This document shows, piece after piece, positions 1 through 64,000 of a stretch of 64,000 nt of DNA. Source of the DNA: Cetorhinus maximus (taxonomy: Eukaryota); contig NC_135901.1 in NCBI RefSeq assembly GCF_964194155.1, positions 930,001 to 994,000 of the forward strand, written 5' to 3'. The first letter of the stretch is position 1; every line of letters begins with the position of its first letter. The position numbers and the translations under genes were made by a program. Below the pieces are notes generated by a model. That model was not told the DNA's origin and did no database searches. It saw nothing but the letters and a program-made list of their open reading frames with translations.

Positions 1-350
1 CCTTGGAGCAGCAAAAGTTGAGAGGGGACCTGAAAGAGGTGTATAAGATTATGAGGGGCATAGATAAAGTGGTTAGGAAGGCACTTTTTTCATTAGTAGA
101 GGAGTCAATAACCAGGGGGGCATAGATTTAAGGTAAGAGATAGAAGGCTAAGAGGGGAGTTGAGGAGAAATGTTTTTACCCAGAGGATGGTGGGAATCTT
201 GAACTTAGTGCCTGAAAGGATGATTGAGTTAGAAACTCTCGTAACATTTAAGTATTTAGATATTCACTTGCGTCGCCATAGCCTCCAGAGCTGGAAAATT
301 GGATGAATGACGTCAGATCCTTGTTGACCATCACAGACGCGATGGGCCGA
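1..350 (+). mobile_element. CR1 LINE, 3' end of ORF2 and 3' UTR (fragment)
   Basis: Translates as LEQQKLRGDLKEVYKIMRGIDKV..., followed by the CR1-type RGHRFK and FTQRMVGIL segments. Confidence 0.8.
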
Positions 351-379
351 ATGTATTGTAAACGTCGATGAGTCTGAAG

Positions 380-980
380 TCGCGCATGCGCATTGCTGCC
401 TCTGAAACAAGATGGCAGCCGCTAACCTGGGCCTGTTGCCCGGAAACAAAGCCTCCGAGCTGTAAACGCGGGACCTACAATGTCTTATTCGGGGCTTGAG
501 GCCTCCACTGGGTTTTTATGAAGCTTCCCCTCCCTACCCACTCTCACCTTTGGGCTCCATTCCTCCCTCCGCCCCGCCCGCTCTCACCCATTTCCAAAAC
601 CCCCGCACTCGCACGGCCGCTCCGAAACAGGTGACACTGCGCATGCTCATGGTAGTTCAGCACCACCGCGCCTGCGCACTGAGTTCCTGTAGTGTTAATT
701 GAGCACATTCACAGCCGCAGGGAATGTTGGGTATCAGCAGCGCCATTGAAATATCCAATACTCGAAAATAATTTTGTTCCGCAATTAAGATTTCTAAAAG
801 TGATTTAAACTGCTGCTCTCTGGTGGGAGCTTTTAAAACTTTTCCCACTGGTTTCCCTCCCTCTCCTCCCCTGAAGGTGCTGACTCTAGCTGGGTTCAAT
901 GCCACAGTCACTGGTTTCTCGCTCTTCCTCTCTTTATCCTGACACTGAATGTTCGCTGTTTTGTAGATGACACAGCACAG
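380..980 (-). promoter_or_regulatory. CpG-rich ZNF promoter/first-exon module; its gene probably lies left of the window
   Basis: GCGCATGCGC (NRF1-type) at about 382, AAGATGGC (YY1-type) at about 409 and ACTGCGCATGCTC at about 637. Colinear with 30240-30880 and, as reverse complement, with 33850-34090. Confidence 0.65.
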
Positions 981-1164
981 ATGGCTTTTTGGAATATCTA
1001 TCCAATTAATTCCATATCCCTGCTGACACTGTCAGAACATTGTCTGTCTGCTGTAGAAATGGAAGAGGTGAATAGAAAAGGTTTTCTGGCTGGGTATCTC
1101 TCAGACTCGCTGACCCCTGTGGAAAGATCAATTGACCAGTGTACTGAGCAGATATTAAGGGTTC

Positions 1165-1580
1165 ACTGAAATAAAAACGAAAGTGTGGAAAAACTCAACA
1201 GGTCTGGCAACACCATTGGAGGGAGTAACAGAGTTAATGTTTCAAGTCCAATATGACTCTTCTTCAGAACAGAACTGGACAATCTTTTGTTCTTTATTCT
1301 GATTTTAAAACTGACTGTGCTTTGTTTATTATAACCATTACCATTCTCTTTGCCTTTCGTTCAATCACACCATTGTTATTTAATTTCTCCCAACTTCCTC
1401 GTCCTCTCTTTTGTTCTACTTGACCCTCCCCACACACTTTCAATGCCAAAAAACCCATCCTATTTCTCCCTCTCTTCAGTTCTGAAGAAAATAATTTTGC
1501 ACTCGAAACATTAGCTCCGTTTCTTTTTCCACAATAATACCTTTATTTCAGATCTCCAGCATCCGCAGCATATTGCTTTT
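1165..1580. repeat. Two Penelope-like pLTR tail fragments in opposite orientations
   Basis: Match the 3' tail of the element at 34497-36890. Hammerhead-like cores at 1231-1272 (-) and about 1477-1520 (+). Confidence 0.6.
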
Positions 1581-1964
1581 ATTTAAGGGTTCAGTGGTTA
1601 GTTAAGCATAGAGTACCTGGTAGAGTTTAATTCAATAATTCTACGTGCCCCCACATACCACAGTGACATTATTAATAAAGGGTCAAGTGAAGGGAGTATC
1701 CCCAGTGTGATAGAGTAGATGAATTATGGAGTTACAAATCAAGGGTATTAAAATGCTGTAACCTCACAAATACCATTTGTCTGGGACGTTACAGTATGAA
1801 AGAAACCCACATACTTGTCAGGTGAAAGAGGCCGTGTTCAATGAATGTATTAAATCCACACCACTATCCAATTCCACTGGTGTTTATGTGGATGGGTCTT
1901 GGTTTTATGAACAAAGGCTGCATCAGACTGGAGCTGCATCCTTGCTTCCCCTTGACAATGAGGA

Positions 1965-3705
1965 CAATATTTTTACCTCATTCTGGGATGTGGGCGTCAC
2001 TGGCTAAACCAGCATTTATTTCCCATCCCTGATTGGCCTTGAGAAGGCTGTGATGAGTTGCCTTCTTGAACAACAGCAGCCTATGTAATGTGGGTACACC
2101 CACAGTGCTGTTAGGTGGGGGGGGTGGGGGGAGTTCAGCATTTTGACCCAGCGACAGTGAAGGAATGGCGATATATTTCCAAGTCAGGTTGGTGAGTAGC
2201 TTGGAGGGGAACTTCTAGGTGGTGGTGTTCCCATGTGTCTGCTGCCCTTGTCCTTCCAGATGGTAGATGTTGCAGGTTTGGAAGGAGCTGTCAAAGGAGC
2301 CTTGGTGAGTTACTGTAGTGCATCTTATAAGATGATGTCACTGCGGGTCATTTGAGGAGGGTATGAATGTTTAAGGTAGTGGACGGGGCACCAATTAAGC
2401 TCGCTGCTCTGTGATGGATGTTGTTGAGCTTCTTGCGTGTTATTAAAATGCACTCATCCAGGAAAGTGGAGAATATTCCATCACACTCCTCACTTGTGCC
2501 TTGTAGATGATGGGGACGCTTTGGGGAGTGTCATGATGTGGCAGGAAATGCTTGCCAGGTGCACCAAATCCACAAGGGAAACTTGGCGACGCTATCACAA
2601 TGGTTTTGCAATTTGTATATATTTCAAAGAGCTTCATGCACTGTTCAGAAGTAATGAGTCAACTAATACCTTTAGAGACTTAAGCTAAGTTGAAACATTT
2701 ATTAACAAAAGAAAAGATTTCAAGCACATACATAAGATTACAGTTACTTAATACTATAACAAATCTCAAAATTCCTAATTAACCTGACTCCCAAGTACAC
2801 ACCCACTTTAAGGCAACAGTCCAAATAGATTTTAAATTTAAATAGCAAGCCAGCAAGTCTACCACAGCACATACTCGACTGAATTCCAAAGGCTTTTCTC
2901 CAAATTTAGTTACTAGACACAGCAGAGTTCTGCAAAAATGGCCGGAGGCTTCTATAAGGCTGTTTCACATACTCCTCTTAGATCTTACATGGCCCCACAA
3001 CAAAGCTTTTCATTCCTCTTTACATATATTTCTCGCTCTTTAATCTGTAAATTCCACTGTTCTATATGTCTTTGGAAATTTAGCTTTCCCATAATATAAA
3101 AATCTTTCATGTTGCCAATATGGTCAGTACCTTTTGGAAAAATAAACACACTGCTTGGCCTTGCTTATCTTGCTAGTTGTAAACATCCTATCATCCCTTT
3201 GAAACCAAACAACTCATTCATTTATCTAAAAATTCAAATTTCCTTCACATCTTATATGCTAAGCCCTTGTACATGTTTACTCATTAGCATTTATAATACC
3301 GTTTGTACACCTAACTTCTTTTGATAGCTTCAACCTAACAGTCTACATGACTCGAATTAAATCTCTCAAACAGAACCATGTACATTCACATCCATAAACC
3401 TACTTTACAATAAACCACAATAATATTATGAAAATTATTATAGTTTTGTGACAGGAGACACGAGGTGCGAAACACGCCACAGAATTCCCAGTGTCAACCT
3501 GTTCTTGTTGCCACACTATATATAAATATATATGGCCAGTCCAGCTCGGTTTCTGGTCAATGGTGACCCCCATGATGTTGATGTTGATCGTGGGGGTTTC
3601 AGTGATGGTAATGCCATTGAATGTCAAGGGGAGATGATCATTGCCTGGCACTAGTGTGAAGCAAAAGTAACTTGCCACCTGTCAGCCCAAGCCTGAAAAT
3701 TGTCC
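1965..3705 (-). mobile_element. CR1-group LINE (family B) 3' fragment, split by a solo LTR
   Basis: IYKAQVRSVMEYSPLSWMSA and HLPLTFNGITITE...GVTIDQK motifs. Same family as 5270-8800 and 44760-46220. Confidence 0.75.
2529..3453 (-). mobile_element. Solo LTR (probably Gypsy-type)
   Basis: Termini TGTCA...TGACA with a 4-bp TSD GGAG on both sides. The LINE sequence resumes across it, and there is a minus-strand AATAAA near 2700. Confidence 0.8.
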
Positions 3706-4663
3706 TCGCCCCAGTGTGAACTCTCTGGTGTCTCAGCAGGCTGGATGACAGCGTGAATCCCCTCCCACACTCGGAGCAGGTGAATGGTCTCTCCCCAGTG
3801 TGAACTCGCTGGTGTATAAGCAAGGTGGATGAGAGAGTGAATCTCCTCCCACAGTCAGAACAGGTAAATGGTCTCTCCCCACTGTGGACTTGCTGGTGTT
3901 TCAGCAGGTCGGATGACAGGGTGAATCCCCTCCCACACTCAGAGCACGTGAACGGTCTCTCCCCAGTGTGAATTCGCTGGTGTGTCACTAGGTGGCATGA
4001 GTGAGCAAATCGCCTCCCACATTCAGAGCAGGTGAATGGTCTCTCCCCAGTGTGAACTCGCTGGTGTGCCAGTAGGTGGGATGACTGAGTGAATCCCTTC
4101 CCACACTCGGAGCAGGTGAATGGCCTCTCCCCAGTGTGAGTGCGCTGATGTGCCAGGAGGTGGGATGACGAAGTGAATCCCTTCCCACACTCGGAGCAGG
4201 TGAATGGTTTCTCCCCAGTGTGAACTCGCTGATGTGTCAGCAAGAGAGATGACGCAGTGAATCCCTTCCCACAGTCAGAGCAGGTGAACGGCCTCTCCCC
4301 TGTATGAAGTTTCTGGTGTGTCAGCAGGCTGGATGACCAAGTGAATCCCTTACCACACTCAAGGCAGGTGAACGGCCTCTCCCCTGTATGAACTTTCTGG
4401 TGTGTCAGCAGGTTGGATGCCTGAGTGAATCCCTTACCACACTCAGGGCAAGTGAATGGTCTCTCCCCAGTGTGTACTCGCTGGTGTATCTGCAGGTAGG
4501 ATGACTGAGTGAATCCCTTTCCACAGTCTCCACATTTCCATGGCTTCTCCCTGTTGTGACTATGCTTGTGTCTCGACAGGCCAGATGAACGGCTGAAACC
4601 TCGTCCACACACAGAACACGTGTACGGTTTCTCCCCACTGTGAATGGTGCTTTTCCCTTCCAT
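3638..4663 (-). CDS. C2H2 zinc-finger protein, 11 fingers; C-terminus supplied by a LINE
   Basis: ATG at 4663 ([13 protein letters not shown]), 11 C-x2-C-x12-H-x3-H units with TGERP linkers. Splice acceptor tttcacag near 4772. Confidence 0.85.
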
Positions 4664-5269
4664 GTTCAAATTCCAATGATATTCAGGTGACAATAAATTG
4701 AGCAACTCTGTCAGATTCTGATGTGAGATTTGATTTGAGTTTCCTGACTGCTAATCCTCCACTTCTAATATCCTGTGAAATTGATTTAAAACAGATAAAA
4801 AGGGAATGAGACAGACCCCACAAAAACACAGAGACAGGTTGTATAATTGAGCTGAATGAATCTAGTAATTTGTGGGGCTGGCACAAGGAAAAAGTCACCA
4901 CAAAAGCTGCTGGATTGTCATCAAAACCCAACTGATTCACTAATATCCTTCAGGGAAGGGAACTTGCCACCTATTCTGGGTCTGGGTGTACACAATATTC
5001 TGGAAACTAGGTGAGGAGAGAGGGAGATGTGGGAGAGGGGGTGAAGGACAGGGATTTTATATGTTTACAGCTTGACCAGAACTTTGACAGAATCTCCCAA
5101 CCCCTCAAACTCAACCATCTAGAAGGACCAAGGTGGTAGGTGCACGTGAATATCATCACCTCTAAGTTCCCTTCCAAGTCACACACCATCCTTATTTGTC
5201 TGACATCCAGTACTGGATGAGCAACAATGTCTTTCATATAAATACTGCAAAAACTTTCCTTTCTTTCTT

Positions 5270-8200
5270 TCATTCATTCATGCAATGTAGCCGTCTCTGG
5301 CTTGGCCAACATTTATTGCCCATCCCTAATTGCATTTGAGAAGGTGGTGGTGAGCTGCCTTCTTGAACTGCTGCAGTCCCTGTGGTGTAGGTACACCCAC
5401 AGTGCTGTTCAGGAGGGAGTTCCAGGAGTTTGACCCAGCGACAGTGAAGGAACAGCGATATATTTTCAAGTCAGGATGGTGAGTGGCTTGGAGAGGAACT
5501 TCCAGGTGGTGGTGTTCCCATCTATCTGTTGCCTTCTAGATTTGAAACATGCTGTCTAAAGAGCCTTAGTGAGTTCCAGCAGTGCATTTTGTAGATGGTA
5601 CACACTGCTGCTACTCTGTGTCAGTGGTGGGAGGGAGTGAATGTTTGTGGATGTGGTGCCAATCAAGCAGCTGCTTTGTCCTGGATGGCGTCAAACCTCT
5701 TGAGTGTTGTTGGAGCTGCACTCATCCAGGCAAAGGGGGAGTATTCCATCACACTCCTGACTTGTGCCTTGTAGATGTTGGACTGGCTTTGGGGAGTCAG
5801 AAGGTGAGTTACTCGCTGGAGCATTCCTAGCCTCTGACCTGCTCGTGTAGCCGCAGTATTTATATGGCTGGTCCAGTTCAGTTTCTGGTCACTGGTGACC
5901 CCCAGGATGTTGATAGAGGGGGATTCAGCAATGGTAATGCTATTGAATGTCAAGGGAAGATGGTTAGATACTCTCTCGTAGAGATGGTCATTGTCTGACA
6001 CTTGTGCGGCATGAATGTTACTTGCTACTTGTCAGCCCAAGCCTGGATATCGTCCAGGTCTTAGAAACATAGAAAAGTTACAGCACAGAAGGAGGCCATT
6101 TGGCCCATCCTGTCCATGCCAGCCCAAGGACACCCAGGTGTCCTTTCTAATCCCACCTTCCTGCACCTGGCCCATAGCCCTGCAGCTTACAGCACTGAAA
6201 AGTTGCAAATCCAGGTACTTTTTAAAAGAGTTTAGAGTTTCTGGCTCTACCACCAACTTGGGCAGCGAATTCCAGACACCCACTACCCTCTGCGTAAAAA
6301 AGTTCTTCCTCATGTCCCCCCTACACCTTCTGCCACTTATCTTGAATCTATGTCCCCTGGTTCTAGAATTCTCCACCAAGGGAAACAATTTTATCCTGTC
6401 CACTCAATCTATTCCCCTCATCATTTTGTACACCTCAATCAAGTCACCTCTCAGCCTTCCTTGTTCAGAGGAAAATAACCCCAACCTATCCAATCTCTCC
6501 TCGTAGCTACACTTTTCTAACTCTGGCAACATTCTTGTAAACCTCCTCTGCACTCTCTCCAGAGCTATTACGTCCTTCCTGTAATGTGGTGACCAGAACT
6601 GCACACAATACTCCAGTTGTGGCCTCACCAGTGTTTTATACAATTCCAACATTATATCCTTACTTTTATATTCTATACCTCTGCCAATGAAGGAGAGCAT
6701 TCCATATGCCTTCTTTACAACCTTGTCCACTTGAACTGCTGCCTTCAGGTACCTGTGTACTTGTACGCCAAGATCTCTCACTTCATCTACACCTCTTAGT
6801 ATATTCCCGTTTATTTTGTAATCCCTGTAACTGTTTGACCTCCCTAAATGTATGACCTCATACTTCTCTATGTTAAAATCCATCTGCCACTTTACCGCCC
6901 ACTCCACCAACCCATCTATATCTTTTTGGAGATTTTGGCTATCCTCTACACTATCCACTACTCGGCCAATCTTTGTGTCATCTGCAAATTTCCCAATCGT
7001 ATCCCCCACATGCACATCCAAATCGTTAATATATAACACAAACAGCAAGGGTCCCAACACCGAGCCCTGTGGAACACCACTTGAGACAACTTTCCATTCG
7101 CAAGGGCATCCATCAACCATTACCCTTTGTTTCCTGTTACAAAGCCAACCTTTTATCCAGTTCGCCACATTATCCTGAATCCCATGGGCTTTTACTTTCC
7201 TGACCAATCTGCCATGTGGGACCTCGTCAAATGCCTTGCTAAAATCCATGTACACAACATCCACTGCACTACCTTCATCAACCCTTCTTGTCACTTCTTC
7301 AAAGAATTCAATCAAATTTGAGAGGCAAGACCTTCCTTTAACAAATCCATGCTGACCATCCCTGACTAGTCTTGCTGCATTTGGACATGGACTGCTTCAG
7401 TAACTGAGGAATCGTGAATGGTGCTGAACATTGTGCAATCATCAGCGAAAATCCCCACTTCTGACCTTATGGTGGAAGGAAGGTCATTGATGAAGCAGCT
7501 GAAGATGGTTGGGTCTTGGACACTGCCCTGAGGAACTCCTGCAGTGATGTCCTGGAACTCAGATGATTGATCTCCAACAACTATAATCTTCTTTTGTGCT
7601 AGCTATGACTCCAACCAGTAGAGAGTTCCCCCCTGATTCCCATTGACTCCAGTTTTGCTAGGGCTCCTTGATGCCACACTCAGTCAAATGCTGCCTTGAT
7701 GTCAAGGGCAGTCACTCTCACCCCACCTCTGGAGTTCAGTTCTTTTGTTCATGTTTGAACCAAAGCTTTAATGAGGTCAGGAGCTGAGTGGCCCTGGCGA
7801 AACACAGACTCAGTGTCATTGCTCTGCAAGTGCTGCTTGATAGCACTGTTGATGAACCCTTCCCTCACTTTACTGATTATCAAGATTAGACTGATGGGTC
7901 TGCAATTGGCCAGGTTGGACAAATCTAAGCAATTTTCCACATTGCCAGGTACATGCCAGTGTTGCAGCTGTATTGGAACAGCTTGGCCAGAGGCGTGGCA
8001 AGTTCTGGAGCACAAGTATTCAGTACGATTGCCGGAATATTGTCAGGGCCCATAGCCTTTACATTATCCACTGCCTTCAGCCATTTCTTGATATCATATG
8101 GAGTGAATCGAATTGGCTGAAGACTAGCATCTGTGAAGACGGGGACCTCTGGAGGAGGCAGAGCTGGATCACCCACTCAGCACTTCTGGCTAAAGATTGT

Positions 8201-8800
8201 TGCCCATCATTGAGGGTGGGGATATTTGTGGAGCATCCTCCTCTGGTGATGGTTAATTGTCTACCACCATTCACGACTGGATGTGGTAGGACTGAGAGCT
8301 TAGATATGATCCGTTGGTTGTGGAATGGCTTAGCTCTGTCTATCGCTTGCTGCTTATGCTATTTGGCACTCAAGTAGCCTGTGTTGTAGCTTCATTTTTA
8401 CGTTTACCTCATGTTGCCCTGGTATGCTACCTGCACTCTTGATTGAACCAGGCTTGGTGGTAGTGGTAGGGTAGGTGATATGTTGGGCCATGAGGTTACA
8501 GACTGTGGTTGAGTACAATTCCGGTGGTTCTGTCTTGAGTTGCTAGTGTTGTGCCACACAACACGATGGAGGGTATCCTCAATGTGAAGGTGGGACTTCG
8601 TCTCCACGAGGGCTATGATTCCTTGAGTATGAGCATGTCAGGCTGTTGCTTAACTCATCTGTGAGACAGCTCTCCCAATTTTGGCAGCAGATGATCGTAA
8701 GGAGGACTTTGCAAGGTCGACAGGGCTGAGTTTGCTGTTGCTGCTTCTGGCCTAGGTCAATGCCAGGTGGTCCGTCTGTTTTCATTCCTCATCCAATTTC
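5270..8800 (-). mobile_element. CR1-group LINE (family B), long decayed ORF2, interrupted by a younger CR1
   Basis: KAMGPDNIPAIVLNTCAPELATPLAKLFQYS, FRQGHSAPDLI and KAQVRSVMEYSPFAW motifs in broken frames. Confidence 0.8.
6063..7368 (-). mobile_element. 5'-truncated CR1 LINE, reverse transcriptase region largely open
   Basis: ORF 6404-7315 with YMDFSKAFD, SGVPQGSVLGP, KFADD and VRPQLEYCVQFW. TSD GTCTT at 6058-6062 and 7369-7373; TTCTATGTTTCT tail. Confidence 0.92.
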
Positions 8801-8814
8801 TGGCAGTTGTTTGA

Positions 8815-9068
8815 TAGAGTCAACCACATTGCTGTGGGTCTGGAGTCACATGTAGGCCAGTCCAGGTAAGGACAGCAGATTTCCATCCCGAAAGGGCATT
8901 AGTGAGCCAGATGGGTTTTTACAACAATCGACAATGGCTTCATGGTTATCATTAGACTTTTAGTTCCACCATCTGCCGTGGTGGGATTCAAACCTGGGTC
9001 CCTAGGGCATTACCCTGATCTCTGGATTACTTGTCCAGTGACAATACCGCTATGCCACCGCCTCCCCT
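8815..9068 (-). mobile_element. tRNA-derived SINE
   Basis: Head with A-box TGGCATAGCGG and B-box GGTTTGAATCC. A second copy lies at about 49350-49660. Confidence 0.7.
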
Positions 9069-9380
9069 ATCACTGAAACCATTGTCTTCAGTCCCTTCTC
9101 CACTCGATAGCCATTGACTCCATCCCTCTCCCCAGCAACTGTCTGAGGCTGAACCAGACTGTTCACAACATCGGTGTCATGTTTCACTCCAAACTGACCT
9201 TCCGACCACATATCCGCATCATGTGAACATGCAAAGTTGGAGCATAAGTAGGCCATTCGGCTCCTCGAGCCTGCTTCGCCATTCAATATAATCTTGACTG
9301 ATCTACTTGTATTTCAAATTCCACAGTCCTATCTATCCCCAATAATCCTTGATTCCCTTGCCTAACAAAAATCTATCTAC

Positions 9381-10116
9381 AATAAAAGCAAAATGCTGCG
9401 AATGCTGGAAATCTAGAACAAAAACAAAATACCTGGAAAACTCAGCAGGTCTGACAGCATCTGTGGAGAGGGATACAGTTGATGTTTCGAGTCCGTACGA
9501 CCCTTCATCAGAACTAAGACATATAGAAATGAGATGAAATATAAGCTGGTAGAAGGGGGTGGGACAGGAGAGCTCGATCGGAGGCCAGTGATAGGTGGAG
9601 GCTAAGGAGAGACTGCCAAAGATGTCATAGACAAAAGGACAAAGGGGTGTTGACGGTGGTGATATTATCTAAAGAATGTGCTAATGGGGACATTAAGAGA
9701 AGCAAGCAGGACAAGCTAGTGGCAGATGGCCCTAGTGCGGGTGGGGTGGGGGGAAGGAATTGAAATGGGCTAAAAGGTGGAGATGAAACAATAGATTGAA
9801 ATAAATCTAAAAATAGGAGGGAAAAGAAAAAAATATAGCTGTAAAATAATTATAAAGTATTGGAAAAGTGGGGATCGGAAAGGGGGTGGGGATGGAGGAG
9901 AAAGTTCATGATCTGAAGTTGTTGAACTCAATATTAAGTCCGGAAGACTGTAAAGTGCCTAGTTGGAAGATGAGGTGCTGTTCCTCCAGTTTGCGTTGAG
10001 CTTCACTGGAACATTGCAGCAGGCCAAGGACGGACATGTGGGTATGAGAGCAGGGTGGTGTGTTGAAATGGCAAGCGACAGGGAGGTCTGCGTCATGCTT
10101 GCGGACAGGCCAAAGG
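9381..10116 (-). mobile_element. Penelope-like element 3' fragment (GIY-YIG C-terminus plus pLTR tail)
   Basis: Colinear with 36190-36890. 9-bp TSD TCTATCTAC at 9372-9380 and 10117-10125. Confidence 0.85.
9476..9516 (-). ncRNA. Minimal type I hammerhead ribozyme motif in a Penelope pLTR
   Basis: TAGTT-CTGATGA-A-GGGTC-gtacg-GACTC-GAAA-C-ATC-AACTG. The catalytic core and stems I and II are present; stem III carries one G>A change. Confidence 0.7.
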
Positions 10117-11719
10117 TCTATCTACCTCTGCCTTAGAAGTATTTAATGAAGCTGCTACCACCGACTTCTAAGGCAGAGAGTTCCAGAGTCGCACAACCCT
10201 CAGAGAAAAAAATTCTCTTCATCTTTGACGAAAAGGTCGACTCCTAATTTTCAAACAATGTCCCAAGTTCTGGATTCACCAACAAGAGGAAATATCTTTT
10301 GCACGTCCACCTTGTCAAGACCATTCAGGATCATATATACTTCAATCAAGTCACCCCTCATTCTTCTAATCTCCAGTGGAATCAAGCCCAGCCTGACCAA
10401 CCTTTCCTCATAAGACAACGCACTCATTCCAGGTATCAATCTAGTAAACCTCCTTTGAACCGCCTCCAATGCATTTATATCCTTCCTTAAATAAGGAGAC
10501 CAAAAACTGCGCACAGTATTTGAGATGTGGTCACACCAATGCCTTGCATAACATCCTTACTCTTATGTTCAATTCCTCTTGTAATAAAGAAAAACATTCC
10601 ATTAGCCTTCTAAATTACTTGCTGTACTTGTATAATAACTTTTTGTGACTTATGCACTAGAACACCTAGATCCCTCAGCACCTCAGAATTCTGCAGTCAT
10701 TCTCCATTTAAGTAATACTCTGCTTTTTTATTCTTCCTTCCAAAGTGAACTTCACATTTTCCCACATTATACTCCATTTGCCAGATCTTTGCCCGCCCAC
10801 TCAACCTATCTATATGCGTCTGCAATCTTCTCATGTCATTTTCACAACATGCTTTCCTACCTATCTTTGTGTCATCAGCAAATTTAGCTCCCATGACTTC
10901 GCTGCCCTCATCTAAGTTATTGATATAAATTGTAAAATGTTCATCACATTGTGACAATCAGAAAAACAAGGATGAGGTCGAGCGTGTTCATATGGCTGCC
11001 AGACCTGCTGAGTTTTTCCAGGTAATTCTGTTTTTGAATCAGAAAAACACCCATTTCTGCACACTCTCTGTTTTCTGCCATCCAGCCAATCTTCTTTCCA
11101 TGCTAATATGTTGCCCACTACACCAGGAGCTTTTATTTTCCGCAATAACCTTTGATGTGGCACCTTATCAAATGCCTTCTGGAAATCCAAGTATAGTATG
11201 TCTACAGGCTCCCCTTTATCATCACCATGACCACCCATTTCCACCTCAGTGACATCGTCCAACTCCATCCTTGTCTCAGATCTTCTGCTGTTGAAACCCT
11301 CATCTATTCCTTTGTTACCTTTAGATTTAACTATCCTAACAAAATCCTGGCTGGAACAATATAAATACACATTGTTGTTGTTGACTTAGACACATGTCAC
11401 TGTTCCTTCATCATCACTGAGTGAAAATCCTGCAACTCCTTATCTCACAACATTATGGGAGCACCTTCACCACTCGGACTGCAAAAATTCAAGATTAAAC
11501 ATCATCATCTCCACAGGTAACTGTGCTGTACAATTCTAGGACTCAACGATTCTTTACAGGCATTCCCTGTTCATCAGCATGTCCCCTTCCTTTTTAAGCA
11601 CTCCATGCTCAGTCATCATTTCCTTCATTTGCAGACATTTCCTGACAATCACCATTTTTAGAGACGCTCCCTAACATTTATCACTTTCTCTCCATTTAGA
11701 GACTCTTCCTGAACGAGCT

Positions 11720-12240
11720 GACATTGCGCATGCGCTGAGGCCTCGCCGAACTCACCCCAAAGTCAGACCCGAGCGGGAGAAACCAAAAACCAGGGAATCG
11801 GGGAGAATTTTCACGCTTTCTAGTCGCGTCTTACATGGAAAATGTTGCCGGTTTTATTTTGGGATCTGGATTCACACTCGGTCATTGTAAAAACCTCCAT
11901 TTTAAACCCGCTCGCTCGAGCTCTCTTCCCGTCCGTCGCCATCGCCCGCGCATGCTCAGATCACATTGCCCGGGGTGTGATTGACGGCAACTTGGGACCA
12001 ATAGGAAGACGGGGCGGGACTGGAGGATCCATCAGAAGTGGCTGGCCCTCCAACCAATCGGAGTGAATGAGGGGCGGGGCTGAGCCCGGATCTCCCTCAT
12101 TGGCTGAAACTCGGCATCATTTTGAAAGCTGATTTGTCTCAAACTCCAGGAGAAAACTGGGTCTTTCTGTTTGTGGCTTTAAACAGATGAAACCCTGTGG
12201 ATGTGGAGCAAACATTTCAACATTTGTTAGTGAAATGGAT
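11720..12240 (-). promoter_or_regulatory. CpG-rich promoter, likely for the ZNF at 3638-4663
   Basis: TGCGCATGCGC, CGCGCATGCTC, three CCAAT/ATTGG boxes and two GGGGCGGG boxes. 11950-12240 closely matches 53080-53380. Confidence 0.65.
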
Positions 12241-13229
12241 TCATTCAGGACAGAGAGCAGGGATTATTTCTGGAAACTACACAGTGTAGCGATTGTTTCT
12301 CTTTGAACTCATCCCTTGGAGAACAGTGTGAATTAGTGGAAGAATTCACAGGCTGCTTCACCCTCCTTCCGTGTCTGGAACCATTTAATTCCAGCCGATT
12401 TGTTGATCCGGCTTCAGCAGAGAGTTTAATGAGCTCCCACAACTCATAATGGGAGTGTTCAGCCAGACCCGCCGGACACACCTATCCTGATGTCAACCCA
12501 GAATGAGCTGGAGAGCCGTCTCCACTCGCTAGGACTGTCTGCAGAGGGGTTTCTGGCTCAGAGGCGGGAATGTTTCATTTTTATCAACAACCCTAAACCC
12601 CTCAAGTTCCATTGAACTGACAGGGCCTCTTCATTTCTAAATACACTTCATTGTTTAAATAAAGTCTTGATTTTATGTTTGCAGCTTAATGGTGACACTT
12701 ACATCATCTAACCACCTACTTCCTTGTGAGAGTGCACAACTACAGTAAGCTGCAGAAGCCACACCCTTGTGTATCCTCTACCAAGCCTCTCCTCATTCCC
12801 TTAGAATCAAACTATTCCTAACTTTGTCCAGTATTTTCATTATCCTAAAATGAAAGGTCTCTGTTTATTATGCTTAGTTATTGTGAATCTAATAAAGCTG
12901 CTCCAATGGTCATTCTAATTCAGTTTGTATTATGTTTAATCTTGGGCTATCATGTCTGCTTCTGTTTCTGCCTCATCTTCATGTTCAGTCTGGGTTCACT
13001 GGAATGAGCTTTCTATGGTCAGAATTCAGTTAAACAACCTGTTCATCTGCATGTATTCTCTCAGTGCCCTGGTGCCTGTGTTAGTTATTCAGTCATTGTT
13101 TAATACTTCGTCAGCAGCCTCTCAATTCAAGGATGACATCTATTCAGCGTGGTGAATTTCTGCCATTGGTCTTCTTTTGACTGAACAGACTGATTCTTGG
13201 CCTGCAGATCTTTTGGCTCATGGGGCAGG

Positions 13230-13420
13230 ACATCCATGAAGTATTGGGATCTGGAGCGCAGCACTTGCTTCCATTTCTTTCCTTCTCTGCTGCTGCTCTG
13301 CCTCATCATTAACATGTTGTGACTCAAAGTGTGATGCAGCTTGATGGAAAAGTTGTCGCCATTCTGAACAATTGGGAGAAAGCTCCTCCAGGTCATTAAG
13401 GTCAATGCTGCTGCACTACA
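13230..13420 (-). mobile_element. RTE-clade LINE ORF C-terminal fragment
   Basis: One frame reads IDLNDLEELSPNCSEWRQLFHQAASHFES...QRRKE, matching the RTE pattern I..WE.LA.DR..WR....FE...RRKE. Confidence 0.6.
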
Positions 13421-13856
13421 AGGTGAGCAGGCTGCAGAAAATTAGTTTGCATTTAATTAAATATTGAAGTTTCAGGGTTGATATGATGCCAATTTTTAAA
13501 ATGATCAATGTGCTTGTGAGAGTAGATACAGGGAAACTATTTGCTCTGCTGGGGAATTGAGAACAAGGAGACAGAATCAAAATAATAAAACCTGGTGTGA
13601 AATCAGGAACAACGTGTTCAGACAGAGGTGATGGAAATCAGGACCAACCTCCCCAAAAAGCTGTGGATGCTGGGGGGTCAAATGAATTTTTCAAGACATG
13701 AATCGGTCGAATTTTGTTAATTAAAGATAGCAAAGTAATTTGATCAAAGATGGGAAAAGGGAGTTGTGGTTGTCACATGGCTGTAAGACATAATATTTAA
13801 CAACACAAGTGAATTATCGAACTTCTCTTCAAATTTAAATGTAAATGTTTTGATAA

Positions 13857-13928
13857 TATTTCTGCTCAATTTCAAACCGGGGCCCTTTTGCATGTTGGTG
13901 AACATGATAACCACTACAGCACAGAAAC
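13857..13928 (-). pseudogene. tRNA-Val(AAC) pseudogene
   Basis: gtttctgtgctgtagtggttatcatgttcacc-aac-atgcaaaagggccccggtttgaaattgagcagaaata aligns end to end with vertebrate tRNA-Val; many changes are CpG transitions. Confidence 0.8.
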
Positions 13929-14512
13929 ACTGCGCTGCCGAAACCCGATGGACCTGTCCACAGTGTTGACCTGTGTGGTCATGAAGCAGCACTTTGGGTC
14001 TTTGATTTGAAGAAAGAAATTCAGCTGCTATAATCAGTAATGCTGGAATCAGACTGATTTAGCAATGTCATCATAAAATTACATAGCACATTAGGAGACA
14101 ATTTGGCCCATCGTGTTTATGTCAGTTTTTGCAATGAGCTTTCTGATCAGTCCCAATTTCCTTCTCTTTTTCAATTACCCTGATTTTTCTCCCTTTCAAG
14201 TCATTGTCCAATTCCCTTTTGAAAACTCGGTGTGAAGGGAAGCAATATTGAAAGAGGTGCAGGAGTTTCTGCAGTGTCCATGCGCACTGTGTGATCATTA
14301 ACAAAGTCTCCCTGACTCAATGACATGAAGAGTTGGACTCGAGATTCTTCTATAGTTTTTGAACAAAAAAAAAGTATTTATGCAGCTGATTTCATACCGA
14401 ACTTTCCAAAGAAGTTTAATCAGACAAAGCATGTCCTCATTTTTCTCAGTCACTATATACAATCCAATTCCCCTTTTTGTATAACCTTGAACAGATGCCA
14501 TTATAGGAAAGG

Positions 14513-14580
14513 GGTAGTGTGGCCGAGCGGTCTAAGGCTCCAGTCTCTATGGAGACATGGGTTTGAATCCCACCGCTGCA
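14513..14580 (+). pseudogene. tRNA-Leu (AAG-type) pseudogene lacking the anticodon arm
   Basis: GGTAGTGTGGCCGAGCGGTCTAAGGC-TCCAGTCTC...GGGTTTGAATCCCACCGCTGC, with 13 nt lost between two TAAGGC copies. Confidence 0.85.
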
Positions 14581-14792
14581 GGAGTTTCGGACGGTTCATC
14601 TTTTCAGTCAGTTTAGCCAAATTCTTCCATGTGTGTCCAGGGCGTGTGCAGTGCTCCATTCTGGTGGAAAGATCGAGGAGAGGCAGCAGAAATTGCAGGA
14701 CAGCCAGAAATAGGTGGGGCTGCATTTCTTCATTCGCTGCTGTAACCATTGTATGCTCTTAGGTACAGAACATTAAAAGGTACATGACGCGT

Positions 14793-14876
14793 GTGTACAG
14801 AGCTGAGCGGTTAAGGTAATTGGGTTTGAAATTCTTTAGAGTTTTCTGATACAAGTTCACATCCTGCCAGACTACA
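14793..14876 (+). pseudogene. tRNA-Ser(TGA) pseudogene, heavily decayed
   Basis: gctgagcggttaagg...ttgaaat...aagttcacatcctgccagactac follows tRNA-Ser (GCCGAGTGGTTAAGG...TTGAAATCC...CCTGCCGACTAC). Confidence 0.6.
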
Positions 14877-15279
14877 TTTCTCACTGCTCCTGATTTAAGA
14901 ATGATTTATCGAATTAATTATCTATTAAATGGACGAAAAGGTTTTCCAAATGCTCCTGTGTATTTTTCATTTCCCTTCATCTGCAAGCATTCACCAAAGT
15001 TGCAGGTGGAAATGGAACAAAAATGGAGCCAATTTGGTGACATTCATACTTTCTGGATGTTTGTCTTCCCTGGCACCTCTGTCACTCTTGGTGTCTATGT
15101 CTGTGTGTGTTTCTCACCTTGTGTCAATGTGGTTCAGTTCCCTGAGCGGGGAAACGCATTTTTACCATCGCAACTTTGACTCACTTTCGTTATGTATCTT
15201 CATGGAAATGGCACAGAGAATAACAGTCAGTTTAAAAGTTGCAAGAGGAGATTGATCTTTCTGTATTCTTTCAGCAGTT

Positions 15280-15351
15280 GGCTCTGTAGCAGAGTGATTA
15301 GCGCACTGGCCTTGTAAACCGGGGATCATGAGTTTAATCCTTGCTGGACCT
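15280..15351 (+). pseudogene. tRNA-Thr(TGT) pseudogene
   Basis: ggctctgtagc...ctggccTTGTAAaccgggg...gagtttaatcct aligns with tRNA-Thr(TGT); D and T loops are damaged. Confidence 0.75.
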
Positions 15352-15509
15352 CCAGTTGAATTTAGCTTCTGCTGATGTTAGCTGTGGGGAAGAAAACAGA
15401 TTGGCTTTAAAGAGATTTGGGCAACAAAGATAGCAGATAAAGCATAATTTCATAATAGGTGAAGGTGTTTGATTAAAAAATTGGTAAAATGATTAGTTAT
15501 GTGACGAAC

Positions 15510-16155
15510 TGAAAAAAGCAGGGAGGTTATGCTTCAGTTGTACTGCACACTGGTGAGACCACATGTGCAGTAGTGGTCTCCTTCTTTAAGGAAAGATGCA
15601 AAGTTAGAGTAGTAAAGTTAGTAGTTCAGAGAAGGTTTACGAGACTAATATCAGGAATGGGTGGGTTGCCCAAGCAGATTCTCTCTATTCCTACATATAT
15701 TACCGACATAGTTATGCATTGTAAGTGGGACAGATTAGGCTTGTATCCACTGGAGTTTCGAACAGTAAGAGGTGACTTGATCAAAACCTTTAAGATCCTG
15801 AGGGGTCTTGAAAAGGTGGGTGTGGAGAGGAAGTTTCCTCTTGTGGGATAATCTAGAACTGGGGGGTCACTGTTTAAAAATAAGGGGTCGCTCATTTAAG
15901 ACAAGAATGAGGAGGATTTTTTCTCTCTCAGAGAGCCAGGAGTGTTTGTAACTTCTTTCCTCCAAAGGCATTGGAAGCAGAGTCCTTGAATATTTTAAAG
16001 GCAGAGCTAGATTTTTGGTTAACAAGGGGGTGAAAGGTTATTGGGTGTAGGAAGGAGGTTACCATCAGATCAGCCATGGTCTTATTGAATGGTGGAACAG
16101 GCTTGATGGGTCGAGTGGCCTACTTCTGTTCCTAGTTCGTATTTTTACATGTTCT
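15510..16155 (+). mobile_element. CR1 LINE 3' fragment
   Basis: VQRRFTRLISGM and DRLGLYPLEFRTVRGDLIKTFKIL. Confidence 0.75.
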
Positions 16156-16532
16156 TTGAGTCCAGGCTGTTTACTAACTCAGTGCTCGTATGTCACAAAG
16201 TCGAGAATGTTTGAAATTTTCACTGAGCAACATGTCAACAAACAGTGGATTCACTCAGTGCGATGGTGCGTACCAGTTCTATATGTGCAATCACAGAATA
16301 AATTTCTATTTGTTGCTTTCAACCCAATATTTCTAAAGGTTTGGATGTGAGGCACATGTTTGATCTAACTTATCTCATTTTCTTTGAAATAAATATTCGT
16401 AAAACTATTTGCCTGGGAACTTACTGGATAACAGCAGGGCTGGCAAAGTCTGGACATTTCCTCGTAGCCAAAGGACTCAAAGCAGAACTGTGTCGGTAAT
16501 ATAAGTAGAAGCAGGAATAGAGAGAACCTACT

Positions 16533-16606
16533 TGGCCCTAGATAGTGTCAAACCACCAATGTTTGGGTTAACAGCTGAATTCGCTAAACAAGATGTTACA
16601 CAAACA
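16533..16606 (-). pseudogene. tRNA-Asn(GTT) pseudogene, decayed
   Basis: ttagcgaattcagctGTTaacccaaacattggtggtttga...agggcc resembles TTAGCGCGTTCGGCTGTTAACCGAAAGGTTGGTGGTTCGA...AGGGAC. Confidence 0.65.
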
Positions 16607-16666
16607 CCCTGTGACCTGATGGTTAGGATTCGGTGCTCTCATCACCCAGATCTGATTCCCGGTCTT
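16607..16666 (+). pseudogene. tRNA-Glu(CTC) pseudogene with internal deletion
   Basis: ccctg...tggttaggattcggtgctCTCa...gattcccggtc matches tRNA-Glu(CTC). Confidence 0.7.
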
Positions 16667-16734
16667 GCTGTTGTGCAAAATATCACAACCAGAAACTAAT
16701 TACTGATTCAAAAAAAATCTATCATCCCCAACAC

Positions 16735-17810
16735 CTCATCCCCTTCCCACGGCACCTTCCCATACAATCGCAGGAGATGTAACACCTGCTCCTTTACCTC
16801 CTCCTTCCTCACTGTTCAAGGGCCCAAACACTCCTTCCAGGTGAAGCAGAGATTTATTTGCATTTCTTTCAATTCTGTGTACTGTATTCGCTGCTCCCAA
16901 TGTGGTCTCCTCTACGTTGAGGAGACTAAACGCAGACTGGCTGCCTGCTTTGGGGAACACCTTCACACAGTCCACAAGCATGACCCAGACCGGCCTGTCA
17001 TTTGACATTTCAATTCACCATCTCGCTTTCATGTTCACATTTCTGTCTTCTGCCCTCTACAATGTTCCAGTGAAGCCCAGTGCAAGCTGGAGTAACAGCA
17101 CCTGATCATCTGATTAGGCATTTTACAGCCTTGTGGGCTCAGCATTAAGTTCAACAAATTCACACCATGAACTCTGTCCTCCATGTTGTATTTTTCCACC
17201 CACCACCATCCCCCCGCCCAAGAGTCAGTCTGTATCTTGTTCTCAGACAGAGCTGTCCCTTTGGGCGGGATTTTCCGGCCCCGCTCGCCGCCAGGATCAT
17301 CAGGTCCCGCCATGACGGGGCCGCAAATTCCAGAGCTTTTAGTGCAATTAGCACATTCAGCTACTTTGCTTTCAGACAGTGCTGACATTTATTCTGCGAT
17401 CAACACCTGCTTTAGTCATGAATACTATCATTATCATTCCCTTTGTCTTGTGTTCCATGACATCTTTGTCATTTATTCTCTCCTGGCCTCCAACATATGC
17501 CTGACCTTTCATTTTGCTCCACCTGCTCCCTCCCTCACCCCTGCAACAGCATTAAAACCATCACATTCCTAGTTCTAAGAAGAGTCACATGGACTCGAAA
17601 CTTTAACCACGTCCCTGTCTCCACAGGTGCTGCCAAACCTTCTGAGTTTTTCCAGCATTTTCTGTTTCTTTTGTCAGATTTCCAGCATCTGCAGCATTTT
17701 GCTTCTATTACAGATTTAAAAAAGAATCATTTTCGACACAAACATTAACTCTGTTTCTGTCTCCACAGATGCGAACAGACCTGTCGATAACTTTAGTGCC
17801 CTCTGTTTTT
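16735..17810 (+). mobile_element. Penelope-like element fragment (GIY-YIG region and tandem pLTR tails)
   Basis: NRRRCNTC...VYCIRCSQCGLLYVEETKRRL, then two decayed tail units with hammerhead remnants. Confidence 0.8.
17263..17336. mobile_element. About 70-bp MITE-like insertion
   Basis: GC-rich island with terminal inverted repeats GGATTTTCCGGCCCC and GGGGCCGCAAATTCC (13/15 match). Confidence 0.5.
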
Positions 17811-18289
17811 ATTAGAGCACGAATTACTGGCTTTATCATAACATAAAATACATAGCAAGTTGGCGAAATCAGTGAAATGATGGGCAGAGTTAAAATTCCA
17901 CGTGGATGATATTAGATAGAACTGGAAATGTCTGAGATGGAGAGTGGGAGTTAAAAGGTGTAACATGAAAGTGGAAGAATTTGATGTCAGTCAAATACTT
18001 TTCATGGTGAAAGTCTGCCATGCATTACCTTGTAAGTTTCACAGGAGCTGCAATGATTAGGTTGGTGGGTTTTGGATGTGGAAATTTGCATTTCTACAGC
18101 TTCTGGTACTATTTCGCCACACTGTCGATTTCATATTCCAGCCAATAGCAAAGGTTATTTTAATTGTCTGAAGAAGTAATTTGTGTTCTATTTGAACATG
18201 TCATTTTGTAGGAGGTCTCTGTTGAAAGTGGTCTGGAATGAAAAAACAATGGCAGAAGTAACCTCGATAAATTCTATTTCAGGGCATTT

Positions 18290-18361
18290 TCCATGATGGT
18301 CTAGTGGATAGGGTTCTCCACTCTCAGCACCATAACCTAGGCTCGATTGTCAGTCAGGGAA
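18290..18361 (+). pseudogene. tRNA-Glu(CTC) pseudogene
   Basis: tccatgatggtctagtggatagg...ctCTCa...ggctcgatt...gtcagggaa is full length relative to tRNA-Glu, but the stems are disrupted. Confidence 0.7.
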
Positions 18362-18754
18362 TAAAGATTTATTGCTCCTAAAAAGATATGCTTTAATTCC
18401 TGATTGAAAACAAAAAACACAACAGCTTTTTCAGAATCAGTGGAGTGAGTTGAAGTTTCGCATCAGAAATGGAAATGTCACACCTGCTTCAGGTCAAGAA
18501 CAAATACAGATGCTGAGCTGGGAAGTGAAAGAAATAAAAAGGAGGGCTGCGATAGGTTGCAATGCATTGGCTGTGGAGATGTTGGTGCAAGGCAGAATAT
18601 GAGTGGGAATGGGGCAGATTTTACTGAAGCGTTGTGTGTAGTTCTGAGAATGGCACCTTAAAAAGGATCAATATTGATCATGGAAACAGCGCTGTGCCGA
18701 TCCACCAGGACATCAGTTCTGGGATGTAAGTGGACATTTTACCCTCCATAAGAT

Positions 18755-19255
18755 TGAGGTCATTCAAAACTGCTGCCTGTATCTAAATTCGCAGCAAGTC
18801 CCATTTCCCTATCATCTCTGTGCTTGCTAACATACATTGGCTCCTGGTCAAGCATTATCTTTAGTTAAAATTCTCCTCCTTGTTTTCAAATGCCTCCATA
18901 AACTTGCTCATCCCTATCTCTAATCGCCCAGAATCTCAAAACCCTCTGGGATATCTGCGCTGCACTAATTCTGGCCTCATTCCTCATCACAATTGCACCA
19001 CTATTAGTGACTGTGGTTTCAGTTGCGCAAGCTCCAAGCTCTGGAATTCCCTCCAATCATCTCTCCGTCTCTCTACCTCACTCTCTACCTCATTCTTCTC
19101 CTTTTAGACACTCCTGAGAAACTTACCTCTTTGGTCAAGCTTTTGGTCATCTGATCCAATATCTTCTAATGTGGGCCAGTGTCATGCTTTGTTATATAAT
19201 GCTCCTGTGGGACGTTTTGCTGTGTTAAAGGTGCTATATAAATAAAAGTTGTTGC
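18755..19255 (+). mobile_element. L2 LINE 3' end
   Basis: L2-type C-terminus (HWLLVK, KLWNSL) and an aaaggtgctatataaataaaagttgttg tail. Confidence 0.65.
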
Positions 19256-19257
19256 AG

Positions 19258-20350
19258 CTGTATTGGTTAAGGAGAGCATTGCAGTGCTGGAGAAAGAGGA
19301 TGCCCCAGAGGGTTCAAGGGCAGAATCAATTTGGCTAGAGCTAAGGAACAAAAAGGGTGCAATTACATTGCTCGGTGTAGTCTATAGACCACCAACTAGT
19401 GGGATGAATGTAGAGGAACAGATCTGCAGGAAAATTACAGATAGGTGCAAAAATCATAGAGTAATTATAATGAGGACTTTAATTACCTCAATATTGACTG
19501 GGATAGTGGTAGTGTAAACAGCGGAGATGGGAAAGAGTTCCTAGTGTGTTTTCAGGAGAACTTTCTACAGCAGTATGTGTCCAATCCAACAAGAAAGGAG
19601 GCACTTCCAGACCTCGTTCTTGGAAATGAGGTGGGCGAAGTAGATCAGGTGTCAGTGGGGGAACATTTAGGAGACAGGGATCATTGTATCATAAGGTTCA
19701 GGATGACTGTAGAAAAGGACAATGGGCACCAAAGCAAAATACTGTGGGTGCTGGAAATCCGAAATAAAAACATGAAATGCTGGAAAACCTCAGCAGGTCT
19801 GACAGCAACTGTGGAGAGGGAAACAGAGTTAACATTTCGAGTCCATATGGTTCTTTTTCAGAGCTAAGGAGAAGTAGAAATTTGATGAAATTTATACTGT
19901 TCAAGGGGGTGGAGAACGTGAAGCTGGATAGAAGGTCAGCGATAGGTGGGGGCTAAGGAGAGATTGACAAAGATATAATGGACAATAGTCAATCCAGAGT
20001 AAGGATAATTAACTGGGGAGAGCCGACTTCAATGGGACAAGAAGGGAGCTGGACCGGATATACAGGGACCAAAGGTTGGCAGGAAAAACTGCAACAGAGC
20101 AATGGGCTACCTTCAAAGAAGAATTGGTTCGGGCAGTCAAGCTATATCCCCTCAAAAGGGAAAGGTAGGGCAAACAAATACAGATCTCCCTGGACGAAAA
20201 ATGAGATCGAAATTAAGATTAAAAAGGAAAAAGTGTGATTATCACAGGTGTCAGGTGGAAAATACAACTGAGAACCAAACAGAATACATAAGGTTCAGAG
20301 GAGGTGAAGAAGCAAATAAGAGAAGCGAAGAGGGATTATGAGACAAGACT
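19258..20350 (+). mobile_element. CR1 ORF2 endonuclease region, interrupted by a Penelope tail (about 19724-19979)
   Basis: ESIWLELRNKKGAITLLGVVYRPP and FLQQYVSNPTRKEALPDLVLGNE. GGACAAT is repeated on both sides of the insert. Confidence 0.75.
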
Positions 20351-20468
20351 CTCAGTCAGGGAATGAAGCTTACAGCAAAATTCAGTTAATGCTGGGAATC
20401 TGAATTAAAACAGAAAATTCTGCAAATACTCAGCAGGCCCAGCATATATGGAGAGAGAAATTGAGTTA

Positions 20469-23400
20469 TATTATGGTCCCAGCTGATGTTACTACTGGGC
20501 AAGTCATATATTAGGGTGGAACACGTCTTGATAGATCCTAACTTTTATTTTTTGTTTAGAAACGAGGAGGGCAGCGATTGAACTGAGTCACAGGAGTCAT
20601 CTGATGAACTTTGAATAAAAGAATAAAGCATTTATTAAACAAGAAAAGATTAACAATATTAAAATACTCCTTCACCCACAACTATATATTTACAGATATA
20701 TACAGATTTGTAAGGATGACACAAGTAACAAAAGCTATCTTATACTGTAATGTTCACAGTTAGTACACATTCCATGTAAACCAATAGGCAACTTGTGGTC
20801 AGACACACCACACTCTGAAACCAAGTGACAGATGCCACCCCAAACAGATGCAATGGATCTTTCATCAAATCCCCCTTCCCCAGACACTTATCACACCATG
20901 AGCCAACCGGTCTCAATGAACCCAATCTTTGACATGAGGGTTTATAATCTCCACTCTCAAGAAACCTGCATGGAATCTTCTCCCAAATGACACGTTTTCT
21001 CAGATGCCATCCACAAGGGTCCACCTCCAGGGTTTCAAACTCTCCATCTGATGTCCCTATCCCCTGGATCGCCACGTGCATTCAAGCCTTCTTCCACACA
21101 CTCTCTCTCTGGTTCAGCAATGCCAACAGAACACCACTGCTTCACATGCCATGGTGAAGAGTTACAGACATTCAACTGTCTACTTGGATCGTCTGTCTTC
21201 TTGCAAGCCTATTTTGCTTTAAGTCTGCTTCCTGCAGCTTTCTCCCCTTTTAGCTTGGAGTCTTCCTTCCTGCTCCTTGCTTTCACTTGCACTGAACAGG
21301 ATCTTTTCCAGATTCATGTCCTTGTCCTTAGACTTAACTATCCTCTTGGGACCTTTCCTGTTCCACTCCCTGGTTTTTGGGGCTTTCTTCTTTAGTTTTT
21401 GGAACCTGCTCTTGAGTTTTCCACCTCCTGTGTCCAGCTTCTCCCGTCACCTGACTCAAACTGAACTCAAACTGCTTTCAATTTCTCCGTGTCTCTCTGT
21501 CTGAGCCCCCTGTTGCTAGACAACAGCACAGTTTTTTCTACCTTGTGTTTGTTTAACTCCCCTTCAAGAGTCGTAAAACCTAATTAAAATGCAGGCATCT
21601 TTTAAAGTGAAACTGAAACTCAAGCTCCACCCTTTCTTAACACACAAATACAGAAATAGAAATCAAACTTAAACTTAAAGATAAAACTAATAAAACACCT
21701 GCAAATACAAATACAACTTACTTAAACTATCTACAGTTCATAACACTTTATCCTTTGAAAGAAAGAAAGTTTCACAACAGTGAATGTGTTTTTACAATGG
21801 CCTTACATCCGCCAAACACAAACTTAACATCATAAACCTCTAACAATAGCTTATTACATACTATATTAATAAATCTACCATCTATTTGCACAACTACACG
21901 TGTTATGTTGTACAACTACAAAAATTTAAGCAAAACAAAGTCTATAAATGTAACAAAACTGGCAGAATTTGTCCACCATAACATTATCATAACTCAACCC
22001 CTGTGGTTCTTTTTTCTCTTATTCCAGGTGCAATTCCATCCTCAAGCTCATTTTCCGAACTCACATGTGATAAATTCTCATTTCGATTTAGCAAAGTCAA
22101 AATGCCAGTTTTGCACATTAACATCTCATTTCTTCTTTGATCAAAACCTCTTTTCATCATTTCATGGATGGTGTTGAGATGCCTTTTATGTTTACACAAA
22201 CGGGTTTCCTACTCCTGCTTGGTTTAATCTTTAATTTTTTAATGATCTTGTTTCTCCCAATCCCATTTTAAACAGGTCTTCTCCACTTCTCTTTCAGCAG
22301 CATCAATTGTTTTCTCCCTTTGCAATTTCATTGTTTGTTCTAACTCTTCAACTCTTTTGCACAATCCATGAACCATATCATGCCAGTGCTCACTCAGCAG
22401 GCTTTGAATGGTCATTTGCAAACTGTTGAATTGCCTGAATTCCAACTTCTGTATCTTGTATATTAGCACTGACAAGCACCTGTAAATCAGTGTCTCTAGT
22501 GAATGAACTGAAAGGGTAATTTTGCATTTTCAGGCCTTTTTGTTGATGCTTCTTAGTTTCCAATTCTGTAGGCACTTCAGTTTTTTCTGCACAGCCCATT
22601 ACTGAAGTTGATACATGTTACTTGGATCAGTTTTTTTGCTCAATTGGACCACAATTCAGCAATAAATGTTTACTCACAGAACAACTTCAGAACGGTGACA
22701 CTCCATACCACACACTTTCTCCTTCATTTCCTCCAGTTTGCATTGAAGTTCGAGGACCTCATTATTCTTTTCCTGATGAAGCTCTAACCGTTCGTTAGTT
22801 TTGGCTTTAAATTCTGCATTCAACCAATTATTCTGTTTTACCAACAATTCCTTTTCTTGTTGAAGGCATTTTCCACGATACTTCATAACAACTTCTGATG
22901 CGTGAAGCTCATCAAGTTTTAACTGAAGATTGAACTTTGTTAAATTTGCTTCTACAAATAAATCATTTAGGTATTTCAAGTCCTCCGTCAAATGCCCTAC
23001 TCTCCATGGCTGATTCTCAATTGTTCTCACTAATTCTCATTTTTCATTAGCCAACTCCTCTCTTGTACGTGAAAGTTGGTTTCCTGCATTAATAAGGTTT
23101 TCCTTCAATGTTTGCTTCATTTCTGGCCACAGTAATTTTCTGAAATTTGTTAAGATCAGCATGATCAACTACCTGCTGCCTGCTGCAGTACAGTTATCAC
23201 CACATCACTGTCTCCACTAGCCAAATCATTACCCAGAACAAAACCTACCCCCTCAATAGATGATTTAGGAATAATTCCCACCGTAACAATTCCATTTACA
23301 AAGTGACTTTACAAGTTGACTTTACACAAAGAAACAGGTTAATAAATTCCATTAATACCTCGTATTGATACTTCTTCCTTCATAAAACTGCCTGGAACAC

Positions 23401-24449
23401 AAATTGTATCATCAGCCACCATCAATGGCTGATCTGCTCCAGTGTCTCTAAAAATTTTGACTATTTACTTATTTTGCTGGAGGAGTAATGGAACACTTCT
23501 CCCTTCCAGACTAAACATCCAGAACCTCTAATAGCCTGCCTTCCTTCAGCAGTAATCAAAGAAGAATTCTCTGGACTACCCTGAACCATACCCCCCTTTC
23601 CTGTGGGTTCTAAGGGCACACGTTTCACCTGGACTACTGCTACAGTTTTAACAACCATTTCCTTTTCTGATGCAACCTTTCCTGAGGATTCCTTGGACCT
23701 TTCTTTGTATCTTGTCCCAAATGATGCTTTCGCTCAGACACCTTCCACAAAGGTCCACCTCCAGGGTTTCAAACTCTCCATCTGATGTTCCTCTCCCCAG
23801 ATCACCACGTGCATTCAAGCTTCCTTCCACGCATTCTCTCTCTAACTCAGCTGTGCCAACACAACACCGCTGCTCATGTGCCCAGAGTAAAGAGTTACAG
23901 GCCAGCTGTCTCCTTGGATCTTCTTACTTCTCGCAAGCCTATTTTGCTTTAAGCCTGCTTCCTTCAGCTTTCTCCCTTTTAAGCTCGGAGCCCTCCTCTC
24001 TGCCCCTTGCTTCCACTTCCAGGTTCCTATCCTTGTTCTTGACTTAACTGCCCTCTGGTACCTTTCCAGTTCCACTGCTTGGTTTTGCTGATTTTCTTCT
24101 TCAGTTTTTGGAACTTGCTCCTGCAGTTCCCACTCCTGTGTCCAGCTGCTCCTGGCACCTGGCTTCAACTGAATTCAAACTGCTTTCGGTCTCTCTGTGT
24201 CTCTCTATGTGGGCCTCCTTTTGGCAGACAACAGCAGATTTTTTCTACCTTGTGTTTGGCTCCCCTTCAAGAGCTATGAAACCTAATTGAAATGCAGGCA
24301 TCTTTTAAAGTGAAACTGAAACTCTAGCTCCCCCTTTCTTAACACACAAATACAGAAATACAAAACAAATTTAAACATAAAGCTAAAACTCATTCCTAAC
24401 ATCCACAAATACAAATATATCTTACTTAAACTACCTCTACTTCCTAACA
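20469..24449 (-). mobile_element. Decayed Gypsy (Gmr1-like) LTR element with internal deletions and captured host sequence
   Basis: LTR copies at 20469-21745 (complete) and about 23710-24449 (partial), both ending TAACA on +. Purine tract AAAGGATAAAG precedes the 3' LTR. Protease IFRDTGADQPL...GVGFVLGNDLA at about 23212-23465. Confidence 0.8.
22690..23120 (-). pseudogene. TPR: Intronless fragment of nucleoprotein TPR (N-terminal coiled coil)
   Basis: QLSRTREELANEK*ELVRT...LTEDLKYLN...[36 protein letters not shown]...[12 protein letters not shown] matches my recollection of vertebrate TPR at roughly residues 95-230. Confidence 0.85.
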
Positions 24450-25370
24450 GTTGCAGCAGCAAGTAAATGAGGTGGGGTGAAGACAGGTAGCATTATGGAG
24501 ATTGAACTATCTGGTATTAGTGATGGTGTGGATATGTGGTCAGAAGCTCATCTTGGGGTCAAATCTGAACCAAGATTGTGAACAGTGTGGTTCAACCTCA
24601 GACAGTTCCCAGGGAGCGGGATGGACTCAGTAATTAAGGAACAGTATTTATAGTGGTGACCGAATGGTTTTGGTCTTCCCAATTTTTAACCGAAGGAAAT
24701 TTCTGCTCATCCAGTACTGGGTGTCGGATAAGCAGATTGATAATTTAGCTACAGTAGCGGAATGGAGAGGGATGGTGCTGAGGTAGAGCTGGGCATTGTC
24801 AGTGTACATGTGAAAACTAACACGGTGCTTTTGGATGGTGTCACCTAGTGGCAGCTTGTAGATAAGAAATAGGAGGGACCAAGGATAGATCCTTGAGGGA
24901 CACCAAGAGCAGGAACTTTGGAGAGGAAAGGACGGTTGAGATTGAGTGGTAGTTTGCAAAGATGATGGGGGTCAAAGGTTGATTTTTAGGATGGGCGATG
25001 TCAGTGGATTTAAAGGTGAGAGAAACAGTACCAAAAGAGAGAGAGAACTGCTAACAGTATCAGCTAATGTGGGGAAGATGAATAATCAGCAGCTTAGTGA
25101 GAATAGGGCCAAAGAAGTAAAAGGTCAGGGACAAGATGAGCTCTGAGAGGCCATAACAGGAGACAGGAGCAAAACTGGAAAAAGATGTGAGTTCAGGGCT
25201 CAGATATGAGGGAACTTTAGAGACAGTTTGTCCCGGTGGGCTAGTGGATGGGAGGGAAGCAGCAGAGGCAGCTGATTGGATTGTCTCAATCTTAGTGACA
25301 AAGAAGCTCCATGAGCTCCTCACGTTTGTTGTTGAAGATGAAGATAGAGGAGATGGGGAGAGGGAGAGCC
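24450..25370 (-). mobile_element. L2 LINE RT fragments
   Basis: LLFLIYKLPLGDTIQKHRVSFHMYTDNAQLYLS and FFVTKIETIQSAASA. Confidence 0.75.
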
Positions 25371-25527
25371 CTTCAAAAGTAACTAACTTACGTTTGAGAT
25401 ATTAAGAAGACTTAGCACACTGTATTTAACACAAAGATGATTTATTTTACTTTTATCTTCAATATCAGCAGACACAGACCACAATGAACATGGTTCAGTC
25501 CTGAATGTGATTAGCAGCAAAATCCAA

Positions 25528-26565
25528 TCACTTGTGAACTCGCTGGTGTTTCAGAAGGTGGGACATCTGAGTGAATCCCTTCCCACACTTGGAGCAAATG
25601 AATGGTTTCTCCCCAGTGTGAAGTCGCTGGTGCGTCAACAGGTGGGATGACTGAGTGAATTCCTTCCCACACTCAAAGCAAGTGAATGGCCTCTCCCCAG
25701 TGTGAACTCGCTGGTGCATCAGCAGGTTGGATGACTGAGTGAATCCCTTCCCACACTCGAAGCAGGTGAACGGACTCTCCCTAGTGTGAACTCGCTGGTG
25801 TCTCAGCAGTGTGGATGACTGACTGAATCCCTTCCCACATTCAGAGCAGGTGAACGGTCTTTCCCCTGTATGAGTGCGCTGGTGTACACTGAGTTGAGAT
25901 GATTGCCTGAACCTAGTTCCACAATGAAAGCACCTGAACGGTCTCTCATCAGTATGAACACGTTGATGGAACATCAGCTCCTGAGAGCTTTTATAGCACT
26001 TCCCACAGTCTAAGCATTTAAAAGGTCTCTTGTCGGTGTGAACTCTTTAATGTGCCATCAGGCTGGATGAATTAATGAATCCCTTTCCACACTCAAGGCA
26101 GGTGAACGGCCTCTCCCCAGTGTGAACTCGCTGGTGTGTCAGCAGGTGGGATGAACAAGTGAATCCCTTTCCACACTCGGAGCAGATAAATGGCTTCTCC
26201 CCAGTGTGAGTTCGCTGGTGTGCACTGAGGTCAAATAAATGCCTGAAACCAGTCCCACAGTGAGAGCACCTGAATAGTCTCCCATCAGTGAGAACTCTTT
26301 GGTATGTCAACAGGTTACATGAATGAGTGTCTCCTTTCCCGCATTCGGAGCAGATGAATGGCCTCTCCCCGGTGTGACTGTGCAGACGAGTTTTCAGTTC
26401 AGATGGGTGATTGAATCCCTTCCCACAGTCCCCACATTTCCACTCTTTCTCCCCATTCTGGCTGCATTTATGTCTCGACAGGTCAGATGATCTGCTGAAG
26501 CCTCGTCCACACACAGAGCACGTGTACTGTTTCTCTCTGCTGCAAACTGAGCTTTTTCCTTCCAT
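25528..26565 (-). pseudogene. C2H2 zinc-finger pseudogene or truncated gene, 12 finger positions
   Basis: ATG at 26565. In-frame TAA at 26047-26049 in finger 6 (probably CAA>TAA), after which the frame continues to 25528. Fingers 1-3 have lost zinc-ligand histidines. Confidence 0.8.
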
Positions 26566-27269
26566 GTTCAAAATCCAACGATATTCAGGTTACAATAAAT
26601 TGGGCGACTCCATCAGATTCTGAAGTGATATTTGGTTTCAGTTTCCTGACTGAATCCTCTCCTTCTAATACCCTGTAAATTTAATTTAAAACAGAGAAAA
26701 GAGAGTGAGAGAGAACCCACTAAAACACAAAGGCAGATTGTGAAATTGAGCGGAATGAATCTAGTAATTTGTGGGGCCGGCACTAGGAAAAAGTGACCAT
26801 GAAAACTGCTGGATTGTCATAAAAACCTAACTGGTTCACTGATGTCCTTCAGGGAAGTGAACTTTCCAACTAGCCTGGGCCTATGCAAGACTCTGGCCTC
26901 CATGGTAGGAGAGACAGAGAGAGGTGATAAAGACAGTGGGTGAAGGAGAGGGATTTTATATACCTACAGTTTGACCATAACTCTAACAAAATCTCCCAAA
27001 CCACTAACTTCCCACCACCTAGAAGGACCAGGGAAGCATATGTATGTGCATACCATCACCTCCAAGTCACACACTATCCTGACTTGTCTGATATCCAGTA
27101 TTGGATGAACAGAAATTTCTTGCATATAAATACTGGGAAACTCTTTCGAGTTACCAACAGTCACAGATTGCAACTTCTTTCGAGTACAATCACAATTCTT
27201 GGTTTTCCAGGAGTGGGACATGAACCCACAACCCTCTGATTCAAAGGCGAGGGTGCTATGGACTGAGCT

Positions 27270-28040
27270 ACAAACTCCATTTCCCAGCCACTGACTCCAT
27301 CCTTCTCACTGGCAACTGTCTGAAGCTGAACCAGACTGTTCAAAACTTCAGTGTAATATTTCACCCCAAGATGAGCTTGCAACACGCATCCACATCATCA
27401 GACAGACTGCCTATTTCCACCTCAGTAACATCACCCGGCTCCATCCTAGTCTCAGCTCACCTGCTGCTGAAACTCTCAACCATTCCTCTGTCACCTCTAG
27501 ACTTAACTATTCTAATGGACTCCCAGCTGGGCTCCCAGATTCAACTCCACCATCCAAAACTCTGCTTTCCACTTCCATACTCGCACCAAGTCTTGTTCAC
27601 CCATCGCCATTGTGCTTGATGACCTACAAAGGTTTCCGGTTAAGAAGAACCTAAATGCTCAAATTCTCATCCTTATTTTCAATTTCCTTCATGGCCCCTC
27701 CCTATCTCTGTAATCTGCTCCAGTCTCACAACGCTCCACAATATCTGCATTCATCTAATTCCCACCTCCTGAGCATTCCTGATTTTAACTGTGCCACTTT
27801 GGTGGTTGCACCTTCAGATTCCAAGGCCATGAGCTCTGGAATTTCCTCCAAAAACCTCCCTGCCTCTCCATCTCAATTTTCTACTTTAAGACACTCCTTA
27901 AAACCTATTTAACCCAACCTTTCGCCACCTGCCCTAATATCCACTTATGTGGTTCGATGTCAAATGTTGCTTTCTAACATTTCTGTGAAATGCCTTGGAA
28001 ATTTTATTTTGTTAAAGATGCGATAGAAATACAGTTTGTT
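27270..28040 (+). mobile_element. L2 LINE 3' fragment
   Basis: acctctagacttaactattctaatg (TSRLxYSN) and an L2-type 3' tail. Confidence 0.65.
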
Positions 28041-29619
28041 GTTGCTGATTTGGACATTTATCACTGTTCCTTCATCATTACTGGGTGAATCACCTGTAAC
28101 TCCTGACCTAACAGCATTATGGCAGCACCTTCACCACACAGACTGCAGCGGTTCAAGAAGGTCAAACATCATCTCCTCCACAGGTAACTGGGGATGGGTA
28201 ATATCTGCTGCTGGTCTTGTTAATGACACCAAATGACACCAAAATCCCATTTAAACTTTTAAAATATATATATTTGCAAAGCAGGTTAAAAACATCCATG
28301 GAAATATTTGTTTCTTAAACAATACGTTTTTATGTTGTACAGAGTCTGTTCAATAACCCGATTTCCCTAGAAACTACCTCCTTTGACAATTTCACATTGG
28401 AATTTTCTGGGCCTGACTGGGTTCCATTGTCCTCAGGGTCAAACCCAGGTATCTCTTCTCCTCTATCTCTGCAACAGCTCAAACTGATGCAACAAAGGCT
28501 TTGAAAAGAAAATTGGATAAGCACCTGGAGAGAAAAAGTTGGGCTGCGAAGAAAGGGCAGGGGAGTGGGACTGGTTGATTTGCTCTTGCAAAGAGCCAGC
28601 ACAATGGGTGAAATGGCCTCCTTCTGTTTTGTAATCATTCTTGGACTGCATGAAAAAAGACCAACACTGGAGGCCAGAGGCCAAGCTCTGGAACAAACAC
28701 TCACCCCAATACAATTCAGTTCCTAATTAGTTCATCTCTGTTTCTAGACTCGATTCTGTGAGCAACACCTACAATCAAACAAAAACAAAATAATGCAGTT
28801 GCTGGAAATCTCAAAAATGATGAGCAAGTGCTGGAAATACTCATAAGAGTAGGCAGTAACTAAAGGAAGGCAAAGAGAGTTAATGTTTCAGGATGTGCAG
28901 AATGAATTAAGGGGAATAAAACTGGAGCAGAATTTGATGGTCAATTTAAGCTCAGAAGAAGATAAATGATCTCTAATGCAGGAAAAACAATTCCTGACCA
29001 TGGGAAGATAAAACTGGTAAATCAGCAGTGAATAGACAGGGGATGAGCAGCAGTGGAAACCTCATTTAGACACAGCTGGTAGGAATAGCAGTAAAGCACC
29101 AAACATGGTTAAAAGATATCCATTGCTCAAGGCAGAGGAAATTACACAATGGCAGGGATTGAGGACAGTAGAGGTGAAACAGAAGGATAGATGGGCATGG
29201 ATTCAGATCCACAGAAAAGGAGCCACACCAGCTCCAGAGCAATGTAACCACAGCACAGCACTAAAAGTTCTAAATTGTCAATGAATGTTCAATAATACAC
29301 ACCTCTGAAACAATTTCAGTTTTCAATATTAAAATATCCTGCTGGAGTCTGCAGCTGGAAAGATATCAGAAGCACCGGAGTCAGAGAAAAATCTGGCAGT
29401 TTTGAAATCTTCTAACTCCCTGTAAAGGGAGATTACAAAAGATATAAGCAACAGTCGAGGTTAGAAAATCAGAAGAGACAAACATTTCTCTTGGTTTGAG
29501 TTTGCTGTGTGTAAATCCTCCCCTTCTAACCCGCTGGAAAAGGAGTGTCCAAAATCCATCACTGTCAGTCTAGGATAGAAATTCACAACAATTCAAGGGA
29601 CCCCTCTCTTGCCCAGGAT

Positions 29620-30050
29620 TACTTAAACAAGGGCATAGGTGCATTGGAAGCAATTCTGAGAAGGTTTGGAATGAGGATATTTATCTTCTGAGGGAAAGTT
29701 GAGCAGGTTGTGCCTATACTCATTGGAGTTTAAAAGAATGAGAGGTGATCTTATTGAAGCATGCAAGATTCCGAGGTAGCTTGACAGGATAGACACTGAG
29801 AAGATGTTTTCCCTCACAGAAGGATCTAGAATCAGGGGCCACAGTTTAAAAACAAAGGATCTCCCATTTAACACTGAGGAGGAGAAATTCCTTCCCTCTG
29901 AGGATTGTCAGTCTTTTGAATTCTCTTCCCCAGTGAGCAGTGGAGGCTGGTCATTGAACATATTCAAGGCTAAACAGCCATGACATTACTAAGAGGGGAA
30001 GCAACCTTGATGGGCCGAATGGGTGCTCCTAATTCTGATGCTCTCATTTT
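29620..30050 (+). mobile_element. CR1 LINE 3' fragment
   Basis: LYSLEFKRMRGDLIE motif and CR1 3' UTR. Confidence 0.7.
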
Positions 30051-30186
30051 TCTTCAGACATCCACCCATGCATCCTGCAGCATATTGCCCATCCTCTAAT
30101 CTGGGCCTGTCATTAGCTCTTGTGCACAAAGTGGGCGTAAAATCAACGAGGGAATGATTTTCTCTCCTGGCCACTGGGACCCTGAA

Positions 30187-30880
30187 GCCCCGTTACGTCA
30201 CTAATATGATCCCGCCCCGTTACGTCACTAATATGATCCCGCATGCGCACTGCTGCCGCTGAAGCAAGATGTTCGCGGAGAAACGCCTCGGAGCTGTAGA
30301 CTCGGGACCAGCAAGATTTTATTTGGGGCTTGATACCTACATCGGGTTTTGCATTTCCTTACATCTCCCTCCCCACCCTCACTTCCAGGCTGTGTTCCTT
30401 CCACCCGCACTCGCCCATCGCCAAAATCCTCCCGCATTCGCACGGCTCCGAGCAAAGTGAGACTGCGCATGCTCCAGATAAGTCAGCTCTGCGCCTGCGT
30501 ATTAGCCTCCTGCAGAGAGAATAGAGCACATTCACACCCGCAGGGAATCCTGGGTAATAGCAGCGCCTTTGTAATATCCAAACACAGAAAAGAAAATCAT
30601 TTTGTTGCGCAATTGAGATAAATTAATTTTAAAAATCCCTTGAATCTGTGCGCTGCTATGTTCCATTTCTAAAAGTGATTTAAACATCTGCTCTCCTGTG
30701 GAAACGCCCTGAGATTTTAGAACGTTTCCCATTGGTTTCCCTCTCTCTATCACCTCTGAAGGTTCTCACTTTGCCTGGCTTCAATCCTACAGTCACTGGT
30801 TGCTCTAGCTTTCCCTCGCTATCTCCTGATACTGAATATTCGCCGTTTTATAGAATGATACAGCACAGATGGAAACCATT
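30187..30880 (-). promoter_or_regulatory. CpG-rich ZNF promoter module for the 25528-26565 locus
   Basis: Paralogous to 380-980, with GCATGCGC and ACTGCGCATGCTC. Exact 27-bp tandem duplication at 30187-30240 containing TTACGTCA. Confidence 0.6.
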
Positions 30881-31229
30881 CTGTCCACCATGCCTGTGCT
30901 GGCTCTTTGAATGATAGAAACATAGAAAGTAGGAGCAGGAGAAGAGGCTGTACACCATAGGAAAGACTTTCCTTCATCCCTCGCAGCTAATAAGGACTCA
31001 CCCATCCTACATGATTAGGTTTTCTATCACAAGGGTGGCCTCAATTTGAATAGGGTCTCAGAAAATAATTAGTTTTGTTCAGGGATCAAATAGGGAGCAT
31101 GTTTCCCTTTAGAGCCCTTGGAGAATAAATACTGTGTTTGATTTTATCCAACTGGAACACGATGTGAATGGTGCTCGTGCTCCTGGACTGTGTCCAGGGT
31201 GAAGTTCTGTTCCTGCCATATGATCCTCC

Positions 31230-32200
31230 CCCAAGGTTGTCCTTTCAGAGCTATTTACGATTGGTGGCTGAGCATGCACCCAGACCTGTGTTTCTCAACT
31301 CTGTCCAAATTAATCCGGCCCTGCAAAATGAAAGGTCCCAATGGCCATATCCTATCTGAATGATGGCCCTGAGGAACATTGCAGATTTATGATACAGGCC
31401 CACTACCCACAGTAAAAGGATGAGACCAGTATATCCTCGTAGCTAATGGAATGTTTACCTAGTGGATTGAAGGATTCCCTTTCTGTAAAAATGATGCAGT
31501 CACTACAGCTAAAATCTTCTGGAAACAGATCTTTACCAGATAGGACTTTCTGAAAAGGATAAAGAATGATAATGGTTTGCATTTCACAGCAGAAGTAATG
31601 CAGAAGCTCTGTGATCTTATGGGTGTGCAATAACATTTCCACATCCCCTACCACCCAGAGTCCAGTGGGATCGTCGAGAATTATAGAAATGACACTGAAA
31701 AATCTGTCATGAATGGAGCTGATGATCTAGTCAAGGTCAATAACTGGGTCACTGCCTTGCCTGGTGTCTTAACCATTCACTCCCCTCTTGTTCAGTCCTG
31801 GTCACGGCCCATGATAGGTTGGCCAATCCAGATTGTGAATCCTCCCGGGGTCCCACTCCTCATTGCTACTCGACAGGCTCTGGACCAGTTTCTCCAGAAC
31901 CTCCAACAAACCTCAGCATTCTCCCTGCTAAAGGCAGTGGAGAAGATGGTGCTGCCCGTCTCAACACCTCCAGGGAGAACCACCCCACCCATTACTTTAA
32001 TTATTCAATGTGAGATGAAGTTATGTTAAAAGCATTGTGAAAAGGGGTGGGATTAGAAAGCTAATTGGGAAAGTCCATTTGATGTTCTGGATAGATTGGG
32101 AAAAGCAAATCTTATATTAGCGAATTGGAAACGAGAGAAGGGAACACAATATCTGAGTTACCATGAAGATCAGTGCAAACTGTACAAAATGAAAAAGTCA
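31230..32200 (+). mobile_element. Decayed retroviral/LTR-retrotransposon integrase fragment
   Basis: One frame reads LQIYDTGPLP...MFT*WIEGFP...NDNGLHFTAEVMQKLC...HFHIPYHPESSGIVE (rve core with stops). Confidence 0.8.
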
Positions 32201-32399
32201 GATAACCAGATGGAGAATAAATACTGTGTTTGATTTTATCCAACAGGGACAAGATGTGAATGGTGATCGTGCTCCTGGACTGTGTCCAGGCTGAAGTTCT
32301 GTTCCTGCCGTATGGAGCTCCAGCCAGGTGATGTTAAACACTCAGGTGGGAAAGACAAAAATCCAGAACAATAGTTTCAAAACAAAGCTGATTGATTTC

Positions 32400-32620
32400 A
32401 TATTTACCCAGAATATTAAACTCCAGCCAAGTTAGAGAGGCTATTACTATCAGAAACAAGCACTGACTCTCAGGATGAACATGGTTCTGCCCTGGGTGTG
32501 ATGAACAGAAACAATGATAGCAGAAGCCAGTCCTTGCAGTCACTTGTGAATGCGTTGGTGTCTCATCCAGTTGGATGTCTGAGTGAATCCCTTCCCACAC
32601 CCACAGCAGGTGAATTTTAT
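32400..32620 (-). pseudogene. Terminal zinc finger and 3' UTR remnant of a ZNF gene
   Basis: FTCCGCGKGFTQTSNWMRHQRIHK* followed by the family 3' tail. Confidence 0.7.
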
Positions 32621-32654
32621 CCCGCACTGATTGTGACACTGACACTGTAAGCTC

Positions 32655-33545
32655 CTTTTACAGGCTAGCAGTGAGGGATGATTTACAGACAGAAACCTCA
32701 AACCAAACATCACATCAAAATCTGACAGGGTCACTCAGTTCATCAGGACCTGAATATCATCAGCCTTTAAATGTGGAAGGAGCAACGTTCTGCCAGTGGA
32801 AAAAGATCTTAAAAATAAGTGTGATTGAAAAATCCTGAGGCACACACACCCGAGTGAGAGTGTTCCAGTGAACTGACTGTGGAAAGAGAACCAGCTACAC
32901 AGCCTGAAAAAACACCATCCAATTCACAGTGTCGGGGTGCAGGGGTAAACTGTACACGTGTTTGTTGTGTGTGAACAAGGCTTCATCTTGTCATCCAACC
33001 TGGGGAGACACAAGGAAACCACACCACAGAGAAACCATGGAAATGTTGGGACTGTGGGAGGGGATTCAGAACTCCGTCTGTGATGGAAATTCATCGACAC
33101 AGTCACACTGGGGAGAGGTCATCCGAATATGGGAAGGGATTCACTCCACTATCCCACCTCACTGCATACCAACGTGTTCACTCAGATAAGAGAGTTTTTA
33201 ACTGTTCCAATTGTGAGAGGAGCTTTAAAAGCAAAATTAATCTGCTGACTCACCAGCGAGTTCATACTGGGGAGGGGCCATTCATCTGCCCTTAGTGTGG
33301 GAAGGGATTCACTCAACTAACCCACCTCACCTCACACCAACATGTTCACTCTGACACAAGGCTTTTTAGATGTTCCAACTGTGAGAAGAGCTTTAAAAGC
33401 AAAATAGATCTGCTGACTCACCAGCGCATTCACAATGCTCCAAGTGTGGGGGGGATTCACTCTGTCCTCCAGCCTGCTGACACACCAGTGAGTTCACACG
33501 AGGGAGAGGCCATTCATCTGCTCTGGGTATGAAAAGGGATTAAGA
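32655..33545 (+). pseudogene. C2H2 zinc-finger pseudogene with frameshifts and stops
   Basis: Acceptor ttttacag, family leader, KPWKCWDC and [23 protein letters not shown], with several disablements. Confidence 0.8.
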
Positions 33546-33679
33546 CAGAAATATGGTGGAGGGCCCGTGCAGTTTGGTTGTTGTGTGATTTGATTTTAAT
33601 AAGTTATCTCTTGGCCCTAATGGCTCCAATTTAAATCGGAAGACGAAATAAAGCATGATTTTCAACAGCGATGTCTTTC

Positions 33680-34100
33680 AATGGCGGGGCGTTTACCCAG
33701 CATTCTCCGCGGAGAAGAATGTGACCTATCCAGACCACAGCCGCTTTCTGCGCAGGTGTATTGCTGGGCTGTAACCGGAGCCTGCGCAGTGCGGTCACTG
33801 ACTGGGGCATGCGCAGTGCGGGTTGTGCCTGGAGTTAGGCGGAGAAGGGAGAAACAATCGCGTGAGGGTGAGTTATGGAGCCAGTGGGTGGGTGGAGAGG
33901 ATTAGAGCCAGCGGAGTGGACGGGGAGGCTTCATAAACACCCGGTGGAGGCCTCAAATCCCGACTAAAAACCTACCGATCCTATTTACACGGGACGGGGC
34001 GCGAGAGCTCGTGAACTCCTTTGGGTTAGAGGTCCGGCTGAACGGCCGCCATCTTGAGCGGGGTCAATGTGCAGCAGGGCGCATGCGCGGACATCCCTGT
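33680..34100 (+). promoter_or_regulatory. CpG-rich ZNF promoter/first exon
   Basis: TGCGCAGTGCG, GCATGCGCA, donor GAGG/GTGAGT near 33868, GCCGCCATCTT (YY1-type) and GCGCATGCGC. Paralogous to 57395-57720. Confidence 0.65.
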
Positions 34101-34169
34101 CCCTGTCAGCAGGAGGAGAGAATGTTGTGATTTTTCTATCCTGGACTGACAGGGGTGGGCTTTGGAAAG

Positions 34170-34482
34170 TCCTTTTACAGGGGATTAGAAGGGGAGGATT
34201 TACACACAGCAAATTCCAACCAAGAGAAATGTTTCTCTCTTCAATTTCTATCCTGGAATTACAGTGATGGTTTCCATAAACATACAGGTTACTGGAAGTG
34301 GAAGATTGACAGACGGGAAACTCAAATCAAGCATCACATCAAGATCTGACAGACTCACCCGATTCATCAGGACCTGAATATCATCGCCCTTTGAATGTGG
34401 AAAGGAAAATGATTGTCTCAACTGTCTGTGGGAGAAGATTTCAGGTATCAGTGTGACTGGAAAAGCACCGAGACACACAAAC
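34170..34482 (+). pseudogene. ZNF leader and first degenerate finger, cut off by the Penelope insertion
   Basis: Family leader (aaactcaaatcaagcatcacatcaagatctgacag...caggacctgaatatcatcg) then CGRRFQVSV*LEKHRDT. No finger array follows. Confidence 0.65.
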
Positions 34483-34496
34483 CCTGGTTAGAGCAC

Positions 34497-36890
34497 ACAT
34501 CAGTCGTCTCAATTTCTCTGCTCCTCTCACCCACTCTAACCTGTCTTTCTCTGAACTTGCCGCACTCCTTCTCTCATGTCCAACCCTGATGTTGTCAGCA
34601 AACCTGCTGACAAGGGTGGTGCTGTTGTTGTCTGGTGCACTGAACTCTACCTCGCAGAGGCTCAGCGTCAACTCGCAGACACTTCCTCCTACCTCCCCCT
34701 GGACCATGACCCCACCACTGAACATCAAGCCATTGTTTCCAGGACTGTTACTGACCTCATCTCCTCTGGAGATCTTCCTTCCACAGCTTCCAACCTCATA
34801 GTTTCCCAACCTCGGACAGCCCGCTTCTACCTCCTATCCAAAATCCACAAACAGGACTGTCCCAGCAGACCGATCGTGTCAGCCTGTTCCTGCCCCATGG
34901 AACTCATTTCTTGCTATCTTGACTCCATTCTCTCTCCCCTTGTCCAGTCCATTCCCACCTACATCCGCGATTCCTCTGACACCCTACATCATATCAACAA
35001 TTTCCAGTTCCCTGGCTCCAACCGCCTCCTCTTCACCATGGACGTCCAATCCCTCTACACCTCCATCCCCCACCAGGATGGTCTGAGGGCTCTCCACTTC
35101 TCCCTCGAACAGAGGCCCGAACAATCCCCATCCACCACTACTCTCCTCCATCTGGCTGAACTTGTTCCCTCACTGAACAATTTCTCCTTAAACTCTTCTC
35201 TCTTCCTCCAAATAAAAGGTGTGGCTATGGGTACCCACATGGGCCCCAGTTATGCCTGTCTCTTTATGGGGTATGTGGAACATTCCTTGTTCCAGTCCTA
35301 CTCCGGCCCCCTCCCACAACTCTTTCTCTGGTACATCGATGACTGCTTTGCTGCTGCTTCATGCTCTCGTCTGGACCTGGAAAAATTTATTAATTTTGCT
35401 TCCAATTTCCACCCCTCTATCATTTTCACATGGTTGATCTCTGACACTTCCCTTCCCTTCCTTGACCTCTCTGTCTCAATTTCTGGTGATAGACTGTCCA
35501 CCAATATCCATTACAAGCCTACCGACTCCCACAGCTACCTTGACTACAGCTCCTGACACCCTGCTTCCTATAAGGACTCCATCCTATTCTCTCAGTTCCT
35601 TTGCCTCCGTCGCATCTGTTCTGATGATGCCACTTTCAAAAACAGTTCCTCTGACATGTCTTCCTTCTTCCTTAACCGAGGTTTTCCACCCATGGTGGTT
35701 GAAAGGGCCCTCAACCGTGTCCGGCCCATCTCCCGCGCATCCACCCTCACGCCTTCTCCTCCCTCCCAGAACCATGATAGTGTCCCCTTTGTCCTCACTT
35801 ATCACCCCACCAGCCTCCGCATTCAAAGGATCATCCTCCGCCATTTCCGCCAACTCCAGCATGATGCCACCACCAAACACATCTTCCCTTCACCCCCCCG
35901 GCGGCATTCTGCAGGGATCGTTCCCTCTGTGACACCCTGGTCCACTCCTCCATCACCCCCTACACCTCAACCCCCTCCCACGGCACCTTCCCATGCAACC
36001 GCAGAAGGTGCAACACCTGCCCCTTTACTTCCCCTCTCCTCACCGTCCAAGGGCCCAAGCACTCCTTTCAAGTGAAGCAGCATTTCACTTGCACTTACCT
36101 CAATTTAGTCTAGTGCATTCGCTGCTCCCAATGCGGTTTCCTCTACATTGGAGAGACCAAACACAGACTGGGTGACCTCTTTGCGGAACACCTTCGGTCT
36201 GTCTGTAAGCATGACCCAGACCTCCCTGTCGCTTGCCATTTCAACACTCCACCCTGCTCTCATGCCCACATGTCCGTCCTTGGCCTGCTGCATTGTTCCA
36301 GTTAAGCTCAACGCAAACTGGAGGAACAGCACCTCTTCTTCCGACTAGGCACTTTACAGCCTTCTGGACTGAACATTGAGTTCAACAACTTAAGATTATG
36401 AACACTCTCCTCCATCCCCACCCCCTTTCCAATCCCCCTTTTTTCCAATAATTTATATAGATTTTCCTTTTCCCACCTATTTCCATTATTTTTAAATGTA
36501 TTTCCATCCATTGTTTTATCTCTACTTTTTAGCCTATTTCGATCCCTTCCCCCCCACCCCACCCCCACTAGGGCTATCTGTACCTTGCTTGTCCTGCTTT
36601 CTACCCTTAATGTCACCTATTAGCACATTTCTTAGCTAATATCACCACCGTCAACACCTCTTTGTCCTTTTGTCTATGACATCTTTTGGCAATCTCCACC
36701 TATCAGTGGCCCTCTATTCAGCTCTACCTGTCCCATTCCCACCCCTTAAACCAACTTATATTTCACCTCTCTTCTATTTTTCCTTAGTTCTGTTGAAGAG
36801 TCATACGGACTCAGAACGTTAACTGTGTTCCTCTCCGCAGATGCTGCCAGTCCTGCTGAGTTTTTCCAGGTATTTTTATTTTTGTTTTTG
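34497..36890 (+). mobile_element. Penelope-like retroelement (RT, GIY-YIG endonuclease, pLTR tail), 5' truncated with a few disablements
   Basis: KPADKGGAVVVW, FTMDVQSLYTSIPH, GVAMGTHMGPSYA, YIDD and PFLD motifs; CNRRRCNTC and CSQC..LYIGETK; mutated hammerhead at 36785-36825. Confidence 0.92.
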
Positions 36891-38013
36891 TCCTGGAGAA
36901 CTGCGTTCAGTTCTGGGCAACAAACACCAGGAAGGATAGAATGGCCTTAGAGGGAGTGTAGCACAGATTTATCTGAGTGATCTGAGCACCAAGGGTTAAG
37001 TTACAGAATGAGATTACATAAAAGAGTCACAGAGTCATTATGACACAGAGGAGGCCATTAGGCCCATTGAGTCCATGCCAGCTATGTAGAGCAATCCAAT
37101 CAGTCCCTTTCCCCTGCTCTATCCCTGTATCCTTGCAAGTTTATTTCCCTCATGCTTCTGTCCAATTTCCTTTTGAAAACATTCATCATGTCCATTTCCA
37201 CCCCTTCGTAGGCAGTAAGCTCCAGGTCATTCCCACTCACTGTGTAAAAATATTCTTCCTCATATATCCCATACCTTTTAACCAAAACCTTAAATCTCTG
37301 TCCTTGAGTCCTTGTATGATCAGCTGATGAGAACAGCTTTTCTTTGTCCACCTTATCTAAACCTGCCACAACCTTGTACACCTCTATCAATCTCCCCTCA
37401 GCCTCCTTTGCAGGAACCATTCTGGTAAATCTCCTCTGCACCTTCTCAAGGACCTTCACATCCTTCCTGAAGTGAGGTGACCAGAACTGGATGCAATTCT
37501 CAAATTGTGGCCTAACCAGAGCTTTATAAAAATTCAGCATAACTTCCCTGTTTTTGCTCTCAAAACCACCACTTATGAAGCTCAAGATCCAATCTGCTGT
37601 GCTAACCACTCTCGTAATACATTCTGTCACCTTCAGAGATCAAAGCCATGAACACCCAGGTCCCTCTGTCCCTGCACACTCTTTAGAGCTGCGCCATGAA
37701 TTATATCTTCCCTCTCCCTATCCCTCCTGCTAAAATACATCACCTCACTGTGAGGGCTGTAATCCCTGGAATTTAGAAGATTAAGACCTGATTTGATCAA
37801 AGTTTTCGGGATATTAATTGGAACTGACAGGGTAGATAGGATGAGTGGGCGGAGTCTACACACAGAATCAGGTTCCAGCATCGTTTCAGGGAGAGAGTTC
37901 CAGATCCTGACAACTCTCTGTTGGTGCACTTCCCTGTTTTTGTACTCAGTGCCTCTATATCTGATGCCCAAGACCCAATATGCTTCACTGACTACCCCTC
38001 AATCTGCCCTGCC
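36891..38013. mobile_element. Patchwork of CR1 fragments in both orientations
   Basis: YKALVRPQFENCIQFWSPHFRKD on the minus strand, with short plus-strand pieces. Confidence 0.7.
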
Positions 38014-38954
38014 ATAAGAAATCGATCCCACAAATGGTTTAATCATCACCCGTACTCACAAAGCCTATATGATGATACAAGATGTAAAATAGTTCCTGAA
38101 CACCACACACCCATCCCCAAGGTTATGTCATCCCATCTACAAGGACCTTGATGTTTGGATGATAAGGGAATTATCCAGGGATTTCATAAGTCAGAATGCA
38201 GGGAGAGAGATGGGTGGACTATGACCACCCAGTAGCCAAGATCCCGGTGTTAAGGCAGTTTTGGGAAAACACCACGATCGTCCCTGTGATAGTGACACCA
38301 GTAAAAAGGGTGGAGGGAAGAGAGGGATCAGTGACTGGGCTGGAATAGGGGCCACGGCTGGCACGGCCGCTGGGAAGCACTTAGACATGGAGAATATGTG
38401 GGAACAGGACGAGGCTGTGAGGCAGCAATGGACAGGAATCTTCAGTAAAAGAAATAAAAGGCAGAGAGATGAAATCCTGGAACAACAAGAAGGAGTGAAA
38501 TCCAGAAAAGAGATGGTGGACGGACTGACCGAGAGAAAGGGAATGGTCAGTGAGATCATTCAGCAGAATAAGATTGAGGTGAAAGGTCAGAACATGTCTA
38601 AAGCTGTTCCCTGTGTGATGTAAGGAGGGTTTTTATTGGATCAGGTACAACAAGGCCAGGAGGACATTGAAAAACAATAGAGAGCCCAACAATAGAGAGC
38701 CCAAAGGGTCTGGAGGGGGAGGGTTAATAAACCCAGGGAGTCACAGGACCAGGAGGACTTAGGAAAACAATCGAGAGCCCAAAGGGTCGGGAAGGGGTGT
38801 GTTAATAAACTCAGGGAATCACAGGCTGCACAAACTTCAAATGTGAGCCCAGACCCATTGTAAAGCACTGAACAAATAAATCCTGGATTTTACTGAGCCT
38901 CTTTTCTGTGTCCCAGCTCCTGGAAATACTGACTGGAAAGGGACCGGAATATCA
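38014..38954 (+). repeat. LTR-like segment with internal tandem duplication
   Basis: Abrupt junction with CR1, a unit of about 80 bp repeated at 38650-38825, AATAAA at about 38875 and a ...TATCA end. No TSD found. Confidence 0.35.
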
Positions 38955-40251
38955 GGAGGCTTCACACCGCTGGCTGCTCGTGAGGAAGTGATCTCCGATC
39001 AGATTAATGTGCTTCTGCTGTGAGTATTTAATAAAGTGTCTGAACCTCTCATTGTGCTTCCTGTCCAATATCCCCCTCATCCATGGATCTTCCATTTTAC
39101 CAACTGGGAAAATAATTGCCTGTCCACTAATTGGTCTTGATGGCAGCTGGTTTACCCAGAGTGCTCCATGTGTCAGAAAATCCCCCACCAATGAGAACAG
39201 GCACTCAGAGTGCCAGCGTGGGGGCCGGGCTGTGCTAGGAGCATGCTCAGTGCGGCTGGTGGAGACAGACTAGGGTGGAACAGGCAGCTCAGGAGGCTGG
39301 AGGAGATTGTGGACGCAAGGGAGGAATTGGAGCCGGGGGTGGGTCATGATTAGATGATCGCAGATAATTCTGGAGGGTTGTAGGGCTGGAGATCCCCACA
39401 ATGTCGGTCAGCGAGCACAGGGGTGATGGTGAACAAGACTTGGTGCCAGTAAGAACATGAGCAGCTGAGTTTTGGGTGACCTCCAGTTTCTCTGGAGTTG
39501 CATCTGGGAGCCAAAATGTTGCACATTCGAATAGTCCAGTTTAGAGGGAACTAAGGAATGGATGAGTTTCAGCAGCAGATGAACTGAGGCAGGGGCACAG
39601 TTGGGCGATGTTACTGAGGTGGAAATGGGTGGTTTTAGTGATTTGTAGTCAGAAACTCAGCTTGGGCTGAAATATGACAACAAGATTGTGAACAGCCTAG
39701 TTCAGCCTTAGAGAACTGCAAGAGGAATGGAGCTGGTGTCTGAGGAGTGGATTTTGTAGTAGGAACTGAAGATAATGGCTTCCCTCTTCCCAATATTTCA
39801 ATGGAGGAAATTTCTGCTCATCCAGTACTGGATGTCCAACAAGTCAGGAGAGTGTGCGAGTTGGAGGGGAACTTGGAGGTGATGGTGTTCACATACACCC
39901 TCTACCCTGCTGCTTCTCGGTAGGGGAGGCTGAAGGTTTGGCAGATTCTGTCAAAGTTCTGGTTGACTTGAAGATGCATTAAATGCTCCTTCACCTTTCA
40001 TGAAACAGCTTTTCATGGTCACTCTTTCCTAGTGTCAGCCCCACAAATTACCAGATTGATTCAGCTCAATTTCACAACCTGCCTTTGTGTTTTTGTGGGT
40101 TTTCTCTCACTCCCTCTTTTATAATCTACATCAGTTTCACAGGGTTTAGAAGGGGAGGATTTGCAGTTGGGAAACTGGAAACCAAACATCATATCAGAAT
40201 CTGACGCAGTCACGCAATTTATCGTAACCTGGATATCATCGGATTTTGAAC

Positions 40252-40869
40252 ATGGAAGGAGAAAGCACCGTCCGCAGTGGAGAGAAACTGTACATGTGCT
40301 CTGTGTGTGGACGAGGTTTCAGCCAATCGTCTTGTCTGTCAGAACATAAATGCAGTCACAACAGGGAGAAGCCGTGGAAATGTGGGGACTGTGAGAAGGG
40401 ATTCAGATGCCCGTCTGACCTGGAAAAGCATCGGCGCATTCACACTGGGGAAAGACCATTCACCTGCTCCACGTGTGGGAAGGGATTCACTATTTTAACC
40501 CACCTGCTGGCACACCAGCGAGTTCACAGTGAAGAGAGACCTTTTGGGTGCCCAGACTGTGGGAAGTGCTATAAAAGTTTTGGGGAACTGATGTCCCATC
40601 AACGTGTTCACACTGACGAGAGACCGTTCAGATGCTCCCACTGTGGGACTGGGTTCAGGCGATCATCTCAACTCATTGTACACCAGCGAATTCACACTGG
40701 GGAGAGACCATTCACCTGCTCTGAGTGTGGGAAGGGATTTACTCAATCATCCAACCTGCTGACACACCAGCGAGTTCACACTGGGGAGAGGCCGTTCACC
40801 TGCCCCAAGTGTGGGAAGGGATTCACTACCTCATCCAGTCTCCTAAGACACCAGCGAGTTCATAAATAA
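40252..40869 (+). CDS. C2H2 zinc-finger protein, 7 fingers
   Basis: Acceptor tttcacag at about 40142, ATG at 40252 ([13 protein letters not shown]), 7 intact fingers and TAA at 40867-40869. Confidence 0.88.
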
Positions 40870-41044
40870 TTACCAGGACTGAAGGATGTTCATTGGGGTC
40901 TGTTTTTACTGATGTTAATATTCTCCAGCCCAGTTATAGGGGTTAATATTCTGGCTAAAAGTCAAATAAATCAGTTTTGTGTTAAACACAGTGTTTTGAA
41001 TCTTTTTAATATCTCTAACATAAGTTAGTTCCTTCTGAAGGGCT

Positions 41045-42400
41045 CTCCCTCTCCCCTGTCTCCTTCATCCTCACCTCCAACAACAAGTGTGAGGAGCTCA
41101 TGGATCTTTTCTATCACCAAGATTGAGACAATCCAATTAGCTGCCTCTGCTGCTTCTCTCCCTTCCACTAGTCTACTAGGCCAAACTGCCTCTAAAGTTC
41201 CCCCTTGTCCCAGCCGTGCACTCGCATCTTTCTCTACTTTCTCTCTAATCTCCTCTCATGTCCTCTGAGGTCTCATCCTGTCCATGAGACCCACCTGGTC
41301 TATCGATCCTGTTCCCACTAAATTGTTGATCAATCAACTTCCCCATATTAACTGAGTTTGTTAACAGTTCTCTCTCTTCAGGCACTGTCTCTCACTCCTT
41401 CAAAAAACAAACCCTTGACCCCATCATCCTTGCAAATTACTTCCCAATCTCCAACCTCCCTTTCCTCTCCAAAGTCCGAGAACATTTTTTCGCCTCCCAT
41501 ATCTGTGTCCATGATTCCTCCTCCAATCAGATTTCTGCCCTGCCACAGTACTGAAACAGCTCTTACCAAAGTTACAAATGACGAGGAACTCACCTCCTGA
41601 CTCCACAAAGCCTGTCCACCATCTACAAGTACAAGTCAGGAGTGTGTTGGAATACTCCCCACTTGCCTGGATGAGTGCAGCTCCCACAACACTCAAGAAG
41701 CTGGACACCATCCAGGACAAAGCGGCCCACTTGATTGGCACCACATCCACAGACATTCACTCCCTCCCCCACTGATGTACAATAGCAGCTGCGTGTACCA
41801 TCGACAAGATGCACTGCAGGAATTCACCAGGGCTCCTTAGACAGCACCTTCCAACCCACGACCACTACCACCTAGAAGGACAAGGGCAGCAGACACATGG
41901 GAACACCACCACCTGGAACTTCTCCAAGTCACTCACCGTCCTGACTTGGAAATATATCACCGTTCCTTCACTGTTGCTGGGTCAAAATCTTGGAATTCCC
42001 TCACTAACAGCACTGTGGGTGTACCTACACCACATGGACTGCAGTGGTTCAAGAAGGCAGCTCACCACCACCTTCTCCAGGGCAACTAGGGATGGGCAAT
42101 AAATACTGGCCCAGCCAGTGAAGCCCACATCCCGTGAATGAATAAAAAAAACATCCGATGTGACTGTGACAAGGATAAACTCTCCCTCTCGACCTGTCTG
42201 CAGCCTTTGACAAGGTTGACCACATCATTCCGTTCCATCACCTCTCCACTGTCATCCAGCTGGGTGGGGCTGCTCTCTCCTGGTTCTGTTCTTCTCTATG
42301 TAATCAGAGTCAGAGAATCACTGGTAATGTCTTCCCTTCCCACTCCCACAGATGCTTCTGGTTTCCCCAAAAGATCCTCTTATTTCTCATTAACATACTC
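41045..42400 (+). mobile_element. L2 fragment with a nested family-B LINE 3' end (about 41583-42150)
   Basis: L2 motif HSTETALTKVTND breaks into QVRSVLEYSPLAWMSAAP; L2 resumes after an A tail. Confidence 0.75.
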
Positions 42401-42419
42401 CACACAACGACATTAACTG

Positions 42420-42830
42420 AAAACATTTTGTGTGTCTCGACGATTTTCCAGTCACAGTGATGATTTAAATCTTTCCCATAAACAGAACAAACATTTATCC
42501 CTCCATAACCAGAAGCCAATTACGCATGAATTCTCTGGAGAAGAATCATACGGACTCAAAACATTACCTCCGTTTCTCTCTCCACAGATACTGCCAGGCC
42601 TGCTGAGCTTTTCCAGCATTTTCTGTTTTTATTTCAGATTTCCAGTATTCACAGTATTTTGCTTTAATCATACATGAATTCAGTGATTCCTCAAGATCTT
42701 GTCGAGATTTTTGGTTTGCGTTTCCCATCTGCAAATACTCATCAAAAGCCATCACTGTCCAAACAGGATAGAAATCCACAGCAGATAATTCTCGTTTCTA
42801 TGAAAGATTTTTCCCTCTCATTCCCACTAA
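42420..42830 (-). pseudogene. Orphan ZNF leader with one degenerate finger
   Basis: Family leader module and a VCSVYGK.....*LENRRDT remnant, split by a Penelope tail at about 42530-42668. Confidence 0.5.
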
Positions 42831-44759
42831 ATCTATAAATCTCTGTCCCACACACTCCTCTCCCTCTCAGCTCATTGTTCCAGATTCAGTGTCCATTCTC
42901 CTACTTATTCTTTTCTCCTCTCCATATTCTCTCTCCTCCTGTCCTTAAACTGGTGACTCAGGCTGTGAATCAATCCCACTCCTTCACTCTAATTTTACCA
43001 GATAGTGCAGCTCACAACAACAAACCATCTTTAATGACTTTATTAGTAATTTTCAATATTTGGAAACATTCACCTTTTCCCAATTGTGCAGAACAGGAAG
43101 TCCAGTAGTCAGTTCAGAGCTTCCTTCTCCCGAGATCTGTTCCAACAAGCTGTGTCTGTCTGAGTTACATTGATACAGACTCACTCACTCAGAAAATGAT
43201 CAGGTCTGACTGAACTATAACAAATGCAACAACTTATATTCATATCGAGGTTTTAACATGATAAAATGTCCTATAGAGTTTCACAGGAGCATAAGGACAT
43301 ATTAGGCCAGATGACCAAAGCTTGGTCAAAGAGGTCGGTTATAAGGAGTGTCTTAAAGGAGGAAAGTGAAGTAGAAAGGTGGAGGAAATTCCAGAGCTTA
43401 GGGTCTAGGCAGCTGAAGGCATGGCCACTAATGGTGGAGACATTAAAACTGGGGATGAAGGACATCTGGTAATGGTGCTCCATGTGTGTGGGCCCGATAG
43501 CCCAGGCTCAAGGCCCAAATCTGAACTTTGGGACATAGTTTGACCGTCCCTCATCTCAGAGAAAATCAATTCCCCATATGGACATCTTGTAAGATCTTTG
43601 TTTATTGATACCATAAAAAGTTCGGACCAGTTGAGTCCTCCTGGGTACTCAATGGGGATTGACTTTAACAGACTTCAAACTCTCTGGATTTCAGTGTTAC
43701 AAGAATATGTTTCAGTAGAAATAAAAAATATATAAATCCTGGAAAACTGAAAGAACAAAATGGGGAAATACACAGCGGCTCAATCATTTCAAAGTGATAA
43801 ATGAATGGTCACTGTTTCAGGTGGGACTCCTTCAGAATGAACACTTACCACCAGCAGCACCAACACCCCCTCCTCCGCCTCCCTGTTCACTGAACATTCC
43901 TTCACCCACTCATCCACCCATTGCACATCCACCCAATGGCTCCCAGCCCGGACCGACATTCAGCATGGTATGATTTTGGAAGTTTTCCTCCTTTTCTGTC
44001 AGGAACAGACTTGGCAGCAGTGCTTAGTTGGGAATCAACCTCATTGAGAAAAAAGTCAGGACAAGTTTATTGAATTTCAAGCAAACTCCAGTGACAAACC
44101 CAGGCAGTGCTTTACAGTTTAATGCAGGTTATACCACCCATGTCGAGAACCAGACAGTTAAGCGCACCAAGGACTTCTCACAGTGTTGATCTTTGAGCTT
44201 TTCCTATCTCTCTCGGGTTTTAATCTTCTTATTCTGGTTCCTCTCCCCCACACAGCCTTGTCTCGGAGGATCTCATTTATCCCACCTGATCAACCCCTCC
44301 CTGCTTCTGGTCATATCCATGTGAGCAAAATTAGCTTCACTGAGTTATGTTAGTTTACCATATTCACAGTTCATGTGCGCAATGCGAGCTTCACTGAGTC
44401 ACATTAGTTTATCGTATTCAAAGTTCACATAAACAATACTAACCACTTAAATCACGTAAAAATGTTCTGCTTATTCCTCATTGTTCTGTTTTCCACTTAT
44501 CTCAAAGCTGCTAAATCCTGTTGTCATTTATTTCACTGATGTCATGTATTAACTTACATAAACAGCTTCGAGGCATTTTTTAACTTTACTTGCACTGAGC
44601 TTTTTAAAATTTGACATAACTTCCCAGGATCCCTCGAACTTGGCATCTTTTCTATACCATGTCCTATTTCCTACCTTTGCCCACTGCACTATTCTACAAA
44701 GGAGTATTTCAGGTGAAGTTAGATGTTAGATTCTAATTATCAAAAGTTAAATGTTAACA

Positions 44760-46220
44760 TTTTTTAATTCATTCATGGGAGGTGGGCCTTGCTAGATAGG
44801 CTGATATTTATTGCCCATTCCTAATTACAATAGAGGAGGTGGTGCTGAGTTGCCTTCTTTAACTGCTGCAGTCCCTGTGGTGTGGTACACACACAGTGCT
44901 GTTAGGGAGGGAGTTCCAGGACCTTCACCTAGTGACAGTGAAGGAACAGCGATATATTTCCAAGTCAGGATGATGAGTGGCTTCGAGGGGAACTTCCAGG
45001 TAGTGGTGTTCCCATGTGCACAGCCCTTGTCCTTCTCGATGGTAGTGGTCATGGGCTTGGAAAGTGCTGTCCAGGGAAGATTGGTGAGTTCCTGCAGTGC
45101 ATCGTGTAGATGGTACACACTGCTGCCACTGAGCGTTGGTGGTGGAGGGAGTGAATGTTTGTGGATGGTGTGCCAATCAATGGGGTGTCAATCTGGATGG
45201 TATTGAACTTCTTGAGTGTTGCAGGAGCTGCACTCATCCAGGCAAGTGGAGAGTATCCCATCACACTCCTGACTTGTGCCTTGTAAATGGTGCACAGGTT
45301 TTGGGGAGTCAGGAGGCGAGTTGCTTACCACAGGATTCCTAGCCTCTGACCTGCTCTTGTAGCCACAGTATTTACTGGCTAGTCCAGCTCAGTTCCTGGT
45401 CAATCGTAACTCCCCGAATGTTGATAGTGGGGGAATTCAGTGACTGTGATGCCATTGAATGTCAAGGGGGCGATAGTTAGATTTTCTCATGTTGGAGGTG
45501 GTCATTGCCTGGCACTTGTGTGGCACAAATGTTACTTGCCACCCCAAGCCTGGATGTTGTCCAGGTCTTACTGCATTTGGACAGGGACTGCTTCAATATC
45601 TGAGGAGTCGTGAATGTTGCTAACCACTGTGCAATCAACTGCGAACATTCCCACTTCTGACCTTATGATGGAAGGAAGACCACAGATGAAGCAGCTAAAG
45701 ATGGTTGGGCCTAGGACACTACCCTGAGGAACTCCTGTAGTGATGTCCTGGAACTCAATGATTGACCTCCAACAACCACAACCATCTTCCTTTATGCTAG
45801 GTATGACTCCAACCAGTGGAGGGCTTTCCCCCGATTTTCATTAACTCCAGTTTTGCTAGGGCTCCTTGATACCACACTCGGTCAAATGCTGCCTTGATAT
45901 CGAGGGCAGTCACTCTCACTTCACCTCTAGATTTCAGCTCTTTTGTCCATGTTTGAACCAAGGCTGTAGTGAGGTCAGGAGCTGAGTGGCCCTGGTGGAA
46001 CCTAAACTGGACGTCAATGAGCAGGTTATTGCTAAGCAAGTGCCGCTTGATAGCACTGTCAATGACCCCTTCCATCACTTTACTGATGATTGAGAGTCGA
46101 CTGATGGGCCAGTAATTGGCTGGGTTGGATTTGTCCTGCTTTTTGTGTACAGAACATACCTGGGCAATTTTCCACAGAGCTGGGTAGATGCCAGTGTTGA
46201 AGCTGTACTGGAGCAGCTTG
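44760..46220 (-). mobile_element. CR1-group LINE (family B) RT fragment
   Basis: FHQGHSAPDL, ALDIKAAFDRVWYQG and YSPLAWMSAAP. Confidence 0.8.
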
Positions 46221-46329
46221 GAATTATCTTGTTAATAACCTAATAATCTTACAGCATGAATCCAGTGAGAGGGTGAGCTAGTCCTCAGGATGTAAAAACA
46301 GACAAGAGCTGGAAGTGGTTCCCATCAAT

Positions 46330-47030
46330 ACATTTTCTGTGTTGTTATTTAAATGGAAATTAATATTTTGTCAAACCCCCATGTGCACACCCTTGGTGAA
46401 TTACAACTTCTCGCCCAGATCCTTCCTATTGCTTCTACCCGGTGCATCTGTGTGGTTTCAGCAGAGGGAGAGACAGGCTCCTCTCATCCCTGCTCTCACT
46501 GCTGAGAGGCTTGTGGTCTCCATCCTCCGGATTTCTGAGCCCCCAGGATCCCGGCAAAGACTGATCCACCTGTATCTGTACAGGGGCAGATTCAGCTGGT
46601 GGGAGACGGGGCAGGAGATGGGTCTGCATGTCGAGAGCTGGGGCCATCTCAGGTGCTGCTTGAGATTGGGGGGTGCTTAATGGGTGAGAGGCTGGAAGAC
46701 TTTGATTGGAGTTCCCACTTCCATGTCTCCTTTCTCCATCGTCCCTCTCCTGGACCAGAGTCATATCATTCCTTCCAATCTGCTGCAGACTAGCTTGGCG
46801 GAAATCAGTGATGTGTTGTCAGGTCACGGATACAGTGTCTGTCATCCTGTTTAAGGCAGCAGATATCTCCTGCACGGCCATGGTCATGACCTACATGGAC
46901 CCATTTCAGAGCCGTGCTTGAAGCTCCATGGAGGCAGCCACTCTCTCCATGACGGACAGTCTCTGGAACCTTCTCCAGCTCAACGACCCTCTGAGCTCCC
47001 TGTGCTCCTCCAATTCTGCCCCCTTCATCA
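46330..47030 (-). other. Decayed coding-like segment, possibly the C-terminal part of a Harbinger Myb/SANT-type ORF
   Basis: MERVAASMELQARL helical stretch followed by a Pro/Ser-rich tail. The assignment rests on general resemblance only. Confidence 0.3.
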
Positions 47031-47572
47031 CACCCCCACCTACATCACTCCACCATTGGAGGCTGTGCTTTCAGATCCTGCGGTCCCGCGCTCTGGAATT
47101 CCCTCCCTAAACTGCCTCTTCTCCTTTAAGAGGCTTCTTAAAATCCACCTCTTTGACAAAGCTTTTGATCATCTGTGAAGTACTTTGGGATGTTTTACTA
47201 TGTTAAAGGTTCTAGATAAATGCTAGCTGTTGTTGCCATTGCCTTATATTGGTAGCCTCAGGAAAGTCACACAAACATTTTAAATCCTTGTACCATAACT
47301 ACCACAGTCATTTCTTAGTCTGGAAACTTAAACCTGCTGTTTCATTTTCAGCCAGGAGCAGGTCACAGTTTTACACCAGTCTCTGATTTGACAGCACGTT
47401 TCCAGCATTCACTGTTGTTCTTCCTGACTCTAAACCCAGTTGTAAAGGAACCTTCTGTTCCATGTCCAGGAGCTCTGAACCATGGGAGAGAGCGGCTGGG
47501 ACACATTTCTTACACACCTCAGTCTTGGATGTGATTAACAGCAATGAAAACAGCTGAATCCAACTCCTACAG

Positions 47573-48079
47573 TCATTCATGAACTTGCTGGTGTTTCAGC
47601 AGGTTAGATGGTTGAGTGAATCCCTTCCCACAGCCAGAGCAGGTGAACAGCATCTCCTCAGTGTGAACTTGCTGGTGTGTCAGCAGATTACCGAACCTAC
47701 TGAATTCCTTCCTGCACACAGAGCAGGTGAATGGCCTCTCCCCAGTGTGAATTCGCTGGTGTGTCAGCAGGTTAACTGACTGAGTGAATCCCTTCCCACA
47801 CACACAGCAGGTAAAAGGCCTCTCCCCAGTGTGAGTGCGTTCATGTGTCTGCAGGTGTTGTGACCGAGTGAATCCCTTCCCACAATCTGAGCAGGTAAAT
47901 AGTGTCTCCCTTGTGTGAGTGCGTCGATGTCTCTGCAAGTGCCATGAGTCAGTGAATCCTTTGCCACACTCGGAGCAGGTCAATGGCCTCTCCCAGGTGT
48001 GACTGCATTGATGAATTTCCAGCTCAGACGGGGTTCTGAATCCCTTCCCGCAGTCCCCGCATTTCCAGGGTTTCTCCAC
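47573..48079 (-). CDS. C2H2 zinc-finger array, 6 fingers, GTG at the expected start (possible pseudogene)
   Basis: [17 protein letters not shown] start and 6 fingers. Upstream degenerate fingers are frameshifted, and there is no in-frame ATG until just before finger 6. Confidence 0.6.
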   Translation of the reverse strand: MEKPWKCGDCGKGFRTPSELEIHQCSHTWERPLTCSECGKGFTDSWHLQRHRRTHTRETLFTCSDCGKGFTRSQHLQTHERTHTGERPFTCCVCGKGFTQSVNLLTHQRIHTGERPFTCSVCRKEFSRFGNLLTHQQVHTEEMLFTCSGCGKGFTQPSNLLKHQQVHE

Positions 48080-48519
48080 GGTGTAAGTGTCTTTGTGTCG
48101 CTCCAGCTTGGACGATCTGTTGAAACCTGATCCACACAGAACACATGCATGGTATCTCTCTTCTGTGAACGATGTGATTTTCTTTTCAGGCTGTGTAACT
48201 GGCTCAAACTCTTTACACAGTCAGTGCGCTGGAACACCCTCACTCAGCTGTGTGTGTGTTTCGGTGATTTTCCAACTACACTGATGCTTGAAGCTGTTTC
48301 CCACAGATAGAACAGACAGACATTTCTCCTTCCACATTCAAAGACTGATTATATTCAGGTCTTGATGAATTGAATGACTCTGTCAGATCAGGCCATGATG
48401 TTCGATCTCAGCTTCCCATCTGTAAATCCTCTCCTTCTAACATCCTGTAAAGGGAGTTTAAAAACGTCATCATGATAAGTATAAGATACAAATTCAGAAC
48501 AGATAGTTCTAGTTTCTAT

Positions 48520-49340
48520 GGAATACTTTTTACCCATAGATATTTACAGCACAGGAGGCCACCATTTGGCCCATCGTGTCCTCGCTGGTCAACAAAGATC
48601 TGACTACACGAATCACATTTTCCAGTGCTTGGTCCGTAGCCCTGGAGCCTCTGGCAATGCAAGTGAATATCTAAATACTTAAATGTTATGAGAGTTTCTG
48701 ACTCAACCTCCCTTTCAGGCAGTGAGTTCCAGACTCCCAACACCATCTGGGTGAAAAAATTTCTCCTTCATTCCCCTCTTAGCCTTCTACCTCTTACCTT
48801 ACATCTATGCCCCCTGGTTATTGAATTCCATTTGCCACTGCTCTGCCCACTTGACGCGTCTAATGATGTCCTCCTGCAGTTTACAGCTATCCTTCTCACT
48901 ATTTACCACCCTACCAATTTTCACATCATCTGCAAACTTCTTGATCATACTCCCTACATTTAAGCCCAAATCATTTATGTATACCACAAACAGCAAGGGC
49001 CCCAGCACTGAGTCCTGCAGAAACCTACTGGAAACAGACTTCCAGTCACAGAAACATCCCTCTATCATCACTCTCTGCTTCCTGCCTCTCAGCCAATTTT
49101 GGATCCAACGTGCCAATTTGCATTGGATCCCATGGGCTCTTATTTTCTTGATCAGTCTGCCATGAGGGACTTTATCAAAAGCCTTGTTAAAGTCCATGTA
49201 GACCACATCAAATGCATTAACCTCATCAACATTCCTGGTTACCTCCTCAAAAAATTCGATCAAATTTGTCAAACACGACCTTCCCTTAACAAATCCGAAT
49301 ATCCCTGATTAATCCGTGTCGCTCCAAGTGCAGATATATT
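48520..49340 (-). mobile_element. CR1 LINE fragment
   Basis: TNLIEFFEEVT, YMDFNKAFDKVPHGRL and KFADD. Confidence 0.85.
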
Positions 49341-50033
49341 CTGTCCCCGCACTTATTGCCCATCCCTAGTTGCCCTTGAGGTGGTGATAACTGAGTGGCT
49401 TGCGAGGCCACTTAAAAGCCAACCACATTGCTGCGAGTCTGGAGGAGAGACCAAGTAAGGATAACAGATTTCCTTCCCTAAAGGGCATTACTGAACCAGA
49501 TGGGTTTTTACAACAATCGACAATGGTTTCACGGTCATCATTCAACTTTTAATTCCAGATTTTTATTGAATTCAAATTTCACCCTCTGCCGTGGTGGGAT
49601 TTGAACCCAGGTCCCTGCATTACTCGTCCAGCGACAACACCACTACGCCATTGCCTTCCCTAAATGGACAAGATGAGCTCTGATAGGGAGATAGGAGAGA
49701 AACTGGAGAAATATGAGAGTACAGAACTTGGAAAAAAAGGGTCTTTAGAGGCAGTTTGGCCCAATGGACAAGTGGAAGGGAGGGAAGCAGCAGAGGCAGC
49801 TGATCGGATTCTCTCAATCTTAGTGACAAAGAAGCTCCATGAGCGCCTCACACTTGTTGGAGGGGAGAGGGAGAGCACTTCAAAATGAATGAACTTGTGT
49901 TACAGACATTAAAAAGACTCGACACAATGTATGTTTAACACAAAGCTGATTTGATTTATATCCAGAATATTCTCCCTTATAACTGGGCTGCAGTTTATGA
50001 ACATCAGCAACAACTGACCCCAATGAACATGGT

Positions 50034-50777
50034 TCAGTCCTGAATGTGATTCACAGCAGAATTCAATAATTGCCATTTCTTGTGAACTTGCCGGTGTCTA
50101 AGCAGGGTGGATGACTGAGTGAATCCCACCCCACATTCGGAGCAGGTGAACAGTTTCTCTCCGCTGTGAGTGCGCTGGTGTGCAGTGAGATGAGATGATC
50201 GCCTGAACCCAGTCCCACAGTGAGAGCACCTGAATGGTCTCTCGTCAGTGTGAACACGTTGATGGTACATCAGTTCCTGGGGAGTTTTATAGCACTTCTC
50301 GCAGTCTGGACATGTGAAAGGTCTCTCGTCAGTGTGAACTCGCTGGTGTGTCAGCAGGTTGGCTGAAAAAATGAACCCCTTCCCACACTCAGAACAGATG
50401 AACGGTCTCTCCCGAGTGTGAACCCGCTGATGTGTCAGTAGGTTGGATGACTGCGTGAATTCCTTCCCACAATCGGAGCAGGTGAAGGGCCTCTCACCAG
50501 TGTGAGTGCGCTGGTGTGTCAGCAGGGTGGATGACTTACTAAATCCCTTCCCACAGTGGGAGCAGGTGAATGGCTTCTCCCCGGTGTGAGTGCGTCGATG
50601 AATTTCCAGCTCTGATGGGTAATCAAATCCCTTCCCACAGTCACCGCATTTCCACGGTTTCTCCCTGTTGTGATGGCATTTATGTTTTGACAGGCCAGAT
50701 GATTGGTTGAAGCCTCGTCCACACACAGAACACGTGTACAGTTTCTCCCCACTGTGAACCGTGCTTTTTCCTTCCAT
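50034..50777 (-). CDS. C2H2 zinc-finger protein, 8 fingers plus AVNHIQD tail
   Basis: ATG at 50777 ([13 protein letters not shown]), 8 intact fingers and acceptor tttcacag at about 50888. Confidence 0.88.
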
Positions 50778-52143
50778 GTTCAAATTCAGATGATATTCAG
50801 GTTACGATAAATTTGGTAATTCTGTCAGATCCTGAAGTGATGTTTGGTTTCCAGTTTCCCATCTGCAAATCCTTCCCTTTGAATACTCTGTGAAATTGAT
50901 TTAAAACAGAAAAAAGGGAGTGAGAAAGAACCCACAAAAACACTAAGGCAGGTTGTGAAATTGAGCTGAATGAATCTGGTCATTTGTGGGGCCGGCACTG
51001 GGAAAAGTGACTTCGGAAGTGACTGGATTGTCATAAAAACCCAACTGGTTCACTAATGTCCTTAAGGGAAGAGAACCTGCCACCCAGTCCAGGCCTACAC
51101 AAGGCTTTGGGCTCTAAGGGAGGAGAAGGATGGAGCAAGGGACAGAGAAGTGGGAGATGCAGGAGGTAAAGGAGAGGGATTTTATATATCTACAACTCAG
51201 CCATATCTTTGACAGAACCGCCCAAACCCTTAAGCTCCACCGCCTAGAAGGTAACAGGTGTATGTGAACACAATCAACTCCAAGTTCCCCGCCATCTCAA
51301 ACTGACTCAACAAAGGAAGGGGAATTGGACAAGCACCTGAAGAGAAAGAAAATGCTGGGCTACGAGGAAAGAGCAGGGGAGTGGGACTAACTGATTTGTC
51401 CTTGCAGAGAACCAGCACGAGCTCAATGGGCTAAAGGCCTCCTTCTGTATTGTAATCAGTCAATGACTCTATGATTCAGTGACAAAGGACCAACACAGGA
51501 GGCCAGGGACCAATCTCTGCAGCCAACACCCACTCCGACACAAATAGCTCTTAATTGGTCCATCTCTGTTTCCAGACTCAGTTCTGTGAGGAACATCTGC
51601 AATAAAACAAAAGCAAAATACTGCAGATGCTGAAAATCTGAAATAAATGAGCTAATGCTGGAAATATTCAGCAGGTCAGGCATTATCTGTGTAGAGAGAA
51701 ACAGAGTTAATGTTTCAGTGTGTGCAGAATGAATTATGGGGAAGAAAATAGTGCAGAATTTGATGGTCATTATAACTCAGAAACTGAAGAGAAATTGACT
51801 ATAGCGCTAAAAATAATTCCTGACTATGAAAGATACTGTGGGAAGATAAAGCTGGGAAGCCAGCAGCCCATGGTCAGGGGATGGGCAGCTGTGGGAGCCT
51901 CATTTAGACATGGTCAGCAGAAGTAACAGTAAATGTTAAACAGAGTTAAAATACACCCATTATTAGAGACAGAGAAAGTTAGATAATGAAAGAGAGGTGA
52001 ATAGGGAGGGCAGAAACAGAGCAATGGATGGGCATGAATTCAGATCCACAATAAAGGAATCCCAGAGCCATAGAACCTGTCACAGATAACTGAGTTTAGC
52101 AAGAAAAGCTCTAAATTGTAGATGAATGGTCAAAAATACTCAC

Positions 52144-52189
52144 CTCTGAAATAATTTCAGTATTCAATATTAAAATCTCCTGCTGGAGC
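52144..52189 (-). other. Putative 46-nt non-coding 5' exon of the ZNF at 50034-50777
   Basis: ttccaactgcag/GCTCCAGC...TTTCAGAG/gtgagt. A conserved paralog lies at about 29303-29348. Confidence 0.5.
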
Positions 52190-52799
52190 CTGCAGTTGGA
52201 AAGATATCAGAAGCACTGGAGTCAGAGAAAAATCTCCCAGTTGAGGAAATACCCGGGGAGCGGGGGTGATGTCACTGAGGAATTGTCGGTGTGTGATAAC
52301 ATCACAGCCACGAACACAGAACATCTGGGTCTGTGCAAAGCAGTGATTACCACACATTATGAGGGATGTGAGGGTCCTTGAGAGGGTGCAGAGGAGGTTT
52401 ATCAGAATGGTTCCAGAAATGAGGGATTTTAGTTGCAATGTTAGGTTGGAGAAACTGAGTTTGTTCTCCTTGAAGCAGAAGAGGTTGAGGGGAGATTTCA
52501 TAGACGTGTACTGTACAAGTTTGTGGCAAGACATTAGCTAATCATGAAAGTATCGCAGCGGCAGATTTAAGATTTTGGGCAGAATCTACATGTAAGGAAG
52601 AAAGGTGATACAGAACTCAATGCTTACACTCAAAGGCCAATAATATCCAGGTCCTGATGAATCGAGTGACTCGAGTCAGGTCTTTGTGTTGAGTTTGCTG
52701 TGTGTAAATCTTTTCTAACCCACTGTAAAAGGAGTTTCCAAAATCCATCCCTGTCAGTCCAGGATAGAAATTCACAACATTCTCTCCTCCTGCTGCCAG

Positions 52800-53380
52800 G
52801 GACAGGGATGACAGCGCATGCGCCCTGCTGCACATTGACCCCAATAAAGATGGCGGTCGTTAACCCAGACCCTTTCGTTGGAGCCATGATCCCACAACAT
52901 TCCCGCCACAGATGCAAACTCGGCACCGGTAAACTCTTATTCTGGGTTCAGAGCCGCATCGGGTACTTACGAACCCGCCCCGTCGACCCACTGGCTTCAT
53001 CTCTCCCTCCACTCCGCCATTTCTTTCACCGCCTGAAGATGAGACAAACAAGCATCTGTCCATGGACATCACCCACACTGCGCATGCTCTGGATCACAAT
53101 GCCCAGAGAGTGATTGACGGCAGCAAAAGGAAGAAGGGGCGGGGCTCGAGGACCGGGCGGGACTGGAGGACCGAGCGGGAGCGGTTGGTCCTCCAACCAA
53201 TCGGAGTGAATGAGGGGCGGTGCTGAGCCCTGATCTCTCTCATTGGCTGAAACCCTGCATTATTTTGAAAGCTGATTTGTCTCAAACTCCAGAAGAAAAC
53301 TGGACCTTTCTGTTTGTGGCTTTAAACAGATGAAATCCTGTGGGTGTGGAGCAAACATTTCAACATTTGTTAGTGAAATG
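52800..53380 (-). promoter_or_regulatory. CpG-rich ZNF promoter
   Basis: GCGCATGCGC, AAGATGGCGG, CTGCGCATGCTC, GC boxes and CCAAT boxes. Matches 34040-34230 (reverse) and 11950-12240. Confidence 0.7.
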
Positions 53381-53529
53381 TGGGAATATGATGAAACAAT
53401 GCACAAACAATTCAAGGGCTGACTTCAGGGAATCACTGGGCAGACAGGGATTATCACCGTTAGAACAAGGAGAATGCCTGGTTTCAATAAATGAACCAGC
53501 AGAAGCTTAGGGAGAAGGTAAATATTGTC

Positions 53530-53750
53530 ATCATTCAGAACAACTTTTGTATGTGGCTGCATCAAGCTGTGCATAGACCCTCGGTACGCAAACACCAAGT
53601 GTCACTATGTGCTGAGGTTCTACCTGTCCCCTGTATTGTGAAGGATGGGTCTGGCTACGCTGCTGAGGAACGCTACAAGTAGTTGGACCTATTCCTCGTG
53701 GATAAATTTAGGCAGAGAAACACCTTTGACCACAAGCCCATCAGGCAGGT
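53530..53750 (+). mobile_element. Tx1-clade LINE ORF2 fragment
   Basis: TFVCGCIKLCIDPRYANTKCHYVLRFYLSPVL*RMGLATL.RNA.SSWT, recognised as Tx1-type from memory. Confidence 0.6.
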
Positions 53751-53756
53751 TTCTGT

Positions 53757-54260
53757 CACTGTGAGCCTCGGGGAGCAGTAATACCCTGCAGTGTCTGTCA
53801 GTTGCAGCCCCCATATAGTTAACATGGTGAACTGAGTCCCGATTTCGAGCTCTGAAGAGAAATGGGCTGTTGTAAAATCTGTTTTATCTGCATAACCGCT
53901 GGTGTATTTCATTCGAATAAACTCGGGCTGTGTGTCTGGGTGTTGCCGGGACCAGTATAAATAATTGATGCTCCATGTCCTCTCATAGAGACAGCGTAAA
54001 GTCACCACTTTTCCTTCTAATCTAACCTGTCCTAACCCTTCTGCTGGTTCATTTATTGAAACCAGGGACGGGTTGAGTGACAGAATCTCCAAAGCTCAGA
54101 TCTGAAGAAAATGTTCGAACAGGAAAAGCTCAGTCCTGTGGGTTTTAAAAATCCTGGCTCGAATAATGTTCATAAAACTAACTAAAGGATTAAATTTGTT
54201 TAATCCATTAGTACCTGTCAGAAATGCTCCCCTCACAACCCAGATGCTGAGGAGCCGCAT
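53757..54260 (-). pseudogene. T-cell receptor alpha/delta-type V gene segment pseudogene
   Basis: Leader exon 54260-54215 (MRLLSIWVVRGAFLT, phase-1 GT) and acceptor ttcttcag. V exon reads GDSVTQP..., EGKVVTLRC, YWSRQHP, LTIWGLQLTDTAGYYC, then heptamer CACAGTG. FR1 has a frameshifting insertion and there is no nonamer. Confidence 0.85.
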
Positions 54261-54374
54261 TGTCAGTGTCCACTCTGTAAAAGGGGAGTTGGATATTTGA
54301 AGATATCCATTCTAAACCCCTCCCTCAATAATCTGAAATCGTGTCTCGGATGTTCTCACCCCTTTATGTCAGTG

Positions 54375-54580
54375 AATGGAAACACCCCGAGCTGGGCTAC
54401 AGTCAGTCTGCTTACAGGGGGAATGACCTTCTTCTGTGACATTGTGGAGGTTTACTGACCTTCTGACTATGTCAGCACACATGAGGTCTACGATTTCTTA
54501 ATTTAAAGATGCAAGTTAGTGTGGCATTATTTTCCTCATTAAATGTCACAAGAGAATCCCCTCTACTTTCCACTGTTTCT
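54375..54580 (-). pseudogene. Possible second, highly decayed V-type Ig-domain exon
   Basis: VTFNEENNATLTC...VC*HSQKVSKPPQ...RSF.L.VSRLTVA; the middle of the domain is missing. Confidence 0.35.
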
Positions 54581-56159
54581 TGGTTATATAGACATAAAAT
54601 GATAGTAATGATCGCCATCACCACCTTCATCATCATCATTGAAACCTCTGATGAATCTCTGGAAAGGCAGCTAGCTCTCTGCAACAGAGAAGATTCTCCT
54701 CATGTCAAACTTGAAGGTGGATGTTTGAATTTAAGCAAAATATGATTAAAAAAAACATCAAGTTCACAACCATCATGTTACAGGATATCTGAAATCACAG
54801 GAGAGTAAAGGTACATTATACACAGTGCACATCCATTCTTCTGTCTTTGTGTCTGCTTTCATACACCCCATTCATTTCAGTTTCCCTCCTTTCTATCTCC
54901 TTGTCTATGCAATATTGATACATATATAGATACACAGATTCTCTTCACAGTCTTCCCCACGCCGTGAATATGTCGGTATCATGTGTATCACCAAGCCCTC
55001 AGTGAACCATTGAGTTCATGGGCTGAAACCAAGTTCAAATAGTCCCAAAGCATCTCTATTACCAGGTGCAGTTAATGCTGAGCAAATAGACACATTCTCA
55101 GTTATAATGCAGAGAGGAACTTGTCAGTCATTTCAAATTGGAAATAATATTCATCATTCTGATGAAAATAGAACTGAGAAACATTTGAGGAAAAGAAACT
55201 CATCAAGACAATTGGAATGTGTTCTGTCTGGTTCAATGAGCGGTCAGAAAATGGTTCCAATGCAGCAGGATCATTGAGTGATTAAGGTGTTGGACTTAGG
55301 TTCAATAAACGAATGCTCAAGTGGAGTTGAGCACCTCCGCAACGCCACCTGCCCCCAACCCTGGCCCAGCTTCCTCCTGGGGGTTTGCTTGCCTGAGTTT
55401 TTTCCGTTTTTGTTGAGTGAGGAATATGGAGGTAAGGGAAAGATGCTGATAGGCAGATCAACAATTCTCTTAGTGAATTCTGAGCAGCGTCAATGGCTGA
55501 ATGGCCTCCTCCTGTTTCTATTGAAGAACAATATATATTCCAAATACTGTGGGAGTGGGATTGATGGAGAATGATGCAGAGTGAGAAAGACATACATAAA
55601 AAGGGAGAAAGTTAGGCTGGCAGAGAGAAGTAATGATCAATTTATTTCCTAAAAAGGCCGGTTTGGCACAGAAAGTGACCATCACAGATGAGTTGAAGAG
55701 TTTAAAAGAAGCTCTTGGAAAGCCGAGTATTGAAGACAAATAGAATTTAAAAGACTAAATCTTGGAGCGTTTATCAAAATAATGATGTAAACTGTGTGGG
55801 GCGGTGGTGTATGAACTCTTCTTATTTCTGTGTTACACTTCCCTATTTTCTTACAATTAAATAAAAACAACTAATCAGAAATGGAGTGCCTGAGACTGCT
55901 TGCTGTCAACAACATATTTCCCTTCTCTAGTCTCAGTATTTGAGAGAAGTGTACCTGTTAAACATTTTCTGCTCAGTTTCTCATTTCCACGCAGAACAGT
56001 TAAACGAATTGTTTCTGCAGTGCAGTCACTGACAGCTAAATGTCCATTGATCAGTAAAACCATATTCAGTCACAGTGAAATCACTCAATGGGACAAGATT
56101 AAAACACAAACAGCTGGGAATCAGAAATCGAATCAGTTTCACAAGTTAAAATGATTTTC

Positions 56160-57325
56160 TGGACATAAGTTCATGAGAAATAGCAGCAGAATAGTCCATA
56201 GAGCCCCTCGAGCCTGCTCCATCATTGAATATGATCATGGCTGATCTTTGGCTTCAACTCCACTTTTCCACCTGTTCCCCATTTATGTTGATTCACCGAG
56301 AGACCAAATATTTTTCTGTCTCAGCCTGTAATGTATTCAACAATGGACCACCCACAATCCTCTGGAGTACAGAATTCCAAAGCCTCACAACAGCATGAGT
56401 GAAGAAATTTCTCCTCATCTCAGTCCTAAATAATCAGATCCTTATTCTGAGACTGTGCCCCATGTTTTTGATTCTTCAGCCGGTGAGACAAACTCTCCAG
56501 GTCTGCCTTGTCAAGCTCCTTAGAATCTTAAATGTTTCAATGAGATCACCTCTCACCTTTTAAACTCCTGAGATTGTAGACCCAATTTACTCAGTCACTC
56601 ACCATCGGACAACCATTTCACCCCAGGGGCCAATGTCGTGAATCTTCACTCTACTACCTCCAATGCAAGTACAACCTTTCTTAAATGTGGAAGTCAGAAC
56701 TGCACACAGGGTTGCAGTTGTGGCCTCAGCAAAGCCGTGTATAATTGTAGCAAGACAACTTCATTCTTGTACTCCAATCCTCTTGCATTAAAGGCCAAAT
56801 AAGGCTGATGAAAGGCAATAAAGGCCAATGAAACAACAAAGGGCAATGGGCACATTCTGACTGGAGAGAGAATGAATGAGAGAATAATATTGCAGAGAGA
56901 AAGAATACTTTGCATCTGTCTTTACCAAGGAAGATACTGCCAGGCTACGGTGAAATAGGAGGTAATTAAAACAATAGAAGTATTTTAAATTGGTAAGAAG
57001 GAGACATTAGGTAGGCTGTCTATGCTTAAAGTTGCTAAAGCACCAGGACTGGATGAGTTGCATCCAAGGATAATGAGGGAAGTAAGAGTGGAAAATGTGG
57101 GCGCTGGCCATAATTTTCCAATCATACTTAGACTCAGAGGTGGTTCCAGAGGACTGGAGAAATGCAAACATTACAACTTTGTTGAAAAGGGGTAAAGATA
57201 AGCCCAGTAACTACAGGCCAGTCAGCTTAACTTCAGTGGTGGGGAAACTCCTAGAAACAATGATTCGGGATAAAATTAATATTTATGACAAATATGGGTT
57301 AATTAAAGAAAACCTAGCAGGAATT
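56160..57325. mobile_element. CR1 fragments (3' end on -, RT start on +)
   Basis: LLRPQLQPCVQF on -; VPEDWRNANIT...NYRPVSLTSVVGKLLE on +. Confidence 0.75.
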
Positions 57326-57394
57326 TAATCTTATTTATTGGCCGTCCGACCCCAGTGAGAAAACAAAAATAAATCTGTTTACAATTGGGATTCG

Positions 57395-57860
57395 CTATGG
57401 CGGCGATTTTACCCAGCATGCACGGCGGTGAAGAATGTCCCCTATCAACGCTACAGGAGAGCAGTGCGCAGGCGCTGTGCCGCCAGTGTTGGGAGCATGC
57501 GCAGTGTCACTCATGACCAGGACGGATGTTTGTTTCCCGCATCCACAATGGGTAAAGGGGGGGATGGCGGGGTGGAGGGAGCGAGGGATCCGGCGGGTGG
57601 GCGGAGAGGCTCCGGAAACATGTTGTGTAAACCGTGAAGCCCGAATGAGAAGCAACCGACTCTCCGTTTGCACCGAGTGGACCCGAGAAGAAATGTCCCG
57701 GTGACAAACCCGGAGCAGGAGGAGAGAATGTTGTGAATTTCTATCCTGGACTGACAGGGGGTTAGAAGGGGGGGATTTACACACAGCAAACTCAAACCAA
57801 GAGAAATATCTGTCTCTTTTCAATTTCTATCCTCGACTGACAGGGATGGGCTTTGTAAAC
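57395..57860 (+). promoter_or_regulatory. CpG-rich promoter and leader of the ZNF at 58603-59751
   Basis: ATGGCGGCG, TGCGCAGGCGC and GCATGCGCAGT; paralogous to 33680-34260. Confidence 0.65.
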
Positions 57861-58602
57861 AAACAGAAAAATTACAGGTGTTGGGAAAGTTTGGATTGGG
57901 GATTTTTTTCTTTAGAAAAAGGAAGCGTGAGCAGTGAGCTGATAGATGTCTTCACAATGATCAACGGGTTGGACGGGGTAGATATGGAGACAATGTTTCC
58001 ACTTGAAATTTCTTTACTCAGAGAGTGGTGAGAGGATGTGGAACTCACAGAAACCATTGAGGGAAGAAAACTGATAATTTCAACAGGAAACTAGATGAGT
58101 ATGTGAGAGAAAAGGGATTAGAAAGATAAACTGAAAGGCTGAGATAATTTGCATGGAATGGGAGGAGAAGCATAAAACTAGCAGAATAGTTGGACAGAAT
58201 GGCCTATTTGTTTATTGCATATTTTGAGTATTTCAAATTAAACTCTTTTTACAGGGCATTCAGAGGGTTTGATTTGCAGATGGGAGATTCAAACCAAACA
58301 TCACATCAAGATCTGACAGAGACAATTGCTTCACCAGGACCTGAATATCATCGGCCTTTGAATGTGGAAGGAGGAATGTTTGTCTGTGAGAAAAGATTTC
58401 AAACATCAATGTGACTGGAAAAGCACGAAGACAGACACACGCCCAAGTGACAGTGTTGCAGTGAATTGACTGTGGAAAGAGTTAACCAGTTACACAGCCT
58501 GAAAAAACATCACAGTGAGGGAGAGACTGTACACATATTGTATGTGTGTGGCCTGGGTTCAACTGACCACGCAACCTGGAGAGGCACAAGGACACCCGCT
58601 CC

Positions 58603-59751
58603 ACGGGGAAACCGTGGAAATGTGGGGACTGTGGGAAGGGATTCAATTCCCCATCTGAAGTGGAAACTCATCGACGCAGTCACACTGGGGAGAGACCGTT
58701 CACCTGCTCTGTGTGTGGGAAGGGATTCACTCAGTCATCCAGCCTCTACACACACCAGCATGTTCATACTGGTGAGAGGCCATTCACCTGCCTTGAATGT
58801 GGGAAGGGATTTAATGCTTTATCAAACCTCCGGACTCACCATCGTGCTCATTCTGATGAGAGACCATTTAAATGTTCTGACTGTGAGAAGAGCTTTAAAA
58901 GCAGAAAGGATCTACTGACACACCAACGCACTCACACTGGGGAGAGGCCATTCACCTGCTCAGTGTGTGGGAAGGGATTCACTCAGTCATCCCACCTCCT
59001 GACACACAAACTTGTTCACACTGACAAGAGACCTTTTGAATGTTGTGACTGTGAGAAGAGCTTTAAAAGCAAAAAGGATTTACTGAACCACGAACGCACT
59101 CACACTGGGGAGAGGCCATTTACCTGCTCCGTGTGTAGTAAGAGATTCACTTGTTCATCCCACCTTCTGACACACCAATTTGTTCACACTGATCAGAGAC
59201 CTTTCCATTGTTCTGACTGTGAGAAGACATTTAAAAGCAAAAAGGATCTTCTGAAACACCAACACACTCACACTGGGGAGAGGTTATTCACCTGCTCTAT
59301 CTGTGGGAAGGGATTCACTCGGTTAGCCCACCTGGTGAGACACAATCGAGTTCACACTGGGGAGAGGCCATTCACCTGCAGTCAATGTGGGCAGGAATTC
59401 ATTGATTCATCTGACCTTCTGATACACCAGCGAGTTCATTTTGGGGAGAAACCATACACCTGCCTTGTGTGCGGCAAGAGATTCACTCAGTCATCTCATC
59501 TCACTACACACCAACTTGTTCACACTGATCATAGGCCTTTTAAGTGTTCTGACTGTGAGAAGAGATTTAAAAGTAAAAGGAATCTGCTGACACACCAGCG
59601 AGTTCACACTGGGGAGAGGCCGTTCACCTGCTCAATGTGTGGGAAGGGGTTCGCTCAGTCAAACAACCTGCTGAGACACCAGCAAGTTCACATGCGACAG
59701 CGGGGGTTGGGTTCTGTTGTTATTGCTGCTGTTAATCACATCCAGGACTGA
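58603..59751 (+). CDS. C2H2 zinc-finger array, 13 intact fingers plus VIAAVNHIQD tail; ACG at the expected start
   Basis: Open from the TGA at 58564-58566 to 59751. [17 protein letters not shown] start; the only in-frame ATGs are in and after the last finger. Confidence 0.75.
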   Translation, partial: TGKPWKCGDCGKGFNSPSEVETHRRSHTGERPFTCSVCGKGFTQSSSLYTHQHVHTGERPFTCLECGKGFNALSNLRTHHRAHSDERPFKCSDCEKSFKSRKDLLTHQRTHTGERPFTCSVCGKGFTQSSHLLTHKLVHTDKRPFECCDCEKSFKSKKDLLNHERTHTGERPFTCSVCSKRFTCSSHLLTHQFVHTDQRPFHCSDCEKTFKSKKDLLKHQHTHTGERLFTCSICGKGFTRLAHLVRHNRVHTGERPFTCSQCGQEFIDSSDLLIHQRVHFGEKPYTCLVCGKRFTQSSHLTTHQLVHTDHRPFKCSDCEKRFKSKRNLLTHQRVHTGERPFTCSMCGKGFAQSNNLLRHQQVHMRQRGLGSVVIAAVNHIQD

Positions 59752-59769
59752 ATCATGTCTGGGCGCCTG

Positions 59770-62240
59770 TTTCCAGTGGGGTTCCACAGTTTGTGGTTTA
59801 TAACAATGATTTGGACTTACTCATTGCCCCTACATTTAAGAAGTTTACGGATGTTACAATAGTTGCTGGTGTGGCTGAGAATGAGGAAGAAAGCTGTGGA
59901 CTGCAGGAAGATATCAAAGGACTGGTCAGATGGGCAGAAAAATGGCAAATGGAATTCAATCTGGAGCAGTGTGAGATAATGAATTTGGGAGGGTAAACAA
60001 GACAAGGGAATGAACAATATACTTCTCAGCATCATCCCGTTTTGTGGAACAAAGAGACCTTGGAGTGCAGATCCACAGATCCCTGAATGTGGCTGGACAG
60101 GTAGATCAGGTGGTCAAAAAGGCATTTGGGACACATTCTTGTCTGAGGACTAGAATGTAAGAGCAGGGAGATTGTGTTAGAATTGTGTGAAACACTAGTT
60201 AGAGCGCAGCTAGAGTACTGAGTACAGCTCTGGTCACTGCATTGATCAACTATAAAGTAATCACAGCCTAAAACTAAAGACAAATTGATAATTTAACATA
60301 TAATTAGAGTCAGTAATTAATCAAATCTAGGGGATAATGATAAAGCTAACTAACCAGGGATTGAAATCGTGAAGAAGTCTGAATTTTTCAGGAAATTAAA
60401 CTCTGAGGTGTTTAGGTATTCGGAGTTAAGAAAAACATAGAAACTAGGAGCAGGAGTAGGCCATTCGGCCCTTCGAGCCTGCTCTGCCATTCATTATGAT
60501 CATGACTGATCATCCAACTCAATAGCCTGCTCCTGCTTTCTCCCCATACCCTTTGATCCCTTTCACCCCAAGAGTATATCTAACTCCTTCTTGAAAACAT
60601 ACAATGGTTTGGTCTCAACTACTTTCTGTGGTAACGTATTCCACAGGCTCACCATTCTCTGGGTGAAGAAATTTCTCCTCATCTCAGTCCTAAATGGTCT
60701 ACCCCGTATGCTCAGACTGTGACCCCTGGTTCTGGACTGACCAACCATTGGGAACATTTATCCTGCATCGACCCTATCTAGTCCTGTTAAAATTTTATAG
60801 GTTTCTATGAGATCCCCCCTCATTCTTCTGAACTCCAGCGAATATAATCCCAATCAACTCAAACATTTCTGTTAAGTTCCTATAAAAGTAAGCTGACTTC
60901 AACACAATGGAAGAAGCTGATTGGAGATTAGCTGATGAATCCTTAATTATTTTAATCATTAGTTTATTTTGTTTAAGTGAATTAATAATTGGATAAACAA
61001 AGGGATGGCAGGGCATCCAAGTCCTGTGAGTTGCGCATCCGGTTCCATGTCGGAAAACCAGGATGCATCCTATGCATTCTATATATCATGCTCCTGGGGC
61101 CAAACTCTAGTTCAAATAGGGTTTGAAGACACTTATAGCAGAGCTAGATAGATTCTTGATTAACAAAGAGGTGTAAGGTTATTGGGGGTAGGTGAAAGGT
61201 TAAAATCAGATCAGCCAAGATCTTATTGAATGGCGGAGCAGGCTTGAAGGGCCAAGTGGCCTACTCTTGCTCCTAGATCATACATTCGTATGTTTGTACG
61301 TATTAAACAATGTGCTGGACGATCACAAAGGGGAATGGTTGAGAGGTGTTTTTGGGACAAGAAGGCTGTTTCCAGTGGAGCCCTGGATGGCTTACTGCAG
61401 GATCCCATGCTTTTATGATATAAATCACTGAATTAGACTTTAACATAGGGGCCATGATTAAGATATTGGCAGCTTTGTGGTTAACAGTGAGGAATAAAGC
61501 TATAGGCTGCAGAAAGATATCAATAGGCTGATCAGGTGGGCAAAAAAAGTAGCAAATGGAGATCAGCCTGGAGAAGTGTGAGGTAATAAATACATTTGGG
61601 GAGGAAAACCAAGGCAAAGGGAAAGAATATTACTGGTATGATGGTGAGAAGTGTAGAGGAACAGAGGGACATTGGAGTGCATGTCTACAGATCCCTGAAG
61701 GTGCCAGGAGAGGTAGATAAGGTGTTTAAAAAGGCAGACAGGATACTTTTTGTTATTAACTGAGACATAGAATACAAGAGCAGGAAATATTTCCAGCATT
61801 TTCTGTTGATGAAAGATCACATACCTGAAACCCCTTTCTCTCCTCAGATGTTGCCAGAGCTGCTGAGTATTTCTAGCATTTTCTGTTTTTATTCCAAACT
61901 CAGGGGGGTTTATACCAAAGCTGTATAAATCACTAGTTAGACCACAGCTAGATTACTGACTAAAGTTCTGGTCACTGCATTACAGGAAGGATGTGTTCAC
62001 AACAGGGAGGGTACAGAGGAGATTTACAAGGATGTTGACAGGGCTGGAGAATTTTAACTGTGAGGAAAGATTGCATTGGCTGGGGTTGTTTTCTTTGGAA
62101 CAGAGGAGGCTGAGCGGAGATTTAGCTGAGATGTATAAAATTATGAGGGGCCAGATGGAGTTGATAGGAAGGACCTACTTCCATTAACAGAGATGTCAAT
62201 GACCAGAGGGCTTAGATTTAAACTAATTAGCAAATGACTA
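59770..62240. mobile_element. Nested CR1 fragments
   Basis: KFTDVT...WAEKWQMEFN, VQRRFTRML and RRNFFTQR segments in both orientations. Confidence 0.7.
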
Positions 62241-62244
62241 GGAA

Positions 62245-62530
62245 TGGGATGGATTCACTGAATCATCCCACCTCCTGAGACACCAGCCAGTTCACACTGG
62301 GGAGAGGCTATTCACCTGCTCTGAGTGCAAGAGGGGATTCACTCAGTTATCGACCCTGCTGAGACACCAGTGAATTCACACTAGGGGAGGCCATTCACCT
62401 GCTCTGAGTGTGGGATGGGATTTACTCAGTTATCCACCCTGCTGAGATGCCAGTGGGTCCACAAGTCACTAAAGGAGCTGTATTCTGCTGTTATGCCTGC
62501 TGTTAGTCTCATTCAACATTGAACCATATT
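62245..62530 (+). pseudogene. Zinc-finger remnant (about 3 fingers) with family 3' tail
   Basis: [20 protein letters not shown]... with a stop and a frameshift. Confidence 0.7.
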
Positions 62531-62559
62531 AATTCTGGTTTTTGCTGATGTTAATAACA

Positions 62560-63100
62560 CCTGTAATAGTCATTTGATAGAACAGGACATAAGTATTGCT
62601 GAAAAAAGAGACTGGTCTATGCTTTTCATCTTACACTCATCAGGACACTTCGCAAGAATACGACCATAAGACATAGGAGCATAAGTAGGCCATTCGGCCC
62701 ATCGAATCTGCTCCACCATGATGAGATCTTGGCTCATTTGATAATCCTCAACTCCACTTTCTTGCCTTGTCCCCATACCCCTTACTGATTAAAAATCTGT
62801 CCAAAGAATACCAATAACAACAAGTTTTACTGTGTGTGAAGAGAGTGCGGATTGGTTGGCAAGTGGCATTGCCATGGAGAATGCACCATTGATGGTGACT
62901 GGCAGTTAACTGCCAAGCATTGTTTGAAATTTAAACCAGGCAGCTTGTCCCTGATTGGTCAAGGCATTATCTGAGGAATGAATCAGCCAATGGCTGTCAT
63001 TTATTTTGTTTAGCTGAGCATACATTGTGCCTTTCTCAGCTAAACAATATAACTGACAGCCATTTGCTGACTCGTTTCTCAGGGCAATGCCTTCACCATT
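62560..63100 (-). mobile_element. Second Penelope-like pLTR type with hammerhead motif; CR1 3' piece nested at about 62662-62802
   Basis: TGTC-CTGATGA-GTgtaagAT-GAAA-AGCA-TA-GAC at 62614-62647 (-). AAGAATAC flanks the CR1 insert. Confidence 0.55.
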
Positions 63101-64000
63101 GATTCAACCAACCTGCTGACACACCAGCGAGTTCACACTGAGGAGAGGCCGTTCATCTGCTCCAAGTGTGGGAAGGGATTCACAAAGTCAAACCACCTGC
63201 TGAAACATCAGCGAGTTCACTCAGGAGAGAGACCATTCACCTGCTCCGAGTGTGGGAAGGGATTCATTAATTCATCTGACCTGCTGACACACCGAAGAGT
63301 TCACACTGGGGAGAGGCCGTTCTTCTGCCCCAAGTGTGGAAGGGATTTGCTCAGTCATCCACCCTGCTGATACACGAGCGAGGTCACACTGGGGAGAAAC
63401 CATTCACCTGCTTCGAGTGTGGGAAGGGATTCACTTGTTCATCCAACTTGATGAGACACCAGCGAGTTCACACTGACAAGAGACCTTTTAAATGCCCGGA
63501 CTGTGGGAAGTGCTATCAAACTTTAGATAAACTTATGTCCCAAACTTATGTCCCATCAACATATTCACACTGACGAGAGACCGTTCAGCTGCTCTCACTG
63601 CGGAAGTGGTTTCAGGCGATCATCTGAACTCACTGTACACCAGCGAATTCACACTGGGGAGAGACCATTCCTCTGCTCCGAGTGTGGGATGGGATTCACT
63701 CAATCAGCCAATCTGCTGTCACACCAGCGAGTTCACACTGACAAGAGACCTTTTAAATGCATAGACTGCAGGAAATGTTTTAAAAGTTCTGGAGAACTGA
63801 TGCGCCATCAACGAGTCCACACTGATGAGAGACCTTTTAAATGCCCAGACTGTGGGAAGTGCTATAAAAGATCTGGGGATCTGATGTCCCATCAATGTAT
63901 TCACACTGATGAGAGACCATTCAGATGCTCTCACTGTGAGATTGGGTTCAGGCAATCGGCTCAGCTCACTGAACACCAGCGAATTCACACTGGAGAGAGG
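63101..64000 (+). pseudogene. C2H2 zinc-finger pseudogene, running off the window end
   Basis: About 10 fingers, beginning mid-finger. 1-bp deletion near 63338 and a 13-bp tandem duplication AAACTTATGTCCC at 63529-63554. Confidence 0.8.

Follow-up and report, generated by a model that had tools for sequence, protein, structure and literature searches.

Based on its comparison with related copies and with the host gene, the segment 24449-20469 on the minus strand of the window (the whole 64-kb stretch of DNA analysed here) belongs to a non-autonomous Gypsy (Gmr1-like) LTR family, of which it is one decayed member. As the initial annotation had proposed, this family took up spliced mRNA of the nuclear-basket nucleoporin TPR in the place of pol, in one frame with gag and protease, and spread with it; the order in the family to which the window copy belongs (family A) is Gag, protease, TPR piece and an orphan coil, all in one frame and without pol. 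LTR-mediated gene capture is a known process, and what is unusual here is its scale, the read-through fusion in the place of pol and the preservation of intermediates; because these intermediate forms persist in the genome, the succession of events, from capture through trimming to module swap, is directly visible. As for the role of the captured piece, we give a probability of roughly one half to a reading in which it served as a generic helical dimer rod behind the protease, replacing contacts made by Pol, with selection acting on frame and shape and not on TPR-specific surfaces.

Layout and identity of the element

The gag-pro remnant, the RDTGA and GNDLA protease motifs, the purine tract and the 3' LTR of the Gypsy element named in the initial annotation could all be placed on the minus strand (Table 1), and the TPR piece is followed by an orphan tail, whose second half is predicted as two long helices. 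The LTR pair (24449-23709 against 21745-20469) is 80.6% alike over 777 columns (K2P 0.17), and a 4-base target duplication, CAAC on one side and TAAC on the other (one mismatch), flanks the element. The partial 5' LTR and the reduced gag are true of the window copy but not of the family, since they result from one private deletion of about 2 kb (23709/23691), which took the end of the 5' LTR, the primer site and most of gag; full LTR and gag are present in other family A copies. Additionally, the protease of the window copy is broken (by two stops and by a loss of frame near 23460), its tail is broken as well (with a 67-base piece missing near 22025), and the frame of the TPR part is interrupted near 23170 and again near 23109, in addition to the single stop first reported (23039-23037). 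The 64-kb window also contains C2H2 zinc-finger arrays and remnants of LINEs.

Table 1. Features of the element and its flanks (window positions)
Feature	Position	Strand	Basis or remark
Target-site duplication, left copy CAAC	24450..24453	-	partner TAAC, one mismatch
5' LTR, first ~740 of ~1280 bases	23709..24449	-	
Gag end / spacer behind zinc knuckle	23518..23691	-	alignment with gag-complete copies
Aspartic protease remnant, RDTGA 23449-23435, GNDLA 23233-23219	23213..23517	-	motifs, copy alignment
End of host TPR 5' UTR, then the initial ~30 codons (exon 1)	23125..23212	-	73% alike to host
TPR exon 3 end, after family-wide deletions of 162 + 39 bases	23082..23104	-	
TPR exon 4, stop at 23039-23037	22985..23081	-	74% alike to host
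TPR exon 5	22881..22984	-	80% alike to host
TPR exon 6, PF25481 match	22716..22880	-	75% alike to host
TPR exon 7, first bases; captured piece ends here in family A	22702..22715	-	
First half of orphan tail: linker predicted to be unstructured, in part common with TPR-less family C	22400..22701 (approximate)	-	
Second half of orphan tail: predicted to form two long helices; homologous to the coil of family C	21990..22399 (approximate)	-	
Polypurine tract	21746..21756	-	sequence
3' LTR, complete, ~1277 bases	20469..21745	-	
Target-site duplication, right copy TAAC	20465..20468	-	

The assignment of the peptide to TPR was confirmed both by the match of window 23036-22677 to PF25481 (Nucleoprot-TPR, E 1.9e-19) and, for the TPR region of one family copy, by 61 proteins at E<=0.001 (out of 750 candidates), all of them with TPR Pfam domains. 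The host TPR gene lies on contig C18, where exons 1-12 were mapped, and the captured piece corresponds to exon 1, the end of exon 3, exons 4, 5 and 6 and the start of exon 7, crossing the host exon boundaries without introns, as claimed, with exon parts 65-80% alike to the host. The piece has the orientation first described, but it begins at TPR's own 5' UTR and start (23212) and comprises ~170 codons, not about 140, with 201 host bases missing. In family A, the exon joints 3/4, 4/5, 5/6 and 6/7 are spanned in 101, 103, 103 and 65 of the 108 copies, respectively, and in family B (described below) joints 1/2 to 8/9 are spanned in 1-18 of 20 copies. A PDB sequence search with the TPR piece returned no solved relative, and a search of annotated proteins for fusion forms returned only TPR itself (lengths 367-1171), with nothing at 82-263 residues.

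By its gag and protease, we place family A as a non-autonomous Ty3/Gypsy derivative of Gmr1 type, given that 164 loci of families A, B and C showed no integrase or RT within the element itself (in agreement with the initial annotation) and that the integrase-before-RT order was seen only in relatives. Two pol-type matches occur among these 164 loci, one in a flank and the other weak and on the opposite strand. The Gag has a SCAN-like end (SCAN E 1.1e-8), which we take to be a mark of Gmr1 elements; the zf-CCHC (E 0.0014) and RVP (E 0.017) matches, from another copy, both fall short of the cut-off, and the D-T-G protease motif is present in 61 of 98 copies. The LTRs are paired, with TG..CA ends (pairs measured in 35 copies), a polypurine tract is present, and a conserved tract that follows the 5' LTR in most copies is a candidate primer-binding site. 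A 4-base target duplication with at most one mismatch flanks 5 of 7 placeable solo LTRs and 2 of 4 full copies, as well as the window copy. The genome also has autonomous Gypsy elements of Gmr1 type (e.g. L162), which share the SCAN Gag, the zinc knuckle, the protease and the TG..CA LTRs, and their gag is 72-81% alike in DNA to that of the family; nevertheless, they have other LTRs and their proteases form a clade separate from A and B. These relatives carry what we take to be integrase, RT and RNase H motifs, presumably with the integrase before the RT in one distant gag-pro match.

Copy number, junction and age of the family

Searching the 3.99 Gb genome yielded 1,957 candidates with the protein query (150 of 150 scored matched, on many contigs), 1,882 with the DNA query (40 scored) and 4,337 with the LTR; these totals are candidates and not copy numbers. 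At least 150 copies matched, and the family probably comprises about 2,000. Aligning 141 loci to the host mRNA gave 139 matches and, after removal of 11 duplicates, 108 copies of family A and 20 of family B. The protease-TPR junction is identical in 94 of the 96 family A copies covering that site, so it is not single-copy, and its 5' joint coincides with a 5-base microhomology, GCAGG, common to the protease end and the host TPR 5' UTR and located just upstream of the TPR start codon. When the 10 best gag-pro matches were picked blind to TPR, 8 had TPR, one had the tail only and one had neither, and TPR was absent in 9 of 10 more distant gag-pro matches. Of 20 sampled LTR matches, 18 proved to be solo LTRs, and pol adjoined none of the 20.

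The distance between paired LTRs of family A has a median of 0.127 (35 copies) and its tree, built on 99 of the 108 copies, is star-like, with no usable clades for a clade-based selection test. Copies that are ~99% alike were considered as recent jumps, an explanation that we rejected: in 5 of 5 cases the flanks are also 99.7-100% identical, and in three more they are 90-92% identical, so that these copies are segmental duplications. Contigs under three other organism labels (X5, X15 and X6; also X8) bridge the protease-TPR junction. As far as sampled, family A is old and dead. We did not convert its distances into years, since the available pedigree rate, 7e-10 per generation (PMC10587355), provides no per-year clock for decaying repeats.

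History of capture, trimming and module exchange

A query with host exon 2, which is absent from A, gave further matches in 39 of 40 scored candidates, and the 20 copies fetched belong to an older family, B, which carries TPR exons 1-12, is 81-86% alike to host TPR and has a median LTR distance of 0.216 (6 copies). One family B group has its junction at GCAGG, as in A, and in another the protease-integrase linker is joined in frame to TPR base 168; the proteases of A and B group together in a clade (support 0.91) that excludes the autonomous relatives. Beyond the stop, where B ends, there is a motif that we take to be RNase H-like, for which tblastn gave no match.

The 201-base deletion of A, present in 70 of 100 copies, is composed of 162 and 39 bases, as locus L240 has the 39-base deletion alone and keeps exons 1-2. 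In B, deletions of 51, 96 and 186 bases are found in 18 of 19, 6 of 9 and 7 of 11 copies, respectively. All five shared deletions (39, 162, 51, 96 and 186 bases) are multiples of three, which on a one-in-three baseline has P=0.004; large private indels, however, are multiples of three in 17 of 36 cases, and with this baseline the value is about P=0.02. A third family, C, found through a neighbour in L166, has gag, protease, linker and coil without TPR (25 loci gave no convincing match to it), and its coil has the same residue as the A tail in 49 of 102 columns, with differences distributed 35/24/45 by codon position. The passage from B to A comprised stepwise in-frame trimming and the exchange of the 3' part of TPR for the orphan coil common with C; since the C coil is homologous to the A tail, A would most simply be a recombinant of a B-type front and a C-type back.

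The gene from which the tail came was not found by Pfam, fold or PDB profile searches (no match in the first two, E>0.1 in the last), and a weak test for a longer homologue was also negative; in the Atlas, scores stayed under 0.8. In a search of 1.84 billion sequences, with a profile that spanned only the first 167 positions of the tail, the matches were one chance leucine-rich-repeat match and three hypothetical proteins of Scyliorhinus torazame. The latter, of which GCB84592.1 crosses the TPR-tail joint, are the tail's only named homologues and suggest that the genome is that of a shark. A search for the Sds3 family, a lead from the top retrocopy parents of cartilaginous fishes, gave no match, and its controls likewise had none.

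The origin of the fusion would be explained by a template switch during reverse transcription, at the 5-base microhomology, by which spliced host TPR mRNA came to stand in the place of pol, in frame behind the protease; the in-frame trimming from B to A, and the exchange of the 3' part for the coil module common with C, came later. Such a capture matches the model for LTR-mediated retrocopies (PMC5131818), such as maize Bs1 and human FAM8A1 in HERV-K, in which a spliced partial mRNA also replaces internal ORFs at microsimilarity, modules from several sources are joined and the chimera moves on as a non-autonomous element. Those cases have few insertion sites (1-5 copies for Bs1; PMC5131818), against at least 150 and probably about 2,000 copies here, and they differ from the present one in its read-through fusion to the protease and its long series of in-frame deletions and swaps. 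CrocERV29 (KIT ligand) and CrocERV31 (nectin3) are likewise vertebrate LTR lineages that spread with a host mRNA and show in-frame indels (PMC4299795); they are, nevertheless, retroviruses with 9 and 6 copies and not Gypsy elements, their cargo is a separate ORF between pol and env or replacing env instead of being fused and replacing pol, and it is under purifying selection (PMC4299795), whereas the TPR cargo is near neutral. Full-text literature searches showed no account of an LTR family with TPR, although this one may be catalogued unnamed in Repbase, Dfam or subscription journals. A vertebrate retrocopy survey (bioRxiv 10.64898/2026.06.26.734816) gives other top parents for cartilaginous fishes and its main text does not contain TPR as a whole word; its supplements may list TPR retrocopies.

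Selection, predicted fold and proposed role of the captured piece

Across 34 family A copies, the protease frame is free of majority-stop triplets over 446 codons, where the other two frames contain 41 and 56 of them, and then ends in 4 majority-stop columns within 19 codons. The family C frame is open for 340 codons (with 24 and 36 such triplets in the others), and that of B for 121 codons past host base 1272. The continuous gag-pro-TPR frame expected by the initial annotation exists at family level, yet no copy out of 55 is open from gag to tail; the protease-to-TPR stretch is open in 19 of 95 copies, and two copies have natural frames of 669 and 558 codons from gag through protease into TPR. 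A dN/dS below 1 had also been anticipated, and against the host we obtained 0.23 for A and 0.11 for B (copy decay alone scores 0.55-0.58 by the same method); this low value, however, comes mostly from the host branch, with a three-way split of the TPR changes giving 6N/19S for the host, 2N/5S for B and 32N/16S for A, the element branch thus being near neutral. On the A branch, 162 TPR columns have 46N/23S against 18.6 S expected (P=0.14; BLOSUM shift P=0.20), a test of limited power with which mild constraint is still compatible. No stop or proline is the commonest state in any of these 162 columns, decay changes being 7.4% stops and 4.5% prolines (about 2 prolines were expected, which makes their absence weak by itself), and hydrophobic TPR positions are kept in 35 of 36 cases, not more than polar ones (P=0.61).

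Within A, gag and protease are under purifying selection, with 20N/36S and 4N/8S, respectively, among common non-CpG variants, against a baseline from rare transitions of about 2.2-2.5 N per S; consequently, a Gag-protease polyprotein was made. The common non-CpG variants of TPR (18N/10S) differ from those of gag and protease together (24N/44S, P=0.013). This contrast is blurred by the comparison of A with B, where the protease (13-15N/9S) is not clearly lower than TPR (34N/21S). The frame was clearly kept, while TPR-specific sequence is not demonstrably so, its amino acids being near neutral.

Structure prediction suggests that the remaining TPR piece is one helix that pairs with itself. For one natural copy, AlphaFold2 predicts an unbroken helix at 32-187 across both deletion joints, and ESMFold2 predicts in-register pairing, with a homodimer score of 0.39 against 0.00 for the best of 3 controls (contact agreement >=96% and pLDDT >=85 across runs); the mark is passed by 17 of 29 eukaryotic solved pairs (7 of 16 for animals) and by none of 30 single chains; such a pass may reflect the predictor's memory of TPR-like coils. 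In TPR itself, the ZC3HC1-binding region (ZBD1) is at aa 29-88 and the basket-binding region (ZBD2/basket domain) at aa 386-481 (bioRxiv 10.64898/2026.10.08.757499), and L458/M489 were also mapped for basket docking (PMC3258255). Taking human numbering as near equal, A lacks about aa 34-103 and everything past aa 238, and B lacks aa 356-417 and ends near 462, so that A either lost the basket-docking regions by deletion or never had them, and in B they are incomplete. This loss argues against the pore targeting suggested by the initial annotation.

In the rod reading, the element would have made its own Gag and protease and relied on an autonomous relative of Gmr1 type for RT and integrase, and the rod would have stood in for Pol-Pol contacts that aid protease dimerisation or polyprotein assembly. 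There are two partial parallels: TPR-kinase fusions, which are tumour rearrangements joining the N-terminal 140-230 residues of TPR to an enzyme (PMC3258255), and laboratory constructs of HIV-1 protease, in which a foreign coil behind the enzyme drives pairing and increases Gag-PR multimerisation and cleavage (PMC3291649). Unlike these, the TPR piece studied here is C-terminal to the enzyme, belongs to a natural heritable element and is only predicted to dimerise. The conserved frame, the in-frame shared deletions, the absence of stop or proline columns, the purifying selection on gag and protease, the predicted self-pairing helix and the Gag-protease-linker-coil layout of family C, without TPR, count in favour of the rod. 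Against it stand the lack of a selection signal on the TPR amino acids, the frequency of in-frame private indels, the absence of an autonomous partner with the family A LTR among 20 LTR matches and the fact that a dimeriser can harm, as the HIV-1 zipper caused premature cleavage and fewer particles (PMC3291649).

The main rival, which we regard as possible but unlikely, is that the TPR piece and the tail were only stop-free sequence carrying ribosomes towards the 3' LTR, with the protein irrelevant and the benefit being help to packaging in cis or the shielding of unspliced RNA from nonsense-mediated decay, since retroviral RNAs are degraded when they contain early stops. A frame kept while TPR amino acids drift at the neutral rate, the stepwise shrinking of the TPR part and the contrast of common variants mentioned above are all expected from such filler. 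Nevertheless, judging from the LTR positions, the stop is in any case followed by about 1.4 kb of untranslated RNA, plain deletion would be a simpler way to shorten the RNA, A gained a second helical module, present also in C, rather than losing length, and no prolines were fixed in the TPR part, a point that is weak alone. It is improbable, in our view, that the piece was a pure passenger, captured once in frame by chance and hitch-hiking on a successful LTR/gag backbone, with all later in-frame events due to luck: near-neutral amino-acid change and the star-like tree of one burst are compatible with it, as is the observation that young LTR-mediated retrocopies are mostly in frame by youth (14/17; PMC5131818), but it leaves unexplained the five in-frame deletions, the four in-frame junctions and a frame with no family-level stop that then closes abruptly.

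Rather improbable as well is that a released piece paired with host TPR or docked at the basket, helping export or integration. TPR retains CTE-type unspliced RNA, for which its localisation at the pore is required (PMC3258255), and short TPR segments homodimerise (bioRxiv 10.64898/2026.10.08.757499); B was also nearly host-like while spreading, so pairing with host TPR was possible then. Nevertheless, both ZBD1 and ZBD2 are gone from A and cut in B, 46 of 162 columns of A no longer match the host, without a sign of selection for likeness to TPR, and family C spread without TPR. We give only a slim chance to the decoy version, in which the protease-released rod would have paired with new host TPR and kept it off the basket, letting unspliced element RNA be exported; here the deletion of docking surfaces would be expected, since a decoy must not dock, and B would represent that phase. 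The absence of introns agrees with an ordinary single processed pseudogene fallen into an LTR element, but nothing further does, and this origin is refuted by the recurrence of the junction, by the matches of all scored candidates and by pol being replaced and not interrupted.

Whichever its role, the family provides a vertebrate case of captured host mRNA read as part of a polyprotein through at least two waves of spread, and not as dead cargo. Considered alongside family C, it suggests that pol-less Gypsy elements may follow a Gag-protease-coil design and, with the rod reading, offers a testable claim on what Pol contributes besides its enzymes. Additionally, the hundreds to thousands of TPR look-alikes in shark genomes can mislead annotation and retrocopy counts, and they could yield small RNAs against an essential gene.

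Related families and exchange of gag

Family C (L166:7400-9200 and L182-L206) is a distinct, non-autonomous, Gmr1-like family with a gag-protease-linker-coil layout, in which the frame stays open for 340 codons past the protease and the coil is common to family A, the family of the element itself; neither TPR nor pol is present at these loci. The older family B (L082-L101 and L240-L247) carries a TPR part extending to exon 12, two junction types and an orphan tail of its own (about 80 codons), followed 3' by what we take to be a decayed RNase H-like motif. Within family A, the gag of copy L178, whose LTR pair is the closest seen (distance 0.089), clusters with the autonomous relatives in the tree (support 0.999), which indicates an exchange of gag through recombination.

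Other possible captures

For cartilaginous fishes, a vertebrate retrocopy survey names MIPOL1, SUDS3, SDF2L1, SLU7 and ZNF276 as top retrocopy parents (bioRxiv 10.64898/2026.06.26.734816); these might be further LTR-amplified captures. A trial search with the Sds3 family gave no match, and the controls were equally without match.

Genomic setting

Some 35 kb upstream of where host TPR begins, there is a gag-pro remnant of Gmr1 type (L062:3700-4540; G000:C18:68513719-68514535), probably by chance, the genome being repeat-rich. The zinc-finger cluster block containing the element is duplicated at least 10 times, on the window's contig and on small contigs, with flanks 90-100% alike, and the insertion site adjoins the third reverse transcriptase remnant listed.

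Features surrounding the element in the window
Feature	Position	Detail
C2H2 zinc-finger array	3638-4750	84-base repeat
C2H2 zinc-finger array	25495-26550	84-base repeat
C2H2 zinc-finger array	50034-50801	84-base repeat
C2H2 zinc-finger array	58567-59751	84-base repeat
Reverse transcriptase remnants	6404-7396, 34555-35556, 24648-24971	presumably LINE-like and Penelope-like
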